Shown in pieces: positions 1-64,000 of a stretch of DNA of 64,000 bases. The position numbers were made by a program, and so were the translations under genes. Positions within the stretch are counted from its first letter, which is position 1. Every line of letters begins with the position of its first letter. Origin of the DNA: an uncultured Lysobacterales bacterium (GTDB lineage Bacteria; Pseudomonadota; Gammaproteobacteria; Xanthomonadales; SZUA-36); NCBI GenBank assembly GCA_937924405.1, contig CALDVW010000029.1, positions 5,390-69,389 on the forward strand. The letters run 5' to 3'. The notes under the pieces are model-generated. The model had not been told where the DNA came from and did no database searches. It worked only from the letters and a program-made list of their open reading frames with translations.

Positions 1-405
1 CGCATTGTCGACCTGGCCCTGTTCGCTGCCGGCGGTCAGCAAATGGACCTCCTGACCATGATCGGTTTCGTGATTTTGCTCGGACTGGTCGTCAATAACG
101 CGATCCTGTTGGTGTATCGTGCGCGCGATGCCGAACAGGAAGGTATGAGCCGGCGCGACGCCGTGGAAAGTGCCGTCCGCTTGCGCCTGAGGCCCATCCT
201 GATGAGCACGACAACCAGTATTTTCGGCATGTTGCCATTAATGCTGATGCCCGGAGCCGGCACCGAACTGTATCGGGGGATGGCGGCGGTTATCGTGGGT
301 GGTATGCTGGTCAGTACGCTATTCACGTTAGTCCTGCTGCCCAGTCTGCTGAGAATGAATGAAGAACTGAATCCGGCGGCCAACCTCGTGCCGGAAGCAG
401 TATGA
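1..405 (+). CDS. RND (AcrB/HAE1-type) efflux permease, C-terminal fragment; the gene starts upstream of the window
   Basis: Frame 1 is open from the window edge. The C-terminal TM segments (...VILLGLVVNNAILLV..., ...STTTSIFGMLPLMLMPG...AVIVGGMLVSTLFTLVLLPSL) are typical of RND inner-membrane pumps. Confidence 0.85.
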   Translation, partial: RIVDLALFAAGGQQMDLLTMIGFVILLGLVVNNAILLVYRARDAEQEGMSRRDAVESAVRLRLRPILMSTTTSIFGMLPLMLMPGAGTELYRGMAAVIVGGMLVSTLFTLVLLPSLLRMNEELNPAANLVPEAV

Positions 406-408
406 GAC

Positions 409-1479
409 ATGAGAATGATTAATTCGAACCCTCTAGCAAAAGCCGGGCTGATCTGTGCAATGGTCACTTTATGGGCCGTTTTTCCATGCCTTTTGCAGGC
501 GCAGATGGATGGTCCCGCCCTGGTGAAGATTGCAGTGGCCAGCATCAAGGACATTGCTCCGGTAACCATGGTGCCCGGAACGGTCGTCAGCCGAAACGAC
601 GCCAGGCTTTCAGCGGAGGTTACCGGCAGGCTCATATCGGTGGCGGATGTTGGAACCGAGGTCCTGAAGGGTGAGCCCGTGGCGGTGATCGAGGACACCA
701 TGCTTCAATTGCAGAATGTTGAACTTCAGGCACAGATAACACGTGCCGAAGCCCGGCTGCGTTTTCTCGAAAGCGAGGAAAAGCGGTTCACTCAATTGGA
801 GCAGTCAAACCTGGCGGCTGCCACCCAGTTGGAACAGACACGTTCCGACCGGGACGTGGCTCGCGGTGACCTGGCCGTAGCCCGGGCAAGGCTTGAACAG
901 AACCGGGACCAACTGGCCAGGACGAAGATTATGGCGCCCTATGACGGTATCGTGGTCGCCAGGTTGAAGACGCCGGGCGAGCGGGTAGAAGAAGGCAGCA
1001 ATGTAATCCGGCTTGTGGACCAGGAGAACCTGGAAATCATTGCCCGTGCGCCATTGGAATATTTCAGATTTGTCGAGCCGGGACAACTGCTTGATCTGCG
1101 AACCAGTTCGCAATCGGTTTTAGGTGAAGTGCGAACCGTTGTCGCGGTTGGCGATGAGAGTACCCACCAGTTCGAGATTCGTGTCGATCTTGAGGGTAGT
1201 CTATTTCCAGTCGGTCAAACCATTCGGGTTTCCATTCCTACTTCCGACTCCCGTGAAGTATTGACCGTGCCGAGGGATGCGCTTGTGCTGAGGCCCGAAG
1301 GCCAGAGTGTTTTCGTGGTGGATACAAACAACCAGGCGCAACAGGTAAAGGTGACGGTTGGTGTGGGCCAGGGCGAACATGTTGAAATTCTGGGTGCAGT
1401 TTCGCCGGGCGATAGGGTAGTGACCCGTGGTAATGAACGACTGCAGCCAGGCCAGGCAGTCAATGTCATGGACGGTTGA
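409..1479 (+). CDS. RND efflux periplasmic adaptor (membrane fusion protein, HlyD/AcrA family)
   Basis: 356 aa with an N-terminal anchor, a coiled-coil hairpin region (RAEARLRFLESEEKRF...DLAVARARLEQNRDQLART) and a beta-rich C-terminus. It starts 4 nt after the RND stop codon. Confidence 0.85.
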   Translation: MRMINSNPLAKAGLICAMVTLWAVFPCLLQAQMDGPALVKIAVASIKDIAPVTMVPGTVVSRNDARLSAEVTGRLISVADVGTEVLKGEPVAVIEDTMLQLQNVELQAQITRAEARLRFLESEEKRFTQLEQSNLAAATQLEQTRSDRDVARGDLAVARARLEQNRDQLARTKIMAPYDGIVVARLKTPGERVEEGSNVIRLVDQENLEIIARAPLEYFRFVEPGQLLDLRTSSQSVLGEVRTVVAVGDESTHQFEIRVDLEGSLFPVGQTIRVSIPTSDSREVLTVPRDALVLRPEGQSVFVVDTNNQAQQVKVTVGVGQGEHVEILGAVSPGDRVVTRGNERLQPGQAVNVMDG

Positions 1480-2780
1480 TGCCCGCAGCGGCTCAAGCTT
1501 CCAAAATGAGTAATTTTCTCGAGCGCCTGGTTCGGGTTGAGCATGGTGAATGGCCCCGCCTGGCCATCGCTTTTTTCTACTTTTTCTTTCTACTTGGCGG
1601 CTACTTCATGTTGCGGCCGTTGCGCGGCGCCGTTGCGGCGAACAACAGCGAGATTCTCCATTGGCTTTACACCGGGACTTTTCTGGCCATGCTGCTGATT
1701 GTGCCCGTGTTTGGTTACCTGGTTTCACGCTTCAGGCGTGGACAATTCATTCCCGCCATCTACCTGTTTTTCATCTCCCAACTGGTCTTTTTTGCGCTGG
1801 GTTTCAAGGACGACGCGACGCCCTTATGGATGCAGCGTGCCTTCTACGTCTGGCTGAGCGTATTCAACCTGTTCGTGGTATCTGTCTTCTGGAGTTTCAT
1901 GGCGGATATCTTCCGTCCGGGCCAGGCGCAACGGCTGTTCGGTTTCATCATGGCTGGCGGAAGTATCGGCGCCATTATCGCGCCGTCGATTACCAAAGCG
2001 GTGGTGCCCGGCTACGGCGCGACGGGCGTCATGTTGATGGCTTCCGTTTTCCTGGCAATTGCAACGCTGCTGGCGGTTTTTCTTGGGCGGTATACACGGC
2101 ACCAGCGACACGACCAGCCCACCGAAGTCATTGGCGGAGGCATCTGGGAAGGGGCGATTCATGTGTTCCGGTCGGAGTATTTGCTTTATGCCTGCCTCCT
2201 GATGCTGCTGCATAACCTGACATCAACCTTTCTTTTCAACGGGCTGGCCGTGCTGGTGAACGAACATATTGCCGGCTTCGATGAACGCACGACGTTTTTC
2301 AGCCATGTTGACCAGGTAGTGCAGGTGCTGGCGTTTCTTTTCCAGTTTTTCATCACTTCACGACTGGTCAGCTACCTGGGTATGTCGCGCACCCTGGTCA
2401 TCATTCCTGCTTTGCTGGCCGGCGGATTCGTGATCCTTGGCAGTTCGGTCGGCTTGGTTCTTTTTGCCGCGGTGCAAGTGGCTCAGCGATCGCTGAATTA
2501 CGGTGTGCTGGGCCCGGTCAAGGAGATGCTGTTCACCGTGGTTGAGCGGGAAACCAAGTACAAGAGTAAAAACTTCATCGATACAGCGGTTTACCGGGGC
2601 AGCGATGTAACAGCCAGCTGGATTTTCAAAGGCCTGACCACGATTGGCCTGTCCATATCCCAGATCGCCTGGGTCTATCTGCCGGTGCTGGGCTTGTGGG
2701 GTTTTGGGGCCTGGCGCCTGGGTAAAATTTATACGGGTTTGAGAGCTAACCTGCCGCCGGAAGAAAACGGGGCCCCTTAG
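1476..2780 (+). CDS. Polytopic MFS-type transporter, TLC/Npt (ATP:ADP antiporter-like) family
   Basis: 434 aa with about 11-12 hydrophobic segments. The N-terminal pattern ...FFLLGGYFMLRPLRGAV... resembles Npt/TLC-like MFS proteins. ATGA start/stop overlap with the adaptor gene. Confidence 0.6.
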   Translation: MMPAAAQASKMSNFLERLVRVEHGEWPRLAIAFFYFFFLLGGYFMLRPLRGAVAANNSEILHWLYTGTFLAMLLIVPVFGYLVSRFRRGQFIPAIYLFFISQLVFFALGFKDDATPLWMQRAFYVWLSVFNLFVVSVFWSFMADIFRPGQAQRLFGFIMAGGSIGAIIAPSITKAVVPGYGATGVMLMASVFLAIATLLAVFLGRYTRHQRHDQPTEVIGGGIWEGAIHVFRSEYLLYACLLMLLHNLTSTFLFNGLAVLVNEHIAGFDERTTFFSHVDQVVQVLAFLFQFFITSRLVSYLGMSRTLVIIPALLAGGFVILGSSVGLVLFAAVQVAQRSLNYGVLGPVKEMLFTVVERETKYKSKNFIDTAVYRGSDVTASWIFKGLTTIGLSISQIAWVYLPVLGLWGFGAWRLGKIYTGLRANLPPEENGAP

Positions 2781-3519
2781 GGCTATCCAGCCTTTCAACC
2801 GGGCAGTTGTATAGTTTTTCCAGGCTGGATTCGTTCAACATCTCGCTGCAGGTGCCGGCGCACCAGTCTCCATTTCCGAACAGCATGAGGATGTGACTGC
2901 AATACCGTGCGGCCAGGTTAATATCGTGCAAGGCGGCGAAAGCCGAATGACACTCACTTTCTGTCTTTTCCTGAACCATGTTCATGATTCGTATCTGGTG
3001 CCTGAGGTCCAGATGGTTGGTGGGCTCGTCCAATAACATGATATCGGGCTGCTGCACCAACAGAGTCGCAAAGGCCAGCCTGCGGGCTTCTCCGCCTGAA
3101 AGGCCGGTTACGCTGCGCGTTGAAAAGCCTTCAAGATCCACAGCGGAAAGGGCGTTTGCCGCCTTTTCAAGGTCTTTCGCCCCCTCCCTTTGCCAGTAAG
3201 CCAGGTGCGGGTGACGGCCGGTCAGGGCCGTTTGCATAACACTCGAATCGAACACGTACACGGTGTGTTGCTGGAGCATACCAATGTGGCGGGCCAGCAA
3301 TTTTCTTGGTAGTCCCTGAATGTCCCGTGATTCCAGCAGGATCTGGCCATGAGCGGGTTCATCGAGTCCGGCCAGACATTTCATAAGAGTCGTTTTGCCG
3401 ATACCGTTAGGGCCCAGCAATCCCCAGAACTGACCCGGCTTGAGGTCCAGGTCGAGGTGATTGGCCACCTGGATGCCCGCTATCGTGACACTCACGTTTT
3501 TGCAGCTTAGTACGCTCAC
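2746..3519 (-). CDS. ABC transporter ATP-binding protein, FecE/BtuD/HmuV type (iron-siderophore/heme/cobalamin import)
   Basis: Walker A GPNGIGKTT, signature LSGGE and Walker B IMLLDEPTNHLD. It lies immediately downstream of a FecCD-type permease. Confidence 0.85.
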   Translation of the reverse strand: MSVLSCKNVSVTIAGIQVANHLDLDLKPGQFWGLLGPNGIGKTTLMKCLAGLDEPAHGQILLESRDIQGLPRKLLARHIGMLQQHTVYVFDSSVMQTALTGRHPHLAYWQREGAKDLEKAANALSAVDLEGFSTRSVTGLSGGEARRLAFATLLVQQPDIMLLDEPTNHLDLRHQIRIMNMVQEKTESECHSAFAALHDINLAARYCSHILMLFGNGDWCAGTCSEMLNESSLEKLYNCPVERLDSPKGPRFLPAAG

Positions 3520-3529
3520 GGCTTCACGA

Positions 3530-4513
3530 TCATTGTTTGACCCGGGCGCGGTTCAGCAGAAGAAGAAACAGGGGTACACCCAGCAAAGCGGTGACCACGC
3601 CGACCGGCAATTGCCTGGGAGCCAGCACCGTCCTGGCGAGGGTATCGGAAAGTACCAGGAACAGACCACCGAACATCGCAGCTGCCGGCAGCAGCACGCG
3701 GTGGTCGGAACCGACCAGCAACCTCATCAGGTGCGGCACGATCAGGCCCACGAAACCAATATTTCCTGCGATGGACACCGCGGTCGCCGTGAGCACGGAA
3801 GCCAACAGGTAAACCAGCCAGAGCAACTTTCTGGTCGGCTCTCCCAGCAGGCGCGCTGTAGTCTCTCCCATGGCCAGAACGTTAAGGCTCCTGGCCATCC
3901 CCAGGCAGATGAAAAAGATGAACAATAATATGACCAGCGCCCAGTATGGAAGTCTGGCATAGCTCAGATCGCCGATGAGCCAGAAGAGCATTCCGCGTAG
4001 ACTTCCGTCAGGCCCGAGGGTCAGTAAAAGGCTAATCAGAGCCGCCCAACCCGACGCGGTCACGACTCCGGTCAGCAGAAGCCTGGTTCCACTCCAGGGC
4101 CCTTCACCCCGCGCCAGGCTGAATACAATCAGGATCGAAATCAGGGCGCCGGCCCAGGCCAGTGCGGGTATCATTCCTGCAGATATTCCAATGGTCATCC
4201 CGAACAATGCGGCAAATGAAGCACCTCCGGAAACACCCAGGATGTAAGGGTCAGCCAGCGGGTTTCGCAACAGAACCTGCATCAGGCAGCCGGAAAGCGA
4301 AAGCAGTGCGCCGACCGTCCAGGCAGCGGCTGCGCGAGGTAAACGCAGGCGCCAGACCAGTTCCCCGAGGTCCGATGCCGGGTTGGAGATCGCGCTTGCC
4401 CACTGGCTCCAGTCCAGCATGACCGATCCAGTTGCCGAAGCAATGGCAATACTTGCCGCGGAAAGCAGGAAAAGCCCAAAAAACAGCAGGCGTCTGTATG
4501 CTGTTGGCATCAT
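3530..4513 (-). CDS. FecCD/BtuC-family ABC import permease
   Basis: 327 aa, polytopic. Family-typical stretches: ...[25 protein letters not shown]... and ...[23 protein letters not shown]... Confidence 0.85.
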
Positions 4514-4592
4514 CAGGAAGAAACGATTAACATTCCAGATTCAGGAAAACGGAAGTATCACATGCCCCAATCGAGGCAGGCAAGCAGAAGAA

Positions 4593-5081
4593 ATGATCGA
4601 TCCTGACGGCTACAGACCCAATGTTGCGATTGTTCTGATGAACAACGACCGGCGTGTTTTTTGGGCGCAACGCTCAAACAATGACGGCTGGCAGTTTCCG
4701 CAAGGTGGAATGCACACTGACGAAACACCGCTTGAAGCCATGTATCGGGAGCTGAGGGAAGAAACCGGGCTGACCCCCGACCTGGTTGAACTGATCGGTT
4801 CCACGCCCGGTTGGCTGCGTTATCGTCTGCCGCGCCGGTACCGGCGTCATTACAGCAAACCATTGTGTATCGGACAGAAGCAGGTCTGGTTTCTGTTGCG
4901 TTTTCTTGGAAGTGAGTCGTCATTCAGTCTCGATAGCTGCGATGAACCTGAATTTTGCACTTATAAATGGGTGGATTTCTGGTACCCGGTGGAAAACGTC
5001 GTGATGTTCAAACGCAGTGTCTATCAAAAGGCCCTTTCATTACTCGAACCGATGGCCAACTCCCACAATAGCACTTCCTAA
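4593..5081 (+). CDS. rppH: RNA pyrophosphohydrolase (Nudix hydrolase)
   Basis: The N-terminus [15 protein letters not shown] and Nudix box [23 protein letters not shown] match RppH/NudH. The track ORF from 4383 is an upstream extension that overlaps the divergent permease, so the internal ATG at 4593 was chosen. Confidence 0.85.
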
Positions 5082-7363
5082 AATCCGAATTTTGCTCCCA
5101 GCATGAAGGTTCGTGGCTTGTTCGGGCGTGCTCCGTAAGGATCGCGGGCGGCGATATAGATTTCATCGGTCAGGTTCTCGGCTACGGCGTACAACTCCCA
5201 GCTGTCATTAATCCGGTAGTGGGTGGAAAAGTCGAACAGGAGCGCAGATTCCGTTTTCTCATAGCGGCCGCAACTGGCCTCGGTGCAGACTGCCCCGACG
5301 TAGTTGCCACTCAGGTGGAAGGACCAGGGCCCTTTAATCGCCCCCAGTGAAGCCCACAGCTGATTTTCAGGAACATAGGGCACAGGGTCGCCCTTGTTCA
5401 CATTGCCGAAGAAGTCCGAATCGAAACTGGTCTGAAATTCCGCTTTCATCCAGGTATAAACCACCTGGATCGGGACTTCCCAGCCGGATTGGGATTCGAA
5501 GGCAATGCTGTAGGTAAACTCCAGGCCGGGAATATGAACTCCGTCGCCATTGAAGGCGTCACCCGGGTTGCAGTCGCCGCCGGAAGAATTGGTACAAACG
5601 CCCACGAGGTTTTCATAATCATTGAAAAAGAACAGCGCTTCCAGGCTGCTGCGACCACTATCGTGTCTGACACCCAGTTCGTAGTTGATGCTCTCCTCCG
5701 GGTCGACACCAGGGGCATTGGTGGGCGTGGAGAATCCTTTGTGAATTCCGGCCACGATACGCGTGGTCGGATTCAGTTCGTACAGCGCACCCATGCCCGG
5801 AAGCCAGATATCCACTTTGTTTTCACGGGAATCGCGGTAGTTGTCAGGGTCGCGGCTGGCGGGGTCATCGCTCCCCGTGTTCCAACGGATACGGCTCAAA
5901 TCAATGTTCTCATAGCGTAAACCTGGTGTCAGTGTCCATGAATCCCATTCAATCCGGTCGTATACATAGGCAGCCCAGGCGCTCGCGTCCTGGACCCGGT
6001 TTCCGGCATTTCCTTCCAGTCCCATTTCGTTGAGCGTCAATTGGCCGTTGAGTTGCTGATAATTGTCGTTGCGCTGCAGCCGGTCTTCCTGGTCTTCGTG
6101 ATAGCGCAGCCCGGCCTGGAGATTATGAAATGCCGAACCGCTGCTGATCGTGGTATCGAACATCATCTGGATTCCCCGGGAATAGTATTCCCGCGAGTTG
6201 TTGCGCAACTGAATCGAGCCTGCGGGCGTGTCGGCACCATCCAGGATGGCCTGGAGTTCAGTAGCAGTAAAGTCACCGAGTGATTCACCGCGGTTAACAG
6301 CTGTAATGATATGGGACCAACTGGTTCGCTGGAACGACTGTGGGTCATCGCTACCGTCGAGATCCATCCCTTCCGTCTTGTACCAGGCTCTCTCCGTATT
6401 GTTGCTGTAACCGGTAATGGTCAGGCCGGAACCGGTTTGGGTCTCCAACCGCCAGGTCAGCACCACCTGATCGTGTTCGTTCTGCATTTCGTCCACTAAC
6501 GAGGCCCCATACCTGCGCAGACCGTTTCGCGCAAAGTCCGCATCAACCAGACCCAGGTAGCTCTGTTGTGAGTTCTCATCCGAATACTGAAGCTTGATGT
6601 CGAACTGCTGGTACAAGCGTGCGGCCGGGTCCGAGCTGAAGCTTAATTTCGCCAGGTAATCCCGCTTATCCAGCCCGGTCTTGGCGTTGCTTCTGTCAAT
6701 TTCCTGGAAGCCGTCGGAGCGCCACTGATGTGTTTCTACCATGAACCGGGCCCGTTCACTGCCACCGCCGTACCATCCATGTACCCGCCAGGTCGTTTCT
6801 GAACCAATTTCGCCCTGGATGAATCCCCTGTTGCGTTGTGGTATCGGGGTGGAAGTCATGTTGATTGCGCCGCCAACGGTGGAGGGGCCCTGCGTGATGG
6901 ACGCCGGGCCCTTAAGTACCTCCACCGAATGGATGCGCCCAAACGTAGGAAAGTAGTACGCCGAGGAGGCAGCGTAGGGCGCGGGCGCAATCAAAACACT
7001 ATCTTCCATCAGGGTGATCCGGCTGCTGCGCTCGGTCGCCGTACCCCGGATGCTGATATTGGGGCGCAGCGCCCAGCCGTCTTCAATCTGCAGCGATACG
7101 CCCGGCACCCGGCGCAAGGCCCGGACCACGTCCGTTGTTTCGAATTCCTCAAGATCGTCGGGCGTTACGACACTGGCGCCTCCGGCTACGTCTCGGGCAG
7201 TCTGTGCCCGGCCAAATATCGTAATGGGCTCGAGCTGGGCGCATTCAAGGCCACTTTCACTGCCATCGCGTTGTGACGGATCATCGCATTGCGCCAATGC
7301 GCTCATCGGAGAGACCAGCATCAAAACCAACACTCCGATATAAAAAATGTACATCAATTCCAA
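5078..7363 (-). CDS. TonB-dependent outer-membrane receptor (probably iron-regulated)
   Basis: 761 aa with a signal peptide, plug motifs (...[23 protein letters not shown]...) and a barrel ending ...FMLGAKFGF. Fur-like boxes lie in its upstream region. Confidence 0.9.
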
Positions 7364-7393
7364 CTCCTCGTAACTGTCCCGATTATTTTTCTA

Positions 7394-7412
7394 AATAAGA
7401 ATGGTTCTTATT
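7394..7412. promoter_or_regulatory. 19-bp perfect palindrome AATAAGAATGGTTCTTATT, a possible Fur-type operator for the receptor gene
   Basis: An 8-bp inverted repeat with a 3-nt spacer, 31 nt upstream of the receptor start. AT-rich and Fur-box-like, matching 11 of 19 positions of GATAATGATAATCATTATC. Confidence 0.4.
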
Positions 7413-7446
7413 TGTGAAACGGATTGTATAGGTGCTTTATGCAATT

Positions 7447-7465
7447 GACAATCATTCTCATTTGC
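7447..7465. promoter_or_regulatory. Fur box overlapping a sigma70-like promoter of bfd
   Basis: GACAATCATTCTCATTTGC matches 13 of 19 positions of the Fur consensus. It overlaps TTGACA (7445-7450) and sits upstream of TATGAT (7469-7474), 53 nt before the bfd ATG. Confidence 0.6.
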
Positions 7466-7517
7466 ATTTATGATCTGGATCAATTACTTGATCAACGTTA
7501 TTCATTAGGCTGGATTC

Positions 7518-7736
7518 ATGTTCATTTGTGTTTGTCATGCAGTAACGGATTCCGCTATTCGCCAGGCGGTAGGTGAAGGCGCCAACAGCTTCAGGGATCT
7601 TAGTTTCAGCACCGGATGTGGCACCCAATGCGGCAGCTGCGTGAAGCTGGCCCGTGAAGTCATGGACGCAGCGTTGACAGGTCAGGGTTCCCCGAAATCT
7701 GCCGTTAAGCTTCAGTTAATGGCTTCAAATTCCTGA
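7518..7736 (+). CDS. bfd: Bacterioferritin-associated ferredoxin (BFD-like [2Fe-2S])
   Basis: 72 aa with the Cys pattern MFICVCH...GCGTQCGSC. Located directly upstream of bfr. Confidence 0.85.
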   Translation: MFICVCHAVTDSAIRQAVGEGANSFRDLSFSTGCGTQCGSCVKLAREVMDAALTGQGSPKSAVKLQLMASNS

Positions 7737-7830
7737 ACGATTCTCATTCCGGCAAGAAAATGATTCCTTTTGTAGAATGATCTCTCAGGGGCCTCAGAGC
7801 CCGTTCAATTTACATCTTGGAGAGTCATAA

Positions 7831-8298
7831 ATGAAAGGTGACCCTAAAGTCATTGAGTACCTCAATCGCGTTTTGCGCAATGAGTTAACCGCAATCAATC
7901 AATATTTTCTGCATTCCCGCATCTTCAAGGACTGGGGTCTCAAAGCCCTGGGTGATTATGAGTTCCAGGAGTCCGTGGATGAGATGAAACATGCAGATGG
8001 ATTGATCGAACGCATCCTGTTTCTCGAAGGACTGCCGAACATGCAGGACATCGGAAAACTGAGAATTGGTGAACATACGCGGGAAATGCTGAGTTGCGAC
8101 CTGGACCTTGAAATGGAGGCGATTCCGGATTTGAGGGAGGCCATCGAGTATTGCGAATCGTGCAAGGATTTTGTCAGCAGGGACTTGTTCGACGCCATTC
8201 TCAGCTCTGAGGAAGAACACGTAGACTGGCTCGAAACCCAGTTGGACCTGATCGAGCGCGTTGGTATCGAGAACTATCAGCAATCCCAGATGGGTTAG
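7831..8298 (+). CDS. bfr: Bacterioferritin
   Basis: 155 aa with a near-canonical N-terminus [37 protein letters not shown] and ferroxidase-centre residues (...[12 protein letters not shown]...). Confidence 0.95.
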
Positions 8299-8382
8299 CC
8301 GGATCGTTTTTTAAATCGGTGTTGCGGTTTCTGGCGGGTCGTGCTTGAGATATGATGCAGCAGGCCGCATTTTTGAGAAACG

Positions 8383-8934
8383 ATGTTTTCCCAGACCAGC
8401 CAACCATGCACCTTTGAACGCGACTGTGGAGTCGTGATGATCCCGCAAGGCGATGAAGTAACCATCCCGGCGGGCACGGTGGGCTATATCACGCAGGCTC
8501 TGGGCGGTAGTTTCACGGTATTTGTCGATGGCAATCTTTTTCGTGTTGCCGGTATCGACGCGGATGCGATCGGCAAAGAGCCGGTCATGCCGCCCAGTCT
8601 TCCGGAAAATGCCACCGAAGATGACGTGGAAAGACTGATCTGGGACCAGATGAAGACGGTTTACGATCCGGAAATCCCGGTGAATATCGTGGATTTGGGC
8701 TTGATCTATCGTTGCGAAATGACGAAGGATGACCATGGCGGTCGGATCATTGATGTGGAAATGACGTTGACGGCGCCAGGTTGCGGCATGGGGGATATAC
8801 TTGTTGATGATGTACGCTCCAAGCTCGAACTGGTTCCAACGGTAGAGCGGGTCAACGTGGAATTGACTTTCGAGCCGCCGTGGAATCACCACATGATGTC
8901 GGAAGTTGCACGTTTGGAGACCGGAATGTTCTAG
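8383..8934 (+). CDS. SufT-like Fe-S assembly protein (DUF59/MIP18 domain with N-terminal extension)
   Basis: The C-terminal half (...VYDPEIPVNIVDLGLIY...LTAPGCGMG...) is a DUF59 domain. The extra N-terminal domain resembles long-form SufT. Confidence 0.65.
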   Translation: MFSQTSQPCTFERDCGVVMIPQGDEVTIPAGTVGYITQALGGSFTVFVDGNLFRVAGIDADAIGKEPVMPPSLPENATEDDVERLIWDQMKTVYDPEIPVNIVDLGLIYRCEMTKDDHGGRIIDVEMTLTAPGCGMGDILVDDVRSKLELVPTVERVNVELTFEPPWNHHMMSEVARLETGMF

Positions 8935-9968
8935 AGAGTCTCGATAATTTTCTTATCGACTTTCCCGCTAAACCCGATCCGCTTGTTCATTTCCGCTGTA
9001 AGGTAAACTCTGCCGTTTTCATCGATCAGCAGCACCTTATCGAGATTCAGCGAATAAGCCACATCCTGCCATTCGCTGAGCCCGGCAACGATCAGTGCAG
9101 TGGCGGCGGCATCGGCGAGTAAACCTTCATTCGTGATCACCGTGACCGATGAGATCTCTTCAACGGGCCACCCCGTTCGGGGATCGAGAATATGCGGGTA
9201 GCGCTGGTTATTTTCCTGCCGGTATCTTTCATAATTTCCAGAAGTAAAAATCGCTTCGTCTTCACGGGATTCAACAACGCCGATGATTCCTCCGGCCGGG
9301 TCGCGTATGGCGACCCGCCACGGTCTGTCGCCGTGACGGCCGACGGCCCTCAGGTCACCGCCGGCGTTGACGATTGCATTGCTGATTCCCATTTGATCCA
9401 GTGTGTCGATGGCCAGATCAGTCGCGTAACCTTTTGCGATGCCGCCAAAGTCGAGTTGCACCGAGCGATTGCGTGTCGACATTTCCTGGCCATGTATGCG
9501 GACATCAAGGCTTGACGGATTTTGTTTCAACAGGTCTTCTATTGCGGCTTTTCCGGGTGGTGGGCCTTCGATCGGATAATCGGAGGTGTGAAATCCCCAC
9601 AGGCGGACCAGGCCACCGATCGCCGGATTGAACCGCCCCCCTGATTGCTCTTCGATCTCTTGGGAGCGCCTGGTCAGTTCCAAAATGGCCGGGTTTGCAG
9701 TGACTGCCTGTCCGGCAGCGAATGCGTCATTGATCTCAGTAAGCAAGCCGGGTTCCCAGGCGTGCCAGTCGCGGTGCATATCCTGGAACTGCGCATGCAA
9801 GCGCGCGAAGGCTTTTCGGCTCAATTGTTTATCCGCCCCCCACGTGGTGACCTCCATCAGTGTGCCGAAAACGAAAAATTCGGCATGTTGCTCACCCGGT
9901 TTCTCACTGCATGAAACCAGCCAAATACAGGCGGTAAGGGCAAGAATTTTGAGAATGGCGAGTCGCAC
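8931..9968 (-). CDS. apbE: FAD:protein FMN transferase (ApbE family lipoprotein)
   Basis: Lipobox ...WLVSC plus ApbE-typical stretches ...DFGGIAKGYATD... and ...IVNAGGDLRA... Confidence 0.85.
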   Translation of the reverse strand: MRLAILKILALTACIWLVSCSEKPGEQHAEFFVFGTLMEVTTWGADKQLSRKAFARLHAQFQDMHRDWHAWEPGLLTEINDAFAAGQAVTANPAILELTRRSQEIEEQSGGRFNPAIGGLVRLWGFHTSDYPIEGPPPGKAAIEDLLKQNPSSLDVRIHGQEMSTRNRSVQLDFGGIAKGYATDLAIDTLDQMGISNAIVNAGGDLRAVGRHGDRPWRVAIRDPAGGIIGVVESREDEAIFTSGNYERYRQENNQRYPHILDPRTGWPVEEISSVTVITNEGLLADAAATALIVAGLSEWQDVAYSLNLDKVLLIDENGRVYLTAEMNKRIGFSGKVDKKIIETL

Positions 9969-10027
9969 GACGAGAGACAGGATAGCAAATCGCCGTATTC
10001 AGGTTTGCTTTGATTCGGGTCAAATAG

Positions 10028-10450
10028 ATGAATCGAAAATACCGCTATTCTGAACTCATGGGAAGCTTAAGCGGACGATTGAAGCGAGAACACGAAACGC
10101 TCGTTTGCATGACGAAAATTTACTGCAATCACCACCATGGTTTGCAGGGTGACGGCCTGTGCGATGATTGTGCCAAATTGATGAGCTACGCTGAAAGGCG
10201 GCTCGATAAGTGCCCATACGGCGAAAAAAAACCAACCTGTGCCAACTGCCCGATTCACTGTTACAAACCGCGGCAGCGCCAGCAGGCGCGTGATGTGATG
10301 CGGTTTGCCGGACCCCGGATGACATGGCGCCATCCACTAAGGTCGCTATGCCATGTGTTGGATAAATTCCGGCGGGTCGAGCACCCCATGAAAATGCGTG
10401 CCGAGTTGCGCCGGCGGCGTGATGCCGCCGGGCAGGGTAAGGGCGCCTAG
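10028..10450 (+). CDS. Cys-rich YgbA-like protein (nitrous-oxide-stimulated promoter family)
   Basis: The pattern ...CMTKIYCNHHHG...CDDCAKL...CPYGEKKPTCANCPIHCYKP... is typical of this small family. The start may be the ATG at 10058. Confidence 0.65.
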   Translation: MNRKYRYSELMGSLSGRLKREHETLVCMTKIYCNHHHGLQGDGLCDDCAKLMSYAERRLDKCPYGEKKPTCANCPIHCYKPRQRQQARDVMRFAGPRMTWRHPLRSLCHVLDKFRRVEHPMKMRAELRRRRDAAGQGKGA

Positions 10451-12249
10451 GGCATCCAGGTAATGGAAACAAACCAGGAGCGGCCGGCGGCGTTAAATCC
10501 GTAAGCCGGTTCATAGGCTTCGTCGGCCAGGTTGTCGCCCCTCAGCTCCAGTCGCCACGCGGGTGTAAATGCCCAGCCTGCGCGCAGATTCAAAAGGTGA
10601 TAACTATCCAGGATGATGCCGCCGAAATCGTTCCGTTTGCCCGAGTAAAACCATTCCAGCCCAATCCAGGAGCCGTTGGAGAAGCGCCGGTCCAGAGAGA
10701 TCGAGCCCTTTTCGTCCGGGCGTCTCAAAAGAGATTCTCCGGTAGCCCGGTCTTCGGTGCTTTGGAACGTCGCATTGGCATTGAGAATCCAGCCACCATG
10801 AGAGTAAGCGTACTCCAGTTCGAGGCCTTCGAGACGGGCTTCGTCGATATTGATCGCCTGGAAAAACTCGCCATTGAATGCGATCAGGTCTTCGACGTCC
10901 GTGCGATAGAGTGCCGCCGAAAACGTTCCTGCGGAGTCATGCTGCCAGCGCAAGCCGACTTCACCCGATGTTGAGGACTCAGGGTCCAGATCCGGGTTGC
11001 CGGCAAAAAGGCCGCCGAAGCCGGGCGAAAACTGTTCGCTGAGATTCGGCCCCCGAAAAGCAGAACCATAGCTTCCCATGACCTGCCAGGCTTCGCCAAT
11101 GTCATAACCCAAGGCAAGCTGGCCGGTGAATTTTTTACCGAAACGGCTGTTATCGTCCAGGCGCCCGGAAATCTGCAGGTGCAGTTGGTTCAGGTAGCGG
11201 TCATAGCTCGCGAAAATCCCGGCATTGTTTCGGCTTTCATTCCATGAGTCGGCCGATTGGCCTGTTTCGCGATAATAATCCAGGCCAAAACTAAGCTTGC
11301 CATCCTGCCCGGTATGCAGCTGATTTTGCCAACTGAATTCGTACCTTTTCGATTTGAACACCGTGCTGAAATATTCAAAATCGGTATCCAGATCATCACT
11401 GATATATCCGCCGAGCAGTTGGTAGTCCCAATCCTGGGAAAAGCTGCCATGAAATCCTGCCGAGGCAATAAACTGCTCTGTATCAGATACGCCCTGGTCG
11501 AATTCCGATTCACTGTCCAGCGCCAGCAGGCTGTACTGCCATTTGCCATAATCCGCCTGAGTGGATCCCTTTACGCCCAGGTTCACATTCCTGAAGCCGT
11601 CGTCGTCAGGGTGGTAACTGAAACCGTTCGGATTCTGGGCGGAAAAACCGTCTACATCACGATATCCGGCATTCACACTGATGCGCGTATTCTCGCCGGC
11701 ATAGCCCAGGCCGCCCTCGAACTCTCCCGTTCCGTAGCTCCCGGCGCTTATCCGGGCGTAAGGTTCGGGACTGCTCCGGGTGAAGACATGAATCACCCCG
11801 CCGATGGAATCTGATCCATACAGGCTGCCACGAGGCCCCCTGACGATTTCTATTCGCTCGACCTGGTTCAAGGGCAATTGTTCCCACACGTAGGCGCCGG
11901 TGTTGGCGGAGCTTACCCTGACGCCATCAATCAGCACCAATACGTGGTTGGAATTGCTGCCGCGCAGAAACACGCTGGTCTGGCTGCCCGGTCCGCCGGA
12001 ACGCACAATGTCCACACCGGGTTGTAAACGCAGCAATTCATACAAGTCTTCCGCGACTGACAGTTCGATATCCTCACGCGTGATCAGGCTGACTGCAGCC
12101 AGCGACTCACTCAACGATTCGACCATCCTCGATGGCGTTACCACCAGGTCCGGTTTGAGTTCGTAAGTATCGATTTCTTCGGCCTGTACCAGGCTGAAGT
12201 GAAGTAAGCCCGTCAATGACAGGATCAGAAAGTTGGTACCGGAGTTCAT
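10447..12249 (-). CDS. btuB: TonB-dependent vitamin B12 receptor
   Basis: Signal peptide, TonB box DLVVTPSR, plug and barrel, preceded by a cobalamin riboswitch. The internal ATG at 12249 was chosen (MNSGTNFLIL...) because it has GGAGGC 6 nt upstream; the track ORF extends into the riboswitch. Confidence 0.85.
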   Translation of the reverse strand: MNSGTNFLILSLTGLLHFSLVQAEEIDTYELKPDLVVTPSRMVESLSESLAAVSLITREDIELSVAEDLYELLRLQPGVDIVRSGGPGSQTSVFLRGSNSNHVLVLIDGVRVSSANTGAYVWEQLPLNQVERIEIVRGPRGSLYGSDSIGGVIHVFTRSSPEPYARISAGSYGTGEFEGGLGYAGENTRISVNAGYRDVDGFSAQNPNGFSYHPDDDGFRNVNLGVKGSTQADYGKWQYSLLALDSESEFDQGVSDTEQFIASAGFHGSFSQDWDYQLLGGYISDDLDTDFEYFSTVFKSKRYEFSWQNQLHTGQDGKLSFGLDYYRETGQSADSWNESRNNAGIFASYDRYLNQLHLQISGRLDDNSRFGKKFTGQLALGYDIGEAWQVMGSYGSAFRGPNLSEQFSPGFGGLFAGNPDLDPESSTSGEVGLRWQHDSAGTFSAALYRTDVEDLIAFNGEFFQAINIDEARLEGLELEYAYSHGGWILNANATFQSTEDRATGESLLRRPDEKGSISLDRRFSNGSWIGLEWFYSGKRNDFGGIILDSYHLLNLRAGWAFTPAWRLELRGDNLADEAYEPAYGFNAAGRSWFVSITWMP

Positions 12250-12349
12250 TTTGCCTCCATAGCGCACACCCGCGTCTGCAATGCGCTGCGGGGGATGGGC
12301 CGGGAGAAATCCACAGACCCAGGTTGCCCTCCGCAACGCGGTTACTGCG

Positions 12350-12545
12350 AACTCTGGGCCGGTCTCCGGACTTGCGAGTGGTCACCATGAGCTAATGGCT
12401 CCTTGCGGCGCCTTCCCACACTTCGTGCAGTGGCTTGAAGCCGCAAACGATCCGCCTGAAGCGGACCGGCTCGCTTACCGTTGCGGGGGCAGTGCCGGAC
12501 TTTAACCGGCTTCCCGTTTCACCCGGCAGACTCGAGGTATGATTC
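12350..12545 (-). promoter_or_regulatory. Cobalamin (adenosylcobalamin) riboswitch in the btuB leader
   Basis: The minus strand reads ...GGGTGAAACGGGAAGCCGGTTAAAGTCCGGCACTGCCCCCGCAACGGTAAG...AAGCCACTGCACGAAGTGTGGGAAGGCG...AAGTCCGGAGACCGGCC. This includes the conserved core and the B12 box (plus-strand 12358-12374). Confidence 0.85.
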
Positions 12546-12579
12546 ACCTGAACCTGTTTTTCCGGGCACCCAAAGCAAT

Positions 12580-12604
12580 GGCCCCGCCTGATTCAGGCGG
12601 GGCC
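12580..12604 (-). terminator. Probable intrinsic terminator of fadE
   Basis: An 11-bp GC-rich stem (GGCCCCGCCTG/CAGGCGGGGCC) with a 3-nt loop, 19 nt downstream of the fadE stop. On the minus strand it is followed by ATTGCTTTGGG, a weak U-tract. Confidence 0.45.
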
Positions 12605-12622
12605 AGAATTATAACCGTTAAA

Positions 12623-15091
12623 TCAGGCCGCGTGTTGCGTGTCGACCCTGGGACTGGATTTTCTGCCAAGGCGGAGTTCTTCGACATCGAAATCGTCGAC
12701 GGCGATGATCTCGGCGACGAGTTCCCGCACCCGGACCAGAATATCTACTTCTTCCTTGCTGAGAATCGACTTGTCGAGCGCATCCTTAACCTGGTCATTC
12801 CAGGTAATTCCGCTTATTTCTCCGTGTTTGAGTGCTTTGAGAAGTCTGCGTTCCAACGGTTCGGCGTGGATCACCTGTGGTAATGCCCGCTCCATGAAAC
12901 AAACCGGGTGATTGGAGGTCTCGGACATGAAAACACCGTGGGTCAGCCGGTCACGCGTGTCAGACGGCACCATCAGCAACTGGGCTACCCGGTGAGTCAA
13001 CCGGTCGCCCGGTGCTTTCTCGCGACGGCCGAAAGGAAAAACGACGAATCGCAGCATGAACCTCATGTAACGGTTCGGGAAATTGTCGACCACGAGACGC
13101 AATGCGCGTTGAGTCTTGTAAATTGAGCTGTGGAAGGCCCAGGCGAGGATGGCCTGGTCGGCGACTGGCCGGCCCTCTGATTCGTACCGTTTGAGCATGG
13201 CTGAACAGATATACAAATGGCTCAGTACATCGCCCAGGCGGGCTGAAATATGCTCTTTCTGTTTCAATTTGCCGCCCAGTGTCAGCATTGAGATATCGGA
13301 AACGAATGAAAGCGCAGCGGAATAACGGGACAGCTTCTTGTAGTACTTGGCCGTCTTGCGATCATGGGGCACCATGGCGAATTTGCCGAAACTCATTCCC
13401 AGCACCAGGGTTCTGACCGCATTCCTGATTGAATAACCCACATGAGAGAAAAGCAGATGATCGAAGAGATCAATGCGCTTGCCGGGGTTGTCAATCCTCG
13501 CGGCTTCCATTTCCTTCAGCACATAGGGGTGACAACGGATTGCCCCCTGGCCGAAAATCATCAGGTTGCGCGTCATGATGTTGGCGCCCTCGACCGTGAT
13601 TGAAACCGGGACGCCTTCCCAGCCGCGGCCGAGATAATTTCTGGGCCCCATGATCACGCCCTTGCCTCCATGCACATCCATGGCATCCCGAATCAGTTCC
13701 CGCGCCATTTCAGTCGTGTGGTACTTGGCTATCGCAGAGGGCACTGCCGGCTTTTCACCCAGGTCTACCGCGGTGGCTGTCATACGGGAGAGTGCGGAAG
13801 TTGCGTAGGCATTGGAGGCGATGCGCGCGAGCGCGGCCTCGATGCCTTCAAATCGCCCGATCGGCATGTTGAATTGCCTGCGAATCCGGGAATAGGCGCC
13901 GGTCGCCAGTGCCCCTACCTTGGCCCCGCCGGTTGAAGTCGAAGGCAGGGAAATTGCCCTTCCCACGGATAGGCATTCAACCAGCATCCGCCAGCCCTGG
14001 CCAGCCATCTCGATGCCACCGATCAATGACTCGAGGGGAACAAAGACGTCTTTACCAAGAATCGGCCCGTTTTGAAACGGGAGATTCAATGGCATGTGGC
14101 GGCGGCCGATTTCCATACCCTTGGTTCCGCGCGGGATCAGCGCAAGGCTGATTCCCATGTCTTCCTTTTCACCCAGCAGGCCTTCTGGATCGTACATTCT
14201 GAATGCGATGCCGATAATCGTCGCTACCGGCGCCAGTGTGATGTATCGCTTGTCGAAATTCATGCGAATTCCAAGGACTTCCTTACCCTTGTATTTCCCT
14301 TTGCAAACGAAACCATGATCTGGAATGGAGGTCGCGTCAGACCCGGCAGTAGGGCCGGTCAGTCCAAAGCAGGGAATTTCTTCGCCCCGCGCCAGGCGTG
14401 GCAGAAAGTGATTTTTCTGCTCTTCGGTCCCGTAATGCAACAGCAGTTCGCCCGGCCCGAGGGAATTGGGTACAGCGACGGTCGACGCGGCCACTGCGCA
14501 AACCGAGGATAATTTCTGTAATACAGCGCGGTGCGCCATGGCAGAGAAACCCAGGCCGCCATATTCCTTGGGAATTATCAGTCCGAAGAAACGATTGCGC
14601 TTCAAAAACTCCCAGGTTTCCGGGTTGAGGTCGGCATCATTGTGGGTAATTTCCCACGAATTCAGCATGTGGCAGAGTTCCTCGACCGGACCATCGATGA
14701 AAGCCTGTTCTTCAACAGTCAGCGCCAGATAGGGTTGCTTCTTCAGGATCTTCCAGTCCGGCTTGCCGGCAAACAGTTCCCCTTCCCAACCGACTGTGCC
14801 TGCATCGAGCGCAACCTGCTCGGTTTCTGAGATTTCGGGGAGCATGCGCCTGAACTGCCGGAGGAAGGGTGTACTGATTAATTGCTGGCGCCAGGGCCTG
14901 ACATTCAATGGAATGGCTATCATTGCGAATATTGCAGTGATTACAATCAAGGGGACAAGCGGTATGGAACCGGTGGCTGCCAACACCACGATTGCCGCAG
15001 ACATCGCGGCACTCCACATCAGGAGGCCGGTGCCATAAAAAGCGCAAGCCAGTGAAATACCCAACAACGTCAAGAGCAATAACCAGGTCAT
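12623..15091 (-). CDS. fadE: Large acyl-CoA dehydrogenase (FadE type)
   Basis: 822 aa. The hydrophobic N-terminus, acyl-CoA dehydrogenase core and long C-terminal extension match the architecture of E. coli FadE. Confidence 0.9.
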   Translation of the reverse strand: MTWLLLLTLLGISLACAFYGTGLLMWSAAMSAAIVVLAATGSIPLVPLIVITAIFAMIAIPLNVRPWRQQLISTPFLRQFRRMLPEISETEQVALDAGTVGWEGELFAGKPDWKILKKQPYLALTVEEQAFIDGPVEELCHMLNSWEITHNDADLNPETWEFLKRNRFFGLIIPKEYGGLGFSAMAHRAVLQKLSSVCAVAASTVAVPNSLGPGELLLHYGTEEQKNHFLPRLARGEEIPCFGLTGPTAGSDATSIPDHGFVCKGKYKGKEVLGIRMNFDKRYITLAPVATIIGIAFRMYDPEGLLGEKEDMGISLALIPRGTKGMEIGRRHMPLNLPFQNGPILGKDVFVPLESLIGGIEMAGQGWRMLVECLSVGRAISLPSTSTGGAKVGALATGAYSRIRRQFNMPIGRFEGIEAALARIASNAYATSALSRMTATAVDLGEKPAVPSAIAKYHTTEMARELIRDAMDVHGGKGVIMGPRNYLGRGWEGVPVSITVEGANIMTRNLMIFGQGAIRCHPYVLKEMEAARIDNPGKRIDLFDHLLFSHVGYSIRNAVRTLVLGMSFGKFAMVPHDRKTAKYYKKLSRYSAALSFVSDISMLTLGGKLKQKEHISARLGDVLSHLYICSAMLKRYESEGRPVADQAILAWAFHSSIYKTQRALRLVVDNFPNRYMRFMLRFVVFPFGRREKAPGDRLTHRVAQLLMVPSDTRDRLTHGVFMSETSNHPVCFMERALPQVIHAEPLERRLLKALKHGEISGITWNDQVKDALDKSILSKEEVDILVRVRELVAEIIAVDDFDVEELRLGRKSSPRVDTQHAA

Positions 15092-15147
15092 GAAATCTCT
15101 CCAGTTTCGCGCCGGTCACGATGACATGAACCGGTCATGATAATGTA

Positions 15148-15167
15148 TCCATACGCCAGAGTATGGA
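15148..15167. promoter_or_regulatory. Inverted repeat TCCATAC-N6-GTATGGA, a candidate TetR operator in the fadE/tetR divergent region
   Basis: A perfect 7-bp inverted repeat between divergent fadE and a TetR-family gene. Confidence 0.3.
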
Positions 15168-15257
15168 AAACCTTTTGAAACATGTCAATACATGCGTAAT
15201 TTGACTACAAAAGCGGTACACTTGGCGGCAGTCAAAATCTTGGAGTTCGAAGCCCGG

Positions 15258-15836
15258 ATGAGCCCTGCGAAAAAAAATGAAAGAAATACCCTTTCGGCGG
15301 AGGACTGGGAAAGGGAAGCGCTCGAACTGATAGCGGAGCAGGGTGTCCAGGCCCTCGCCGTTGAGCCGCTGGCACGCCGGATGGGAATTACAAAAGGAAG
15401 CTTCTATTGGCATTTTTCAGGGCGTGAATCGTTGCTGGAACAGGCCCTGCAGCGTTGGGAAGAACACGACGGGCGCAACCTCAACCAGGCCCTGGGAGAA
15501 ATTGACCAGCCCCGTGATCGCCTGGTTTCATTTTTCCGCAGAGTAGGCAAGGAAAAACTCACCCACGAGGTCTACAGCGAACTGTGTGCAGCGGCCGGCC
15601 ATCCACAGGTCGAGCCGGTGCTCGAGCGCGTTGCAAACAGGCGAATGAAACACCTGTCTTCAGCTTTCGAGGAGTTGGGCCTGGACCCCGTCAATGCCCG
15701 TTATCAGGCCAGGTTGACGTATTCCGTCTATCTCGGGTTCCTGCAGCTTCAGCGGCAGCACCAGACCCCGAGCCTGAGCAGCGAAGAGTTCGAAGCTTAT
15801 ATTGAGCATGTGATTCGAACGCTTATTCCATCCTGA
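15258..15836 (+). CDS. TetR/AcrR-family transcriptional regulator
   Basis: N-terminal HTH ...LARRMGITKGSFYWHF... The start at 15258 gives a normal N-terminal length; the ATG at 15192 is also possible. Confidence 0.8.
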   Translation: MSPAKKNERNTLSAEDWEREALELIAEQGVQALAVEPLARRMGITKGSFYWHFSGRESLLEQALQRWEEHDGRNLNQALGEIDQPRDRLVSFFRRVGKEKLTHEVYSELCAAAGHPQVEPVLERVANRRMKHLSSAFEELGLDPVNARYQARLTYSVYLGFLQLQRQHQTPSLSSEEFEAYIEHVIRTLIPS

Positions 15837-15961
15837 ATCGGTTATTGTTGATCTGCTCATGGACTGATTTGGCTCATTGTATTGTTGAAGGACAGAGATT
15901 ATTTTTCATCACGAACCTGTGAGCCGGGATTTTGGCGCCAACTTTATTGCGAGGTAAAAAC

Positions 15962-17707
15962 GTGACCACCAACCAAGAATTGAAAACGTGGATTGACCAG
16001 GTAGCCGGGTTGACCCAGCCCGATAAAATCGTCTGGTGCAACGGCTCTGATTCGGAATACAGGGACATGGTTGAATTGCTTAAATCAAGCGGTGGTTTTA
16101 TTGAGCTGAACCCGGAAACACACCCTCGTTGTTACCTGCATCGTTCTGATCCGTCTGACGTGGCACGGGTCGAACATCTGACCTTTGTATGCACTTCCGA
16201 CAAGGAAGAAGCCGGTCCCAATAACAACTGGATGGCGCCCGGCGAGGCCAGGGCGAAGATGAGGGAACTCTATTCCGGTTGCATGGCGGGCCGGACCATG
16301 TATGTCATTCCATACTGCATGGGACCCATCGATTCGCCGTTGTCCCGTTGCGGGGTCGAAGTGACTGATAGCCCTTACGTCGTCGCCAATATGAAACTGA
16401 TGACCCGCATGGGCGATGGCGCCTTGCGTCGTATCGAGCGCGAAGGGACCTTCATCAAGGGCCTGCACTCCATTGGAAGCCTCGACCCCAACCGGCGGTT
16501 TATCATGCATTTCCCCGAGGATCTCGAAATTCAGAGTTTCGGTTCCGGTTACGGCGGCAATGCCCTGCTGGGCAAGAAATGTCACGCCTTGCGTATCGCA
16601 AGCTACCAGGCCCGGACAGAAGGTTGGCTGGCCGAGCACATGCTGATTTTGGGCCTCGAGAACCCCCAGGGGGAAACACATTACGTAGCAGCAGCTTTTC
16701 CATCTGCGTGCGGAAAAACCAATCTTGCGATGTTGATTCCGCCGGAAACCTACAAGGGCTGGAAGGTGTGGACGGTTGGTGATGATATTTGCTGGATGCG
16801 CATAGGGGAAGACGGGCGCATGTGGGCGATCAATCCGGAGGCCGGGTTTTTCGGAGTCGCGCCCGGAACGGCCGAGAATACAAACCCCAATGCACTGGCA
16901 ATGCTGGACCATGATGCAATTTTCACCAACGTCGCTGTTACGGAAGACAATCAGCCCTGGTGGGAAGGCCTGGATGACCGGGTACCAGTCACCGACTGGC
17001 GCGGCAATCCGTATGATCCTGAAAATGGCCCGGCGGCGCACCCCAATTCCAGATTCACGGTGCACATGTCACAATGCCCGTCCTATTCAGACCAGGCAGA
17101 AGCCCCCGCGGGTGTCCCCATTTCAGCCATCGTGTTCGGCGGACGCCGCGAGCGCCTGGTGCCCCTGGTTATGGAAAGCCAGTCCTGGAACCATGGTGTT
17201 CTGCTGGGTGCGGCCATGGCTTCTGAAACCACAGCCGCCAACATCGACGCAGTAGGCGTGGTTCGCCGCGACCCGATGGCGATGAAGCCCTTTTGCGGCT
17301 ACAACTTTGCCGACTACTGGGCTCACTGGCTGAGTTTTTCAGATAACTCGGAGAAATTACCGAAAATCTTTCATGTCAACTGGTTCCGCAAGGATGAGAA
17401 TGGCAAGTTCATGTGGCCCGGATTTGGCGAGAATATGCGGGTTCTGGAGTGGATCGTCAAACGCAGCCAGGGTGAAGTGGAATGTGTCGATACTCCCATT
17501 GGCAAGATGCCGGAAGAATCGGGATTGAATCTCGACGGAATCGACGTACCGGCCCAGACCATGCAAGCACTGCTCGAAGTCGACACGAATGCCTGGGTAA
17601 ATGAGATTTCAGAAATCGGCGATTACCTGGACAGCTTTGGCGAGCGAACGCCCCCCGCCATCAAGGCGGAACAGGCCAGGGTGGCCGCGGCATTGGCCAA
17701 CAGCTGA
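15962..17707 (+). CDS. pckG: Phosphoenolpyruvate carboxykinase (GTP-dependent)
   Basis: Motifs ...RSDPSDVARVE..., P-loop ...FPSACGKTNLAM... and ...GDDICWMR... A GTG start at 15962 follows GAGG; the TTG start of the track ORF at 15932 is less likely. Confidence 0.9.
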   Translation: MTTNQELKTWIDQVAGLTQPDKIVWCNGSDSEYRDMVELLKSSGGFIELNPETHPRCYLHRSDPSDVARVEHLTFVCTSDKEEAGPNNNWMAPGEARAKMRELYSGCMAGRTMYVIPYCMGPIDSPLSRCGVEVTDSPYVVANMKLMTRMGDGALRRIEREGTFIKGLHSIGSLDPNRRFIMHFPEDLEIQSFGSGYGGNALLGKKCHALRIASYQARTEGWLAEHMLILGLENPQGETHYVAAAFPSACGKTNLAMLIPPETYKGWKVWTVGDDICWMRIGEDGRMWAINPEAGFFGVAPGTAENTNPNALAMLDHDAIFTNVAVTEDNQPWWEGLDDRVPVTDWRGNPYDPENGPAAHPNSRFTVHMSQCPSYSDQAEAPAGVPISAIVFGGRRERLVPLVMESQSWNHGVLLGAAMASETTAANIDAVGVVRRDPMAMKPFCGYNFADYWAHWLSFSDNSEKLPKIFHVNWFRKDENGKFMWPGFGENMRVLEWIVKRSQGEVECVDTPIGKMPEESGLNLDGIDVPAQTMQALLEVDTNAWVNEISEIGDYLDSFGERTPPAIKAEQARVAAALANS

Positions 17708-17864
17708 CGAAATTGCAGTGAGGGGCAGGTTAGGCACCCAGCCCAATCTTCCCTCTTGAGCGTATGGCAGAACAGAAAACTGCAGCAGTTTAGTTGACAA
17801 CTATCTCTGAATTGGGCCAAAAGTGGCCATCCGTGATCCTGAAAAACTGACGCTCAGCCTGGTG

Positions 17865-19592
17865 TCAGTTATCTCGCTCGTAGACGACTTCACCATTAAA
17901 AATCGTCTTCTGCACTTCCGTTTCACTGATGCTGGTCTCAGGAATTTCCAACGGGTTGTGATTCAGGATGATCATGTCGGCATATTTCCCTACTTCGATC
18001 GATCCCGTGACGTCTTCCTGCATCATGGCGATGGCCCCGTTGATGGTCAGCGTTCGAATACCGGTTTCGAGGTCGATGCCTTCGCCAAGTTTGGCGCCGG
18101 AGTTTGTCTTGGGATCTATTCGGGTCAGCATCGCCTCGAGCCCTCGCCAGGGATCAGAATCCGGTGTTCCGGCAGGCCAGTCGCTACCGAATACCACGGT
18201 GGCACCTGCATCCACGAACTCTTTAATTGGTTGCCAGCGGGTATAGCGTTCCTCACCAATATATTTGACTGCCAAACCCCCAAGTCCGGTTGGATGCCAC
18301 AGCACAGGTGAAAATTCGGCAATGACGTTCAATTCCTTGAAACGCGGAATGTCGTTTTTGTCCACAATCATCAGGTGGCCGATATGGTGCACCAATTCCT
18401 GATTACCGTCCTCGGCGCGCGCTTCTTCAATGACATCAAGAACACTGCGTATCGTGCCGTCCGACGTGGCGTGCATTCGGGTTTGGATACCATCGAGATG
18501 CGCCTGTTTGATCCGTTCAAACTGAGCTTCACCAATAGTTATCTCCCCATGAGTGCTTGGGTCGTCGGTGTAAGGCTCGACAAGCAATGCGGTCTTGCTC
18601 AGTGGCGTGCCGTCTGCCCAGTATTTCAGGTTTATGTCGATTAATGCTGTATCCAGTTCGGCATGCCGTGCGAGAACCGACTCAGATTCAGGCGCGGTTG
18701 TTTGTTCGGCCTGATAATCGTTCAAAGGCACCGAGGCATCCACTCTCATGTTGAGCTTGCCTTCTGATTCAAGCCGCCGGTAGGCTTCCAACGCATTTGG
18801 ACCAACGGCCATGTCCACAATCGAAGTAGTCCCGTAAGCGCGGATTTGGTCCAACGCCCGGCTGATCCCGCGATAGTTGGCATCCACATCTGGTCGGTTG
18901 ACGAGTTTTCCGACAAATTCCATCCCGGTTTCAGACAAATATCCTGTCGGCTCTCCCGTGTCGGGGTCGCGGTCGATTGTTCCAAACTCTGGGTCGGGCG
19001 TGTCCTTGGTAATCCCGGCAAGCTCTAATGCGGCTGAGTTTACAACCGCATTGTGTCCGGTTTCATCGATCAGATATATTGCACGGTTCGGGAAGTGCGG
19101 GTCGAGCCAATCTTTGGTCGCCTTTCCGCCCGGAAAACTACTGGCTGACCATTTTTGCCCGCGAATAACCTCCAGTTCCGGATTTGCCTCGGCAAATTTT
19201 TTTACGAGGACAATAATCTCGTCCGGCGAGGTGGATTCAGGGAAAAGTAACTCACCAGCTTCCTCAAACGTATAAACCAGAGATGGGTGCACGTGGCTGT
19301 CGTGGAGGCCGGGCATGGCAAAATCACCTTCAAGGTCGATCAACCTGGTTTTGTCACCGACCAGCGCCTCAATTTCGGCGTTGCTTCCCACAGCGGCAAA
19401 CTTGCCACCGGCGATCGCCACCGCTTCTACCCAGGGTTGGGCCTCATTGACAGTGTAAATTCTGCCGTTGATGTAGACGGTGTCAGCGACAAAGTCCCCG
19501 GAACCGACTACGGTTGGTGCTCCTGCTTGATCGCCGTCAAAACAGGCAGTGAGAAACATGAGGGATACGACGGAGAATGCTATTCTTGGCAT
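17865..19592 (-). CDS. Amidohydrolase-family metal-dependent hydrolase (YtcJ-like), probable lipoprotein
   Basis: Motif ...GLHDSHVHP... and overall amidohydrolase_3-like layout. The internal start MPRIAFSVVSLMFLTAC gives a lipobox; the ATG at 19649 is an alternative. Confidence 0.75.
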   Translation of the reverse strand: MPRIAFSVVSLMFLTACFDGDQAGAPTVVGSGDFVADTVYINGRIYTVNEAQPWVEAVAIAGGKFAAVGSNAEIEALVGDKTRLIDLEGDFAMPGLHDSHVHPSLVYTFEEAGELLFPESTSPDEIIVLVKKFAEANPELEVIRGQKWSASSFPGGKATKDWLDPHFPNRAIYLIDETGHNAVVNSAALELAGITKDTPDPEFGTIDRDPDTGEPTGYLSETGMEFVGKLVNRPDVDANYRGISRALDQIRAYGTTSIVDMAVGPNALEAYRRLESEGKLNMRVDASVPLNDYQAEQTTAPESESVLARHAELDTALIDINLKYWADGTPLSKTALLVEPYTDDPSTHGEITIGEAQFERIKQAHLDGIQTRMHATSDGTIRSVLDVIEEARAEDGNQELVHHIGHLMIVDKNDIPRFKELNVIAEFSPVLWHPTGLGGLAVKYIGEERYTRWQPIKEFVDAGATVVFGSDWPAGTPDSDPWRGLEAMLTRIDPKTNSGAKLGEGIDLETGIRTLTINGAIAMMQEDVTGSIEVGKYADMIILNHNPLEIPETSISETEVQKTIFNGEVVYERDN

Positions 19593-19975
19593 GGCAAGCG
19601 GCTCGTTGTTGTAAATTGTGAACGCATCAGTATAGATGCGAGAAGCCATGTTTCAAGTAAGAACACTGTGAAGCTATTCATTTCTTTCTTCATGACCGGA
19701 TGTACTCGCAGTCGGATGCGGACCATGTTGCTCTTGCAAAGAGAAATTCCGCTACTCAGCGCATAGCAGAACCCCCCTGATCGTAAATTTCACGGAGGTT
19801 AACTTCCCGGTTCGGACACAAGCGAAACTGGCCGGCACCAGATTCCAGCGGATCCAACACCACACGGATCTAACCGCCCCGCCCCAGAAGGCGTCGACGA
19901 CACCGTCAATCACCAGCAGGTGTGTGGCGGCAACGGGTGGTCGGTGTCGGGCAAAATTGGAGCTATAATTGCGCG

Positions 19976-20518
19976 GTGAATCATCGCGCTGGATTACCGC
20001 ATTTGGAGACGGAACGGCTACAGCTACGCTGGCTGACCGAGGATGATGCCGACTTGATGCTGGCGATCTGGAACGATCCGGATTTTGTCCGCTTTGTCGG
20101 TGATCGGGGTGTGCGGACTTTGGACGAGGCACGCGATGCCCTGCGCAATGGAATTCTGCAACTGTACCGTGATTTCGGGTTTGGCCCGTACCGTTTGGCG
20201 TTAAGCGGTTCGGACGAAGCAATGGGGATCTGTGGTCTTTTCAAACGCGACAATCTTGAGTATCCGGATATTGGATATGGCTTATTGCCGGCGTATTGTG
20301 GCAGCGGGTATGCGTTCGAGGCAGCCCAGGCAGTGGCTGAGCATGCGCGGGAGCATATGAAAGTGGCGATGCTCTATGCCATCGTCAGCGCGGAAAACAC
20401 TCGCTCAGTGCACCTGTTGGAGAAACTGGGCATGGTCGCCGGTGGCCCGATCAGAATGCCTGGAGAGGATGCAGATGTCATTCTCTTCAGCGTCGATTAT
20501 GGTAGCTCCGACATTTAG
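19976..20518 (+). CDS. GNAT N-acetyltransferase (RimJ/RimL-like)
   Basis: ...LETERLQLRWLTEDDADLM... is typical of RimJ-type GNATs. The start is uncertain: GTG at 19976, 5 nt after TATAAT, or GTG at 19922. Confidence 0.7.
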   Translation: MNHRAGLPHLETERLQLRWLTEDDADLMLAIWNDPDFVRFVGDRGVRTLDEARDALRNGILQLYRDFGFGPYRLALSGSDEAMGICGLFKRDNLEYPDIGYGLLPAYCGSGYAFEAAQAVAEHAREHMKVAMLYAIVSAENTRSVHLLEKLGMVAGGPIRMPGEDADVILFSVDYGSSDI

Positions 20519-20710
20519 AGTTCCGCCGCAATCCGGACAGTTTTCGATGTCGATCGCCAAGACCCGCCAGAGACATGGCATTCACAGCACCAGATTCAAC
20601 GATCGAGGGTTGCATCGGAGGCATGCGGGATTTCAAATTCCTGCGCTGGCTCCCATACTCCCTTAGAATTGAACTTCTGATTTAAACCCTTTGCCGAGGG
20701 TTACAGTCCA

Positions 20711-21292
20711 ATGTACATGGGAGGAGCGCAAGTGGCATCGTGGGAAGCGAACGCCGCACAACACGATGAAGATGCTGAGCTGGTGGAAAAAGCCGGACAG
20801 GGCGACCGCTTGGCCTTCGAAACACTCTACCGGCGTCACCGGGATCGGATTTACGGACTGCTGTGGCGACTGTGTGGAGGCGACCCCTCGCTGGCCGAGG
20901 ATATGTTGCAGGAAGCTTTTGTCCGGGCCTGGAACAAGCTGGACAGCTTCAGGGGAGAAGCCCGCTTCTCCACCTGGCTTCACAGGCTTTCCGCAAATGT
21001 CGCATTGAGCGACCGGCGTTCCCGGATGAGGCGCCTGAGCAGGGAAACGGAATTGGAAGGAACAGTGGAACGATTGGCAACCGGTGAAAAAGATGTGTAC
21101 GCAGACAAGCGTATGGATCTGGAACAGGCAATATCCCGTTTACCGGAGCGGGCGCGCACCGTTCTGATCCTGTATGACGTAGAGGGCTATAGCCACGCGG
21201 AAATAGCTGAAATTGCCGGTATGGCAGTAGGGTCTTCAAAAGCCCAACTGCATCGAGCTCGGAAATTGGTCCGCAAGGAATTGGAAAAATGA
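20711..21292 (+). CDS. ECF-type RNA polymerase sigma factor
   Basis: Region 2 (...DRIYGLLWRLCGGDPSLAEDMLQEAFVRAW...) and region 4 HTH (...GYSHAEIAEIAGMAVGSSKAQLHRARKLV...). The start may be the GTG at 20731, downstream of GGGAGGAG. Confidence 0.85.
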   Translation: MYMGGAQVASWEANAAQHDEDAELVEKAGQGDRLAFETLYRRHRDRIYGLLWRLCGGDPSLAEDMLQEAFVRAWNKLDSFRGEARFSTWLHRLSANVALSDRRSRMRRLSRETELEGTVERLATGEKDVYADKRMDLEQAISRLPERARTVLILYDVEGYSHAEIAEIAGMAVGSSKAQLHRARKLVRKELEK

Positions 21293-21867
21293 AATCCAGA
21301 ATTACAGAGCATGAATTGGTCGAACGCCTGGGTGAACTTCCGCGTGAAATCAGCCCGAACAGAGACCCCTGGCCGGAAATTTCGGCGAGGATTGAGAGCC
21401 CGTCTCCCGCTGAAGTTTCCAGAGCTTCTTCAAGTGGCTGGATGTTGAAAGCGGTGGCGGCTTCCGTGCTGCTTGCCTTTACCGTTGGCCTGTTGCTGGG
21501 TCCTCTGCGAAATGACCAGCCGTCAGGCGCGGTCGACACCGTCGCTTTGGAAAAGACCGGCTTACCAGCCGAATCATTTCGGTTACAGGGCGCCCTGATT
21601 GCCAGTGAATCGGAATACCAGGCTGCATTCAGGGAGTTCATTCCGATTGGTGAATCTCGAAAGTCTCTGCCATTGAAGACTGTCGAAATGATCGAATCTG
21701 GCTGGGCAGACCTGACTGATACGGAAACGGTATTGACAGCTGCACTGGAACAAAACCCGGAAGATCAATTTTTAAGCGGTCGCATGCTCGAGCTTCGTGC
21801 GCGGCAGCTCGGATTTTTAAAACAACTTGCCAGGCTGGACAGGAACAGCCGGAGGATGACCATATGA
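21289..21867 (+). CDS. Putative single-pass anti-sigma factor
   Basis: ATGA overlap with the sigma gene, one TM segment (MLKAVAASVLLAFTVGLLLG) and a helical C-terminal domain. There is no zinc-finger motif, so the call rests mainly on position. Confidence 0.5.
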   Translation: MKSRITEHELVERLGELPREISPNRDPWPEISARIESPSPAEVSRASSSGWMLKAVAASVLLAFTVGLLLGPLRNDQPSGAVDTVALEKTGLPAESFRLQGALIASESEYQAAFREFIPIGESRKSLPLKTVEMIESGWADLTDTETVLTAALEQNPEDQFLSGRMLELRARQLGFLKQLARLDRNSRRMTI

Positions 21868-22769
21868 ATACCCAAGTGACGAACAATAAAATCAGAACAG
21901 TAGTGACTGCTGCCTTTGTTGTCGCGCTCTCAACGCCCCTGATTGCAATTGGCGGCGATGAAATCGACAAGACGCTGGACATGCCGAAAGACGGCCATGT
22001 TCTGGTCGAAAACCTGGCAGGCAGCATTGAATTTACCGCCTGGGATCGCTCGGAGGCTCAAGTCCGCGGATCTGCCGGTGATGATGTCGAGGAGGTTGAG
22101 ATCACAAAGACTTCCAATGGTATTCAGGTCAAGGTACGTAACCGCAAAGGCGAACGCCGTATTGACGACACAGACTTGTATCTGAAAATCCCGAAAGGCG
22201 CCAGCATTGAGGCCGAAGGCGTCAGTGTCGACATAACGATCAGCGAAAGCGAGGCTGAGAGCATCATGCTGAATACAGTTTCCGGCGACCTCGGAGTAGA
22301 ATCGGCGTCCCAGCGGATTGAGTTGGCTGCGGTCAGCGGAGACATCGAATTTGAAGGAAAGGCCAGCCGTGCCAATGTTGAAAGTGTCAGCGGGGATATT
22401 ACCCTCGTCGGCCTGTCAGGTGAGATTGGCGTGAGCACCGTATCCGGGGATATTTCACTCGAAGCACAAGAAGTCAGCCGCGGTCGATTCGAATCGGTAT
22501 CCGGCGAAATGACATTGGAACTTTCCTTGAATGACGGTGGCCGCCTGACCAGTGACTCCATGAGCGGAGATGTCTATTTGAAGTTGCCTGACTCTCAACA
22601 GGCCGAGTTTACCGCCCAGAGCTACAGCGGAGATATCCATTCAGACTTTGGCAATTCGGCGAAAGTGTCGCAGGGACCAGGTGTGATGCTGAACCACCGC
22701 GAAGGTGACAATGGCGCCGAAGTAAGGCTGGAGACATTCAGCGGAGATATTTCCATAAGCACCGAATAA
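21864..22769 (+). CDS. DUF4097-like beta-helical repeat protein (putative adhesin-type fold), secreted
   Basis: Signal peptide and at least 8 repeats of (V/M/Y/F)SG(D/E)(I/L/V/M), e.g. VSGDLGVES, VSGDIEFEG, VSGDITLVG, VSGDISLEA, FSGDISIST. ATGA overlap with the upstream gene. Confidence 0.7.
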   Translation: MNTQVTNNKIRTVVTAAFVVALSTPLIAIGGDEIDKTLDMPKDGHVLVENLAGSIEFTAWDRSEAQVRGSAGDDVEEVEITKTSNGIQVKVRNRKGERRIDDTDLYLKIPKGASIEAEGVSVDITISESEAESIMLNTVSGDLGVESASQRIELAAVSGDIEFEGKASRANVESVSGDITLVGLSGEIGVSTVSGDISLEAQEVSRGRFESVSGEMTLELSLNDGGRLTSDSMSGDVYLKLPDSQQAEFTAQSYSGDIHSDFGNSAKVSQGPGVMLNHREGDNGAEVRLETFSGDISISTE

Positions 22770-22792
22770 TCAGGAACACTGCGGTGCAATAA

Positions 22793-23794
22793 TCATTCAT
22801 CGGCTGTCACGAACCGGACAATGTGATTGGCGACCGGTTCGTTATTTTCCGGCAGCATGATGTCGCCGGCCAGGACGTGGTTGTCGCGGTCGGCGAATCC
22901 CGGAATCGTGATCAGTTTTTTGCGCGCGCTGTTGATTTGCTCGAATGACCGGGTGATCCAGTGAGTGTCGACCACCGCATCCTGGGGCGAATAGAGTGTG
23001 AGTAGGGATTGTTGCAGCCGCATGGGCAGTTTGCCGCGAACGTATTCGACCAGGCGCATCATTTCAACGATTGCGGCCATCGGGTAGGAATACGACCAGT
23101 AACGCGCCTGTAGCTCGTTTCGCGGCGTCCAGCTGTGTGTATCACCGACGACCAGGTAAGCCAGTTGGGGCCCGCCTGGCCAGGTCAGGAACTCGGTGTT
23201 GGAGTCCAGGAGTCCAAAATTTGGTGCCAACAGGATGATATGACTGACCTGGCCAAATAAGGGGTGGTCTGTCATTGCCATGGCCAGAGTCGCTCCTGTT
23301 GATGTTCCCATAACAATGACGCGGTCGCCTGTGGCGGCCCCGATTGCCAATGCTTCGGCGGCGTCATCGAGCCAGTCTTCGGCCCGCACGCCATCCAGTG
23401 GATTGTGCTGGTGACCGTGGCCGGTCAGGCGTGTTTCGAACAGATTGGCGCCCAGTGCGTCTGAAATCAGCTCCCCGACCGGGGCAATTTCCTGCCGTGT
23501 CGCAGAAAAGCCGTGAAAATACACCAGCGAATATGGCGTTTTTGTATTCCTGTGACCCTGGTACCAGCGAATGCGTTTCTCGGTATCGGGGATGATGGCT
23601 GAACGCTCGCTGACTTTCTGCTCCTTGTTAGCCAGCCATTTATCCAGGTCTCCGTCGATTTCGTATACCTTTGCCTCGTTGACCAGCTCAGCAGGCGCCT
23701 TTGCCAGCAGGGTTGCTGCCAGCACCAAAAAGAGAACGAGAAAACCGACCAGCAGTTTGCGAACCATGTGAATCAGCTCTATTGAATAAAACAA
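22793..23794 (-). CDS. Alpha/beta-fold hydrolase (lysophospholipase/monoglyceride-lipase-like), membrane anchored
   Basis: ...LVYFHGFSAT..., nucleophile elbow GTSTG and an N-terminal TM segment. The start may be at 23767. Confidence 0.75.
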   Translation of the reverse strand: MFYSIELIHMVRKLLVGFLVLFLVLAATLLAKAPAELVNEAKVYEIDGDLDKWLANKEQKVSERSAIIPDTEKRIRWYQGHRNTKTPYSLVYFHGFSATRQEIAPVGELISDALGANLFETRLTGHGHQHNPLDGVRAEDWLDDAAEALAIGAATGDRVIVMGTSTGATLAMAMTDHPLFGQVSHIILLAPNFGLLDSNTEFLTWPGGPQLAYLVVGDTHSWTPRNELQARYWSYSYPMAAIVEMMRLVEYVRGKLPMRLQQSLLTLYSPQDAVVDTHWITRSFEQINSARKKLITIPGFADRDNHVLAGDIMLPENNEPVANHIVRFVTADE

Positions 23795-23845
23795 CGTTTT
23801 ACCGCCGGGGACTCCCGGCGGTAATGGCCTTCAGGCCCGAAGCGA

Positions 23846-26398
23846 TCAGAAACGCCCCCTCAGCGTCAGGCCATAAGTTCGTGGCTGGTTGGGGTAACCG
23901 CTGTAGCTTCCAGGTTGTGCGACCGACGGGAACGCGGAAAGCAGAAAGTCGTCATTATTCAGGTTTCTCCCCCACAGCATCAATTCGAGGCCGTTGGTCC
24001 AGCTCAGGCCGATACTCGCGTTGAACATGCTGATTTTACGTGACGCGATATCCTCGGAAACGTTCTCCACAACCTGCACTTCGCTTTCATAAATGTATTC
24101 GCCCCGGATGAAAGCGCTGGTGGCGCCGATATCAAAGTAATACGTCCCCGCGAGGTTCATGCTAAATTCCGGGATGCCGGCCGGCGTGGTTCCGCTGAGG
24201 TCCTCGGGCCCGTCCACACCTTCGCCCTGTTCAAAGGAGTCGTACTCCGGATCGAGCCAGGTTCCGGAAAAGGTCAGTTTCAGTGATTCGGTCGGCAGCC
24301 ACAGGGAATCCACCTCGAGGCCGGTTGTAGATTGCTTGCCCGCATTGGCCAGTACGAAACCGGTGCCGGTGAAGATATTCGATTGGAAGCCATCGATTTC
24401 CTGGGAAAAAAGCGCCATGTTGAGCATGGTGGTTTGCCAACTGCCCTTGAAGCCCAGTTCAAAAACCTGCGCCTCTTCCGGGCCGGCATAACGCGTCCCC
24501 GGCGTCAGGTTGTTTACCGTGAGCCCCGCTTCTTCCAGTGCTGGAATATCCTCGGCAAAAGGCCTTGAATCTCGGCTCAGGTTCCATGAAGTGGCCTTGA
24601 AGCCGGTACCGGCGCTGGCATAAAGATTGATGTTGTCGTTAGCCTGGAAAGCGGCTCGAAGTGTCCATGTGGTCTTGCTGTCATTGGATTTGCCGGGCTC
24701 GACGGAGTTCGGGAAATCAACAAACGGGGGTAGTAACTGCAACTGTTGCAGGCCCAGTATCGGATTGCAGGCAGGGCCCGTTTCCGGTGTGCATTGAACC
24801 GTGCTCAAAGCGTTTGCTATCGCCGCTGCTCCGGGGTTTGCAATGATGTTTTCGATCGTCGGTGGTAATCCCGTCAACTGGAAGAAACCGGCCCCGAAAC
24901 CTATCTGAACCATGTCGAGGCCTGAAAAAATGTCGGAATTGGTCTGCTGAATGAAGGCGTCTTTCTTGACTTTCGTGTAATTGGCGCCGCCGGTCAGGGT
25001 AAGCCGGTCCGTGACGTGCCAGTCGAGTTGACCGAACAGGGAGGTTGTGCGGTCATCTTGTCCGGTCTGGTCGAATGCACCTTGCCCCGAATCCAGGAAT
25101 CTGACCGATGGCGGCAGCAATCCAAGTGCGATCATGGTCTGCTCGAGTTGCGTAACACCGCCGCCCGAGAGAATATCATTATAGGGGCGATACGCCGAAT
25201 CGTATTTGACGTCGTTATCATGTGTTATGTCCTCATCGAAGTAATACGCTCCCACCATCCAATCCAGGGAATCCGTCGACTGGCTCAGGCGGAACTCCTG
25301 GGTGAATGTTTCGATATCGGTGTCGCCCGAGTTAACCGATATCAGTCTGGCGCTGGTGAAGTCGACGTCAGCGTTGTCGAATCGCGACATTTCCCGGTAC
25401 GCGGTGATCGATGTCAGGACCATGTCATTGGAAAAATTGAAGTCGGCCTGCAACGATACGCCCTTGTTTTCGATCTTGTTGGTGGGATCGAAATCCAGAT
25501 ACTGCTCGCGGGCGAAAGCGTCGTTTGGTACCAGCTTCCCGCCGACCAGAAATATCGCCGGAGTGGTGGGTCCTGCCACCAGGTTCGCTACTCCACAACA
25601 CTTTTCATCGATCTCGTCGTAGTCGGCGATCAGGCGCAACGTCGTGTTATCAGATGGCAACCACAGGAGTTGTCCCCGAAAACCCCAACGGTCACGCTCG
25701 TTGATCTTCGAACCTGTCTCAAGATTCTTGAAATAGCCGTCCCGACTGTTCCCGTTCACTGCCAGGCTGAATCCGACCGTGTCGGAAATCGGCCCGGAAA
25801 GGCTCCCCCTCAGAATCATCTGGTTGTAATTGCCATAAGTGAATTCACCGTATCCTTCCAGCGCATCCATGTTTGGCGCGGCGGTGACGATATTGATCAC
25901 ACCGGCAGACGCATTTTTACCAAACAGGGTGCTTTGCGGGCCGCGCAACACTTCGATCCGCTCCAGATTGGGCAGGTCTGCAATCGCGGAAGCCGAGCGC
26001 GAACGGTAGACGCCGTCAATAAAAACACCTACTGATGGTTCGATTCCCGGATTGTTGGCGCCGTTGCCGAAGCCGCGGATGATGAAGTTGGTGTTACCGG
26101 TTGTCTGAAGCTGGGTGACCTTCAGCGAAGGCACCAATGTCTGCAACTGGATCATGTCCGTGATAAAGGCCTGCTCCAAAACTTCGGCATCAACGACGGA
26201 TACCGCGATCGGAACTTCCTGCAGAGTCTGCTCGCGCTTGGTCGCCATGACGACCACCTCTTCCATCACGTTCGAAGGATCGTCTGAAGATTGCCCGAAA
26301 ACAGGCGAAAACACGACTACGGCAAGCAGTCCGGACAGAGTGCTATATCTGATTGGATTTACCACAAGAAATACTCCCAGCTTTGTAAGCGATGACAA
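23846..26398 (-). CDS. TonB-dependent outer-membrane receptor
   Basis: 850 aa with a signal peptide, plug (...ERIEVLRGPQSTLFGKNASAGVINIV...) and a barrel ending ...YGLTLRGRF. Confidence 0.9.
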   Translation of the reverse strand: MSSLTKLGVFLVVNPIRYSTLSGLLAVVVFSPVFGQSSDDPSNVMEEVVVMATKREQTLQEVPIAVSVVDAEVLEQAFITDMIQLQTLVPSLKVTQLQTTGNTNFIIRGFGNGANNPGIEPSVGVFIDGVYRSRSASAIADLPNLERIEVLRGPQSTLFGKNASAGVINIVTAAPNMDALEGYGEFTYGNYNQMILRGSLSGPISDTVGFSLAVNGNSRDGYFKNLETGSKINERDRWGFRGQLLWLPSDNTTLRLIADYDEIDEKCCGVANLVAGPTTPAIFLVGGKLVPNDAFAREQYLDFDPTNKIENKGVSLQADFNFSNDMVLTSITAYREMSRFDNADVDFTSARLISVNSGDTDIETFTQEFRLSQSTDSLDWMVGAYYFDEDITHDNDVKYDSAYRPYNDILSGGGVTQLEQTMIALGLLPPSVRFLDSGQGAFDQTGQDDRTTSLFGQLDWHVTDRLTLTGGANYTKVKKDAFIQQTNSDIFSGLDMVQIGFGAGFFQLTGLPPTIENIIANPGAAAIANALSTVQCTPETGPACNPILGLQQLQLLPPFVDFPNSVEPGKSNDSKTTWTLRAAFQANDNINLYASAGTGFKATSWNLSRDSRPFAEDIPALEEAGLTVNNLTPGTRYAGPEEAQVFELGFKGSWQTTMLNMALFSQEIDGFQSNIFTGTGFVLANAGKQSTTGLEVDSLWLPTESLKLTFSGTWLDPEYDSFEQGEGVDGPEDLSGTTPAGIPEFSMNLAGTYYFDIGATSAFIRGEYIYESEVQVVENVSEDIASRKISMFNASIGLSWTNGLELMLWGRNLNNDDFLLSAFPSVAQPGSYSGYPNQPRTYGLTLRGRF

Positions 26399-26505
26399 TT
26401 CGACGGTGTTTGCCTTATCACCTGAGTGTTTAATATTCTACAACAATTATAATTAAATTATGTAACATATTGATTTGATAATACATCTTATCTTTCTTTA
26501 GAGAA

Positions 26506-27855
26506 TTACCCGTTTTTGAGCCGCGACGTGATGTCTTCCCTGGCAGTCCTTATGATTGAGTCACGATCGAGTGTTGCAAGCAGGGTGCGGGCGGTTTTTC
26601 TTGGCCCCGAGCTACCCCAGGACTTCCCTTTGGAAAACCAGGTTTGAGCCATTTTGCCGGTCAGGTAGGTGGCGTACCAGGCCAGCGACCCCTGAGCCGC
26701 AGCAGTCAGGGTGGTGGATAGTCCGGCACTTACGGTTTTTAATGCGCTGGAAACCAGGTTCATGCCCCAGTAGGCTCCCATGAGAGCAATCAATTGAGCC
26801 GAAATTGTGAGCAGCAATTTCGAGGCTTCCGTGCGAGATAATTTGAAGCCATAAACTTCGCCAAGATGGATGACCATGGCGATGTCGCCACCGGCGGCAG
26901 CCAGCAGGTCCGTTACAGGAACCGGGTTAAGCGCCACCAGCAGGCCTTTCCCAATGCAGTAATTTCGAATGATTTTCTCCGCCACTGTTTTGCGGGCCGC
27001 TACGATTCGGGTGGCGATTTTTTCATCGAGTTCACTCGCGAAAATAGCCGCGTTCAGGGCTGCGAGCGTCTGGCCGTCTTTTTCGAGGATTGACCACAGG
27101 CGATTCCGGAGATCTGTGGTTTCTGGTCGCCGCGCTCTTGTCGTTTCACTTTCCCGGCCGGATTCGTCGACACGAACGAGGGTTTCGGGCCGCGGATCAG
27201 CGCTGACTGCCAGGATGTTGTCCGGATGCAGCAGGCCTTCACAGCGCATTCCCAGCTGATTCAAAAGCAATTCGCATTCCCAGGCCGTGTACCGGTCCGT
27301 TTTATTCAGTACAAGTAACACCTTGCGTTGAGCAGCACACAGTTGCTGAAGCGCCTGGAATTCGGAATCGGTAAGATCTGCTTCGCACACCATGAGAGTG
27401 ACATCGGCACGCCGGCTGATGCGGCGTGCCAGTTGCTCACGTTCGTCGCCATCGAGTTCATCAATTCCAGGTGTGTCAATCAGCACGACGTGGCCGTCGC
27501 TTAATGATTGCCAGTCTGCCCGATGCTCGTATCTAGTTTCACCATGCAGCGGACTGGTACTGAAAGCCTCTTTTTGCAGCAAGGCGTTCAGCAGAGAAGA
27601 TTTCCCCACCCCGACACGCCCGAAGGCGGCAATGTGGATTTCGCCTCTTCTCAGCTTGGTGGATATGGATTCTATTTCATCGAATTCGACAGATAATTCC
27701 GCCCTGACTGATGCGGGAATGTTGGTATCCTCGATCAGTTCCCGGATATTGCTGTTCGCTTCTAGCAGGTGTTGTTCAGGATTCGCCGTCACCCGGTTGC
27801 TTGCGGGAGATCGCCATTTTTGCAAAATGGACTGCACCTGATTCCAGATGGTCAT
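26506..27855 (-). CDS. GTPase fused to a DUF697 (YcjF-like) membrane domain, paralog B
   Basis: G1 GRVGVGKSS, G3 DTPG, G4 NKTD. The C-terminal hydrophobic DUF697-like region is ...GLLVALNPVPVTDLLAAAGGDIAMVIHLGEVYG... SD-like GAGGA lies 8 nt before the ATG at 27855, inside the upstream gene. Confidence 0.7.
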   Translation of the reverse strand: MTIWNQVQSILQKWRSPASNRVTANPEQHLLEANSNIRELIEDTNIPASVRAELSVEFDEIESISTKLRRGEIHIAAFGRVGVGKSSLLNALLQKEAFSTSPLHGETRYEHRADWQSLSDGHVVLIDTPGIDELDGDEREQLARRISRRADVTLMVCEADLTDSEFQALQQLCAAQRKVLLVLNKTDRYTAWECELLLNQLGMRCEGLLHPDNILAVSADPRPETLVRVDESGRESETTRARRPETTDLRNRLWSILEKDGQTLAALNAAIFASELDEKIATRIVAARKTVAEKIIRNYCIGKGLLVALNPVPVTDLLAAAGGDIAMVIHLGEVYGFKLSRTEASKLLLTISAQLIALMGAYWGMNLVSSALKTVSAGLSTTLTAAAQGSLAWYATYLTGKMAQTWFSKGKSWGSSGPRKTARTLLATLDRDSIIRTAREDITSRLKNG

Positions 27856-29272
27856 TCAAAAGATCCTCGAAAGCTTCAGCGGCCGGGTATGGGCGTAATT
27901 CACCGCGATTGGCCATGGTTTCCGACGCGGCCCTGCCAAGACTGTCAAAGATCATGCCATAGGCTACGGCGTGGATCACGCCTCCCGAAATGGTCCCGAT
28001 GCCGGGGAACGCTTTCAGCGCATTACCGGCGATGGCCAAAGTCAGGGCGGTGACGTTTTTCACTTTGCCGCCGGCGAGCTCGAGAAACGACTCGATTTCG
28101 ATTTCCTTCACCGGCACATCGTAGAGCCGCGAGAGTTCACGGATCAGTTTTGTCGCCAGAACTCCCTGGATGACCAGATCCGAGCCAGGGGCGACCGCTG
28201 CCAGCGCGCCGATAACAGCGCGCCGGGAATATTTGCTAACCAGTTCGTCGGCCTGCACTTCCCGGTGCCGGTTCCGGGCTGCTTCCAGCTTTTCACTCGC
28301 CAGCGTCAAAACGGCTGTCTGGCGCAGGGACTCCATCAACTCGCGATCCTGATCAAGGTGGCGCTGAACACTGCTGAGCAGATCAGCAACTTCGGGTTGA
28401 CGATCCCTGCTGCCGCGCTGCTCCATATCTTCACCGAGCATGCGGATCACTTCTTCCCGGCCGCCGGTACTGATCGCGACTACATCGCTTTCGTCAAGAC
28501 CGGTTTTTTCGCTGATCTCACTGAGCAGTGCGGCGAGTTCCGCCTCGGTGTAACGATCGGACTTGTTCAATGCGAGCACCAGGGGTTTTCGCAGTGTCAT
28601 CCGCTGTTTGAGCTGGGAAACCTGGCTGCCGGTAAGATCACTGTCGCACAGAAAGATCACCAGATGGGCCCGGCGTGTCTCCTCGATGGCCGCGGAGTCA
28701 TCATCAAGATTAAAACCTGGCAGGTCGGTAATCACCACCCGGTCACCCGAAGCAGCCTGCCAGGAATAATGACGTATGCTGCTAGTCGTTCCCGCACGGG
28801 GATCAGTATCGATTTCCACTTCGGGTAATAGCGCTTTGACCAGGCTGCTCTTGCCGCTGCTGACTTCCCCGTAGACGGCGATGAATATCTCTCCGCTGCC
28901 GCCCCGGCGCCGTTGTTCCCTGATTTCCTCCAGCGCTTCTGAAACATCGATGCCCTGGCGTGCAGACTCGAGCAGGTCCTCCTGCAGAGCTTCATCACTG
29001 AGCTGTCGCTTCTCAGTACGGGGCTGCTTTTTCGCCGGACGGAACCAGTTCCAGAACAGGACCAGGGTCATTAGTGGTAGTCCGGCCAGGATAATGGCGT
29101 AACCCACCTGTATCCACGGCGGAGCTTCTTTCAGGTAATGCCACACCGTCAGTGCGGTTTCCGATGCAATAAGTACCAGGAATAGCACCAGGAAAGCGAT
29201 GATCAGGATCGCGATGGAGGCTAGCAGTCGTAAAGGCATGTCCAGATGAATTTTCCGTTTCAGGCAGAGCAT
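27776..29272 (-). CDS. GTPase fused to a DUF697 (YcjF-like) membrane domain, paralog A, with two N-terminal TM segments
   Basis: G1 GEVSSGKSS, G3 DLPG, G4 NKSD, a coiled-coil linker, and C-terminal ...AVIGALAAVAPGSDLVIQGVLATKLIRELSRLYD... The start may be at 29239. Confidence 0.7.
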   Translation of the reverse strand: MLCLKRKIHLDMPLRLLASIAILIIAFLVLFLVLIASETALTVWHYLKEAPPWIQVGYAIILAGLPLMTLVLFWNWFRPAKKQPRTEKRQLSDEALQEDLLESARQGIDVSEALEEIREQRRRGGSGEIFIAVYGEVSSGKSSLVKALLPEVEIDTDPRAGTTSSIRHYSWQAASGDRVVITDLPGFNLDDDSAAIEETRRAHLVIFLCDSDLTGSQVSQLKQRMTLRKPLVLALNKSDRYTEAELAALLSEISEKTGLDESDVVAISTGGREEVIRMLGEDMEQRGSRDRQPEVADLLSSVQRHLDQDRELMESLRQTAVLTLASEKLEAARNRHREVQADELVSKYSRRAVIGALAAVAPGSDLVIQGVLATKLIRELSRLYDVPVKEIEIESFLELAGGKVKNVTALTLAIAGNALKAFPGIGTISGGVIHAVAYGMIFDSLGRAASETMANRGELRPYPAAEAFEDLLNDHLESGAVHFAKMAISRKQPGDGES

Positions 29273-29401
29273 ATCAAGTCCAGACGGCCAGGGCAGCTAT
29301 TGTCAAGAGGCGGTCGCCGTTGTAGATTGATGATTCCGGGCACCGCGCGCCCCCTGGTCCTTCGTTCACGAAGGATATAACGCGGTGAGAAGGGGAAAAT
29401 C

Positions 29402-30508
29402 ATGAAGGGGCTTGATCATAAAAATCCAGCCGGGGAGTTTTCACAGGATCGGGCCCTTGCCATACTTGGTCACGAACTGGGTAACGTACTCAACGGTTTG
29501 CTTGGTATGACGGAATTACTCCGGGATGCCCGCCTGAATCCTGAACAGGACCGGTGGCTCCGGGCGATCGAACATTCCGGCCGGCAAATGGGGCAACTGA
29601 TCGATTCGTTTCATCACCTGAATCAGTTTCCACGGCTGGCCACCCGCCCAGAGCAGCAGCCCATGGACGGCATCAAAATGCTGGAGCAAGTGGTGATCGC
29701 CCATACACCGGCCGCCCGGTCGCGGGACGACAACCTGGTATTGATCGTGGACCCGGCCATTCCCAGGTTCTGGGAATGCGATGCCTGCCGGGTTCGGCAG
29801 CTGGTGGAGAACCTGCTCGGCAATGCCATCCGGTTTACCCGCTCGGGTGAAGTGATTGTTGATGTATTTGCCCAGGGCGAAAAATCTGCAGAAAGCACAA
29901 CACTCGGAATCAAAATCACCGATTCCGGTCCCGGAATTGACAACGCATCAGGAGAGCGAATTTTCGAGGCAGGTCAGAAAGATTTCCACGAAAATGGCGG
30001 CCCATCGGCAGGAAAAGGACTTGGCCTGTATATCTGCAGAAATATCGTCCGGTCAATGCGCGGCCGAATTCTGTGGTCCCGTCCAAAGGCTGGCGGCACC
30101 TGTTTCGAGGTGACCATACCCGGTGCACTGGGGCCACATCGCGGATATTCTCAGTTTCCTCAGAGTATGCTGTTGAAGCAGGTTTGTTGCCGGCTACAGC
30201 TTGATAAACCCATTCGTCTGGGCGTTGCGAATTTCCTTACCCGGCTGGGGGTAGATTGGTACGACGATGCCTGCCCGGGGCATGAGCTGCCCTCTCCAAG
30301 CCTGCTCATCGATGTTACTGCTGACCGATCAATGGACATTGACAATCTACCCGGCCTGAAATTGAGAGCGAAATCCCCGGCCGGCATCTCGCGGCAGGGA
30401 AAAAGACTTGCCGGGCCGGTTCTGCTGTCGAGCCTCGGTATCCTGTTAATTGAAATGGCGCTGGAGTGGCGTCGCCAGCAAGCTACTCCCGGTGGTATTC
30501 CGGGCTGA
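29402..30508 (+). CDS. Soluble histidine kinase (HisKA + HATPase_c) without a sensor domain, plus an uncharacterised C-terminal region of about 130 aa
   Basis: H-box [20 protein letters not shown]-box [10 protein letters not shown]1 DSGPGI, G2 GKGLGL. SD AAGGGG precedes the ATG. The 3' end overlaps convergent hemE by 26 nt. Confidence 0.7.
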
Positions 30509-31547
30509 GCTCTCCCACCGTATTGACCAGTTCCGTCAGGTGGTCCGGATTGACCTCAGGCGTAATTCCGTGGCCCAGATTGAATACGTGGCCATTACCA
30601 TTGCCAAAACTGTCGAGGGTATCACTCACTTCTCGGCGAATGACTGCCCGGTCTGCGAGCAATATCGACGGGTCGAGATTTCCCTGTAATGCAACCCGGT
30701 TACCCACACGACTTCTTGCTTCGCGCAGTGAAATGGTCCAGTCAACGCCCAATGCGTCGCATCCGGTGTCCGCCAGCGCCTCCAGTTGGGTATTGCAGCT
30801 TTTACTGAACAGAATGACAGGAACTGGCCTGCCTTCATTTTCGCGCTTCAGTCCGGACACGATTTTCGCCATGTACCTGAGCGAGAATTCCTTGTACGCC
30901 TGAGATGACAAAGCGCCGCCCCAGGTATCGAAAATCTGCACTGCCTGGGCGCCGGCTTCGATTTGCGCATTCAGGTAGTCGGTCACGGTATCGGCGAGTT
31001 TTCCCAGCAGTTGATGCGCCAGTTCCGGATCCTGGTAGAGAAGCTTCTTTGCCCGGCTGAAGGTCTTACTCGAACCGCCTTCGATCATGTACGTCGCCAG
31101 TGTCCAGGGGCTGCCACTGAACCCGATCAGCGGCACTTTTCCGCCCAGTTCACGCCTAGTGAGGGAGACGGCATCCATGACATATCCAAGTGATTCAAAG
31201 ATGTCCGGGCGCGGCAGGTTCCTGATATCGTCGGCCGAGCGAAGGGGATGTTCGAATTTCGGACCTTCTCCGCTGACGAAATAAAGATTCAGGCCCATGG
31301 CGTCGGGAATGGTCAGGATATCAGAGAAAATTATGGCCGCATCCAGGTCAAATCGGCGCAAAGGTTGCAATGTGACCTCGCAAGCGAGTTCAGGTGTCTG
31401 ACACAAATTCATAAAACTGCCGGCTTCCGCCCGGGTCGCGAGATATTCCGGCAAATAGCGGCCCGCCTGTCGCATGATCCAGACCGGTGTGCGGTCGACC
31501 GGTTGGCGCTGCAGCGCCCGTAGCAGGATATCGTTTCTGAGTTCCAT
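30483..31547 (-). CDS. hemE: Uroporphyrinogen decarboxylase
   Basis: [35 protein letters not shown]... is nearly identical in pattern to enterobacterial HemE. The internal ATG was chosen so the gene does not overlap aroB. Confidence 0.92.
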
Positions 31548-31563
31548 GTATTTCTGCTCCCTG

Positions 31564-32661
31564 TTATGTACTGGCTTGCTTGCTGCCCAGACTTTGTTCA
31601 ATTGCGTTTACGACATCATTCTGCTTGCTGTTACTGTCAACTATTGACTGGCCAATCGCTTCCAGGAGGACCAGGCGGAGCCCGGTTGCGACTGCCTTCT
31701 TATCAAGCTGCAGAGCGCTGAGTAGTCCACTCATTTCGGTTTGTGCCGGCATGCTGACGGGCAGGCCGAAGCGGGTGAGGAGTTCCGAGATCCGGCCTGT
31801 TGTTCCCGGCTCGCATAAACCGCGGGCTTCGCTCAACCGGCTGGCGGTTACCATACCGATGGCCACGGCTTCACCATGCAGAAACTCGGAGTATCCGGTC
31901 TCAGCTTCCAGGGCATGTCCGAAACTATGCCCGAAGTTGAGCAGGGCGCGGACACCCGCCTCTTTTTCATCTTCAGCTACGATTTCGGCCTTGTTCATAA
32001 TTGACCGGTATATCAGGTAATTCAGCGATGCTTCTTCGCGGTCAGAGATTTTTGCCGCATTATCTTCCATCCAACTGAAAAACCGGGGGTCCCGAATGGC
32101 GCCATATTTAACGACTTCGGCCAGGCCGGCATTAAACTCCCGCGCCGATAAAGTTGCAAGCGTGGCGGTATCGACCACGACGGCGGCAGGTTGATGAAAA
32201 GCGCCAACCAGGTTTTTACCCTGCTTGTGATTGATGCCCGTCTTGCCGCCGACCGAAGCATCCACTTGTGCGAGCAAGGTGGTCGGGGCCTGCAGGAATC
32301 GGATTCCCCGCATATACGAAGCGGCTGCAAAACCACTAATATCGCCGACAACCCCGCCACCAAGAGCAATAATATTTGCATCCCTTCGAGCTTGCATGGC
32401 AATCAGTGAATCAACGATTCCATACCACGTTTCTACGGTTTTCATCGGTTCGCCGTCTGGAATGATGTGTATTTCCTGGTCAATGCCGTTTAATGCGCCC
32501 CGAAGTACATCCAGGTACAGCGGCGCTACCACATCATTGCTGACGATCAGGGTTTTGCCAGTTGCGAGATGCTTTCGCCAAAGAGAACTATCGCTCAGTA
32601 AACCGTGCCCGAGGTACACGGGGTAAGCGTTGTGTTCCAGTTCCACGTTGATGGTTTTCAT
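31564..32661 (-). CDS. aroB: 3-dehydroquinate synthase
   Basis: 365 aa with ...[45 protein letters not shown]... and metal-binding ...HSFGHALE...HGEAVAIGM. Confidence 0.92.
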
Positions 32662-32670
32662 GCGGCGAAT

Positions 32671-33237
32671 TCAACCTTTTGGTGCAGATGCGGCCGGGTC
32701 CTCGGCTTCACTATTGCGATGCGCACAGACGGCTTCGTACAGTGACCTGGCAGCTGCTTCCAGGCCCCGGTTTTGAGATGGAAAAACAATATCAGCCATT
32801 TCCTCGTACAGATAATTGCGTTCCCTGGCCAGGCGGGTCAGTTTCTCCTCACGGTCACCGGATTGCAACAGTGGGCGGGATTTATCCCGCACCAGGCGCC
32901 GGATCTGCTGCTTGACCGTAGTCTTCAGATAAATCACCAGGCCGGTTTCCCTGAGTAATTTCCGGTTTTCCTCACCGAGTACCGTGCCCCCTCCCGTAGC
33001 CACCAGGACCTGGTTGCGGGCCGTCAGCTTTCTTAACATTTCCGTTTCACGTCTGCGGAATCCTTCCTCCCCCTCCACGTCAAAAATCAAGCCGACACTG
33101 GCACCGGTATGCGCTTCCAGTTCGTGGTCGCAATCCATGAATTCCAGTCCCAGAATTACGGCAAGCCGCTGTCCGATCGTGGTTTTTCCCGAACCCATGG
33201 GCCCAATCAGGTAGACATTGCCGCGAGCTTTAGTCAT
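32671..33237 (-). CDS. aroK: Shikimate kinase
   Basis: ...NVYLIGPMGSGKTTIGQRLA... and ...EGEEGFRRRETEML...VATGGG... Start taken at the internal ATG. Confidence 0.9.
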   Translation of the reverse strand: MTKARGNVYLIGPMGSGKTTIGQRLAVILGLEFMDCDHELEAHTGASVGLIFDVEGEEGFRRRETEMLRKLTARNQVLVATGGGTVLGEENRKLLRETGLVIYLKTTVKQQIRRLVRDKSRPLLQSGDREEKLTRLARERNYLYEEMADIVFPSQNRGLEAAARSLYEAVCAHRNSEAEDPAASAPKG

Positions 33238-33317
33238 GGCTTTCCAGGCTGCGTGCACTCGGGCACGACATTGGGTAACATTGCCCGGACTCCGGATTGG
33301 CCCCGTGGCAATATTCT

Positions 33318-33836
33318 ATGATCCGCTTTTTTGTAATTTTTACGGTTTTGCTTGTAGGACTTTTCACTTTGGAGATTCTACAGCCGGTTGAAAAATTCGT
33401 CATCCTGCCGTTCACTTCTTTTGTCGCTGACATCAGTGTCTGGATCGTCCTGCTGTTTGATGACAATGTCACGGCTGTCGCAAATGTTATCAGGGATAAC
33501 TCCACCGGATTCGGTGTTCGCATTGAACGTGGTTGCAATGGCATAGAAGCTGTCATCATTCTTTTCGCCGCCATTTTTGCTTTTCCTGCGCCTTTTAAAT
33601 ACAAGATGCTTGGGTTCGTCATCGGTTTTTTTGCCATTCAGTTGTTGAATCTTGTCCGCATCGTGAGCCTGTTTTACCTGGGCCAGTGGAACCAGGTGGC
33701 GTTTGAGTGGTTTCATTTATATCTGTGGCAGGCGTTGATCATTCTGGATGCCATGGTTGTCTGGCTGGTGTGGTTGAAAAAAATGCCGCGAACAGAAATC
33801 GACCCCCCAATGAAAACCCGGATTGCAGAGACGTGA
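33318..33836 (+). CDS. Short exosortase/archaeosortase-family membrane protein (XrtH-like)
   Basis: About 172 aa with 5-6 TM segments. Candidate catalytic residues lie in family-like contexts: Cys in ...RIERGCNGIEAV..., Arg in ...LLNLVRIVSL..., His in ...FEWFHLYLWQ... Size and layout fit my recollection of the exosortase H mini-form. Confidence 0.55.
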   Translation: MIRFFVIFTVLLVGLFTLEILQPVEKFVILPFTSFVADISVWIVLLFDDNVTAVANVIRDNSTGFGVRIERGCNGIEAVIILFAAIFAFPAPFKYKMLGFVIGFFAIQLLNLVRIVSLFYLGQWNQVAFEWFHLYLWQALIILDAMVVWLVWLKKMPRTEIDPPMKTRIAET

Positions 33837-33841
33837 CAGCC

Positions 33842-34426
33842 ATGGGAATCTCCGAGGAAATCATCAGCGAGTTCAACAGGGAGTTCAAAAAAGCCCGGGT
33901 ATCGGGTGAGCCTGAACCAACAGCCATGGTGCTTGCAACCAGCGATGGAGCAGGGCTGGTTACATCACGCACCGTACTGCTAAAGGCACTGGATGAAAAC
34001 GGATTCGTGTTTTTCACCAATACGCACAGTATCAAAGGAAAGCAAATGGCGGAATGTCCCCGGGCAGCAGCGACCTTTCTGTGGAAGGCGAGCGGCGTCC
34101 AGGTACAACTGATCGGCTCGGTCAGCCAGGTCAGTGACGAAGAAGCAGATGCCTATTTTTCCACCAGGGACAGGGGAAGCCAGGTTGGCGCCTGGGCTTC
34201 CGATCAGTCAACGCCACTGGAAAGCCGCGAAGCACTACTGCAACGGGTGCGCGAAATTGAGATTGAATATGATGGCGCAGAAATTCCGCGCCCGCCCCAC
34301 TGGACCGGTTTCGTCATCAGTCCGGAGTCCATTGAATTCTGGACGCAGCGCGAATTTCGTCTGCATGACCGGATTCTCTATCGTCTCGAGGACGGTGAGT
34401 GGTCTAGACAAAGGCTGAACCCCTGA
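33842..34426 (+). CDS. pdxH: Pyridoxamine 5'-phosphate oxidase
   Basis: ...PTAMVLATSD...RTVLLKALDENGFVFFTN...YFSTRDRGSQVGAWAS...IEFWTQREFRLHDRILY... follows PdxH motifs, with a shorter N-terminus than E. coli PdxH. Confidence 0.85.
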   Translation: MGISEEIISEFNREFKKARVSGEPEPTAMVLATSDGAGLVTSRTVLLKALDENGFVFFTNTHSIKGKQMAECPRAAATFLWKASGVQVQLIGSVSQVSDEEADAYFSTRDRGSQVGAWASDQSTPLESREALLQRVREIEIEYDGAEIPRPPHWTGFVISPESIEFWTQREFRLHDRILYRLEDGEWSRQRLNP

Positions 34427-34438
34427 GTCACTTTTGCC

Positions 34439-34861
34439 ATGTTGCCAACCACTACGACAATTGAACTGCCAACACCTGGCCGCGGATTTCAGGAAATTAG
34501 TTCAGAGTTGCAGGCGTTTGTGCAGTCCGGCAGCGTCGTTACGGGGATTTGCCACATATTTCTGCGCCATACCAGTGCTTCTTTGCTGGTCACTGAAAAT
34601 GCCGATCCGGATGTTCGCCGCGACCTGGAGAATTTTCTGGCCAAATTGGCGCCGGATGGCGATCCCGCCTATTTCCACAGCGCAGAAGGCCCCGATGACA
34701 TGCCTGCGCATATCCGTTCGGTATTGACCTGTTCAGAGCTGACCCTGCCGGTCCGCAATGGTCGCTTGGCCCTGGGAACCTGGCAAGGCGTGTATTTGTG
34801 GGAGCACCGTTTTCGCCCCCATCGCCGCCGTATCGACGTTACGGTTATAGGAATCAATTAG
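34439..34861 (+). CDS. yjbQ: YjbQ/UPF0047 family protein (secondary thiamine-phosphate synthase-like)
   Basis: 140 aa; ...GICHIFLRHTSASLLVTENADPDV...DDMPAHIRSVL...GTWQGVYLWEHR... is characteristic of UPF0047. Confidence 0.8.
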   Translation: MLPTTTTIELPTPGRGFQEISSELQAFVQSGSVVTGICHIFLRHTSASLLVTENADPDVRRDLENFLAKLAPDGDPAYFHSAEGPDDMPAHIRSVLTCSELTLPVRNGRLALGTWQGVYLWEHRFRPHRRRIDVTVIGIN

Positions 34862-34868
34862 ATAGTGG

Positions 34869-34893
34869 TTGCCGAGGGAAGCGAAACGCCTTC
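34869..34893. repeat. Copy 1 of a 25-nt exact direct repeat, TTGCCGAGGGAAGCGAAACGCCTTC
   Basis: Exact match to 35021-35045. It contains the small hairpin GAAGCG-AAA-CG(C)CTTC and starts 8 nt after the yjbQ stop. Confidence 0.9.
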
Positions 34894-35020
34894 GTCCGCT
34901 ACAGACCCGGTTGGCGAAGCCAGAGGGACCGTCAGACCAATCAGTTGAGTGAAGCCGCCTTCCGGCGTAGCCGGGAGCACGACTGCAGGGATGCAGGAGA
35001 TAGAGCAATGCCGGGAGCAA

Positions 35021-35045
35021 TTGCCGAGGGAAGCGAAACGCCTTC
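35021..35045. repeat. Copy 2 of the same 25-nt direct repeat
   Basis: Exact match to 34869-34893, in the same orientation. Its last base is also the first base of the complement of the DUF4426 stop codon. Confidence 0.9.
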
Positions 35046-35491
35046 TATTCGGTGTAGAACTGCTGTTTGAATTTCACGATGAGGGGCTCATCCTCCCCTT
35101 CGATCGTGACCTGGATGTTGAATCTGTAGGTTTCCAAATTGTGCACCGGAAATTCACCGATGTAATAAATCGCACCTTCAGGATCCTTGATTTCTCGAAT
35201 ATCTATATCACGCCTTTGACCGGTCAGGTTCGTCCCATTGGCGGTCACAGCAGCACCGACAGGCGTTCCCGGAGTATCCATGACTTTTTTCAGCACCGTG
35301 ATATTGAGCAATGCCCTGCTGGAGGAGCGTTTAATTCCGTAGCCTTGCGCCACCTGGGGGGGAATCAGGTTGGTGTTGAGCGCATTGTAATGAACAACGA
35401 ACTGTCCAAAGTCCTGGGATTGTTGTGCGGCACCAAAATTCGAATACGACAGCGCTCCAAGCAAGAGCAGGCAAACCAGAGTCTGTTTCAT
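35045..35491 (-). CDS. Periplasmic DUF4426-like protein
   Basis: 148 aa with a signal peptide. It occupies the position downstream of yggT that, as I recall, pseudomonads also fill with a DUF4426 gene. Family assignment is from memory only. Confidence 0.6.
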   Translation of the reverse strand: MKQTLVCLLLLGALSYSNFGAAQQSQDFGQFVVHYNALNTNLIPPQVAQGYGIKRSSSRALLNITVLKKVMDTPGTPVGAAVTANGTNLTGQRRDIDIREIKDPEGAIYYIGEFPVHNLETYRFNIQVTIEGEDEPLIVKFKQQFYTE

Positions 35492-35523
35492 GGATTTGAT
35501 CCTCTTTCAGGATTGGAGCGTCA

Positions 35524-36063
35524 CTACCATCCTAGCAGAAGAAGCAGGAAGCGTATCGCGATCAGGGCGAACAACGGTGAGAGATCGATGCCGGCGATAG
35601 GGGGGATTACTTTTCTGAATGGCCGCATAACCGGCTCGGTCAGCTGGTAAACGAGCGGGATAACCGGGTGTCGCATGTGTCCGCCAACCCAACTGAGAAT
35701 CACCGAGGCAATGATCAGGAAGAAATAGGTCAGCAACAAGGTTGCAATCAACTTGATCACGCCAAAAACTGCAATCTGTTCGAAACTCATCGGCGACGAA
35801 CTCAGCTGGCTGGCAATCCAGACACTGAAAAATTCCAGCACCAGTACCAACAGCACTGATGCCGTATCCAGCTTTTTTATGGAAGGAATGACGCGCCGCA
35901 ACGGTACAATCACAGGATTGGTCACCTTGACCAGAAACTGACAAACCGGGTTATAAAAATCTGCGCGAACCCATTGCAAAAGGAGCCTGAGCAACACGGC
36001 CGTGATATACAGGTCGATTAGCGTTCCGACCAGGTACGAAAACGCATTTGTGCCCGAACCCAT
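35524..36063 (-). CDS. yggT: YggT-family membrane protein
   Basis: Two YGGT repeats (...LLRLLLQWVRADFYNPVCQFLVKVTNPVIVPLRRVIP... and ...ILSWVGGHMRHPVIPLVYQLTEPVMRPFRKVIPP...). Internal ATG chosen. Confidence 0.8.
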   Translation of the reverse strand: MGSGTNAFSYLVGTLIDLYITAVLLRLLLQWVRADFYNPVCQFLVKVTNPVIVPLRRVIPSIKKLDTASVLLVLVLEFFSVWIASQLSSSPMSFEQIAVFGVIKLIATLLLTYFFLIIASVILSWVGGHMRHPVIPLVYQLTEPVMRPFRKVIPPIAGIDLSPLFALIAIRFLLLLLGW

Positions 36064-36088
36064 CACCTCAAATTCTCCCTTTTCCCAC

Positions 36089-36892
36089 TCATTCCAACGC
36101 CAGCTCCTGGCTGCGATTCCTGGCGGCTTCTGCAGCCCGCAAGACCAGTTCACGAAACCGGCCGTCCTCGAAAACGACCATGGCAGCCTGTGTCGTACCA
36201 CCTGGCGAAGTGACGCGCCGGCGAAGTTCTTCAGCTTCTCCCGGACTGCTGGCTACCATCGCGCCTGCTCCGAAGCAGGTAATCGAAGCGAGCCGATCTG
36301 CTGTTTCCGGGGGTAATCCGAGTTCGCGTGCCGCTGCCGCCAGTGCTTCGGTGAGAAGGAAGAAATATGCAGGTCCGGTCCCCGAAATCGCGGTTACGGC
36401 ATCCATCAGAGATTCATCATTCAGCCACACGACTTCGCCCGCTGCGGCAAGGATCTCTTCGGCCTGGTCATGTTGTTCCCGGCTGCAATTTGGGTCTGCG
36501 ACCACGCCGGTGATTCCGTGACCAATCAGTGCCGGTGTGTTAGGCATTGAACGGACCACGGCCTGGTTCTCGCCCAGTTCCTGCTTGATCTTCGAGATTG
36601 GTGTTCCGGCGGCAATGGACAACATCAGTTGTTCGGGGCTGACCCGTCCGGCGAGGCTGGCCAGGACGACCGGCATGGTCTGTGGTTTAACGGCCAGGAC
36701 CACCACGTCAGCTGTGTCGATGGCCAGTTCGGGATCGGTGAAGGTTGCCACCTGAAACGTTTTTTCGAGGTGGCTCCTGGCTTCTTCGCTGGGATCGCAA
36801 ACCCGTATGTTCAGATGCGCCCTCGGTGGGTTTACGAGTCCGCTAATCAAGGCGGTAGCCATGTTTCCGCCGCCAATAAAAGTGATCAACAT
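36089..36892 (-). CDS. proC: Pyrroline-5-carboxylate reductase
   Basis: MLITFIGGGNMATALISGL... is a Rossmann motif; the C-terminal ...VTSPGGTTQAAM... is the ProC signature. Confidence 0.9.
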   Translation of the reverse strand: MLITFIGGGNMATALISGLVNPPRAHLNIRVCDPSEEARSHLEKTFQVATFTDPELAIDTADVVVLAVKPQTMPVVLASLAGRVSPEQLMLSIAAGTPISKIKQELGENQAVVRSMPNTPALIGHGITGVVADPNCSREQHDQAEEILAAAGEVVWLNDESLMDAVTAISGTGPAYFFLLTEALAAAARELGLPPETADRLASITCFGAGAMVASSPGEAEELRRRVTSPGGTTQAAMVVFEDGRFRELVLRAAEAARNRSQELALE

Positions 36893-36917
36893 AAAATTTG
36901 GGTGCCTCTGCCGATTT

Positions 36918-37613
36918 TTACGATTTATCGTCTGGTCTTGGGCCGAACAGGTCCGTGCCGATCCGCACCATCGTGCTTCCGCACATTATCGCTGTTTCCA
37001 GGTCCGCCGACATTCCCATTGAAAGTGTATCCAAAACCAACCCTTTTTCGAGCACGGCGCGATATAGCCCTTCCATCTGTTGGTAGCTCCCGTGCGGGTC
37101 GTGACCGGTTGAACCTGCCTGTGGAATGGTCATGAACCCGCGCAGGCGAATATTGGGCAAGTCCGATGCCAACCAGGCCAGTTCTTCCGCCTGTTCCGGC
37201 ATCACGCCCGATTTTTGCGGTTCCCTGTCGATGTTTACCTGAATACACACGTTGAGATCTCCGAGTTCAGCCGGACGCTGATTTGACAGGCGCAGCAGAA
37301 TTTTCTTCCGGTCTACGCTTTGGACCCAGGCGAAATGGCTCGCCACATCCCGTGTTTTGTTCGACTGAAGGGGACCGATGAAATGCCATTCAATACCGGT
37401 TCCCCCGAGTTGAGCCATTTTTGCCAGCGCTTCCTGGGCGTAGTTCTCACCGAAAGAGTTGTGTCCAAGCTGATGCAGCGACTGGATCCGGTCCGCTTTA
37501 TGTCTCTTGCTGACGGCCAGAATGGTCACTTCAGCGGGGTTTCGACCTGCTTTTTCACAGGCCATCGCCACCCTCGTACGGACATTGTTAAGGTTTTCTT
37601 TTAAGTTATTCAT
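36918..37613 (-). CDS. yggS: YggS-family pyridoxal-phosphate homeostasis protein
   Basis: ...TILAVSKRH...FGENYAQE...WHFIGPLQSNK...LSMGMSADLETAI..STMVRIGT..FG. The ATG at 37613 gives 231 aa; the 338-aa track ORF is an extension. Confidence 0.88.
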   Translation of the reverse strand: MNNLKENLNNVRTRVAMACEKAGRNPAEVTILAVSKRHKADRIQSLHQLGHNSFGENYAQEALAKMAQLGGTGIEWHFIGPLQSNKTRDVASHFAWVQSVDRKKILLRLSNQRPAELGDLNVCIQVNIDREPQKSGVMPEQAEELAWLASDLPNIRLRGFMTIPQAGSTGHDPHGSYQQMEGLYRAVLEKGLVLDTLSMGMSADLETAIMCGSTMVRIGTDLFGPRPDDKS

Positions 37614-37738
37614 CTTGCAGCAAGACTTGGCTTGATCTATGGTTAGTATTGGCGCGTATGGGACATGGACTTGAAACATGCATTTTGAAGTAAACGTTGA
37701 TGCATTGTAACGCGACCAGTTAGATTCAAGGAGGGAAT

Positions 37739-38776
37739 ATGGATATTGCTGAATTGCTGGCTTTCGCTGTAAAGAACAACGCCTCGGACCTGCATTTGTC
37801 ATCTGGACTGCCGCCCATGATTCGTGTGGATGGCGATATTCGGCGTCTGACGCTGCCGGCCGTGGATACTGCGCAGCTCCAGGAGCTGGTTTACAGTACC
37901 ATGAGCGATCAGCACCGGCGTGATTTTGAAGCAAACCTGGAAGTTGACTATTCCTATTCCGTTCAGGGCCTGGCCCGGTTTCGTGTCAACTGTTTCCATC
38001 ACGACCGTGGCGTCGGCGGGGCTTTCAGGACAATCCCTGATTCGGTATGGACTCTCGAAGATATTGGTGCACCGCCTATCTTCAGGGATATTATCGATGC
38101 TCCGAGGGGGCTGATCCTGATGACCGGTCCAACCGGCTCCGGTAAGTCCACCACGCTCGCAGCGATGATCGATCACCTGAATAACCAGGTGGAAGGACAC
38201 GTCCTCACGATTGAAGACCCGATTGAATTCGTGCATCGAAGCAAAAAGTGTGTCATTAACCAGCGTGAGGTTCACCGGGATACGCATGGATTCAATCAGG
38301 CCCTTAGGGCAGCGTTGCGTGAGGACCCGGATATCATCCTGGTCGGCGAGATGCGTGACATCGAAACCATCCGGCTGGCGCTGACGGCGGCAGAAACCGG
38401 TCACCTGGTGTTTTCGACACTGCATACAAGTTCGGCGCCGAAAACGGTTGACCGCATCATTGATGTATTTCCTGCGGGTGAGAAATCAATGGTCAGGTCG
38501 ATGCTGTCGGAGTCCATGCGTGCGGTAATCAGTCAAACGCTGCTGAAACGGGTCGGTGGTGGGCGGGTAGCCGCATGGGAAATAATGGTGGCGACGCCGG
38601 CGATTCGCAACCTGATCAGGGAAGACAAGATCGCCCAGATGTATTCCGCCATTCAGACCGGTCAGAATGCCGGGATGCAGACTCTTGACCAGGCACTTGA
38701 ATCGTTGGTTTCCCGTGGAATTATCAACAAGCTGGAAGCGACCAGAAGGGCCGTTGACAAGAAAATGTTCCGTTAG
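37739..38776 (+). CDS. pilT: Type IV pilus retraction ATPase PilT
   Basis: MDIAELLAFAVKNNASDLHLSSGLPPMIRVDG..., Walker A GPTGSGKST, and the ...AIRNLIREDKIAQM... motif. Confidence 0.92.
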   Translation: MDIAELLAFAVKNNASDLHLSSGLPPMIRVDGDIRRLTLPAVDTAQLQELVYSTMSDQHRRDFEANLEVDYSYSVQGLARFRVNCFHHDRGVGGAFRTIPDSVWTLEDIGAPPIFRDIIDAPRGLILMTGPTGSGKSTTLAAMIDHLNNQVEGHVLTIEDPIEFVHRSKKCVINQREVHRDTHGFNQALRAALREDPDIILVGEMRDIETIRLALTAAETGHLVFSTLHTSSAPKTVDRIIDVFPAGEKSMVRSMLSESMRAVISQTLLKRVGGGRVAAWEIMVATPAIRNLIREDKIAQMYSAIQTGQNAGMQTLDQALESLVSRGIINKLEATRRAVDKKMFR

Positions 38777-38787
38777 GAGGCAGACAG

Positions 38788-39915
38788 ATGAAAGTCATCG
38801 ATGGCTGGTTAAAACAACTACATGATGAAGTCGGTTCTGATTTGTTCATTACGGTCGAAGCCCCACCCTGTATAAAGGTTCACGGCAAGATCAAGCCGAT
38901 TTCCACCGATTTGCTCAAACCCGACAAATGCCGGGAGATTGTGCTGAGCCTGATGACCGAACGGCAAAAAGAGGAGTTTCGCAACACCCAGGAACTGCAA
39001 TTTGCTTATTCCCTTGGTCCGGAGGTGCGTTACAGGATCAGCGCATTCGTGCAGCAGGGAATGACCGGAATGGTATGCCGCCGCATCGAGACCCGCATCC
39101 CCAATTTCGAGGAACTGGGTTGTCCTGACGCCATGTCGGAACTGGCTCTTGAGAAACGGGGGATTGTCCTTTTCGTGGGCGCGACCGGTACGGGTAAATC
39201 GACATCAATGGCAGCGATGGTTGGCTTCCGAAATCAACGCATGACAGGCCATATCATCACCATTGAAGACCCGATAGAGTATGTTCACCAACATGGAAAA
39301 AGCCTGGTCACACAGCGTGAAGTGGGCATCGATACCGAGTCTTTCGAAGTCGCGTTGAGAAATACACTCAGGCAGGCGCCTGATGTCATTCTGATCGGTG
39401 AGGTCAGAACGCGTGAAACGATGGAGCACGCCATTACGTTCTCGGAAACGGGTCACCTGGTTCTCGCCACGCTTCACGCCAATAACGCCAACCAGGCCAT
39501 GGACCGCATCCTTCATTTTTTCCCGGAAGAGCAGCGCGAGCAGATTCTGCTGGATCTTTCGTTCAATCTCAAGGCGACCATTGCACAGCAATTGATTCCT
39601 TCGGTCGATGGCTCGCGCCGCTGGGCGGCATTCGAAGTCATGCTGGCGACACCGCTGGTCAAGGACCTGATACGCAAGGGCGAGATCGATGAGTTAAAGC
39701 TCGTGATGAGGGATTCAGGTCATCACGGGATGATTATTTTCGACCAATGCATGTTCAACATGTACAAGGAAGGAAAAATTTCCTACGATGACGCGTTACG
39801 CCATGCTGATTCCGCCAACGAGGTCAGGCTGATGATCAAGCTGGATGAAGGTGGCGATGCCGAATCACTGGCCAAGGGCCTTGAAGGTGTCGAAGTGCTC
39901 GGAGACGAATACTGA
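38788..39915 (+). CDS. pilU: Type IV pilus ATPase PilU
   Basis: A PilT paralog with Walker A GATGTGKST, longer than PilT and immediately downstream of it. Confidence 0.88.
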   Translation: MKVIDGWLKQLHDEVGSDLFITVEAPPCIKVHGKIKPISTDLLKPDKCREIVLSLMTERQKEEFRNTQELQFAYSLGPEVRYRISAFVQQGMTGMVCRRIETRIPNFEELGCPDAMSELALEKRGIVLFVGATGTGKSTSMAAMVGFRNQRMTGHIITIEDPIEYVHQHGKSLVTQREVGIDTESFEVALRNTLRQAPDVILIGEVRTRETMEHAITFSETGHLVLATLHANNANQAMDRILHFFPEEQREQILLDLSFNLKATIAQQLIPSVDGSRRWAAFEVMLATPLVKDLIRKGEIDELKLVMRDSGHHGMIIFDQCMFNMYKEGKISYDDALRHADSANEVRLMIKLDEGGDAESLAKGLEGVEVLGDEY

Positions 39916-39918
39916 TAA

Positions 39919-40605
39919 ATGCGTGTATTGATCATAGAAGACAATCCGGATATTGCGGCCAACCTCGGGGATTACCTTGAAGACCACGGGCATACCGTAG
40001 ATTTTGCCGGTGATGGTATCACCGGGCTGCATCTTGCTATTGTCAATGACTTTGACGCCATAGTGCTGGATCTGGCCCTGCCTGGAATGGACGGCCTGGA
40101 AGTTTGCCGGAAATTGCGGGTGGATGCCGGAAAAGACACTCCGGTTTTGATGCTCACGGCGCGTGACCGGCTCGAAGACAAACTGGCCGGTTTCGAGACA
40201 GGTGCAGACGACTACCTGGTCAAACCTTTCGAATTGCAGGAAGTCGCGGTGCGGCTCAAGGTACTGGCCGGCCGCGGACGACTGCGCAACAAACGGGAGC
40301 TCAAGGTGGGTGACCTCGTCTACAACCTGGATACGCTCAATGTCCTTAGGGGGGACCAGGAGATCTACTTGAATCCGATCGGATTAAAACTGCTGCAGTG
40401 CCTGATGAAAGCTTCCCCGAATGTCGTATCCCGGTCGGATCTAGAAATGGAGGTCTGGGGGGAGGAAATGCCTGACAGCGATAGCCTGAGGGTGCATATC
40501 CACTCCCTGCGCAGCGCCATCGACAAGCCATTTGGCAGTAACATGATTCAGACACGGCACGGAATCGGTTACCGCCTGGTGGAGCCGGATGCAGTATCGC
40601 CGTAG
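39919..40605 (+). CDS. OmpR/PhoB-family response regulator
   Basis: Receiver domain (MRVLIIEDNPDIA...DAIVLDLALPGMDG...) plus a winged-helix C-terminus (...IQTRHGIGYRL). Confidence 0.9.
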   Translation: MRVLIIEDNPDIAANLGDYLEDHGHTVDFAGDGITGLHLAIVNDFDAIVLDLALPGMDGLEVCRKLRVDAGKDTPVLMLTARDRLEDKLAGFETGADDYLVKPFELQEVAVRLKVLAGRGRLRNKRELKVGDLVYNLDTLNVLRGDQEIYLNPIGLKLLQCLMKASPNVVSRSDLEMEVWGEEMPDSDSLRVHIHSLRSAIDKPFGSNMIQTRHGIGYRLVEPDAVSP

Positions 40606-41866
40606 GCTTCGAAGTCGAATCGTTCTCTCGTTCCTGTTGTTCGGAACGTTGCTCAGTGTTCTTTTCGCCATCAGCACCCTGTTACTTCAGAACTATCTTG
40701 AAGACCAACTGATCGGTGCGACCCTCAAACAGGAACTGGATGATTACGTAACCCAGTTGCACCTGGATCCATCGGTTGTTGAACCGTTTTACACCAGGAT
40801 CCAGGGTTATATCACGCGGCCAGGCGATCCGAACCAGGTGGTCAGCACGGAAGTCAGGAACCTGGCCTCTGGTGTTCACGATGTCAAAATCTCGGGCGGC
40901 CTCTTCAAGGTTGCAATCAGAAAGGAAGACAGCCTCTGGGCATTCCTGATTTACGATGTCAGTGACAATCAACGCATCAAAACACAATTGATTCTGGCGC
41001 TGGTAGGCGTGGTGCTTCTGTTCTCCGTCTTTTCTTTTACTCTGGGTGCCTGGTCTTCACGCCGGGTAATGAAGCCGGTTACAGACCTGGCAGCGCGCCT
41101 GGAAACCCTCGGTGAGGAAAGCAAGCCGGGGCATTTTTCAGAGCAATTCGCTGATGATGAAGTCGGGCAGTTGGCCGCAGCTCTCGACAGCTACGCCGAG
41201 CGGCTTCACCACCTGGTTGAACGCGACCGGGAATTCAATGCCGATGTCAGCCATGAATTACGGTCACCGCTAACGGTAATCACCGGAGCCACGGAATTGC
41301 TGCTCGCGCAATCCGACCTGGAGCCCAAAGTGCGCACCCGGCTACTCAGAATAGCGCGCGCGGCCAGACAGTCGGCTGATATTACTACAGCCTTGCTACA
41401 CCTGGTCAGGGCCGAGCAGGGTATCGACAAGGACAGCACCGCGCATGACGTGGGGCGCATCGTTGCGGATGTCGTTCACCTCCATGAGCCATTGATCGGA
41501 AACAAGGCTTTGTCATTGCGCGTCAATGAAATTGACAGGGTCAGCGTGATCGCACCTGAATCCGTGGTCGCCGTGACGGTAGGGAACCTGATTGGGAACG
41601 CCATGCGCTACACGGCGGAAGGTGAAGTCCTGATTACGATTGGAAGTGGAATGGTTCAGGTGGAAGATACGGGCCCCGGCATTCCGGAGCCAGATCTCGA
41701 ACGCGTGTTTGAGCGTCATTACCGGGGCCAGAACATCACCGGCAAAGGCGCTGGCCTGGGTCTTGCCATCGTCAAGCGTCTGTGCGAGCTTTATGGTTGG
41801 TCGATCCATTTCAGTAACCGCGAAGTGGGTGGGCTGCGCGCTGAATTGCGATTTTATGGAGAGTGA
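40589..41866 (+). CDS. Membrane sensor histidine kinase
   Basis: Two TM segments, H-box ...FNADVSHELRSPLTVI..., N-box ...LIGNAMRYT..., G-boxes ...VEDTGPGI... and ...GKGAGLGLAIV... It overlaps the response-regulator gene by 17 nt. Confidence 0.85.
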   Translation: MQYRRRLRSRIVLSFLLFGTLLSVLFAISTLLLQNYLEDQLIGATLKQELDDYVTQLHLDPSVVEPFYTRIQGYITRPGDPNQVVSTEVRNLASGVHDVKISGGLFKVAIRKEDSLWAFLIYDVSDNQRIKTQLILALVGVVLLFSVFSFTLGAWSSRRVMKPVTDLAARLETLGEESKPGHFSEQFADDEVGQLAAALDSYAERLHHLVERDREFNADVSHELRSPLTVITGATELLLAQSDLEPKVRTRLLRIARAARQSADITTALLHLVRAEQGIDKDSTAHDVGRIVADVVHLHEPLIGNKALSLRVNEIDRVSVIAPESVVAVTVGNLIGNAMRYTAEGEVLITIGSGMVQVEDTGPGIPEPDLERVFERHYRGQNITGKGAGLGLAIVKRLCELYGWSIHFSNREVGGLRAELRFYGE

Positions 41867-41867
41867 C

Positions 41868-42245
41868 ATGACTCTGATATCGTGCCCTGAATGCAAAAAG
41901 AAAATCTCGAGTCGGTCGGCCCTTTGCTCCTATTGCGGATTTCAGTTTGGTGAAGTGAGCGAGGAAGATCTCGACCTGTTCCGCGCGCGGAAATTGCGTG
42001 ACCAGATCTACCGACTGAATATGATCAGCTACGCAGTTATCACGTTATTTGTGTGCGCCTTCGGCTGGTATTGGATGGATTCCAGGGGTTTCAGTGAGCC
42101 GTCATCGTCGGGCCCATTTATCCTGATGGGACTGACAGCCGTCGCATACGTTGCCGTTCGCGCACTTCTGTTCCGCAGCCGTCAACGGAGGAAAGCCATG
42201 CAGCAAAAGCGGAACATAAGCAGAGATTTGAGAAGGAATCTCTGA
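41868..42245 (+). CDS. Zinc-ribbon membrane protein, function unknown
   Basis: MTLISCPECKKKISSRSALCSYCGF... (CxxC...CxxC) followed by two hydrophobic segments. The ATG lies 1 nt after the kinase stop codon. Confidence 0.55.
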   Translation: MTLISCPECKKKISSRSALCSYCGFQFGEVSEEDLDLFRARKLRDQIYRLNMISYAVITLFVCAFGWYWMDSRGFSEPSSSGPFILMGLTAVAYVAVRALLFRSRQRRKAMQQKRNISRDLRRNL

Positions 42246-42248
42246 AAA

Positions 42249-42273
42249 GCCGGCGTGGCCAGGCGACGCCGGT
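42249..42273. terminator. Hairpin between convergent genes, a possible bidirectional terminator
   Basis: Stem GCCGGCGT/ACGCCGG(T) with a 9-nt loop. On the minus strand it is followed by CTTTTCAG. It lies between the zinc-ribbon gene and the 42300-42797 gene. Confidence 0.4.
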
Positions 42274-42299
42274 CAGGCTAGTCGGGTGAAACGGAATTT

Positions 42300-42797
42300 T
42301 TACTGAATACGTTTTACCTTGCACTCTGAGTCAAAACCCTCAACCTGCAAGCGCCAGGATCCGAATCTGGCCGGCTCGATCATGACCACCGGGTTTTGAA
42401 TTTCCTTGGTGTAAAATTTGTCCTTGTCCGCCTGGGCCCAGATCATGCCGTTTTCCAATTTGAAAATCACCTGCCCGTCCCAGCCGCTGAAACTGCCAAC
42501 GATTCGGCTGGTAATGGTCGTACGATCCTCTTTTCTTTCTGATTTCAATCCGCGGCGATCCACATCGGGCTGAACAGACCCGCTGTTAACTGGAGCGCCA
42601 GGTGAGTCAAGAGTGGCCAGTGAATGTGCGCGAATCCAGCTATTCAATGCGTTGAGTTCGTCCTTCGAGAGCTTATCCAGACCCGCACCGGTAAACTCGC
42701 CTCCAGTCATTTGTTCCTCCAGGGATGAGAATTTCTCGACCGCAAAGAGCGAAGCGCTGCTGAAGAGAAGCACAAGGGCAATCAGGAATTTATTCAT
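42300..42797 (-). CDS. Secreted hypothetical protein
   Basis: Internal start MNKFLIALVLLFSSASLFAVE gives a signal peptide. I recognise no family. Confidence 0.5.
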   Translation of the reverse strand: MNKFLIALVLLFSSASLFAVEKFSSLEEQMTGGEFTGAGLDKLSKDELNALNSWIRAHSLATLDSPGAPVNSGSVQPDVDRRGLKSERKEDRTTITSRIVGSFSGWDGQVIFKLENGMIWAQADKDKFYTKEIQNPVVMIEPARFGSWRLQVEGFDSECKVKRIQ

Positions 42798-42881
42798 TTG
42801 TAAACCTTCAAACACAAACCCGGGCAAGTCTAGCATGATACGAATTAGCAATTCGTTAAGTGCCTTGCTATCGGGAGCTGC

Positions 42882-44072
42882 TTACAGATCCTGCTTATAG
42901 CGGACGTAGGGGATACGCCCATAGATGGACTCGAAGGGATCGACCGGTTGGGTGTCTGTTGTTACCTTGCTGTCCGCTCCCGCGTTGAGTACGTTGCTGG
43001 CGCCAACACTGAGATTTGCTTTCCACGGGGTACGCCAGGTGAAATGCACGTCAAATGTGGTCAGGCTGTCTACGCTGTTACGGTTAAGAAAATCGACCGA
43101 GTCCCGGTAGAATCCCTGGATTCCGCTGCTGAAGGCGCCGTTTCTCCACTCGAGATTCATTCGTGCCGAATTGAAGGGCTCAGCCAGAGTCCAGGACATG
43201 GTGTCTTCGCCGTGAGAATAAAGGCCCTGGTAACCAGCTTCGAGTACGCGGGTAAAAGCCAGGCCAAGACGAATATCACCTTTGGTGTCAGTTGCAATAC
43301 CCACATTGAAATTGAGGTTGACGCCGCTGGCTTCGCTATTCAGGTATTGCATGGGGTCGTTACCGGCCGATGCCAACAAAGGATTGCCCAGGTTCGGCGA
43401 AAGCAGGCTGCTGCCCATGGCGATCTGGCTCCCGAGCGGGCTCTGTTGCCTGGCCCCTGATTGATTCATGTCGGAATCCTGGGTAAACCAGTCAATTGAA
43501 GCGGAGGCATTGCCAAAGCCCATCTGAGCGCCCAGGTTCATGCGCCGCTGGTCGGTTGTCGCCAGCGGTTCATTGACGAAGCGGCAACCGGATGCGATAT
43601 AAGAATCCGCCCGCAGGGTGCCGTTCATGCACTGTATGCTCCCCATTGACTGGAATCGGGCTGCGCCGGACTGCCTGTCGATCCCGGCTGCAAGGCTGAA
43701 GTTGTCGGACACCGGGATATTGAGGGTGGCATCCAAGCCGAGAATATTGCTGCCATTATTCAGAACGCGGGCCCTTGATCCAGTACTGAGGGTCAGAGGC
43801 TGATTGAGTAGAAGCTGGAGTTTTCGGGTTTCACTTCCGCCCAGATCGAAGTCGAGTCCCGCATTGGAGTCGAGCGCGATTGAGAATGGGGTGGTATCAG
43901 CGGGCACACCATTTTGGTCATCCGACATCAGTTTCAACGTTTCGTTGGAGAATACAGACGCCTGGGCAAGCGGTGGTTCATCGGCAAGGCAGGCCGCGGA
44001 ACTCAGGCACAACGACAGACAGGAAACTACGATTCCTGTTTTGGTCGATTTACGTGTCTTGCTGATGCTCAT
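42882..44072 (-). CDS. Putative outer-membrane beta-barrel protein with no plug domain
   Basis: 396 aa with a signal peptide, alternating beta-strand-like sequence, and a C-terminus (...FESIYGRIPYVRYKQDL) resembling the last strands of TonB-dependent receptors/porins. Confidence 0.5.
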   Translation of the reverse strand: MSISKTRKSTKTGIVVSCLSLCLSSAACLADEPPLAQASVFSNETLKLMSDDQNGVPADTTPFSIALDSNAGLDFDLGGSETRKLQLLLNQPLTLSTGSRARVLNNGSNILGLDATLNIPVSDNFSLAAGIDRQSGAARFQSMGSIQCMNGTLRADSYIASGCRFVNEPLATTDQRRMNLGAQMGFGNASASIDWFTQDSDMNQSGARQQSPLGSQIAMGSSLLSPNLGNPLLASAGNDPMQYLNSEASGVNLNFNVGIATDTKGDIRLGLAFTRVLEAGYQGLYSHGEDTMSWTLAEPFNSARMNLEWRNGAFSSGIQGFYRDSVDFLNRNSVDSLTTFDVHFTWRTPWKANLSVGASNVLNAGADSKVTTDTQPVDPFESIYGRIPYVRYKQDL

Positions 44073-44245
44073 TGGCTGTTCAATCCAGTTTGTTAATTTA
44101 ACCCGAAATCAAAATCCCGGGGCTTTAGAGGACCGGATTTATAAAAAGTTTAATTTAATAATAGCAAATTTCCACGAAATTGCGCAGGTAAAATCACTTA
44201 TGAAGGCTGATATACTGCGGTTTTTGATCAGGATCTTCGATTATT

Positions 44246-44812
44246 ATGGTAAGCACTTATACCCCTGTATGTGATTTCGGAACTCCAGCCCCGGATTTTT
44301 CCCTCGAGGGTGTCGACGGCAGGCTCTGGTCGATGCTCGACTGCAGGGGCCCCCAGGGCCTGCTGGTCATGTTTATATGCAACCATTGCCCTTATGTGAA
44401 AGCGATCAATCACAAACTGGTGCGCGACACGGCGGAATTGAAAACACTGGGCGTTAACAGTGTCGCGATCATGTCGAACGACCCCCAGGAATATCCGGAA
44501 GATTCCTTTGAAAACATGCAGCGTGTCGCGCAGGAATTTGCTTACCCTTTCCCCTACCTGGTTGACTCGACCCAGGAGATTGCCAGGGCATACGGCGCAG
44601 TCTGCACACCGGATTTTTTCGGCTACAATTCCGACCTCGAACTGCAGTACCGGGGGCGTCTCGACGAGAGCGGACGCCAGCCTGATACCGGTGAAGTCAG
44701 GCGGGACCTTTTCCTCGCCATGAAGCTTGTTGCGGAAACGGGGCATGGGCCTGAAGATCAGGTCGCATCCATTGGGTGTTCAATCAAATGGCGCGATGAT
44801 CAGAGTGGTTGA
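44246..44812 (+). CDS. Thioredoxin-fold (AhpC/TSA/TlpA-like) protein
   Basis: ...APDFSLEGVDG...LLVMFICNHCPYVKA... has a CxxC redox motif in a redoxin context. Confidence 0.75.
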   Translation: MVSTYTPVCDFGTPAPDFSLEGVDGRLWSMLDCRGPQGLLVMFICNHCPYVKAINHKLVRDTAELKTLGVNSVAIMSNDPQEYPEDSFENMQRVAQEFAYPFPYLVDSTQEIARAYGAVCTPDFFGYNSDLELQYRGRLDESGRQPDTGEVRRDLFLAMKLVAETGHGPEDQVASIGCSIKWRDDQSG

Positions 44813-44870
44813 GCTCTGATAGACTTGGCGCCTGTTCGTGTAACGCATGGGTAATTATTGAGGTGAATAG

Positions 44871-45305
44871 ATGAGCAAGGTGTTGCTTGTAGGAGTGGAC
44901 TGTAGTGAATGCAGCGTTCGCGCATTACGTTATGCATCGGATCGTGCTGAAGTATCCAAGGCCCAGTTGATTGTCACGCACGTGATCGACTGGTCTCCGT
45001 ATTCCTTTAACACACCTCAGGAAAACGAAGATCGGCACAAGCGCCGCGAAATTGAACTGGACCGGGCGCACAAGGAAATTGTCGATCCCATCGTCAGTGA
45101 GCTCAGGGCTAACGGGCTATTTGCCAGGGGCGTTGTCCGCCATGGTCACCCCGCAGAAACCCTCAACGCCGTTGGGGATGAGTTCGGAGCGACGAACATT
45201 ATTATCGGAAAGACAGGATCTTCACGCATCAAGACGCAATTATTTGGCAGCGTTGCCAACACGCTGATTCAGATTTCAGAAGTACCGGTAACGGTCGTAC
45301 CCTGA
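44871..45305 (+). CDS. Universal stress protein (UspA family)
   Basis: 144 aa; ...[19 protein letters not shown]... and the C-terminal ...[24 protein letters not shown]... motif. Confidence 0.85.
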
Positions 45306-45330
45306 ACCTGAGTCAAATCAGGAGAGTTTC

Positions 45331-46881
45331 ATGCTAAGGAGAATGATGGGTCATAAACTGATCCTGGCCATCAGCTTGATTTTGATGCCCTGGCCGTTAC
45401 TGGCAGACGATGGCATCGATACCCGGATCAACGATGCGATCAGGCCGGCAGCGGATGTCGTTTCCGGCTTCATTTTTTCTTCGTTTCCGGTGGCCGGAGT
45501 GCAGGTTCCTTTCGTATTGGTATGGCTCATTTTTGCCGCGACTTTCTTCACATTCTATTTTCGTTTCATCAATTTCAGGGCCTTTAAACACGGTTTTGAG
45601 TTGGTTCGCGGTGATTACTCTGACCCACTTGCGGCGGGAGAAGTCACCCATTTTCAGGCGCTGGCGACTGCGCTCTCAGGTACTGTGGGCCTGGGCAATA
45701 TTGCCGGTGTGGCCGTAGCCGTTTCCTTGGGGGGGCCGGGTGCGACGTTCTGGATGATTCTGGCCGGCCTTCTCGGCATGTCGTCGAAATTCGTGGAGTG
45801 TACTCTGGGCGTCAAGTACCGCAATGAATACACGGATGGTACGATTTCCGGCGGCCCAATGTATTACCTCTCCAAGGGACTGGCCGAGCGTAGCGGGAAA
45901 TTGAAAGGGCTCGGCAAAGTTCTGGCCGTGATGTTTGCTGTGTTTTGTATCGGAGGCTCCTTCGGTGGTGGCAACATGTTCCAGGCTAACCAGAGCTTTA
46001 TGCAGTTGGTATCGGTTACCGGTGGTGAATCCAGTTGGTTGGCGGACAAGGGCTGGCTGTTTGGACTGGTCGTTGCGTCGTTGGTTGGACTGGTCGTGAT
46101 TGGCGGTATCCAGGGCATAGCCCGCGTGACTTCAAAGATAGTGCCACTGATGGCCGTAATCTATGTGACTGCCGGAATCGCGATCATCTTCATGAACCTG
46201 TCAGCTGTTCCGGCTGCTTTTTCCGCCATACTGGCCGGTGCTTTCACTGCGAAAGGTATATCCGGGGGAGTAATTGGAGTCCTGATACAGGGTTTTAAAC
46301 GTGCTGCGTTTTCCAATGAGGCCGGCATCGGTTCCGCGGCGATTGCCCATTCCGCAGTCAGAACCAACAAGCCTGTTACCGAGGGTTTTGTTGCGCTTTA
46401 CGAACCCTTTATCGACACGGTTGTCGTTTGCACCATTACGGCGCTGGTGATCATCATCACCGGGACCTGGAACCCTTCAGTCGATCCCAGTCAGGGCGTT
46501 GCGCTGACATCGGCGGCATTTGAATCAGCCATTTCCTGGTTTCCTTGGGTGCTGACCGTTGCAGTCGTCCTGTTTGCGTTTTCAACGATGATTTCCTGGT
46601 CGTATTACGGTCTGAAGGCCTGGACCTATCTTTTTGGCGAGTCCCTTGTTACCGACGCCGTTTATAAATTGCTTTTTCTTTTCTTTATCGTGGTTGGTTC
46701 CTCAATGCAGCTTGGATCGGTCATCGATTTTTCCGACGCAATGATTTTTGCAATGGCGTTTCCCAACGTGATTGGCATCTATTTTCTGTTGCCCGTAGTG
46801 AAAAAGGAACTGGACGATTACTGGAAGGATTATAAAGCCGGAAACCTCAAGAAATTCGGTAAAGCAGCAATCCGTTCCTGA
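45331..46881 (+). CDS. Sodium:alanine (amino acid) symporter, AGCS family
   Basis: 516 aa, polytopic, with AGCS motifs ...[22 protein letters not shown]...GGPGA.FWM... and ...[19 protein letters not shown]... Confidence 0.88.
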
Positions 46882-47033
46882 CAAAAATCAAAGCTTGTTG
46901 AGAAAATGCTGTTAATTCGTAAAGGCGCTATTGCCAGTTTCCCCGACAATGGGCAAAATTCCTTTACCAATCCCATGTTAACCATCTCTGAATTTTTGCC
47001 AATCTGGCGTTAAAGACTGATACGGGAATCCTG

Positions 47034-49040
47034 ATGCCTACTCGATTAGAACTCGCAAATGCGATACGTGCACTTTCAATGGACGCAGTTCAGCAAGCAA
47101 ATTCCGGCCACCCCGGAATGCCCATGGGCATGGCCGATATCGCTGAAGTGCTATGGCGCGATAACCTGAAACACAATCCGCAGAATCCCGCCTGGGCGGA
47201 CAGGGATCGATTTATCCTGTCCAATGGGCACGGGTCCATGTTGTTGTACTCGCTCCTGCACCTGAGCGGTTACGACCTGCCTATCGAGGAGTTGCGCAAC
47301 TTCAGGCAGTTGCACTCCAAAACACCCGGACATCCGGAATACGGCGAAGCGCCGGGTGTAGAAACCACAACCGGTCCGTTGGGGCAGGGCATTGCCAATG
47401 CAGTCGGCATGGCGCTTGCGGAAAAAGTGCTCGCGAACCGGTTCAACCGGGGTGGTCACCAGATTGTGGATCATCGCACCTGGGTGTTTCTGGGTGACGG
47501 TTGCCTGATGGAAGGCGTGTCTCACGAGGCTTGCTCTCTGGCTGGTCGCTTTGGTCTGGGAAAATTGACCGCGTTCTGGGACGACAATGGTATTTCTATC
47601 GACGGCGAGGTCGAGGGCTGGTTTACCGACGACACGCCTGCCCGATTTGAAGCCTATGGCTGGCAGGTGATTCGCGGCGTAGATGGGCATGACCCGGTGG
47701 AAATCCAGCAATCCATAGACACTGCTAAAGCTGAAACCGACCGGCCCACACTGATCTGCGCCCGCACCGTGATAGGGTTTGGTTCGCCGAATAAACAGGG
47801 TACGGAAGCGACCCACGGCGCACCCCTCGGGGAAGAGGAAATTGCGGCGACGCGTAAGAATCTTGGCTGGGAACACCCCGCGTTCGTTATACCGGACGAC
47901 ATTACCGAGGCCTGGAATGGCCGGGATGCGGGTGTAAAAGCCGAATCTGACTGGAATCGAAAATTTACAGCTTTCCGCGTCGATTTCGCCGGCCTGGCTG
48001 AAGAATTTGAGCGCCGGATGGCCGGGGAACTGCCCGGCGACTGGAATGAACGCGCGGCCGAAATCATTTCTGCCTTGCAGGCGCAGGGTGGTGATGTGGC
48101 CACCCGAAAGTCATCACAAATTGCACTCAACGCCTTCGGCCCTCTGCTGCCGGAACTGATTGGCGGCTCTGCGGACCTGGCCGGGTCAAACAATACCATC
48201 TGGTCCGGCAGCGTGGATGTCAATGACGGCACTGAAGATGGAAACTACATCTATTTTGGCGTCAGGGAATTTGGTATGGCGGCTCTGTGCAATGGCCTGA
48301 GCCTGCATGGTGGATTCATTCCTTACAATGCGACTTTTCTGGTCTTTTCCGACTATGCGAGAAATGCTGTGCGAATGTCGGCGCTGCTTCCGACGCGTAA
48401 CATTCACGTTTACACTCATGACTCCATCGGGTTGGGTGAGGATGGCCCAACGCATCAGCCCGTTGAACACGTGGCCAGCTTGCGCCTGATCCCGAATCTC
48501 CAGGTTTGGCGGCCCTGTGATACGGCCGAATCGGCTGTCGCCTGGAAATGCGCACTCGAAAACAGCACTTCGCCTTCAGCACTGATATTCACCAGGCAAG
48601 GTCTGCCTCACCAGGACAGAAACAACGAACAACTTGAAAACGTGGCCCGTGGTGGCTATGTACTTCGTGACATGGGCAATGATGCCGACGCCCTGATTAT
48701 CGCAACCGGGTCCGAAGTCGGGCTGGCGATGTCGGCTGCAAAGGAACTGTCATCTCAGGGCACTAAAGTAAACGTGGTGTCCATGCCAAACCCGGGACTG
48801 TTTCTGCAACAGGAAGAGTCTTACCGTGAATCGGTGCTGCCTGGCGCTATCAGGGCACGGGTGGCAGTTGAAGCCGGGGCGACGGCCGGTTGGGCTTCCT
48901 TCGTGGGAGACGCAGGCCGGGTAATCGGAGTGGACACATTCGGCGCTTCAGCACCCGCTGTCGTGCTTTTCGAACAATACGGGCTGACCGTTGAAAAAGT
49001 CAGCCAGGCCGTCCGAGATTCACTGGCGGCGATTAGTTGA
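47034..49040 (+). CDS. tkt: Transketolase
   Basis: ...[34 protein letters not shown]...[25 protein letters not shown]... is the canonical Tkt N-terminus. Confidence 0.95.
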
Positions 49041-49068
49041 ATTAAACAATCTTCAGGAGAAGAATAAA

Positions 49069-50076
49069 ATGGCAATTAAGGTAGCAATCAACGGATACGG
49101 GCGCATTGGTCGCAATGTCATGCGGGCAATTCATGAGTATGGCTGGAATGGCAAGATCGATATCGTGGCGATCAACGATCTGGGCGATGCAAATACCAAT
49201 GCCCACCTGACCAAATACGATACAGCCCACGGCACATTTCCTTTCGAAGTCGTTGTCGATGGGGGGGATCTCGTAGTTAATGGTGACCGGGTAAAGGTTT
49301 TCGCCGAGCGCGATCCGTCAAAACTGCCATGGGCCGAACTGGGCGTGGATGTCGTCTATGAATGCACCGGTCTTTTCCGCAGCAAGGACACGGCCGGTGC
49401 GCATCTTACGGCAGGAGCCAACAAGGTCATCGTTTCCGCACCAGGCCAGAATGTCGATAACACGATTGTTTACGGCGTCAATGAGAATACTCTGAAATCG
49501 AGCGACCAGGTAATTTCCAATGCTTCCTGCACGACCAATTGCCTCGCACCCTTAGCCAAGGTTCTGCACGAAGGAATTGGGATTGAAAACGGCCTGATGA
49601 CGACAATACATGCTTACACCAATGATCAGGTTTTGACCGATGTATTCCACTCGGATCTGCGCCGGGCTCGTTCTGCCACCATGAGCCAGATTCCGACCAA
49701 GACCGGAGCGGCGGCGGCAGTCGGCCTGGTGCTGCCTGAACTGAATGGCAAGCTGGACGGCTTTTCGATGCGTGTTCCTACCATCAATGTTTCAGTGGTG
49801 GATCTGGTCTTCAAGGCCGCACGTGAAACCAGCATCGAAGAAGTTAACAGCCTGGTCAAGGCAGCTGCTGATGGCCCAATGGCCGGCGTTCTCGCCTACA
49901 ACGATGCACCGCTGGTTTCCTGCGATTTCAATCACGACCCGCACTCTTCTATTTTCGATGCCGGGCTGACAAGGGTCATGGAAGGTAACCTGGTTAAAGT
50001 GCTTAGCTGGTATGACAATGAATGGGGGTTCAGCAACCGCATGCTGGACACCACAATCGCACTGGTGAATGCCTGA
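49069..50076 (+). CDS. gap: Glyceraldehyde-3-phosphate dehydrogenase
   Basis: [17 protein letters not shown]... and active site ...[12 protein letters not shown]... Start taken at the internal ATG at 49069. Confidence 0.95.
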
Positions 50077-50082
50077 GGAATC

Positions 50083-51264
50083 ATGAACTATCTACGCATG
50101 GAAAACCTGGATCTGGCCGGCAAGCGGGTCTTGATCCGGGAAGACCTCAATGTCCCGGTCAGCAATGGCCGGGTCACTTCCGATGCCCGGATACGGGCTG
50201 CGCTGCCAACCATCCGCCTGGCGCTTGAAAAAGGCGCTGCGGTTATTTTGCTGTCTCATCTGGGACGGCCAGTGGAAGGCGAACCTGATCCCAGGTTTAC
50301 CATGCTGCCTGTGGCGGACCGTCTCGGCGAGTTGCTGGGTCGGGAAGTCCGGCTGGAAACCGACTGGCTCGAAGGCGTGGCTCTTGACCCGGGGGAAGTG
50401 GTTCTGTGCGAAAACGTTCGCTTCAACAGCGGGGAAAAAAGCAACGACGAAATGCTGGCGCGCAAGATGGCCTCGCTGTGCGATGTCTTCGTCATGGATG
50501 CCTTCGGTACTTCTCATCGCGCCCAGGCTTCAACCGAAGGTGTAACACGGTTCGCTCCGGTAGCCTGCGCCGGCCCCCTTCTCAGCGGCGAGCTGGACGC
50601 ACTGCGCCGGGGACTTCATGACCCTGTTCGTCCCCTGCTGGCAATCGTTGGAGGTTCCAAGGTTTCCACCAAGCTGACGGTACTCGATTCACTTCTCGAT
50701 AAAGTTGACGAATTGATCGTTGGGGGTGGAATAGCCAATACCTTCATTGCGGCTTCCGGTTACGAAGTGGGCAAGTCACTTTATGAGCCGGCTCTCATTC
50801 ATGAGGCACAGCTTCTGATCCAGAAAGCCCATGCCAGTGGCGGCTCCATACCCATCCCGAAAGATGTGGTCGTCGCCAGGGCTTTCTCAGAGAACGCGGA
50901 ACCGCTGGTTCGTAACGTCGATGAAGTGGGTCATGATGAAATGATTCTCGATATCGGGCCGCTGACCGCAGTTGAGTACTCCGAGATAATATCCGGTGCT
51001 GGCACGATCATCTGGAACGGGCCCGTCGGTGTTTTCGAATTCAGGCACTTTGCAGCCGGCACGCGAGCCCTGGCAGAAGCAATAGAACGGTCATCGGCCT
51101 ACAGTATCGCTGGAGGTGGAGATACATTGGCCGCAATCGATCAATTCGGTGTGACCGATGACATCAGCTACATATCTACAGGAGGGGGTGCTTTCCTGGA
51201 ATTTGTGGAAGGCAAAATCCTGCCTGCCGTCGCTGCATTGGAGGCCGTTGCAGTTAACAGATGA
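50083..51264 (+). CDS. pgk: Phosphoglycerate kinase
   Basis: ...[12 protein letters not shown]...; ...[14 protein letters not shown]...; ...SIAGGGDT...[10 protein letters not shown]... Confidence 0.95.
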
Positions 51265-51318
51265 CCGGCGGGATATCGGCTGGTAGGATACCCGTCTGTC
51301 TTACTCCGGGAGTAACCC

Positions 51319-51933
51319 ATGAATTTCCATATGAACCGGTCTTTGCTACGAACCGCCATAACCATTATCAGCCTGGCGGTATTTCTCGTTGGCTGTGCGC
51401 CCAGCGTCAAAGTCCGCAGTGATTCAGACCCTGGAATTGACATGCGCCAATTCCAGACCTACAACTTTTTCAGCCAAATGGGTATCGAGAGCGACAATTA
51501 CTCGAACCTCCTGGGACAGCATTTCCGTGACGCCATCAGTTCTCAGATGAATTCACGTGGATTCCAGCAGTCCGATGCGCCACAAATCCAGATCAACGTT
51601 TCGGCTGGCGCGAAGGATAAGGTCAGGGTGAACACCTATCAAGATCCGTATCTGCATGGTGGTTATTATGGCCGCGGCGGCTATGGGTACGGCGGCTATT
51701 ATGGCAGTCCATGGGGCTATGGCGGCAGTACGCGTACAACTGTTCATCAATACACCGAAGCCAACATATACATAGACATTGTGGATTCGACTGAGCACAA
51801 AATGGTCTGGCAGGGTGTCGCGACGTTCACTGTGACTGACAAGATGCAGGAGCAGCTCCGTGAGACGGTGTACAACACGGTCGACAAGGTATTCTCGCAA
51901 TTCCCGATCGCTGCGCCGTCCGGATCCGACTGA
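51319..51933 (+). CDS. DUF4136-like lipoprotein with a Gly/Tyr-rich insert
   Basis: Lipobox LVGC. The pattern ...VKVRSDSDPGIDMRQFQTYNFF... resembles the DUF4136 N-terminus. Low-complexity stretch GGYYGRGGYGYGGYYGSPWGYGG at about nt 51658-51730. Confidence 0.6.
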   Translation: MNFHMNRSLLRTAITIISLAVFLVGCAPSVKVRSDSDPGIDMRQFQTYNFFSQMGIESDNYSNLLGQHFRDAISSQMNSRGFQQSDAPQIQINVSAGAKDKVRVNTYQDPYLHGGYYGRGGYGYGGYYGSPWGYGGSTRTTVHQYTEANIYIDIVDSTEHKMVWQGVATFTVTDKMQEQLRETVYNTVDKVFSQFPIAAPSGSD

Positions 51934-51938
51934 AACAC

Positions 51939-52544
51939 ATGAGTCAATTTGAAATGAGGTGCTACAGGCATCGCGGAGCACTTGCCGCACTTGCCGTTTT
52001 GGGCCTGTTGCTGATCACCGCTTGCTCCTCGGGGATCGCGGTGCGCAGTGACATCGATCCGAAAGCGGATTTCAGCCAATACAAAACCTGGAATTTCTTT
52101 GATCAACTGGGCATTGAGGGTGGCTATAACTCTCCCATATTCGGGGAGCATTTTCGCGCTGCCATCACTCGGGAAATGAACCAGCGCGGATACCGGATGG
52201 CCGATAATCCGGACCTGCTGGTCAATGTCACCATTCAATCAGATGAAAAGGTCAGGATGTCCACTTATACAACGCCCTATATGAGCGGCGCCTATTATGC
52301 GCGACCCGGAGGTGCGCAATACGGTTCTGCCCTGGGTGTGGGGGTTGGAGTGGGTAGCCGGGCCACCAAGACAACGGAAGCATCCGTGTTTATTGATCTG
52401 GTGGATAATCAAAGAGACCGTATGAGTTGGCAGGGCGTGGCGGTCATCGATGCCAACGACAAGGTGGCTCAGCAACTTCGCGACGCCATATATACGGCCG
52501 TCAACGTCGTTTTCGAACAATACCCACATACCGCCGGGCGCTAA
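51939..52544 (+). CDS. DUF4136-like lipoprotein, paralog of the preceding gene
   Basis: Lipobox ITAC. ...IAVRSDIDPKADFSQYKTWNFF... and the shared C-terminal pattern ...M.WQGVA... match the upstream paralog. Confidence 0.6.
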   Translation: MSQFEMRCYRHRGALAALAVLGLLLITACSSGIAVRSDIDPKADFSQYKTWNFFDQLGIEGGYNSPIFGEHFRAAITREMNQRGYRMADNPDLLVNVTIQSDEKVRMSTYTTPYMSGAYYARPGGAQYGSALGVGVGVGSRATKTTEASVFIDLVDNQRDRMSWQGVAVIDANDKVAQQLRDAIYTAVNVVFEQYPHTAGR

Positions 52545-52675
52545 CCCCCCTCGATATAACAGGAGATACATTCATTCTTCCGGCAGGCCGATGGAGGCAG
52601 CTGGACGGGTGGGTTTTAATCGCCTTCAGCAAATTGATACGTAATCCGCCATGAATAGCCTTTATAATCGCCGCC

Positions 52676-54157
52676 ATGAATAGTGAAATCCATAATTCGG
52701 CCAGCCACCGGCGCCGGACAAAAATCATAGCCACGCTGGGTCCTGCGACTGATGAGCCGGAAGTTCTGGAAGGTATGATCAGGGCAGGCGTGGATGTGTT
52801 CCGCCTGAATGTGTCGCATGGTGATGCGGTCGATCATGAGAAAAGGGCGGGGCTTGTGCGCAAAGCTGCCCGTAAACTGCGCTGGCAGGTCGCTCTCCTG
52901 GTGGATTTGCAGGGGCCGAAAATCCGTGTTGAAAAATTCCGCAATGGCAGTGTCGTGCTGACAGCCGGTAGTCATTTCACCCTGGACGCCGGTGATCCAT
53001 CGGTAATCGGTGACCAGCACAGGGTAGGTGTCAGTTACCAGGGGCTGCCAAATGATGTCAGTACCGGGGATGTGTTGCTCCTGGATGACGGACTTATTTC
53101 AATGCAGGTCCAATCGGTCCATGACGGGCAGGTTAATTGTCTGGTTGAACAAGGCGGTACGCTGAGGAACCGTAAAGGGCTGAATCTCAAGGGTGGTGGC
53201 CTGTCAATTTCCGGCTTGGCCAAACATGATCTGCCGAACATAGAGCTGGCGGCGAAGGTAGGCGCAGATTACGTGGCCGTTTCGTTCGTAAGCAATGCCG
53301 GTGATATCGTCAGGGCCCGGGAATTGCTCCGCAAGGCAGGCAGCGAAGCGGCCCTGGTAGCGAAGATTGAAAGAATGGAAGGGATCGATAATCTGAAGGA
53401 AATCTGTGAAGTAACCGATGCAGTGATGGTCGCAAGAGGCGACCTCGGTGTTGAAATTGGTGACGAGGAATTGCCCGGATTACAGAAATGGATAATCCGG
53501 ACTGCGTTGAAACGTAACCGGATCGTGGCGACCGCTACCCAGATGATGCAATCGATGATCGAAAATCCGATTCCCACCCGGGCCGAGGTGCTGGATGTGG
53601 CCAATGCGGTGCTTGACGGTACCGATGCGGTCATGCTCTCTGCCGAAACGGCTGTGGGTAAACACCCGGTAAAAGTCATTGAGGCGATGAACAGGATCTG
53701 CCTGGGCGCCGAACGGCATTTTGAACGTGAAGGTGACATCAAGCATCTCAATGTCAGGTTCGAACGGATTGACCAGGCGATCGCCATGGCCGCCATGTAC
53801 ATGGCTACCAATGTATCTGTCCAGGCGATCGTGGCATTGACCGAATCCGGATCGACGGCGCAATGGCTGTCGAGAGTTCAGTCTGCGGTTCCGATTTATG
53901 CATTTTCCAGGAGCGCCGCGAGCAGACGCCGTATGGCCATGTTTCGTGATGTATTTCCGGTAAAGCAGGAATCTGCCAGCCACGACACGGATGAAGTGGT
54001 GGCGGAAGTTCTGCGAACCCTGCTGGCGCACGGGGCAGTTTCAGAAAATGACCGGATCATCGTGACCATGGGAGACCTCATGCGTAATCCGGGTGGTACC
54101 AACACCTTCCGGTTCATCAAGCTCGACGCCGAGGGACAGGCCCGTTACGGGCTTTGA
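52676..54157 (+). CDS. pyk: Pyruvate kinase
   Basis: ...RRTKIIATLGPAT...; ...FRLNVSHG...; ...MVARGDLGVEI...; ...ATQMMQSMI..P.PTRAEV.DVANAVLDGTDAVMLS.ET..G. Confidence 0.93.
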   Translation: MNSEIHNSASHRRRTKIIATLGPATDEPEVLEGMIRAGVDVFRLNVSHGDAVDHEKRAGLVRKAARKLRWQVALLVDLQGPKIRVEKFRNGSVVLTAGSHFTLDAGDPSVIGDQHRVGVSYQGLPNDVSTGDVLLLDDGLISMQVQSVHDGQVNCLVEQGGTLRNRKGLNLKGGGLSISGLAKHDLPNIELAAKVGADYVAVSFVSNAGDIVRARELLRKAGSEAALVAKIERMEGIDNLKEICEVTDAVMVARGDLGVEIGDEELPGLQKWIIRTALKRNRIVATATQMMQSMIENPIPTRAEVLDVANAVLDGTDAVMLSAETAVGKHPVKVIEAMNRICLGAERHFEREGDIKHLNVRFERIDQAIAMAAMYMATNVSVQAIVALTESGSTAQWLSRVQSAVPIYAFSRSAASRRRMAMFRDVFPVKQESASHDTDEVVAEVLRTLLAHGAVSENDRIIVTMGDLMRNPGGTNTFRFIKLDAEGQARYGL

Positions 54158-54166
54158 GGGTAAGTA

Positions 54167-56839
54167 ATGAATCAAAAAACAGACAAAACGCTGCAGGAAA
54201 CGGATGCTCTGGAGACCCAGGAGTGGTTGGAGTCCCTGCAGGCTGTAATCGAAAGTGAAGGGCCTGAGCGGGCGCACTTTCTTATCGAGCAACTGGTCGA
54301 TTTTACGCGTCGCTCAGGCGGCTATCTTCCATACAAGACCACAACTGCGTATATCAATACAATTCCCCCGCATTTGGGTGCGCGCCATCCGGGCAATGTG
54401 GAACTTGAGTACAGGATTCGGTCGATCATCCGGTGGAATGCCATGGCCACAGTTATCAGGGCTGGTAAACGAGGTGGTGAGTTGGGCGGACATATCGCCA
54501 GTTTTGCTTCGGCTGCAAGTTTGTATGATGTCGGGTTTAACCACTTTTTCCGGGGCCCTGATCATCCGGGCGGAGGAGACCTGGTATTTATCCAGGGCCA
54601 CTCATCACCCGGTATATATGCCCGTTCATTTCTTGAAGGGCGGATCACGGCCGAGCAACTGGATCGATTCCGCCAGGAATCTGATGGAAACGGTCTGAGT
54701 TCCTATCCCCACCCGTGGCTGATGCCGGAATATTGGCAGTTACCGACTGTTTCAATGGGCCTTGGCCCGATCATGGCCATCTACCAGGCGCGATTCCTGA
54801 AATATCTGCATCATCGGGGTCTGGCCGACACTTCAGACCGTAAAGTCTGGTGTTTCATGGGTGATGGCGAATCCGACGAGCCCGAATCTCTGGGTGCGAT
54901 CTCGCTGGCCGGGCGCGAAAAACTGGATAACCTGATTTTCGTGGTTAATTGCAACCTGCAGAGACTCGATGGACCGGTGCGTGGAAACGGAAAGATCATC
55001 CAGGAACTCGAGGGGGTATTCCGCGGAGCGGGATGGCGCGTGATCAAAGTAATCTGGGGTTCGTATTGGGACAAACTTTTCGCCAAGGACAAGGACGGAT
55101 TACTGCGCAAACGCATGGAAGAGGCGGTTGACGGCGAGTATCAAAACTACAAAGCAAAGGGTGGCGCCTACACTCGAGAGCATTTTTTCGGCAAGTACCC
55201 GGAATTGCGGGAAATGGTTGCGACCATGACCGACCAGGATATCTGGCGGCTTAATCGGGGCGGACACGATCCGCATAAGATTTATGCGGCTTACAGTTCA
55301 GCGGTCGCCTCTCCAGAACAACCCACCGTCATTCTGGCCAAGACGGTGAAAGGATACGGAATGGGTGAAGCTGGCGAAGCGCAGAACATCACCCACCAGC
55401 AAAAAAAGATGGATTTGGATTCGATCAGGCAGTTCAGGGACCGGTTTGGCGTGCCTGTTCCAGATGAAGAACTTGACAGCGTGCCCTATTACCATCCGGG
55501 CGAAGAAAGTGACGAAGTCAGGTACCTGAAGGAACGCCGGGAGGCCCTGGGTGGTTTCCTGCCGCAGCGCCGTATGCAGGACGGTTCAATCGAAGCGCCC
55601 GCCCTGGATACTTTCGAGCCGCTGATAAAGTCTTCCGGTGAACGGGAGATCAGTACCACAATGGCTTTCGTCCGGGCTCTTTCGATCCTTTTGCGCGACA
55701 AGAACCTGGCGCAACGGGTCGTTCCTATCGTGGCAGACGAGGCTCGGACCTTCGGCATGGAGGGCATGTTCCGTCAACTGGGAATATGGTCTGCTGTTGG
55801 TCAGCTGTACACGCCGGTAGATTCCGATCAGTTGATGTTCTACAAGGAAGACGAGAAAGGTCAGATCCTGCAGGAGGGAATTACCGAAGCCGGTGCGATG
55901 TCTTCGTGGATTGCCGCGGCCACGAGTTACTCAGCTTCCGGCGTCACGATGATTCCATTCTTCATTTTTTACTCCATGTTCGGCTTTCAGCGCGTGGGCG
56001 ATCTCGCCTGGGCCGCCGGCGATATGAGAGCAAGAGGGTTTCTGATCGGGGGGACTGCGGGCAGAACGACCCTGAACGGGGAAGGGCTGCAACATGAGGA
56101 CGGCAACAGCCACATGATGTCCGCCATGGTGCCGAATTGCATTTCCTATGACCCAACGTTTTCTTTCGAATTAGCTGTGATCCTGCAGGACGGCATGCGG
56201 CGCATGTACCAGGATGGGCAGGATGTCTTCTACTACATCACCGTGGAAAATGAAAACTACACGCACCCGGACATGCCCGAGGATGCTGAAGAGGGTATCC
56301 GTAAAGGCCTTTACCTGTTCAACCAGGGCCCGGATGGACCGAAAAAAGTCCAGCTAATGGGTTCCGGCGCAATTCTTCGCGAAGTGATTGCCGCCGGCAA
56401 TATCCTGGAGCAGGAATTCGGTGTCCTTTCCGATATTTGGAGTGCAACCAGCTTCTCGGAATTACGGCGAGACGGCGTGGACTGTGCTCGGTGGAATCGC
56501 CTGAATCCTGAAAAAGAACCGAGAATTCCCTGGGTGACCGCCTGCCTGCGTGATCGTGCGGGCCCGGTGATCGCCGCGTCTGACTATGTGCGGGCGTTTG
56601 CGGATCAGGTTCGTGGCTTCCTGCCGCAGGAAGACTATATTGTGCTGGGCACGGATGGTTTTGGGCGGTCGGACACGCGGGAAAAACTGCGCAGTTTCTT
56701 TGAAGTGGATCGATTCAACATAGCGTATGCGGCTTTGTACGCTTTGTACCGCCAGGGCCTGGTCAGCATGTCTGAATTGCTGGACGCAAGGAAAAACCTG
56801 GGTATCGATCCTGAAAAAGTAAACCCGGTGTCGGTGTGA
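54167..56839 (+). CDS. aceE: Pyruvate dehydrogenase E1 component (homodimeric type)
   Basis: 890 aa; ...ETQEWLESL..V...GP.RAHFL...; ...GGH.ASFASAA.LY.VGFNHFFRG...; ...GDGE.DEPES.GA... Confidence 0.95.
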   Translation: MNQKTDKTLQETDALETQEWLESLQAVIESEGPERAHFLIEQLVDFTRRSGGYLPYKTTTAYINTIPPHLGARHPGNVELEYRIRSIIRWNAMATVIRAGKRGGELGGHIASFASAASLYDVGFNHFFRGPDHPGGGDLVFIQGHSSPGIYARSFLEGRITAEQLDRFRQESDGNGLSSYPHPWLMPEYWQLPTVSMGLGPIMAIYQARFLKYLHHRGLADTSDRKVWCFMGDGESDEPESLGAISLAGREKLDNLIFVVNCNLQRLDGPVRGNGKIIQELEGVFRGAGWRVIKVIWGSYWDKLFAKDKDGLLRKRMEEAVDGEYQNYKAKGGAYTREHFFGKYPELREMVATMTDQDIWRLNRGGHDPHKIYAAYSSAVASPEQPTVILAKTVKGYGMGEAGEAQNITHQQKKMDLDSIRQFRDRFGVPVPDEELDSVPYYHPGEESDEVRYLKERREALGGFLPQRRMQDGSIEAPALDTFEPLIKSSGEREISTTMAFVRALSILLRDKNLAQRVVPIVADEARTFGMEGMFRQLGIWSAVGQLYTPVDSDQLMFYKEDEKGQILQEGITEAGAMSSWIAAATSYSASGVTMIPFFIFYSMFGFQRVGDLAWAAGDMRARGFLIGGTAGRTTLNGEGLQHEDGNSHMMSAMVPNCISYDPTFSFELAVILQDGMRRMYQDGQDVFYYITVENENYTHPDMPEDAEEGIRKGLYLFNQGPDGPKKVQLMGSGAILREVIAAGNILEQEFGVLSDIWSATSFSELRRDGVDCARWNRLNPEKEPRIPWVTACLRDRAGPVIAASDYVRAFADQVRGFLPQEDYIVLGTDGFGRSDTREKLRSFFEVDRFNIAYAALYALYRQGLVSMSELLDARKNLGIDPEKVNPVSV

Positions 56840-56866
56840 CAGCCATACTTTGGGCCGGAGCGGAAT

Positions 56867-58222
56867 GTGAGTAACACGATAGAAATCAAAGTTCCGGATA
56901 TTGGTGACTTCAGCAATATCCCTGTTATCGAAGTATTGGTGTCCGAAGGCGACAAGATCGACGCCGAGGCCGGGCTGGTTACCCTGGAAAGCGACAAGGC
57001 GACCATGGAAGTGCCGTCACCTGCAGCAGGCGTAATCCGGGAGTTGAAACTGCAGCTGGACGATACGGTTTCGGAGGGCGACGTTGTAGCGATTCTTGAA
57101 GTATCCGGGGAATCTGACGAAGCAGAGGAAGCCAGTTCATCCGGCGATGGAGATTCAGTCGAGGCAGTGCCCCAGTCACCCCCGCAGAAGGCGGCTGAGC
57201 CGGTAGCAGAGGAGTCTGAGCCGCCGGCCCCCAGCGCGGACATCGAGCAGGAAAGCCCGCCACCTGCGGAGCGCTTGAGCGGCACTGCAGCGGTGGATCC
57301 GGCCAGGGTGCCTTATGCCAGTCCTGCCATCCGCAAATTTGCCCGTGAATTGGGTGTGGACCTTGGCCGTGTAAAAGGCAGCGGCAACAAGGGCCGAATT
57401 GTACGCGAAGATGTGTCCGCTTTCGTCAAGTCAGTTATGAGCGGCGCCGTCGAGACGGGTTCGTCGTCCATCGGCGGGCTCAGGTTGAATTTTCCCAAAT
57501 TGCCGGATTTCGACTTCAGCCGTTATGGCGGAACAGAAAAACAGCCCCTGACAAAGATCCAGAAAATATCGGCAGCTCATCTGCATCGTAACTGGATTGG
57601 AATTCCACACGTCACGCAGAACGACGAGGCGGATATCACGGACATGGAAGCGTTTCGCCAGGCCAACGCCGCCGAGGCTGTCGAACAGGGCTTCAAACTT
57701 ACCCCGCTGGTTTTTTTGATCAAGGCCCTGGTAGCCGCTTTGAAAAAATATCCAACATTCAATTCGTCGCTGGACTCCGATGGTGAATCACTGATTCTGA
57801 AGAAGTATTTCAATGTTGGAATAGCAGTAGATACACCTGATGGCCTGGTGGTTCCGGTGCTTCGCGAATGCGAGCGAAAGGGGATCATGGAACTCGCTGC
57901 AGAACTGGGAGAAATCAGTGCTCGTGCGCGTGATAAAAAGCTGACGCCGCAGGATATCCAGGGAGGCTGTATTTCAATTTCCAGTCTTGGAGGGATAGGC
58001 GGAACCAGCTTTACGCCGATTATCAATGCCCCCGAGGTTGCGATACTCGGTGTTTCGCGCTCGAAAATGAGCCCCGTGTGGGATGGAAATGAATTCAGGC
58101 CCCGCTTAATGCTGCCGCTGTCCCTGTCCTATGATCACCGGGTTATCGATGGCGCGGAGGCAGCCAGGTTTTGCCGCTACGTGGCCAGCAGGCTGGAAGA
58201 CCTGCGAAGGCTGACACTTTAA
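56867..58222 (+). CDS. aceF: Dihydrolipoamide acetyltransferase (PDH E2) with a single lipoyl domain
   Basis: GTG start; lipoyl motif ...LVTLESDKATMEVPSP...; E3-binding ...ASPAIRKFARELGVDL...; catalytic ...SLSYDHRVIDGA... Confidence 0.92.
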   Translation: MSNTIEIKVPDIGDFSNIPVIEVLVSEGDKIDAEAGLVTLESDKATMEVPSPAAGVIRELKLQLDDTVSEGDVVAILEVSGESDEAEEASSSGDGDSVEAVPQSPPQKAAEPVAEESEPPAPSADIEQESPPPAERLSGTAAVDPARVPYASPAIRKFARELGVDLGRVKGSGNKGRIVREDVSAFVKSVMSGAVETGSSSIGGLRLNFPKLPDFDFSRYGGTEKQPLTKIQKISAAHLHRNWIGIPHVTQNDEADITDMEAFRQANAAEAVEQGFKLTPLVFLIKALVAALKKYPTFNSSLDSDGESLILKKYFNVGIAVDTPDGLVVPVLRECERKGIMELAAELGEISARARDKKLTPQDIQGGCISISSLGGIGGTSFTPIINAPEVAILGVSRSKMSPVWDGNEFRPRLMLPLSLSYDHRVIDGAEAARFCRYVASRLEDLRRLTL

Positions 58223-58237
58223 AGCGGGTTTCTGTAT

Positions 58238-58756
58238 ATGGACCATCAAAATTTGGGTGATCGGCCACAGTCAAGCACTGGAAAACGCCTCGCCTGGCTT
58301 GCGGTCATTGGATTAATGATCGGCCTCACGGCTTTTTACCAGGCGGTGACGAGACGGGGCGGAGGCATCATCGAGAGTCTCAATGAAAATGGCCGTGCCA
58401 TGGTCGTGCTGCAACGGGACCGATCCGGTCATTATCTCGCGCAAGGTGAAATTAACGGCTTGCCCGTGCATTTCCTGGTTGATACCGGGGCAACGGATGT
58501 GGCGGTCTCGGAAAAACTGGCCCGCTCAATGGGCCTTGAGTTTGGGCCGCGGGTTACCGTGATGACGGCCGCAGGCCCGGCCGCTGCCTGGAAAACACGG
58601 CTGCGGAGCGTAAACCTTGGCTCGTTGGCGCTGGATAATGTTCGTGCAACGATAACACCAGGGCTGGGCAGGGAGGTTTTGCTTGGAATGAGTTTCCTGC
58701 AATATTTCAGTCTGAGACAGGAAGGCGATCGGCTGATGATAGAGAAAAGCGAGTGA
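58238..58756 (+). CDS. Membrane-anchored retropepsin-like (clan AA) aspartic protease
   Basis: 172 aa with one N-terminal TM segment, then ...GLPVHFLVDTGATDVAVSEKLA... (D-T-G-A active-site motif) and ...LLGMSFL... Confidence 0.7.
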   Translation: MDHQNLGDRPQSSTGKRLAWLAVIGLMIGLTAFYQAVTRRGGGIIESLNENGRAMVVLQRDRSGHYLAQGEINGLPVHFLVDTGATDVAVSEKLARSMGLEFGPRVTVMTAAGPAAAWKTRLRSVNLGSLALDNVRATITPGLGREVLLGMSFLQYFSLRQEGDRLMIEKSE

Positions 58757-58778
58757 CAGCAACAGACGGGATTCTGAT

Positions 58779-60191
58779 ATGAGCGACGTGGATTTTGATG
58801 TGGTGGTGCTCGGTGCCGGTCCGGGTGGTTACACGGCGGCGTTCCGTGCAGCTGACCTCGGCCTGCGGGTGGGGTTGGTGGAACGATACCCTGCATTGGG
58901 CGGCGTGTGCCTGAATGTAGGCTGCATCCCGTCCAAGGCCCTTTTGCATACCGCCAATATCATCGAAGAGGCCGCGGCCATGGAGCAGCACGGCGTGAGC
59001 TTCGGTCAACCCGCGGTAGACATTGACAAATTGCGGGGTTTTAAAGAAAGCGTGGTCGGCAAACTCACTGGTGGCCTGGCTGGCATGGCGAAGCAACGAA
59101 AGGTGGAAGTGATTCAGGGTTCGGGTTCCTTTGCAGGGCCGGATGAGCTGGTAGTGAAAACAGAAGGCGGCGAGCGAAAGCTGAGCTTTGCCCATGCGAT
59201 TATCGCGGTGGGTTCCGAGTCCCTTGAACTGGGTCGAATGCCCTGGGGAGATCCCCGGTTGATGGATTCGACCGGCGCATTGGAGTTGGAGGAAATACCG
59301 CAGCGGCTGCTGGTCATTGGAGGCGGCATCATAGGTCTTGAAATGGCCTGCGTCTACCGGGCGCTGGGCAGTGATATTACTCTCTGCGAACTGACGCCCA
59401 CGCTGATGCCAGGAACCGATCCGGACCTGGTCAAACCCTTGCAGCGACGGATCGGGAAACAGTACAAAAACATTCATCTCGAAACGGCTGTCGTCCAGAT
59501 CGATGTAGCTGACGATGCACTGGTTGCGCATTTCGAAGGCAAACACAATGGCAAGGAGAAGTTCGATCGTGTTCTGGTAGCCGTTGGCAGAACACCCAAT
59601 GGTGGAAAGATCAATGCGGCAGCTGCGGGAGTCGAGGTCACGGCCCGGGGATTTATTCCCACGGATAAGCAGATGCGCACCAACGTGCCACATATTTTTG
59701 CGATTGGCGACGTTGTCGGCCAGCCGATGCTGGCGCACAAGGCGACCCACGAAGGCAAGGTTGCAGCCGAGGTATGCGCCGGCGAAAAAAGTGCATTCGA
59801 AGCGCGGGTCATTCCATCTGTCGCCTATACCGACCCTGAGATTGCCTGGGTCGGAGTGACTGAAAGTGAAGCAAAGGAAAGCGGTCAGGAATACGGGGTT
59901 GGCAGGTTTCCGCTAGCGGCAAGTGGGCGGGCGCTGGGCATCGACCGTACCGAGGGTTTTACCAAGTTGTTGTTCGACCAGGCGACGAAACGAATTATCG
60001 GGGCAGGAATCACGGGACCCAACGCGGGCGACCTGATAGCGGAATGCGCCCTGGCGATTGAAATGGGGGCTGAGGCTGAGGATATCGGCTTGACCATTCA
60101 TCCTCATCCGACGCTTTCAGAAAGTGTGGCGATGGCGGCAGAAGTGTTCGAAGGCACGGTGACCGACCTGTATATTCCCCGCAAGAAGTAG
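58779..60191 (+). CDS. lpdA: Dihydrolipoyl dehydrogenase (E3)
   Basis: ...VVVLGAGPGGYTAAFRAA...GGVCLNVGCIPSKALL... is the redox-active disulfide; C-terminal ...HPHPTLSE... Confidence 0.95.
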   Translation: MSDVDFDVVVLGAGPGGYTAAFRAADLGLRVGLVERYPALGGVCLNVGCIPSKALLHTANIIEEAAAMEQHGVSFGQPAVDIDKLRGFKESVVGKLTGGLAGMAKQRKVEVIQGSGSFAGPDELVVKTEGGERKLSFAHAIIAVGSESLELGRMPWGDPRLMDSTGALELEEIPQRLLVIGGGIIGLEMACVYRALGSDITLCELTPTLMPGTDPDLVKPLQRRIGKQYKNIHLETAVVQIDVADDALVAHFEGKHNGKEKFDRVLVAVGRTPNGGKINAAAAGVEVTARGFIPTDKQMRTNVPHIFAIGDVVGQPMLAHKATHEGKVAAEVCAGEKSAFEARVIPSVAYTDPEIAWVGVTESEAKESGQEYGVGRFPLAASGRALGIDRTEGFTKLLFDQATKRIIGAGITGPNAGDLIAECALAIEMGAEAEDIGLTIHPHPTLSESVAMAAEVFEGTVTDLYIPRKK

Positions 60192-60215
60192 CTCAGTGGA
60201 AGTTGCCCCCCACCA

Positions 60216-60992
60216 TCACTCGGGCTGTTCCAGTTTCTTGCGGAACCGGTAAACCACCCGGTCAGTCTGCCCCCGAATACCCTCCGCAAACATTGGCTGA
60301 CTCAGATCGTCATCCGGGTTTCGCAGAACGTTAATCTCACCTTCATATTCGAAACAGCTATCCGAAAAGTCTTTCCTGATTCGTTGCGGGTCTATCCGGT
60401 GCAGATTCTGGGCGGAAGTTTCAGCTTCGCTTCCTGCTGTTGCAACATGGTCTGTCACGCCGAGGACGGCGCCTGGTTTCAGAGCGCTGCATAATTTCCG
60501 CACCACCAGCTTCTCGTCGATATCAGGCCAGCCATTTTCCAGGTCCAGGTAATAGAAGTCATGCCAGGTGAGCATGGCAAGGGCTGCATCGAAAGTATTG
60601 TCAGGAAGCTCCAGCGAGTTGGCCTCGGCGGTCAAATGCTCGACGTTGGCCAACCGGTCACCGGAATACCTTTCAGCGATGCCGTCTTCTGCGTAGGCCA
60701 GGTAGGCCTCGTTGTTGTGCGCCACTACTTTTCCGTTTTCGCCTACGATGCGGCTGACAATTTCGGTGTAGTATCCTGCGCCGGAAAACAGGTCCAGGAC
60801 GGTCATTCCCGGCTCGATTTCAAAAAACTCCAGGACCAGGTCGGGCCGCCTCAGGGCATCAGTCTCTCTGTCTGCCTCCAGCCTGGCGGGAGAAGCAAGC
60901 GAATCGGCAATGGCCGAGTCTGCAATTTCTCCGCCGCCGTTTTCGCAGGGTGCGAGCAGGAGCAGTGCGAATATCGCGTGCGAGCAGTCCAT
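60216..60992 (-). CDS. Class I SAM-dependent methyltransferase with an N-terminal signal/lipobox-like sequence
   Basis: Motif I ...VLDLFSGAGYYTE... The N-terminus ...FALLLLAPC... suggests export or lipidation. Confidence 0.7.
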   Translation of the reverse strand: MDCSHAIFALLLLAPCENGGGEIADSAIADSLASPARLEADRETDALRRPDLVLEFFEIEPGMTVLDLFSGAGYYTEIVSRIVGENGKVVAHNNEAYLAYAEDGIAERYSGDRLANVEHLTAEANSLELPDNTFDAALAMLTWHDFYYLDLENGWPDIDEKLVVRKLCSALKPGAVLGVTDHVATAGSEAETSAQNLHRIDPQRIRKDFSDSCFEYEGEINVLRNPDDDLSQPMFAEGIRGQTDRVVYRFRKKLEQPE

Positions 60993-61103
60993 GTCTTTTC
61001 CCCGTTCAGTCTGACAGACTGGATTATAACGGCCCCGGATAGCGGGTAATATGCAAGTCGATTGAGTGAAGCCGTCCTGCGTTGAATGGAAAGAGGCTCG
61101 CTC

Positions 61104-62471
61104 TCACTCGAGAATCAGAAGGCAGACCCCTGTAATTACGACAGCGCCTGCCAGGTTCAAAACGAATCCGGCGCGCGCCATATCTTTTATTCGGACTCTG
61201 CCACTGCCGAAAACAATGGCGTTGGGGGCCGTGGCGACAGGCAGCATGAAGGCGCAACTGGCGCTCAATATGGCAGGTACCATCAATAGCATCGGGTTGA
61301 TATTTCCAACCGTTGCGGTCGCCGCCAGCAATGGCATCAATAGGCTGGAAGTCGCCGTATTGCTTGTGACCTCGGTCAGAAATGTGACCGCGAGGCACAT
61401 GCAGAGAATGAGTAACCAGGTAGGAAGGGCAAGTAATCCGCCGAGTTTCTGCGAGAGGAGGTCTGCCAGCCCGCTGTGAACAAACGCGCTCGCAATGGTA
61501 ATTCCACCGGCAAACAACAGCAGCACCCCCCAGGGTATCTTGCTTGCAGCTTCCCAACGCAACAGCCTGCCCCCTTCACCGTTGGGTAACGCCGCCATCA
61601 ATACAACGGCAATCATGGCGACTGACGCATCGTTGGCGCCCGGTAAATGCAGCAGGCCACTCCAACCACCGAAAGGTGCCTGCCGGGTAATCCAGAAAAA
61701 TGCGGTCAGGCTGAACATGGCCAGCACGCGTTTCTCGAAAGGACTCCAGGCGCCGGCCCGCGGCAATTCAACAGGCGTGGCCAGTTTGACTCCACGGGTC
61801 AACCACATTCCCGCCAGCGGCACCAGCACGACGACAACCGGTATACCCCACATCATCCATTCGGGAAAGCTGGGTGCGTAGCCAAACTGATCCAGATGCA
61901 CTTGCATGAAAATCAGGTTGGGCGGCGTGCCGATGGGCGTGCCAAGGCCGCCGATACTCGCTGCATAGGCGATTCCCAATAGCAGGGGAACCGACATTTT
62001 CCGGTCCGTTTGTTCCAGCACGGCCAGCGCAACCGGCAGCAGCATCAGCGTCGTGGCTGTATTTGAAATCCACATGCTGAGAACGGCGGCAGCGGCCATG
62101 AAACCGAGCACCAGCCCGCGGGCGCTGCCGCCGCCGAACAAGTTGACCATGTACAAGGCAAGTCGGCGATGAGCACCCGAGTCTGACATGGCGGTCGATA
62201 ACATGAATCCACCCATCAGAAGCAGGATCAGGGGGCTACCGAAGGCCTGTCCAACCTGCGCGGGTGTCAATACGCCGAACAGAGGGAAAACAGCGAGAGG
62301 GATCAATGAGGTAAACGGGATGGGAACCGGTTCAAAAATCCACCAGGTGGCGCAAAGCAGGGTGACAGATGCGGTGATGGCAGCCGCTGGTGACCAGCCT
62401 GCCTGACCCGCCAAAAGAATAAAAAGTGCCAGCGACATGAGCGGGCCGATGATGATCAGCCAGCGGGTCAT
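61104..62471 (-). CDS. SLC13/DASS-family anion:sodium symporter
   Basis: 455 aa, polytopic; ...ATWWIFEPVPIPFTSLIPL...; ...SNTATT.ML.P...; ...TEVTSNTATSSLLMP... are DASS hairpin motifs. Confidence 0.85.
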   Translation of the reverse strand: MTRWLIIIGPLMSLALFILLAGQAGWSPAAAITASVTLLCATWWIFEPVPIPFTSLIPLAVFPLFGVLTPAQVGQAFGSPLILLLMGGFMLSTAMSDSGAHRRLALYMVNLFGGGSARGLVLGFMAAAAVLSMWISNTATTLMLLPVALAVLEQTDRKMSVPLLLGIAYAASIGGLGTPIGTPPNLIFMQVHLDQFGYAPSFPEWMMWGIPVVVVLVPLAGMWLTRGVKLATPVELPRAGAWSPFEKRVLAMFSLTAFFWITRQAPFGGWSGLLHLPGANDASVAMIAVVLMAALPNGEGGRLLRWEAASKIPWGVLLLFAGGITIASAFVHSGLADLLSQKLGGLLALPTWLLILCMCLAVTFLTEVTSNTATSSLLMPLLAATATVGNINPMLLMVPAILSASCAFMLPVATAPNAIVFGSGRVRIKDMARAGFVLNLAGAVVITGVCLLILE

Positions 62472-62678
62472 TGATGAAGGTCATTCACAATCAATTTGAG
62501 AAACTCTTACCCGTGCGCAGTTACATTTCGGGGCGTATCATAGCCGATATACCGCATGCGCACGATTCGGCTGATGGCGTGTTCCTCCCCAGTCTCCTGC
62601 AATGGCCCTGGGTGGCAGTTCCAGAGGAGGCAATCAGCCAAAGCCGATTTTTCCGGGATGACCCGGAAGACAGCAGGG

Positions 62679-62707
62679 TTGCAAAAGCGCAAAGAAGTAC
62701 GTAAATT
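62679..62707 (+). promoter_or_regulatory. Sigma70-like promoter candidate (TTGCAA-17 nt-TAAATT) for the argF' leader
   Basis: Hexamers at 62679-62684 and 62702-62707 with a 17-nt spacer. The predicted start at about 62714/62715 coincides with the mini-ORF ATG. Confidence 0.4.
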
Positions 62708-62714
62708 CAGTGGC

Positions 62715-62795
62715 ATGAAGACTTTTACACCAATCGTCGGTTTCAGCCACCTGCGCCGACCCCGGAGCGCAAATCCGGGCTGGGTTGCCGTGTAA
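62715..62795 (+). CDS. Candidate 26-codon leader peptide MKTFTPIVGFSHLRRPRSANPGWVAV, with Arg codons over attenuator segment 1
   Basis: ATG 62715, TAA 62793-62795. Arg codons are CGC CGA (CCC) CGG at 62754-62765. There is no SD, so translation would be leaderless or start at an upstream in-frame ATG (62658 or 62556). Confidence 0.3.
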   Translation: MKTFTPIVGFSHLRRPRSANPGWVAV

Positions 62796-62820
62796 GTCAG
62801 ATTAATCGATTATTTCGAGG

Positions 62821-62847
62821 AAAACCCAGCCACTGGCTGGGTTTTTT
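62821..62847 (+). terminator. Intrinsic terminator in the 5' leader of argF'
   Basis: Stem AAAACCCAGCC/GGCTGGGTTTT (11 bp) with a 3-nt loop and T-run, ending 17 nt before the argF' ATG. No upstream plus-strand gene needs terminating here. Confidence 0.7.
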
Positions 62848-62864
62848 GGTTTGGAGAATAAAAA

Positions 62865-63863
62865 ATGCAACATTTCCTGAGTACCGCGGATTGGACACAG
62901 GAGCAGCTTGATGGCCTGCTCCGGCTCGCGGCTGACCTGAAACAGGACCCTATTCAGGATAGATTACGAGGCAAATCAATCGCCTTGCTGTTCCTGAATC
63001 CATCCATGCGGACCCGGACATCGTTTGACCTTGGCATGCAGCAACTCGGCGGTATCGCGATTGTGTTGCAGCCTGGTAAAGATGCCTGGGGCGTCGAATT
63101 CAAATCCGGAGTGGTGATGGATGCAGATGCAGAGGAACATGTAGCCGAGGTGGCTGGTGTTTTATCCCGCTATTGCGATTTGATCGGAATTCGCGCCTTC
63201 CCGCTCTTTCAGGACTGGGCGGAAGACCGCAATGACCCTGTCATCCGCGCTCTGGCCAAACACGCCAGCGTGCCGATTATCAATATGGAAACCATCGTAC
63301 ACCCCTGCCAGGAACTCGCCCTGATGATGACCCTCAGGGAGAAACTGGGAGAGGTCAGGAACAGGAAATTTGTCCTGACCTGGACGTGGCATCCACGGCC
63401 TCTGAATACAGCGGTGGCTAATTCGGCATTGTTGATCGCCAGTAAGTTCGGTATGGACGTGACTCTGTTGTGCCCTGAGGACGCTTACCGCCTTGATTCC
63501 AGGTTCGAGTCGGCGGCCAGGGATTTTACTGACCAGGCGGGTGGCTCGTTTCAGGTGACTCACGATATTGAAGCTGCATACAGTGACGCAGACGTCGTTT
63601 ATGCAAAGAGTTGGGGTGCACTGCCTTTCTACGGACGGCCCGACGAGGAGTGGGAGTTGCGCAGGAAATACCGTCATTTCATTGTCGACGAAAAAAAGAT
63701 GGCGCTGACCAATAAGGGGATTTTCAGTCACTGCCTGCCTTTGAGGCGTAATGTCAAGGCGACGGATGGCGTGATGGATTCAGACTATTGCGTCGCGATG
63801 GATGAGGCCGAGAACCGCCTGCATGTGCAAAAAGCGGTGATGTTGAATTTGCTCGGCTTGTAA
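62865..63863 (+). CDS. argF': N-acetylornithine carbamoyltransferase (Xanthomonas-type ArgF')
   Basis: ...KSIALLFLNPSMRTRTSF...VLQPGKDAW..EF..G.VMD...EEH.AEV...; ...INMETI.HPCQELA...; ...FSHCLPLRRNVKATD.VMDS...DEAENRLHVQKA.M... tracks the X. campestris AOTCase sequence closely, as I recall it. Confidence 0.88.
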   Translation: MQHFLSTADWTQEQLDGLLRLAADLKQDPIQDRLRGKSIALLFLNPSMRTRTSFDLGMQQLGGIAIVLQPGKDAWGVEFKSGVVMDADAEEHVAEVAGVLSRYCDLIGIRAFPLFQDWAEDRNDPVIRALAKHASVPIINMETIVHPCQELALMMTLREKLGEVRNRKFVLTWTWHPRPLNTAVANSALLIASKFGMDVTLLCPEDAYRLDSRFESAARDFTDQAGGSFQVTHDIEAAYSDADVVYAKSWGALPFYGRPDEEWELRRKYRHFIVDEKKMALTNKGIFSHCLPLRRNVKATDGVMDSDYCVAMDEAENRLHVQKAVMLNLLGL

Positions 63864-63909
63864 GCATGGCCTGCTCCTGCACTGAGCGTATGAAGAGAGA
63901 TATGGATCA

Positions 63910-64000
63910 ATGACGGACAAAATTGTATTGGCTTTTTCAGGCGGGTTGGACACCAGCTATTGCGTACTCGATCTGGTGCAAAAGGGTTACGAAGTTCATA
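63910..64000 (+). CDS. argG: Argininosuccinate synthase, N-terminal fragment; continues past the window
   Basis: MTDKIVLAFSGGLDTSYCVLDLVQKGYEVH carries the ATP-binding AFSGGLDTS motif. Confidence 0.9.
   Translation, partial: MTDKIVLAFSGGLDTSYCVLDLVQKGYEVH

Follow-up and report, generated by a model that had tools for sequence, protein, structure and literature searches.

The window, by which we mean the whole 64,000-nt stretch of DNA analysed here, ends in argF' and the 5' end of argG. A short leader with its own promoter, open reading frame and terminator lies directly upstream of argF', and the following features can be read in and around it.

61104-62471, minus strand: DASS transporter gene, upstream of the leader and on the opposite strand to it
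62679-62684, plus strand: -35 hexamer TTGCAA, in which TTGCA is invariant in 15 close relatives
62702-62707, plus strand: -10 hexamer TAAATT, whose T-A-n-A-T-T pattern is conserved
62715-62795, plus strand: leader ORF of 26 codons plus TAA, peptide MKTFTPIVGFSHLRRPRSANPGWVAV, predicted to be leaderless
62736-62760, plus strand: optional hairpin P0, GUCGGU...GCCGAC, -9.1 kcal/mol
62753-62766, plus strand: segment 1, the Arg codons plus CCCGGA (62761-62766), 5' arm of the 1:2 helix (anti-antiterminator)
62754-62759, plus strand: conserved Arg codons CGC CGA, putatively regulatory, in a GCGCCGA block that is invariant in 15 relatives
62763-62765, plus strand: third Arg codon, CGG, lineage-specific according to alignment A2 and the relatives' peptides
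62774-62788, plus strand: segment 2, 5' arm of the antiterminator, with TCCGGGCTGGGTT at 62774-62786
62793-62795, plus strand: leader stop codon TAA, starting 7 nt past the end of segment 2
62819-62831, plus strand: segment 3, 5' arm of the terminator, with AACCCAGCC at 62823-62831, which also pairs with segment 2
62835-62847, plus strand: segment 4, 3' arm of the terminator, GGCTGGG (GGCTGGGTT) plus a T-run at 62842-62847
62853-62856, plus strand: Shine-Dalgarno sequence of argF', GGAG, read from the sequence and outside the hairpin
62865-63863, plus strand: argF', N-acetylornithine carbamoyltransferase, the first gene downstream (NF003384, 1.6e-163; 543.6 bits against a cut-off of 288)
63910-64000, plus strand: argG, argininosuccinate synthase, 5' end, starting MTDKIVLAFSGGLDTSYC and cut by the window edge

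An initial annotation of this DNA had proposed the promoter, the mini-ORF, its arginine codons, the four pairing segments and the terminator, and all of these elements are present at the positions listed. It had also held that no upstream gene on the plus strand explains the terminator. This is correct, since the upstream genes in the window, that for the DASS transporter included, are on the minus strand. Downstream, the TGGAG at the argF' Shine-Dalgarno sequence is kept in the ten closest relatives, and the gene order in one relative (L007) is argF', argG, argE.

The two promoter hexamers are separated by 17 nt in the window and the -10 box ends 7 nt before the leader ATG at 62715. In 29 of 38 leaders the gap between the -10 box and the ATG is likewise 6-7 nt, most of the 38 have a TTGnnn hexamer 17 nt 5' of the -10 box, and a motif resembling a Shine-Dalgarno sequence precedes the leader ATG in just one. 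From this promoter geometry the transcript would start at or adjoining the leader ATG. Given that the -10 box is so close to the ATG and that a Shine-Dalgarno sequence is absent, the ORF appears to be leaderless, with translation starting at +1, as had been supposed at the outset. One relative, L005, has GTG at its supposedly leaderless start. A longer ORF that ends at the same position (62556-62795, 79 aa) was considered and rejected: it has no family match, and the sequence shared with the relatives starts no earlier than 62677, at the promoter, so the ATG codons further upstream were rejected as leader starts. A generic promoter and terminator scan of 62300-63000 gave no match, because the promoter scores 8 of 12 matches, which is below the cut-off, and because the T-run of the terminator was counted within the stem; this null result is a threshold effect and not evidence of absence.

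Covariation among segments 2, 3 and 4

The terminator ends 17 nt before the argF' ATG (62865). The stem of 11 bp that had been described for it was borne out and can be extended to 13 bp with two G-U pairs (62819-62831 with 62835-62847; -18.5 kcal/mol), and the window leader folds with a z score of -4.05. A CCCRGC...GYYGGGTTTT core is found upstream of argF' in 47 of 75 sequences (74 genome loci and the window). Ordinary terminators that follow 5S rRNA in the same group share the stem sequence ACCCAGCC/GGCTGGGT, so conservation of the stem sequence proves little by itself.

Compensatory change is seen in both of the competing pairings. Over 40 leaders the terminator (3:4) is 89% paired, with compensatory change at 3 pairs, and the antiterminator (2:3; 62778-62786 with 62823-62831) is 85% paired, with 4 compensatory pairs; both pairings are far better than those obtained in slid registers. 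The core of segment 2, GGCTGGGTT (62778-62786), had been noted as a copy of the terminator 3' arm. The copy is exact, and it co-varies with segments 3 and 4: at one position the three segments read C-G-C in 35 leaders and T-A-T in 3, and at another they read T-A-T in 23 leaders and C-G-C in 6. In five leaders the antiterminator contains a C-A mismatch.

Ribosome position and the predicted choice of fold

We consider it likely that the leader attenuates transcription of the argF'-argG(-argE) operon by a ribosome-mediated, leader-peptide mechanism whose signal is charged tRNA-Arg. Transcription would start from TTGCAA-17-TAAATT at or next to 62715 and the 26-codon ORF would be translated as leaderless mRNA. 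With ample arginine the ribosome would pass the CGC-CGA codons and reach the TAA at 62793, where its footprint would cover segment 2 (GGCUGGGUU, 62778-62786); segments 3 and 4 would then pair, forming the 13-bp hairpin with its U-run, and RNA polymerase would stop at about 62847. When Arg-tRNA is scarce the ribosome would stall with CGC or CGA in the A site and with its leading edge some 9-12 nt further on, a position in which it would hold segment 1 open and leave segment 2 exposed. The exposed segment 2 would pair with segment 3 once the latter had been transcribed, no terminator would form, and the operon would be read through. The basis of this reading is the set of sequence elements, their conservation and covariation, the geometry and the link to arginine-synthesis genes, and it is from these that we infer translation of the ORF, stalling and the response to arginine.

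The initial annotation had likened the arrangement to the geometry of trpL and hisL, and the spacing of the elements agrees with this. An automatic call found a segment 2 of the GGCTGGG type in 29 of 36 leaders; in these 29, segment 2 is separated by 8-27 nt (mostly 14-18 nt) from the last Arg codon on its 5' side, and its 3' end by 2-12 nt from the end of the stop codon, a spacing that reads 14-147 nt in the other seven. Masking the RNA in silico with a ribosome footprint gave the predicted outcomes too: the antiterminator formed in 38 of 39 leaders with the ribosome at the Arg codons and in 4 of 39 with the ribosome at the stop codon, which abolished it in the remaining 35. The likeness fails at one point, for naked RNA is predicted to antiterminate here, unlike that of trp. 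A comparison of the energies of the alternative folds, which had been suggested for this locus, put the antiterminator state of the window at -21.6 kcal/mol once segment 3 has been made and the terminator at -18.5 kcal/mol, and in equilibrium folding naked RNA forms the antiterminator, as the untranslated RNA does in 27 of 39 leaders. Hence termination seems to require that a ribosome occupy segment 2, and basal termination would rest entirely on the timing of that ribosome.

The pairing of segment 1 with segment 2 is less secure. The 6-bp helix that had been drawn between them can be formed (-9.9 kcal/mol) and can be extended (62753-62766 with 62774-62788; -16.9 kcal/mol), and the extended form takes in the Arg codons as partners of the whole of segment 2. 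The helix appears in the RNAalifold consensus of alignment A2 and is 97% paired in 15 relatives, but with a single compensatory pair, and it is no better than that found when the upstream 45 nt are shuffled (segment 2 paired 77% against 75%, with the same MFE). Its statistical support is weak and we do not claim it beyond compositional complementarity. The hairpin P0, whose 3' arm consists of the Arg codons, would compete with the extended 1:2 helix. The outer pair of P0 changes from G-C to A-U in three relatives (L002, L003 and L005) and is mismatched in two others (L004 and L020), so that the support for this putative hairpin across the relatives is weak as well.

The arginine run in the leaders of relatives

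Taken alone, the window offers only marginal evidence for a regulatory run of arginine codons: an ATG-initiated ORF with at least three Arg in five codons arises just before the terminator in 7% of dinucleotide shuffles (p about 0.07). The significance comes from the relatives. Such an ORF is present at 39 of the 45 genome loci that have the same terminator upstream of argF', where 2.9 would be expected, and 16 of the 45 have at least four Arg, where 0.24 would be expected; the longest runs read RRRRR. The ORFs equivalent to the window leader are 15-40 codons long in the relatives and their 108 distinct peptides fall into 34 clusters, which have in common only the Arg run and a GWV tail encoded by segment 2. 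The alignment of relatives that the initial annotation had proposed thus finds the mini-ORF and its Arg codons kept while the rest of the peptide diverges. In the window the codons CGC CGA CCC CGG (62754-62765) encode RRPR. The three Arg codons that had been pointed out are all there, but CGC-CGA alone is conserved in the clade of the window: most close relatives have TGG in place of the CGG at 62763, and an Arg found further upstream in the relatives is Ser (AGC) in the window.

A scan of metagenomes served as an independent test, its pattern being built from segments 2, 3 and 4 only, and gave 102 matches. Directly upstream of an argF' homologue (within about 140 nt) lay 89 of these, and 87 of the 102 had at least three Arg in five codons. 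Leaders of this type also precede argG (in L074) and the acetylglutamate kinase gene, argB (in L164), and one is carried by a cultured strain, Elongatibacter sediminis CH-27 (L009, positions 2826-2962).

The distribution has exceptions. Approximately one third of argF' loci, many of them from Wenzhouxiangella, have no leader. Four loci (L034, L063, L043 and L074) have the terminator and either no proper ORF or an Arg run that is out of frame with the ATG. Two alphaproteobacterial loci (L065 and L073) have a terminator before argF' without a leader and were excluded as ordinary terminators, and of seven metagenome matches to the pattern those examined were tandem terminators after 5S rRNA rather than leaders.

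Among the other explanations of these data, the one that keeps most credence, and that is little, makes the mini-ORF or its RNA an independent small gene, for a small protein or an sRNA, with its own terminator; argF' would rely on constitutive leak-through for its expression, and the Arg codons would sense nothing. The unit does have a promoter, an ORF and a strong terminator of its own, leaders that end at a terminator can take on a second role in trans, and with a gap of only 17 nt between terminator and gene argF' depends on read-through in any event. However, across the 34 clusters the peptide sequence is not kept except for the Arg run and the residues that segment 2 encodes, 89 of the 102 matches link the unit to arginine-synthesis genes and it also moves to argG and argB, and in a free-standing gene the covariation of segment 2 with the arms of the terminator would be purposeless.

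The choice of codons within the run is strongly biased. CGC, CGA or CGT make up 96% of the codons in the Arg runs of the leaders compared with 54% of the Arg codons in the long ORFs of the window, the share of CGA is 36% compared with 10% (a 3.6-fold difference), and no AGR codons were found in the Arg runs of the leaders. CGC, CGA and CGT are the codons of one tRNA, and the two that are conserved in the window, CGC and CGA, are both decoded by tRNA-Arg(ICG). The strong preference for CGA and CGC suggests tuning through a single tRNA isoacceptor. A bias towards one tRNA would be pointless unless the codons were decoded, and it tells against an attenuator that senses arginine through an RNA-binding protein or through the RNA itself, in the manner of a riboswitch, with the ORF being incidental. 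A protein or ligand that stabilised one of the folds would suit the terminator/antiterminator pair equally well and the conserved block GCGCCGA...GGCUGGGU could be its binding site, yet there is no match to an Rfam family, the RNA outside the pairing segments is poorly conserved (mean column identity 46%), and across the 34 clusters the ATG stays in frame with an Arg run and with a stop codon whose distance from segment 2 is fixed. We rate this explanation as improbable, just below the small gene.

More doubtful still is the proposal that free arginine makes the nascent leader peptide halt the ribosome that is synthesising it, by analogy with the fungal arginine attenuator peptide, with Arg-tRNA playing no part as the signal. 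Nascent chains that are rich in Arg or that contain Arg-Pro, such as the RRPR of the window, can slow ribosomes. Nevertheless, an arrest peptide needs a conserved sequence, and here everything but the Arg run varies; its logic would also be inverted, for if abundant arginine caused the stall, segment 2 would be exposed and a biosynthetic operon turned on. Least probable of all is that a GC-rich ORF stands by chance in front of an ordinary terminator, for example a relic terminator of lpdA, the gene immediately upstream in relatives: although a comparable ORF appears in the shuffles of the window at the rate given above, lpdA ends just upstream in L001 and L007 and the stem sequence also serves in rRNA-operon terminators, the excess of such ORFs (39 loci against 2.9), the conserved promoter between lpdA and the ORF, the fixed geometry and co-varying segments, and the opposite orientation of the upstream genes in the window combine with the metagenome counts to make chance very unlikely.

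We conclude that the arginine attenuator is real and very probably functional. The reading of the Arg codons that was first offered for this locus is supported by conservation, by covariation, by geometry and by footprint masking in silico.

Relation to known systems

The arginine pathway is a textbook case of control by a repressor, ArgR, and not by attenuation. The repressor and the argF' leader would perform the same task, the shutting down of arg genes at high arginine; ArgR is a DNA-binding protein that senses free arginine, whereas the signal for the leader would be charged tRNA. ARG boxes overlap the promoters that they control and mostly occur in tandem. No ARG box (WNTGAATWWWWATTCANW, with up to 3 mismatches) was found in 62472-62864 using a consensus of the E. 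coli type, which a divergent operator would escape, and the matches elsewhere in the window number 3 against 3.85 expected by chance. Repression by ArgR at ARG boxes is the usual form of arginine control in the Enterobacteria, the Vibrionales and other gammaproteobacteria (PMC5343134).

We found no arginine leader-peptide attenuator in Rfam 15, in a survey of attenuators (PMC2965389), in a survey of regulons (PMC5343134) or in the freely accessible full-text literature; the initial annotation had been aware of none for an argF'/argG operon. At the gathering score, the models of Rfam (Trp_leader, His_leader, Leu_leader, Thr_leader and Phe_leader among them) gave no match in the leader region when the whole window was searched, and at permissive E-values the best hit in 62300-63000 was rnk_pseudo, which scored 19.3 bits where the gathering score is 55 and which covered the terminator hairpin only. 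We lean, if only slightly, towards a broader view in which this would be the first arginine-specific leader-peptide attenuator, one in which a leaderless mini-ORF reports the charging of tRNA-Arg(ICG) through its CGC, CGA and CGU codons, and in which it would also serve, in the place of ArgR, as the main transcriptional control of arginine synthesis (the argF', argG and argB operons) in a broad set of marine and saline gammaproteobacteria related to the Xanthomonadales (Wenzhouxiangellaceae, Woeseiaceae, Marinicella, Elongatibacter and many uncultured lineages), with a default state that is on when no ribosome occupies segment 2.

If this is so, ribosome-mediated attenuation extends to arginine, the regulation of the argF'-type pathway in a large and mostly uncultured branch of the gammaproteobacteria is explained, and the proteobacteria gain an example of a leaderless leader peptide. 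The mini-ORFs are unannotated, and the covariance model that we built could be used to annotate leaders of this kind. Because Elongatibacter sediminis CH-27 carries the leader and is in culture, the prediction is directly testable in a host strain.

Two systems offer partial parallels. In mycobacteria, leaderless short ORFs encoding polycysteine attenuate downstream genes (Canestrari et al. 2020, PMC8764745, as related in PMC13236596 and PMC7856553). In those accounts they resemble the argF' leader in being leaderless short ORFs with consecutive cognate codons 5' of an amino-acid operon, and differ from it in phylum and amino acid. In Salmonella, the Arg codons of orf34, upstream of speF, let the ribosome report arginine, and alternative mRNA conformations control the downstream gene (PMC6386406); the controlled gene there belongs to polyamine metabolism (ornithine decarboxylase) and not to arginine synthesis.

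The closest relationship is with the classical attenuators. In the trpL, hisL, leuL, thrL, pheL and ilvL/ivbL leaders and in the argF' leader alike, a short 5' ORF holds codons for the end product, the first gene is closely preceded by an intrinsic terminator, and the 5' arm of that terminator also takes part in an antiterminator; in the argF' leader, as in the others, the position of the ribosome would pick the fold. The regulatory codons are few in the argF' leader, as they are in trpL with its two Trp codons. What sets the argF' leader apart from these systems is the amino acid, arginine, together with the lack of sequence homology and an ORF that is apparently leaderless, with no Shine-Dalgarno sequence. 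The default state is reversed as well: the untranslated leader RNA of trp terminates, whereas that of argF' is predicted to read through.

The candidate leader in the window

The initial annotation proposed an Arg-codon leader-peptide attenuator in front of argF'-argG, and its promoter, ORF, Arg codons, four pairing segments and terminator are all present where it placed them. The features of the region are these.

58779-60191, lpdA
60216-60992 (-), methyltransferase-like gene
61104-62471 (-), DASS transporter, the upstream gene (family search)
62679-62684 (+), promoter -35 TTGCAA (sequence)
62702-62707 (+), promoter -10 TAAATT, after a 17-nt spacer (sequence)
62715-62795 (+), leader ORF MKTFTPIVGFSHLRRPRSANPGWVAV, 26 codons, ATG at 62715 and TAA at 62793-62795 (sequence)
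62754-62765 (+), Arg codons CGC CGA CCC CGG (sequence)
62819-62831/62835-62847 (+), terminator hairpin, 13 bp including two G-U pairs, loop ACU, U6 (folding)
62865 (+), ATG of argF', the N-acetylornithine carbamoyltransferase gene (NF003384, 1.6e-163)
63910 onwards (+), argG, after argF' (sequence)

The terminator folds at -18.5 kcal/mol, and its hairpin ends 17 nt 5' of the argF' ATG. It belongs to no plus-strand gene, as the initial annotation had argued, because the DASS transporter upstream lies on the opposite strand. The A-tract on the 5' side of the hairpin (62819-62847) pairs with the T-run in the shape of a bidirectional terminator, with only four T past the stem on the minus strand; a consensus scan overlooked it on either strand. 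A generic promoter/terminator scan missed both the leader promoter and the terminator because of its thresholds, and an Rfam search of the leader region returned no family. The leader fold scores z = -4.05 against shuffles, and an Arg-rich ATG-ORF ending just 5' of the terminator occurs in 7% of dinucleotide shuffles. By itself the window sequence is suggestive, no more.

In relatives such as L001 and L007 the end of lpdA lies immediately 5' of the leader, and in L007 the operon continues as leader-argF'-argG-argE. Between lpdA and the leader, the window has the methyltransferase-like gene and the DASS transporter, both on the minus strand, and 60216-62471 looks like an insertion sparing the leader's promoter. 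Elsewhere in the window a cobalamin riboswitch (RF00174, 90 bits, 12351-12576, minus strand) lies directly 5' of a minus-strand 629-aa ORF (10447-12336).

Conservation of the ORF, its Arg codons and its start

Scanning with the argF' protein, one genome per species, gave 74 loci, mostly from Wenzhouxiangellaceae and 'Lysobacterales' MAGs, with Elongatibacter, Marinicella, Woeseiaceae and others. The stretch conserved in intergenic BLAST comparisons runs from 62677, right at the promoter, to argF'. The terminator core CCCRGC...GYYGGGTTTT precedes argF' in 47 of 75 sequences (the 74 loci and the window), and the leader is wholly absent from about a third of argF' loci. Short ATG-ORFs ending 20-43 nt 5' of the core carry at least three Arg in five codons in 39 of 45 usable loci, against 2.9 expected from dinucleotide shuffles, and at least four in 16 of 45 (0.24 expected); the mini-ORF and its Arg codons are kept in relatives. 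Apart from their Arg runs (FRRFRRPR, RRIRRR, RLRRR, RQRRR, RRSPRRRR, RRRR, RRRRR) the peptides are unrelated. A few loci (L034, L063, L043, L074) have degenerate or frame-shifted leaders. At L063:2900-2975 and L034:310-410 argF' is preceded by a promoter and a ACCCAGCC-type terminator, and no Arg-run ORF can be recognised in the interval from one to the other, the L063 terminator following the -10 box almost immediately; these are possibly decayed leaders. In L043 the Arg run DRRRRV is not in the frame of the ATG.

Codon choice in the runs is narrow: 96% of the Arg codons are CGC, CGA or CGU, compared with 54% in the window's long ORFs, 4% are CGG and none is AGR, while the share of CGA rises from 10% in those ORFs to 36%. 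CGC, CGA and CGU are all read by a single inosine-containing tRNA-Arg(ICG), for which CGA is the weakest codon. All three Arg codons claimed for the window are present, but conservation is confined to CGC-CGA: most close relatives have TGG in place of the CGG at 62763, and where relatives have a further Arg upstream the window has Ser. The window holds a minimal version of the leader.

The promoter is in keeping with the proposal of a leaderless peptide. The -35 TTGCA and -10 T-A-n-A-T-T do not vary among 15 close relatives, with the ATG 7 nt on, and a TTGnnn-17-(T/C)AnnnT promoter ends 6-7 nt 5' of the ATG in 29 of 38 leaders. Five leaders were counted as having a 9-nt gap, but in three of them (L015, L016, L051) the ATG is doubled (ATGATG), and measured to the first ATG the gap is 6. 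Only 1 of 38 has an SD-like motif. We infer that transcription starts near the ATG; a conserved, putatively leaderless design would answer the initial annotation's worry over the missing SD. Leaderless mRNA normally needs AUG, and the GTG at L005:2849, in a closest-clade leader where all others have the presumed leaderless ATG, is therefore odd; the rest of its ORF (VKTSTPTIGFRHLRRSWMENPGWVAV) is intact.

Alternative pairing and ribosome position

Segments 2, 3 and 4 co-vary across relatives as the proposed alternation of antiterminator (2:3) and terminator (3:4) predicts. In an alignment of 40 leaders from Arg run through T-run (A1), the terminator is 89% paired with three pairs changed on both sides, and the antiterminator 85% with four; sliding the register by one to three columns collapses both. 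At one position segments 2, 3 and 4 read C-G-C in 35 leaders and T-A-T in 3; at the next, 23 leaders have T-A-T and 6 have C-G-C, besides G-U intermediates and five C-A mismatches.

The 1:2 anti-antiterminator helix is plausible, not established. RNAalifold on the 15 close relatives (A2) draws it longer than the 6 bp first claimed, pairing GCGCCGACCCCGGA (62753-62766, including the Arg codons) with UCCGGGCUGGGUUGC (62774-62788) at -16.9 kcal/mol, which would conceal the whole of segment 2. It is 97% paired, but with only one compensatory pair (CCCGGA/UCCGGG vs CCCAAAU/AUUUGGG), and shuffled upstream sequence pairs with segment 2 equally often.

The distances are those of a trpL/hisL-like switch. 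Automatic calling identified a GGCTGGG-type segment 2 in 29 of 36 leaders; in these, the run's last Arg codon lies 8-27 nt (mostly 14-18) 5' of the segment, and the end of the stop codon 2-12 nt 3' of it. The ribosome extends about 14 nt from P site to 3' edge (PMC7856553), so one waiting at an Arg codon would leave segment 2 just free, and one at the stop codon would cover it. In folds of the nascent leaders through segment 3 with the ribosome footprint masked, placing the ribosome on the Arg codons yielded the antiterminator in 38 of 39 cases, and placing it on the stop codon in 4 of 39. In the window, the antiterminator of the stalled state comes to -21.6 kcal/mol, and the terminator is the preferred equilibrium fold of the full-length RNA; such a kinetic arrangement is the usual one. 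When no ribosome is placed on the RNA, 27 of 39 leaders, the window among them, have the antiterminator as their equilibrium fold. This departs from the trp model, in that a ribosome on segment 2 would seem to be needed for termination.

Association with arginine synthesis, and precedent

Metagenome contigs were scanned with segments 2, 3 and 4 alone (GGCTGGGT...ACCCAGCC...GGCTGGGTTTT), a pattern holding no Arg codons and no gene. An argF' homologue lies within about 140 nt downstream of 89 of 102 matches, and 87 of 102 have an Arg run in an ORF covering segment 2. The failed matches that were examined are tandem terminators after 5S rRNA; at L092:130-215 (also L091, L142 and L148) two such terminators, stem ACCCAGC...GCTGGGTTTTT, follow a 5S rRNA gene. 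Terminators with this stem are common in these bacteria, so the stem by itself is no mark of the leader. In total the leader peptides comprise 108 distinct sequences, which form 34 clusters at 50% identity. A covariance model of the leader (R1) found a copy 5' of argG, not argF', in L074 (4780-4960), where an ATG adjoins the -10 box and the Arg run RRPRRR lies in the +1 frame with respect to it; this is likely an indel error, because the assembly is nanopore and argG is frame-broken too. In metagenome locus L164 (2987-3150) a leader (…LRLRRRRPAPSPGWVMR, then stop) and terminator precede a Xanthomonas-type acetylglutamate kinase gene (NF003387), a third kind of arg gene behind this leader. The leader is associated with arginine synthesis, not with argF' per se.

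The best explanation, and to us a probable one, is a ribosome-mediated attenuator sensing Arg-tRNA. Four rivals fit the data poorly: a free-standing small gene or sRNA, a switch worked by a protein or ligand with the ORF incidental, nascent-peptide arrest, and chance. Conservation is limited to the ATG, the Arg run, the distance to the stop codon and the pairing segments, and these always adjoin arginine-synthesis genes. We found no E. coli-type ARG box near the promoter.

Among Rfam leader families there is no homologue. The classical comparative study of proteobacterial attenuators by Vitreschak et al. (2004) reportedly treats branched-chain, His, Thr, Trp and Phe leaders, not Arg. We found no arginine leader-peptide attenuator in the openly accessible full-text literature, including an attenuator survey (PMC2965389) and a proteobacterial regulon survey (PMC5343134). 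The mycobacterial leaderless polycysteine ORFs and the Arg-codon sensor of Salmonella orf34-speF are the nearest in concept. In mechanistic design the arg leader would be the same as trpL/hisL, and its sequence is best explained as that design applied to arginine, with a probable leaderless twist.
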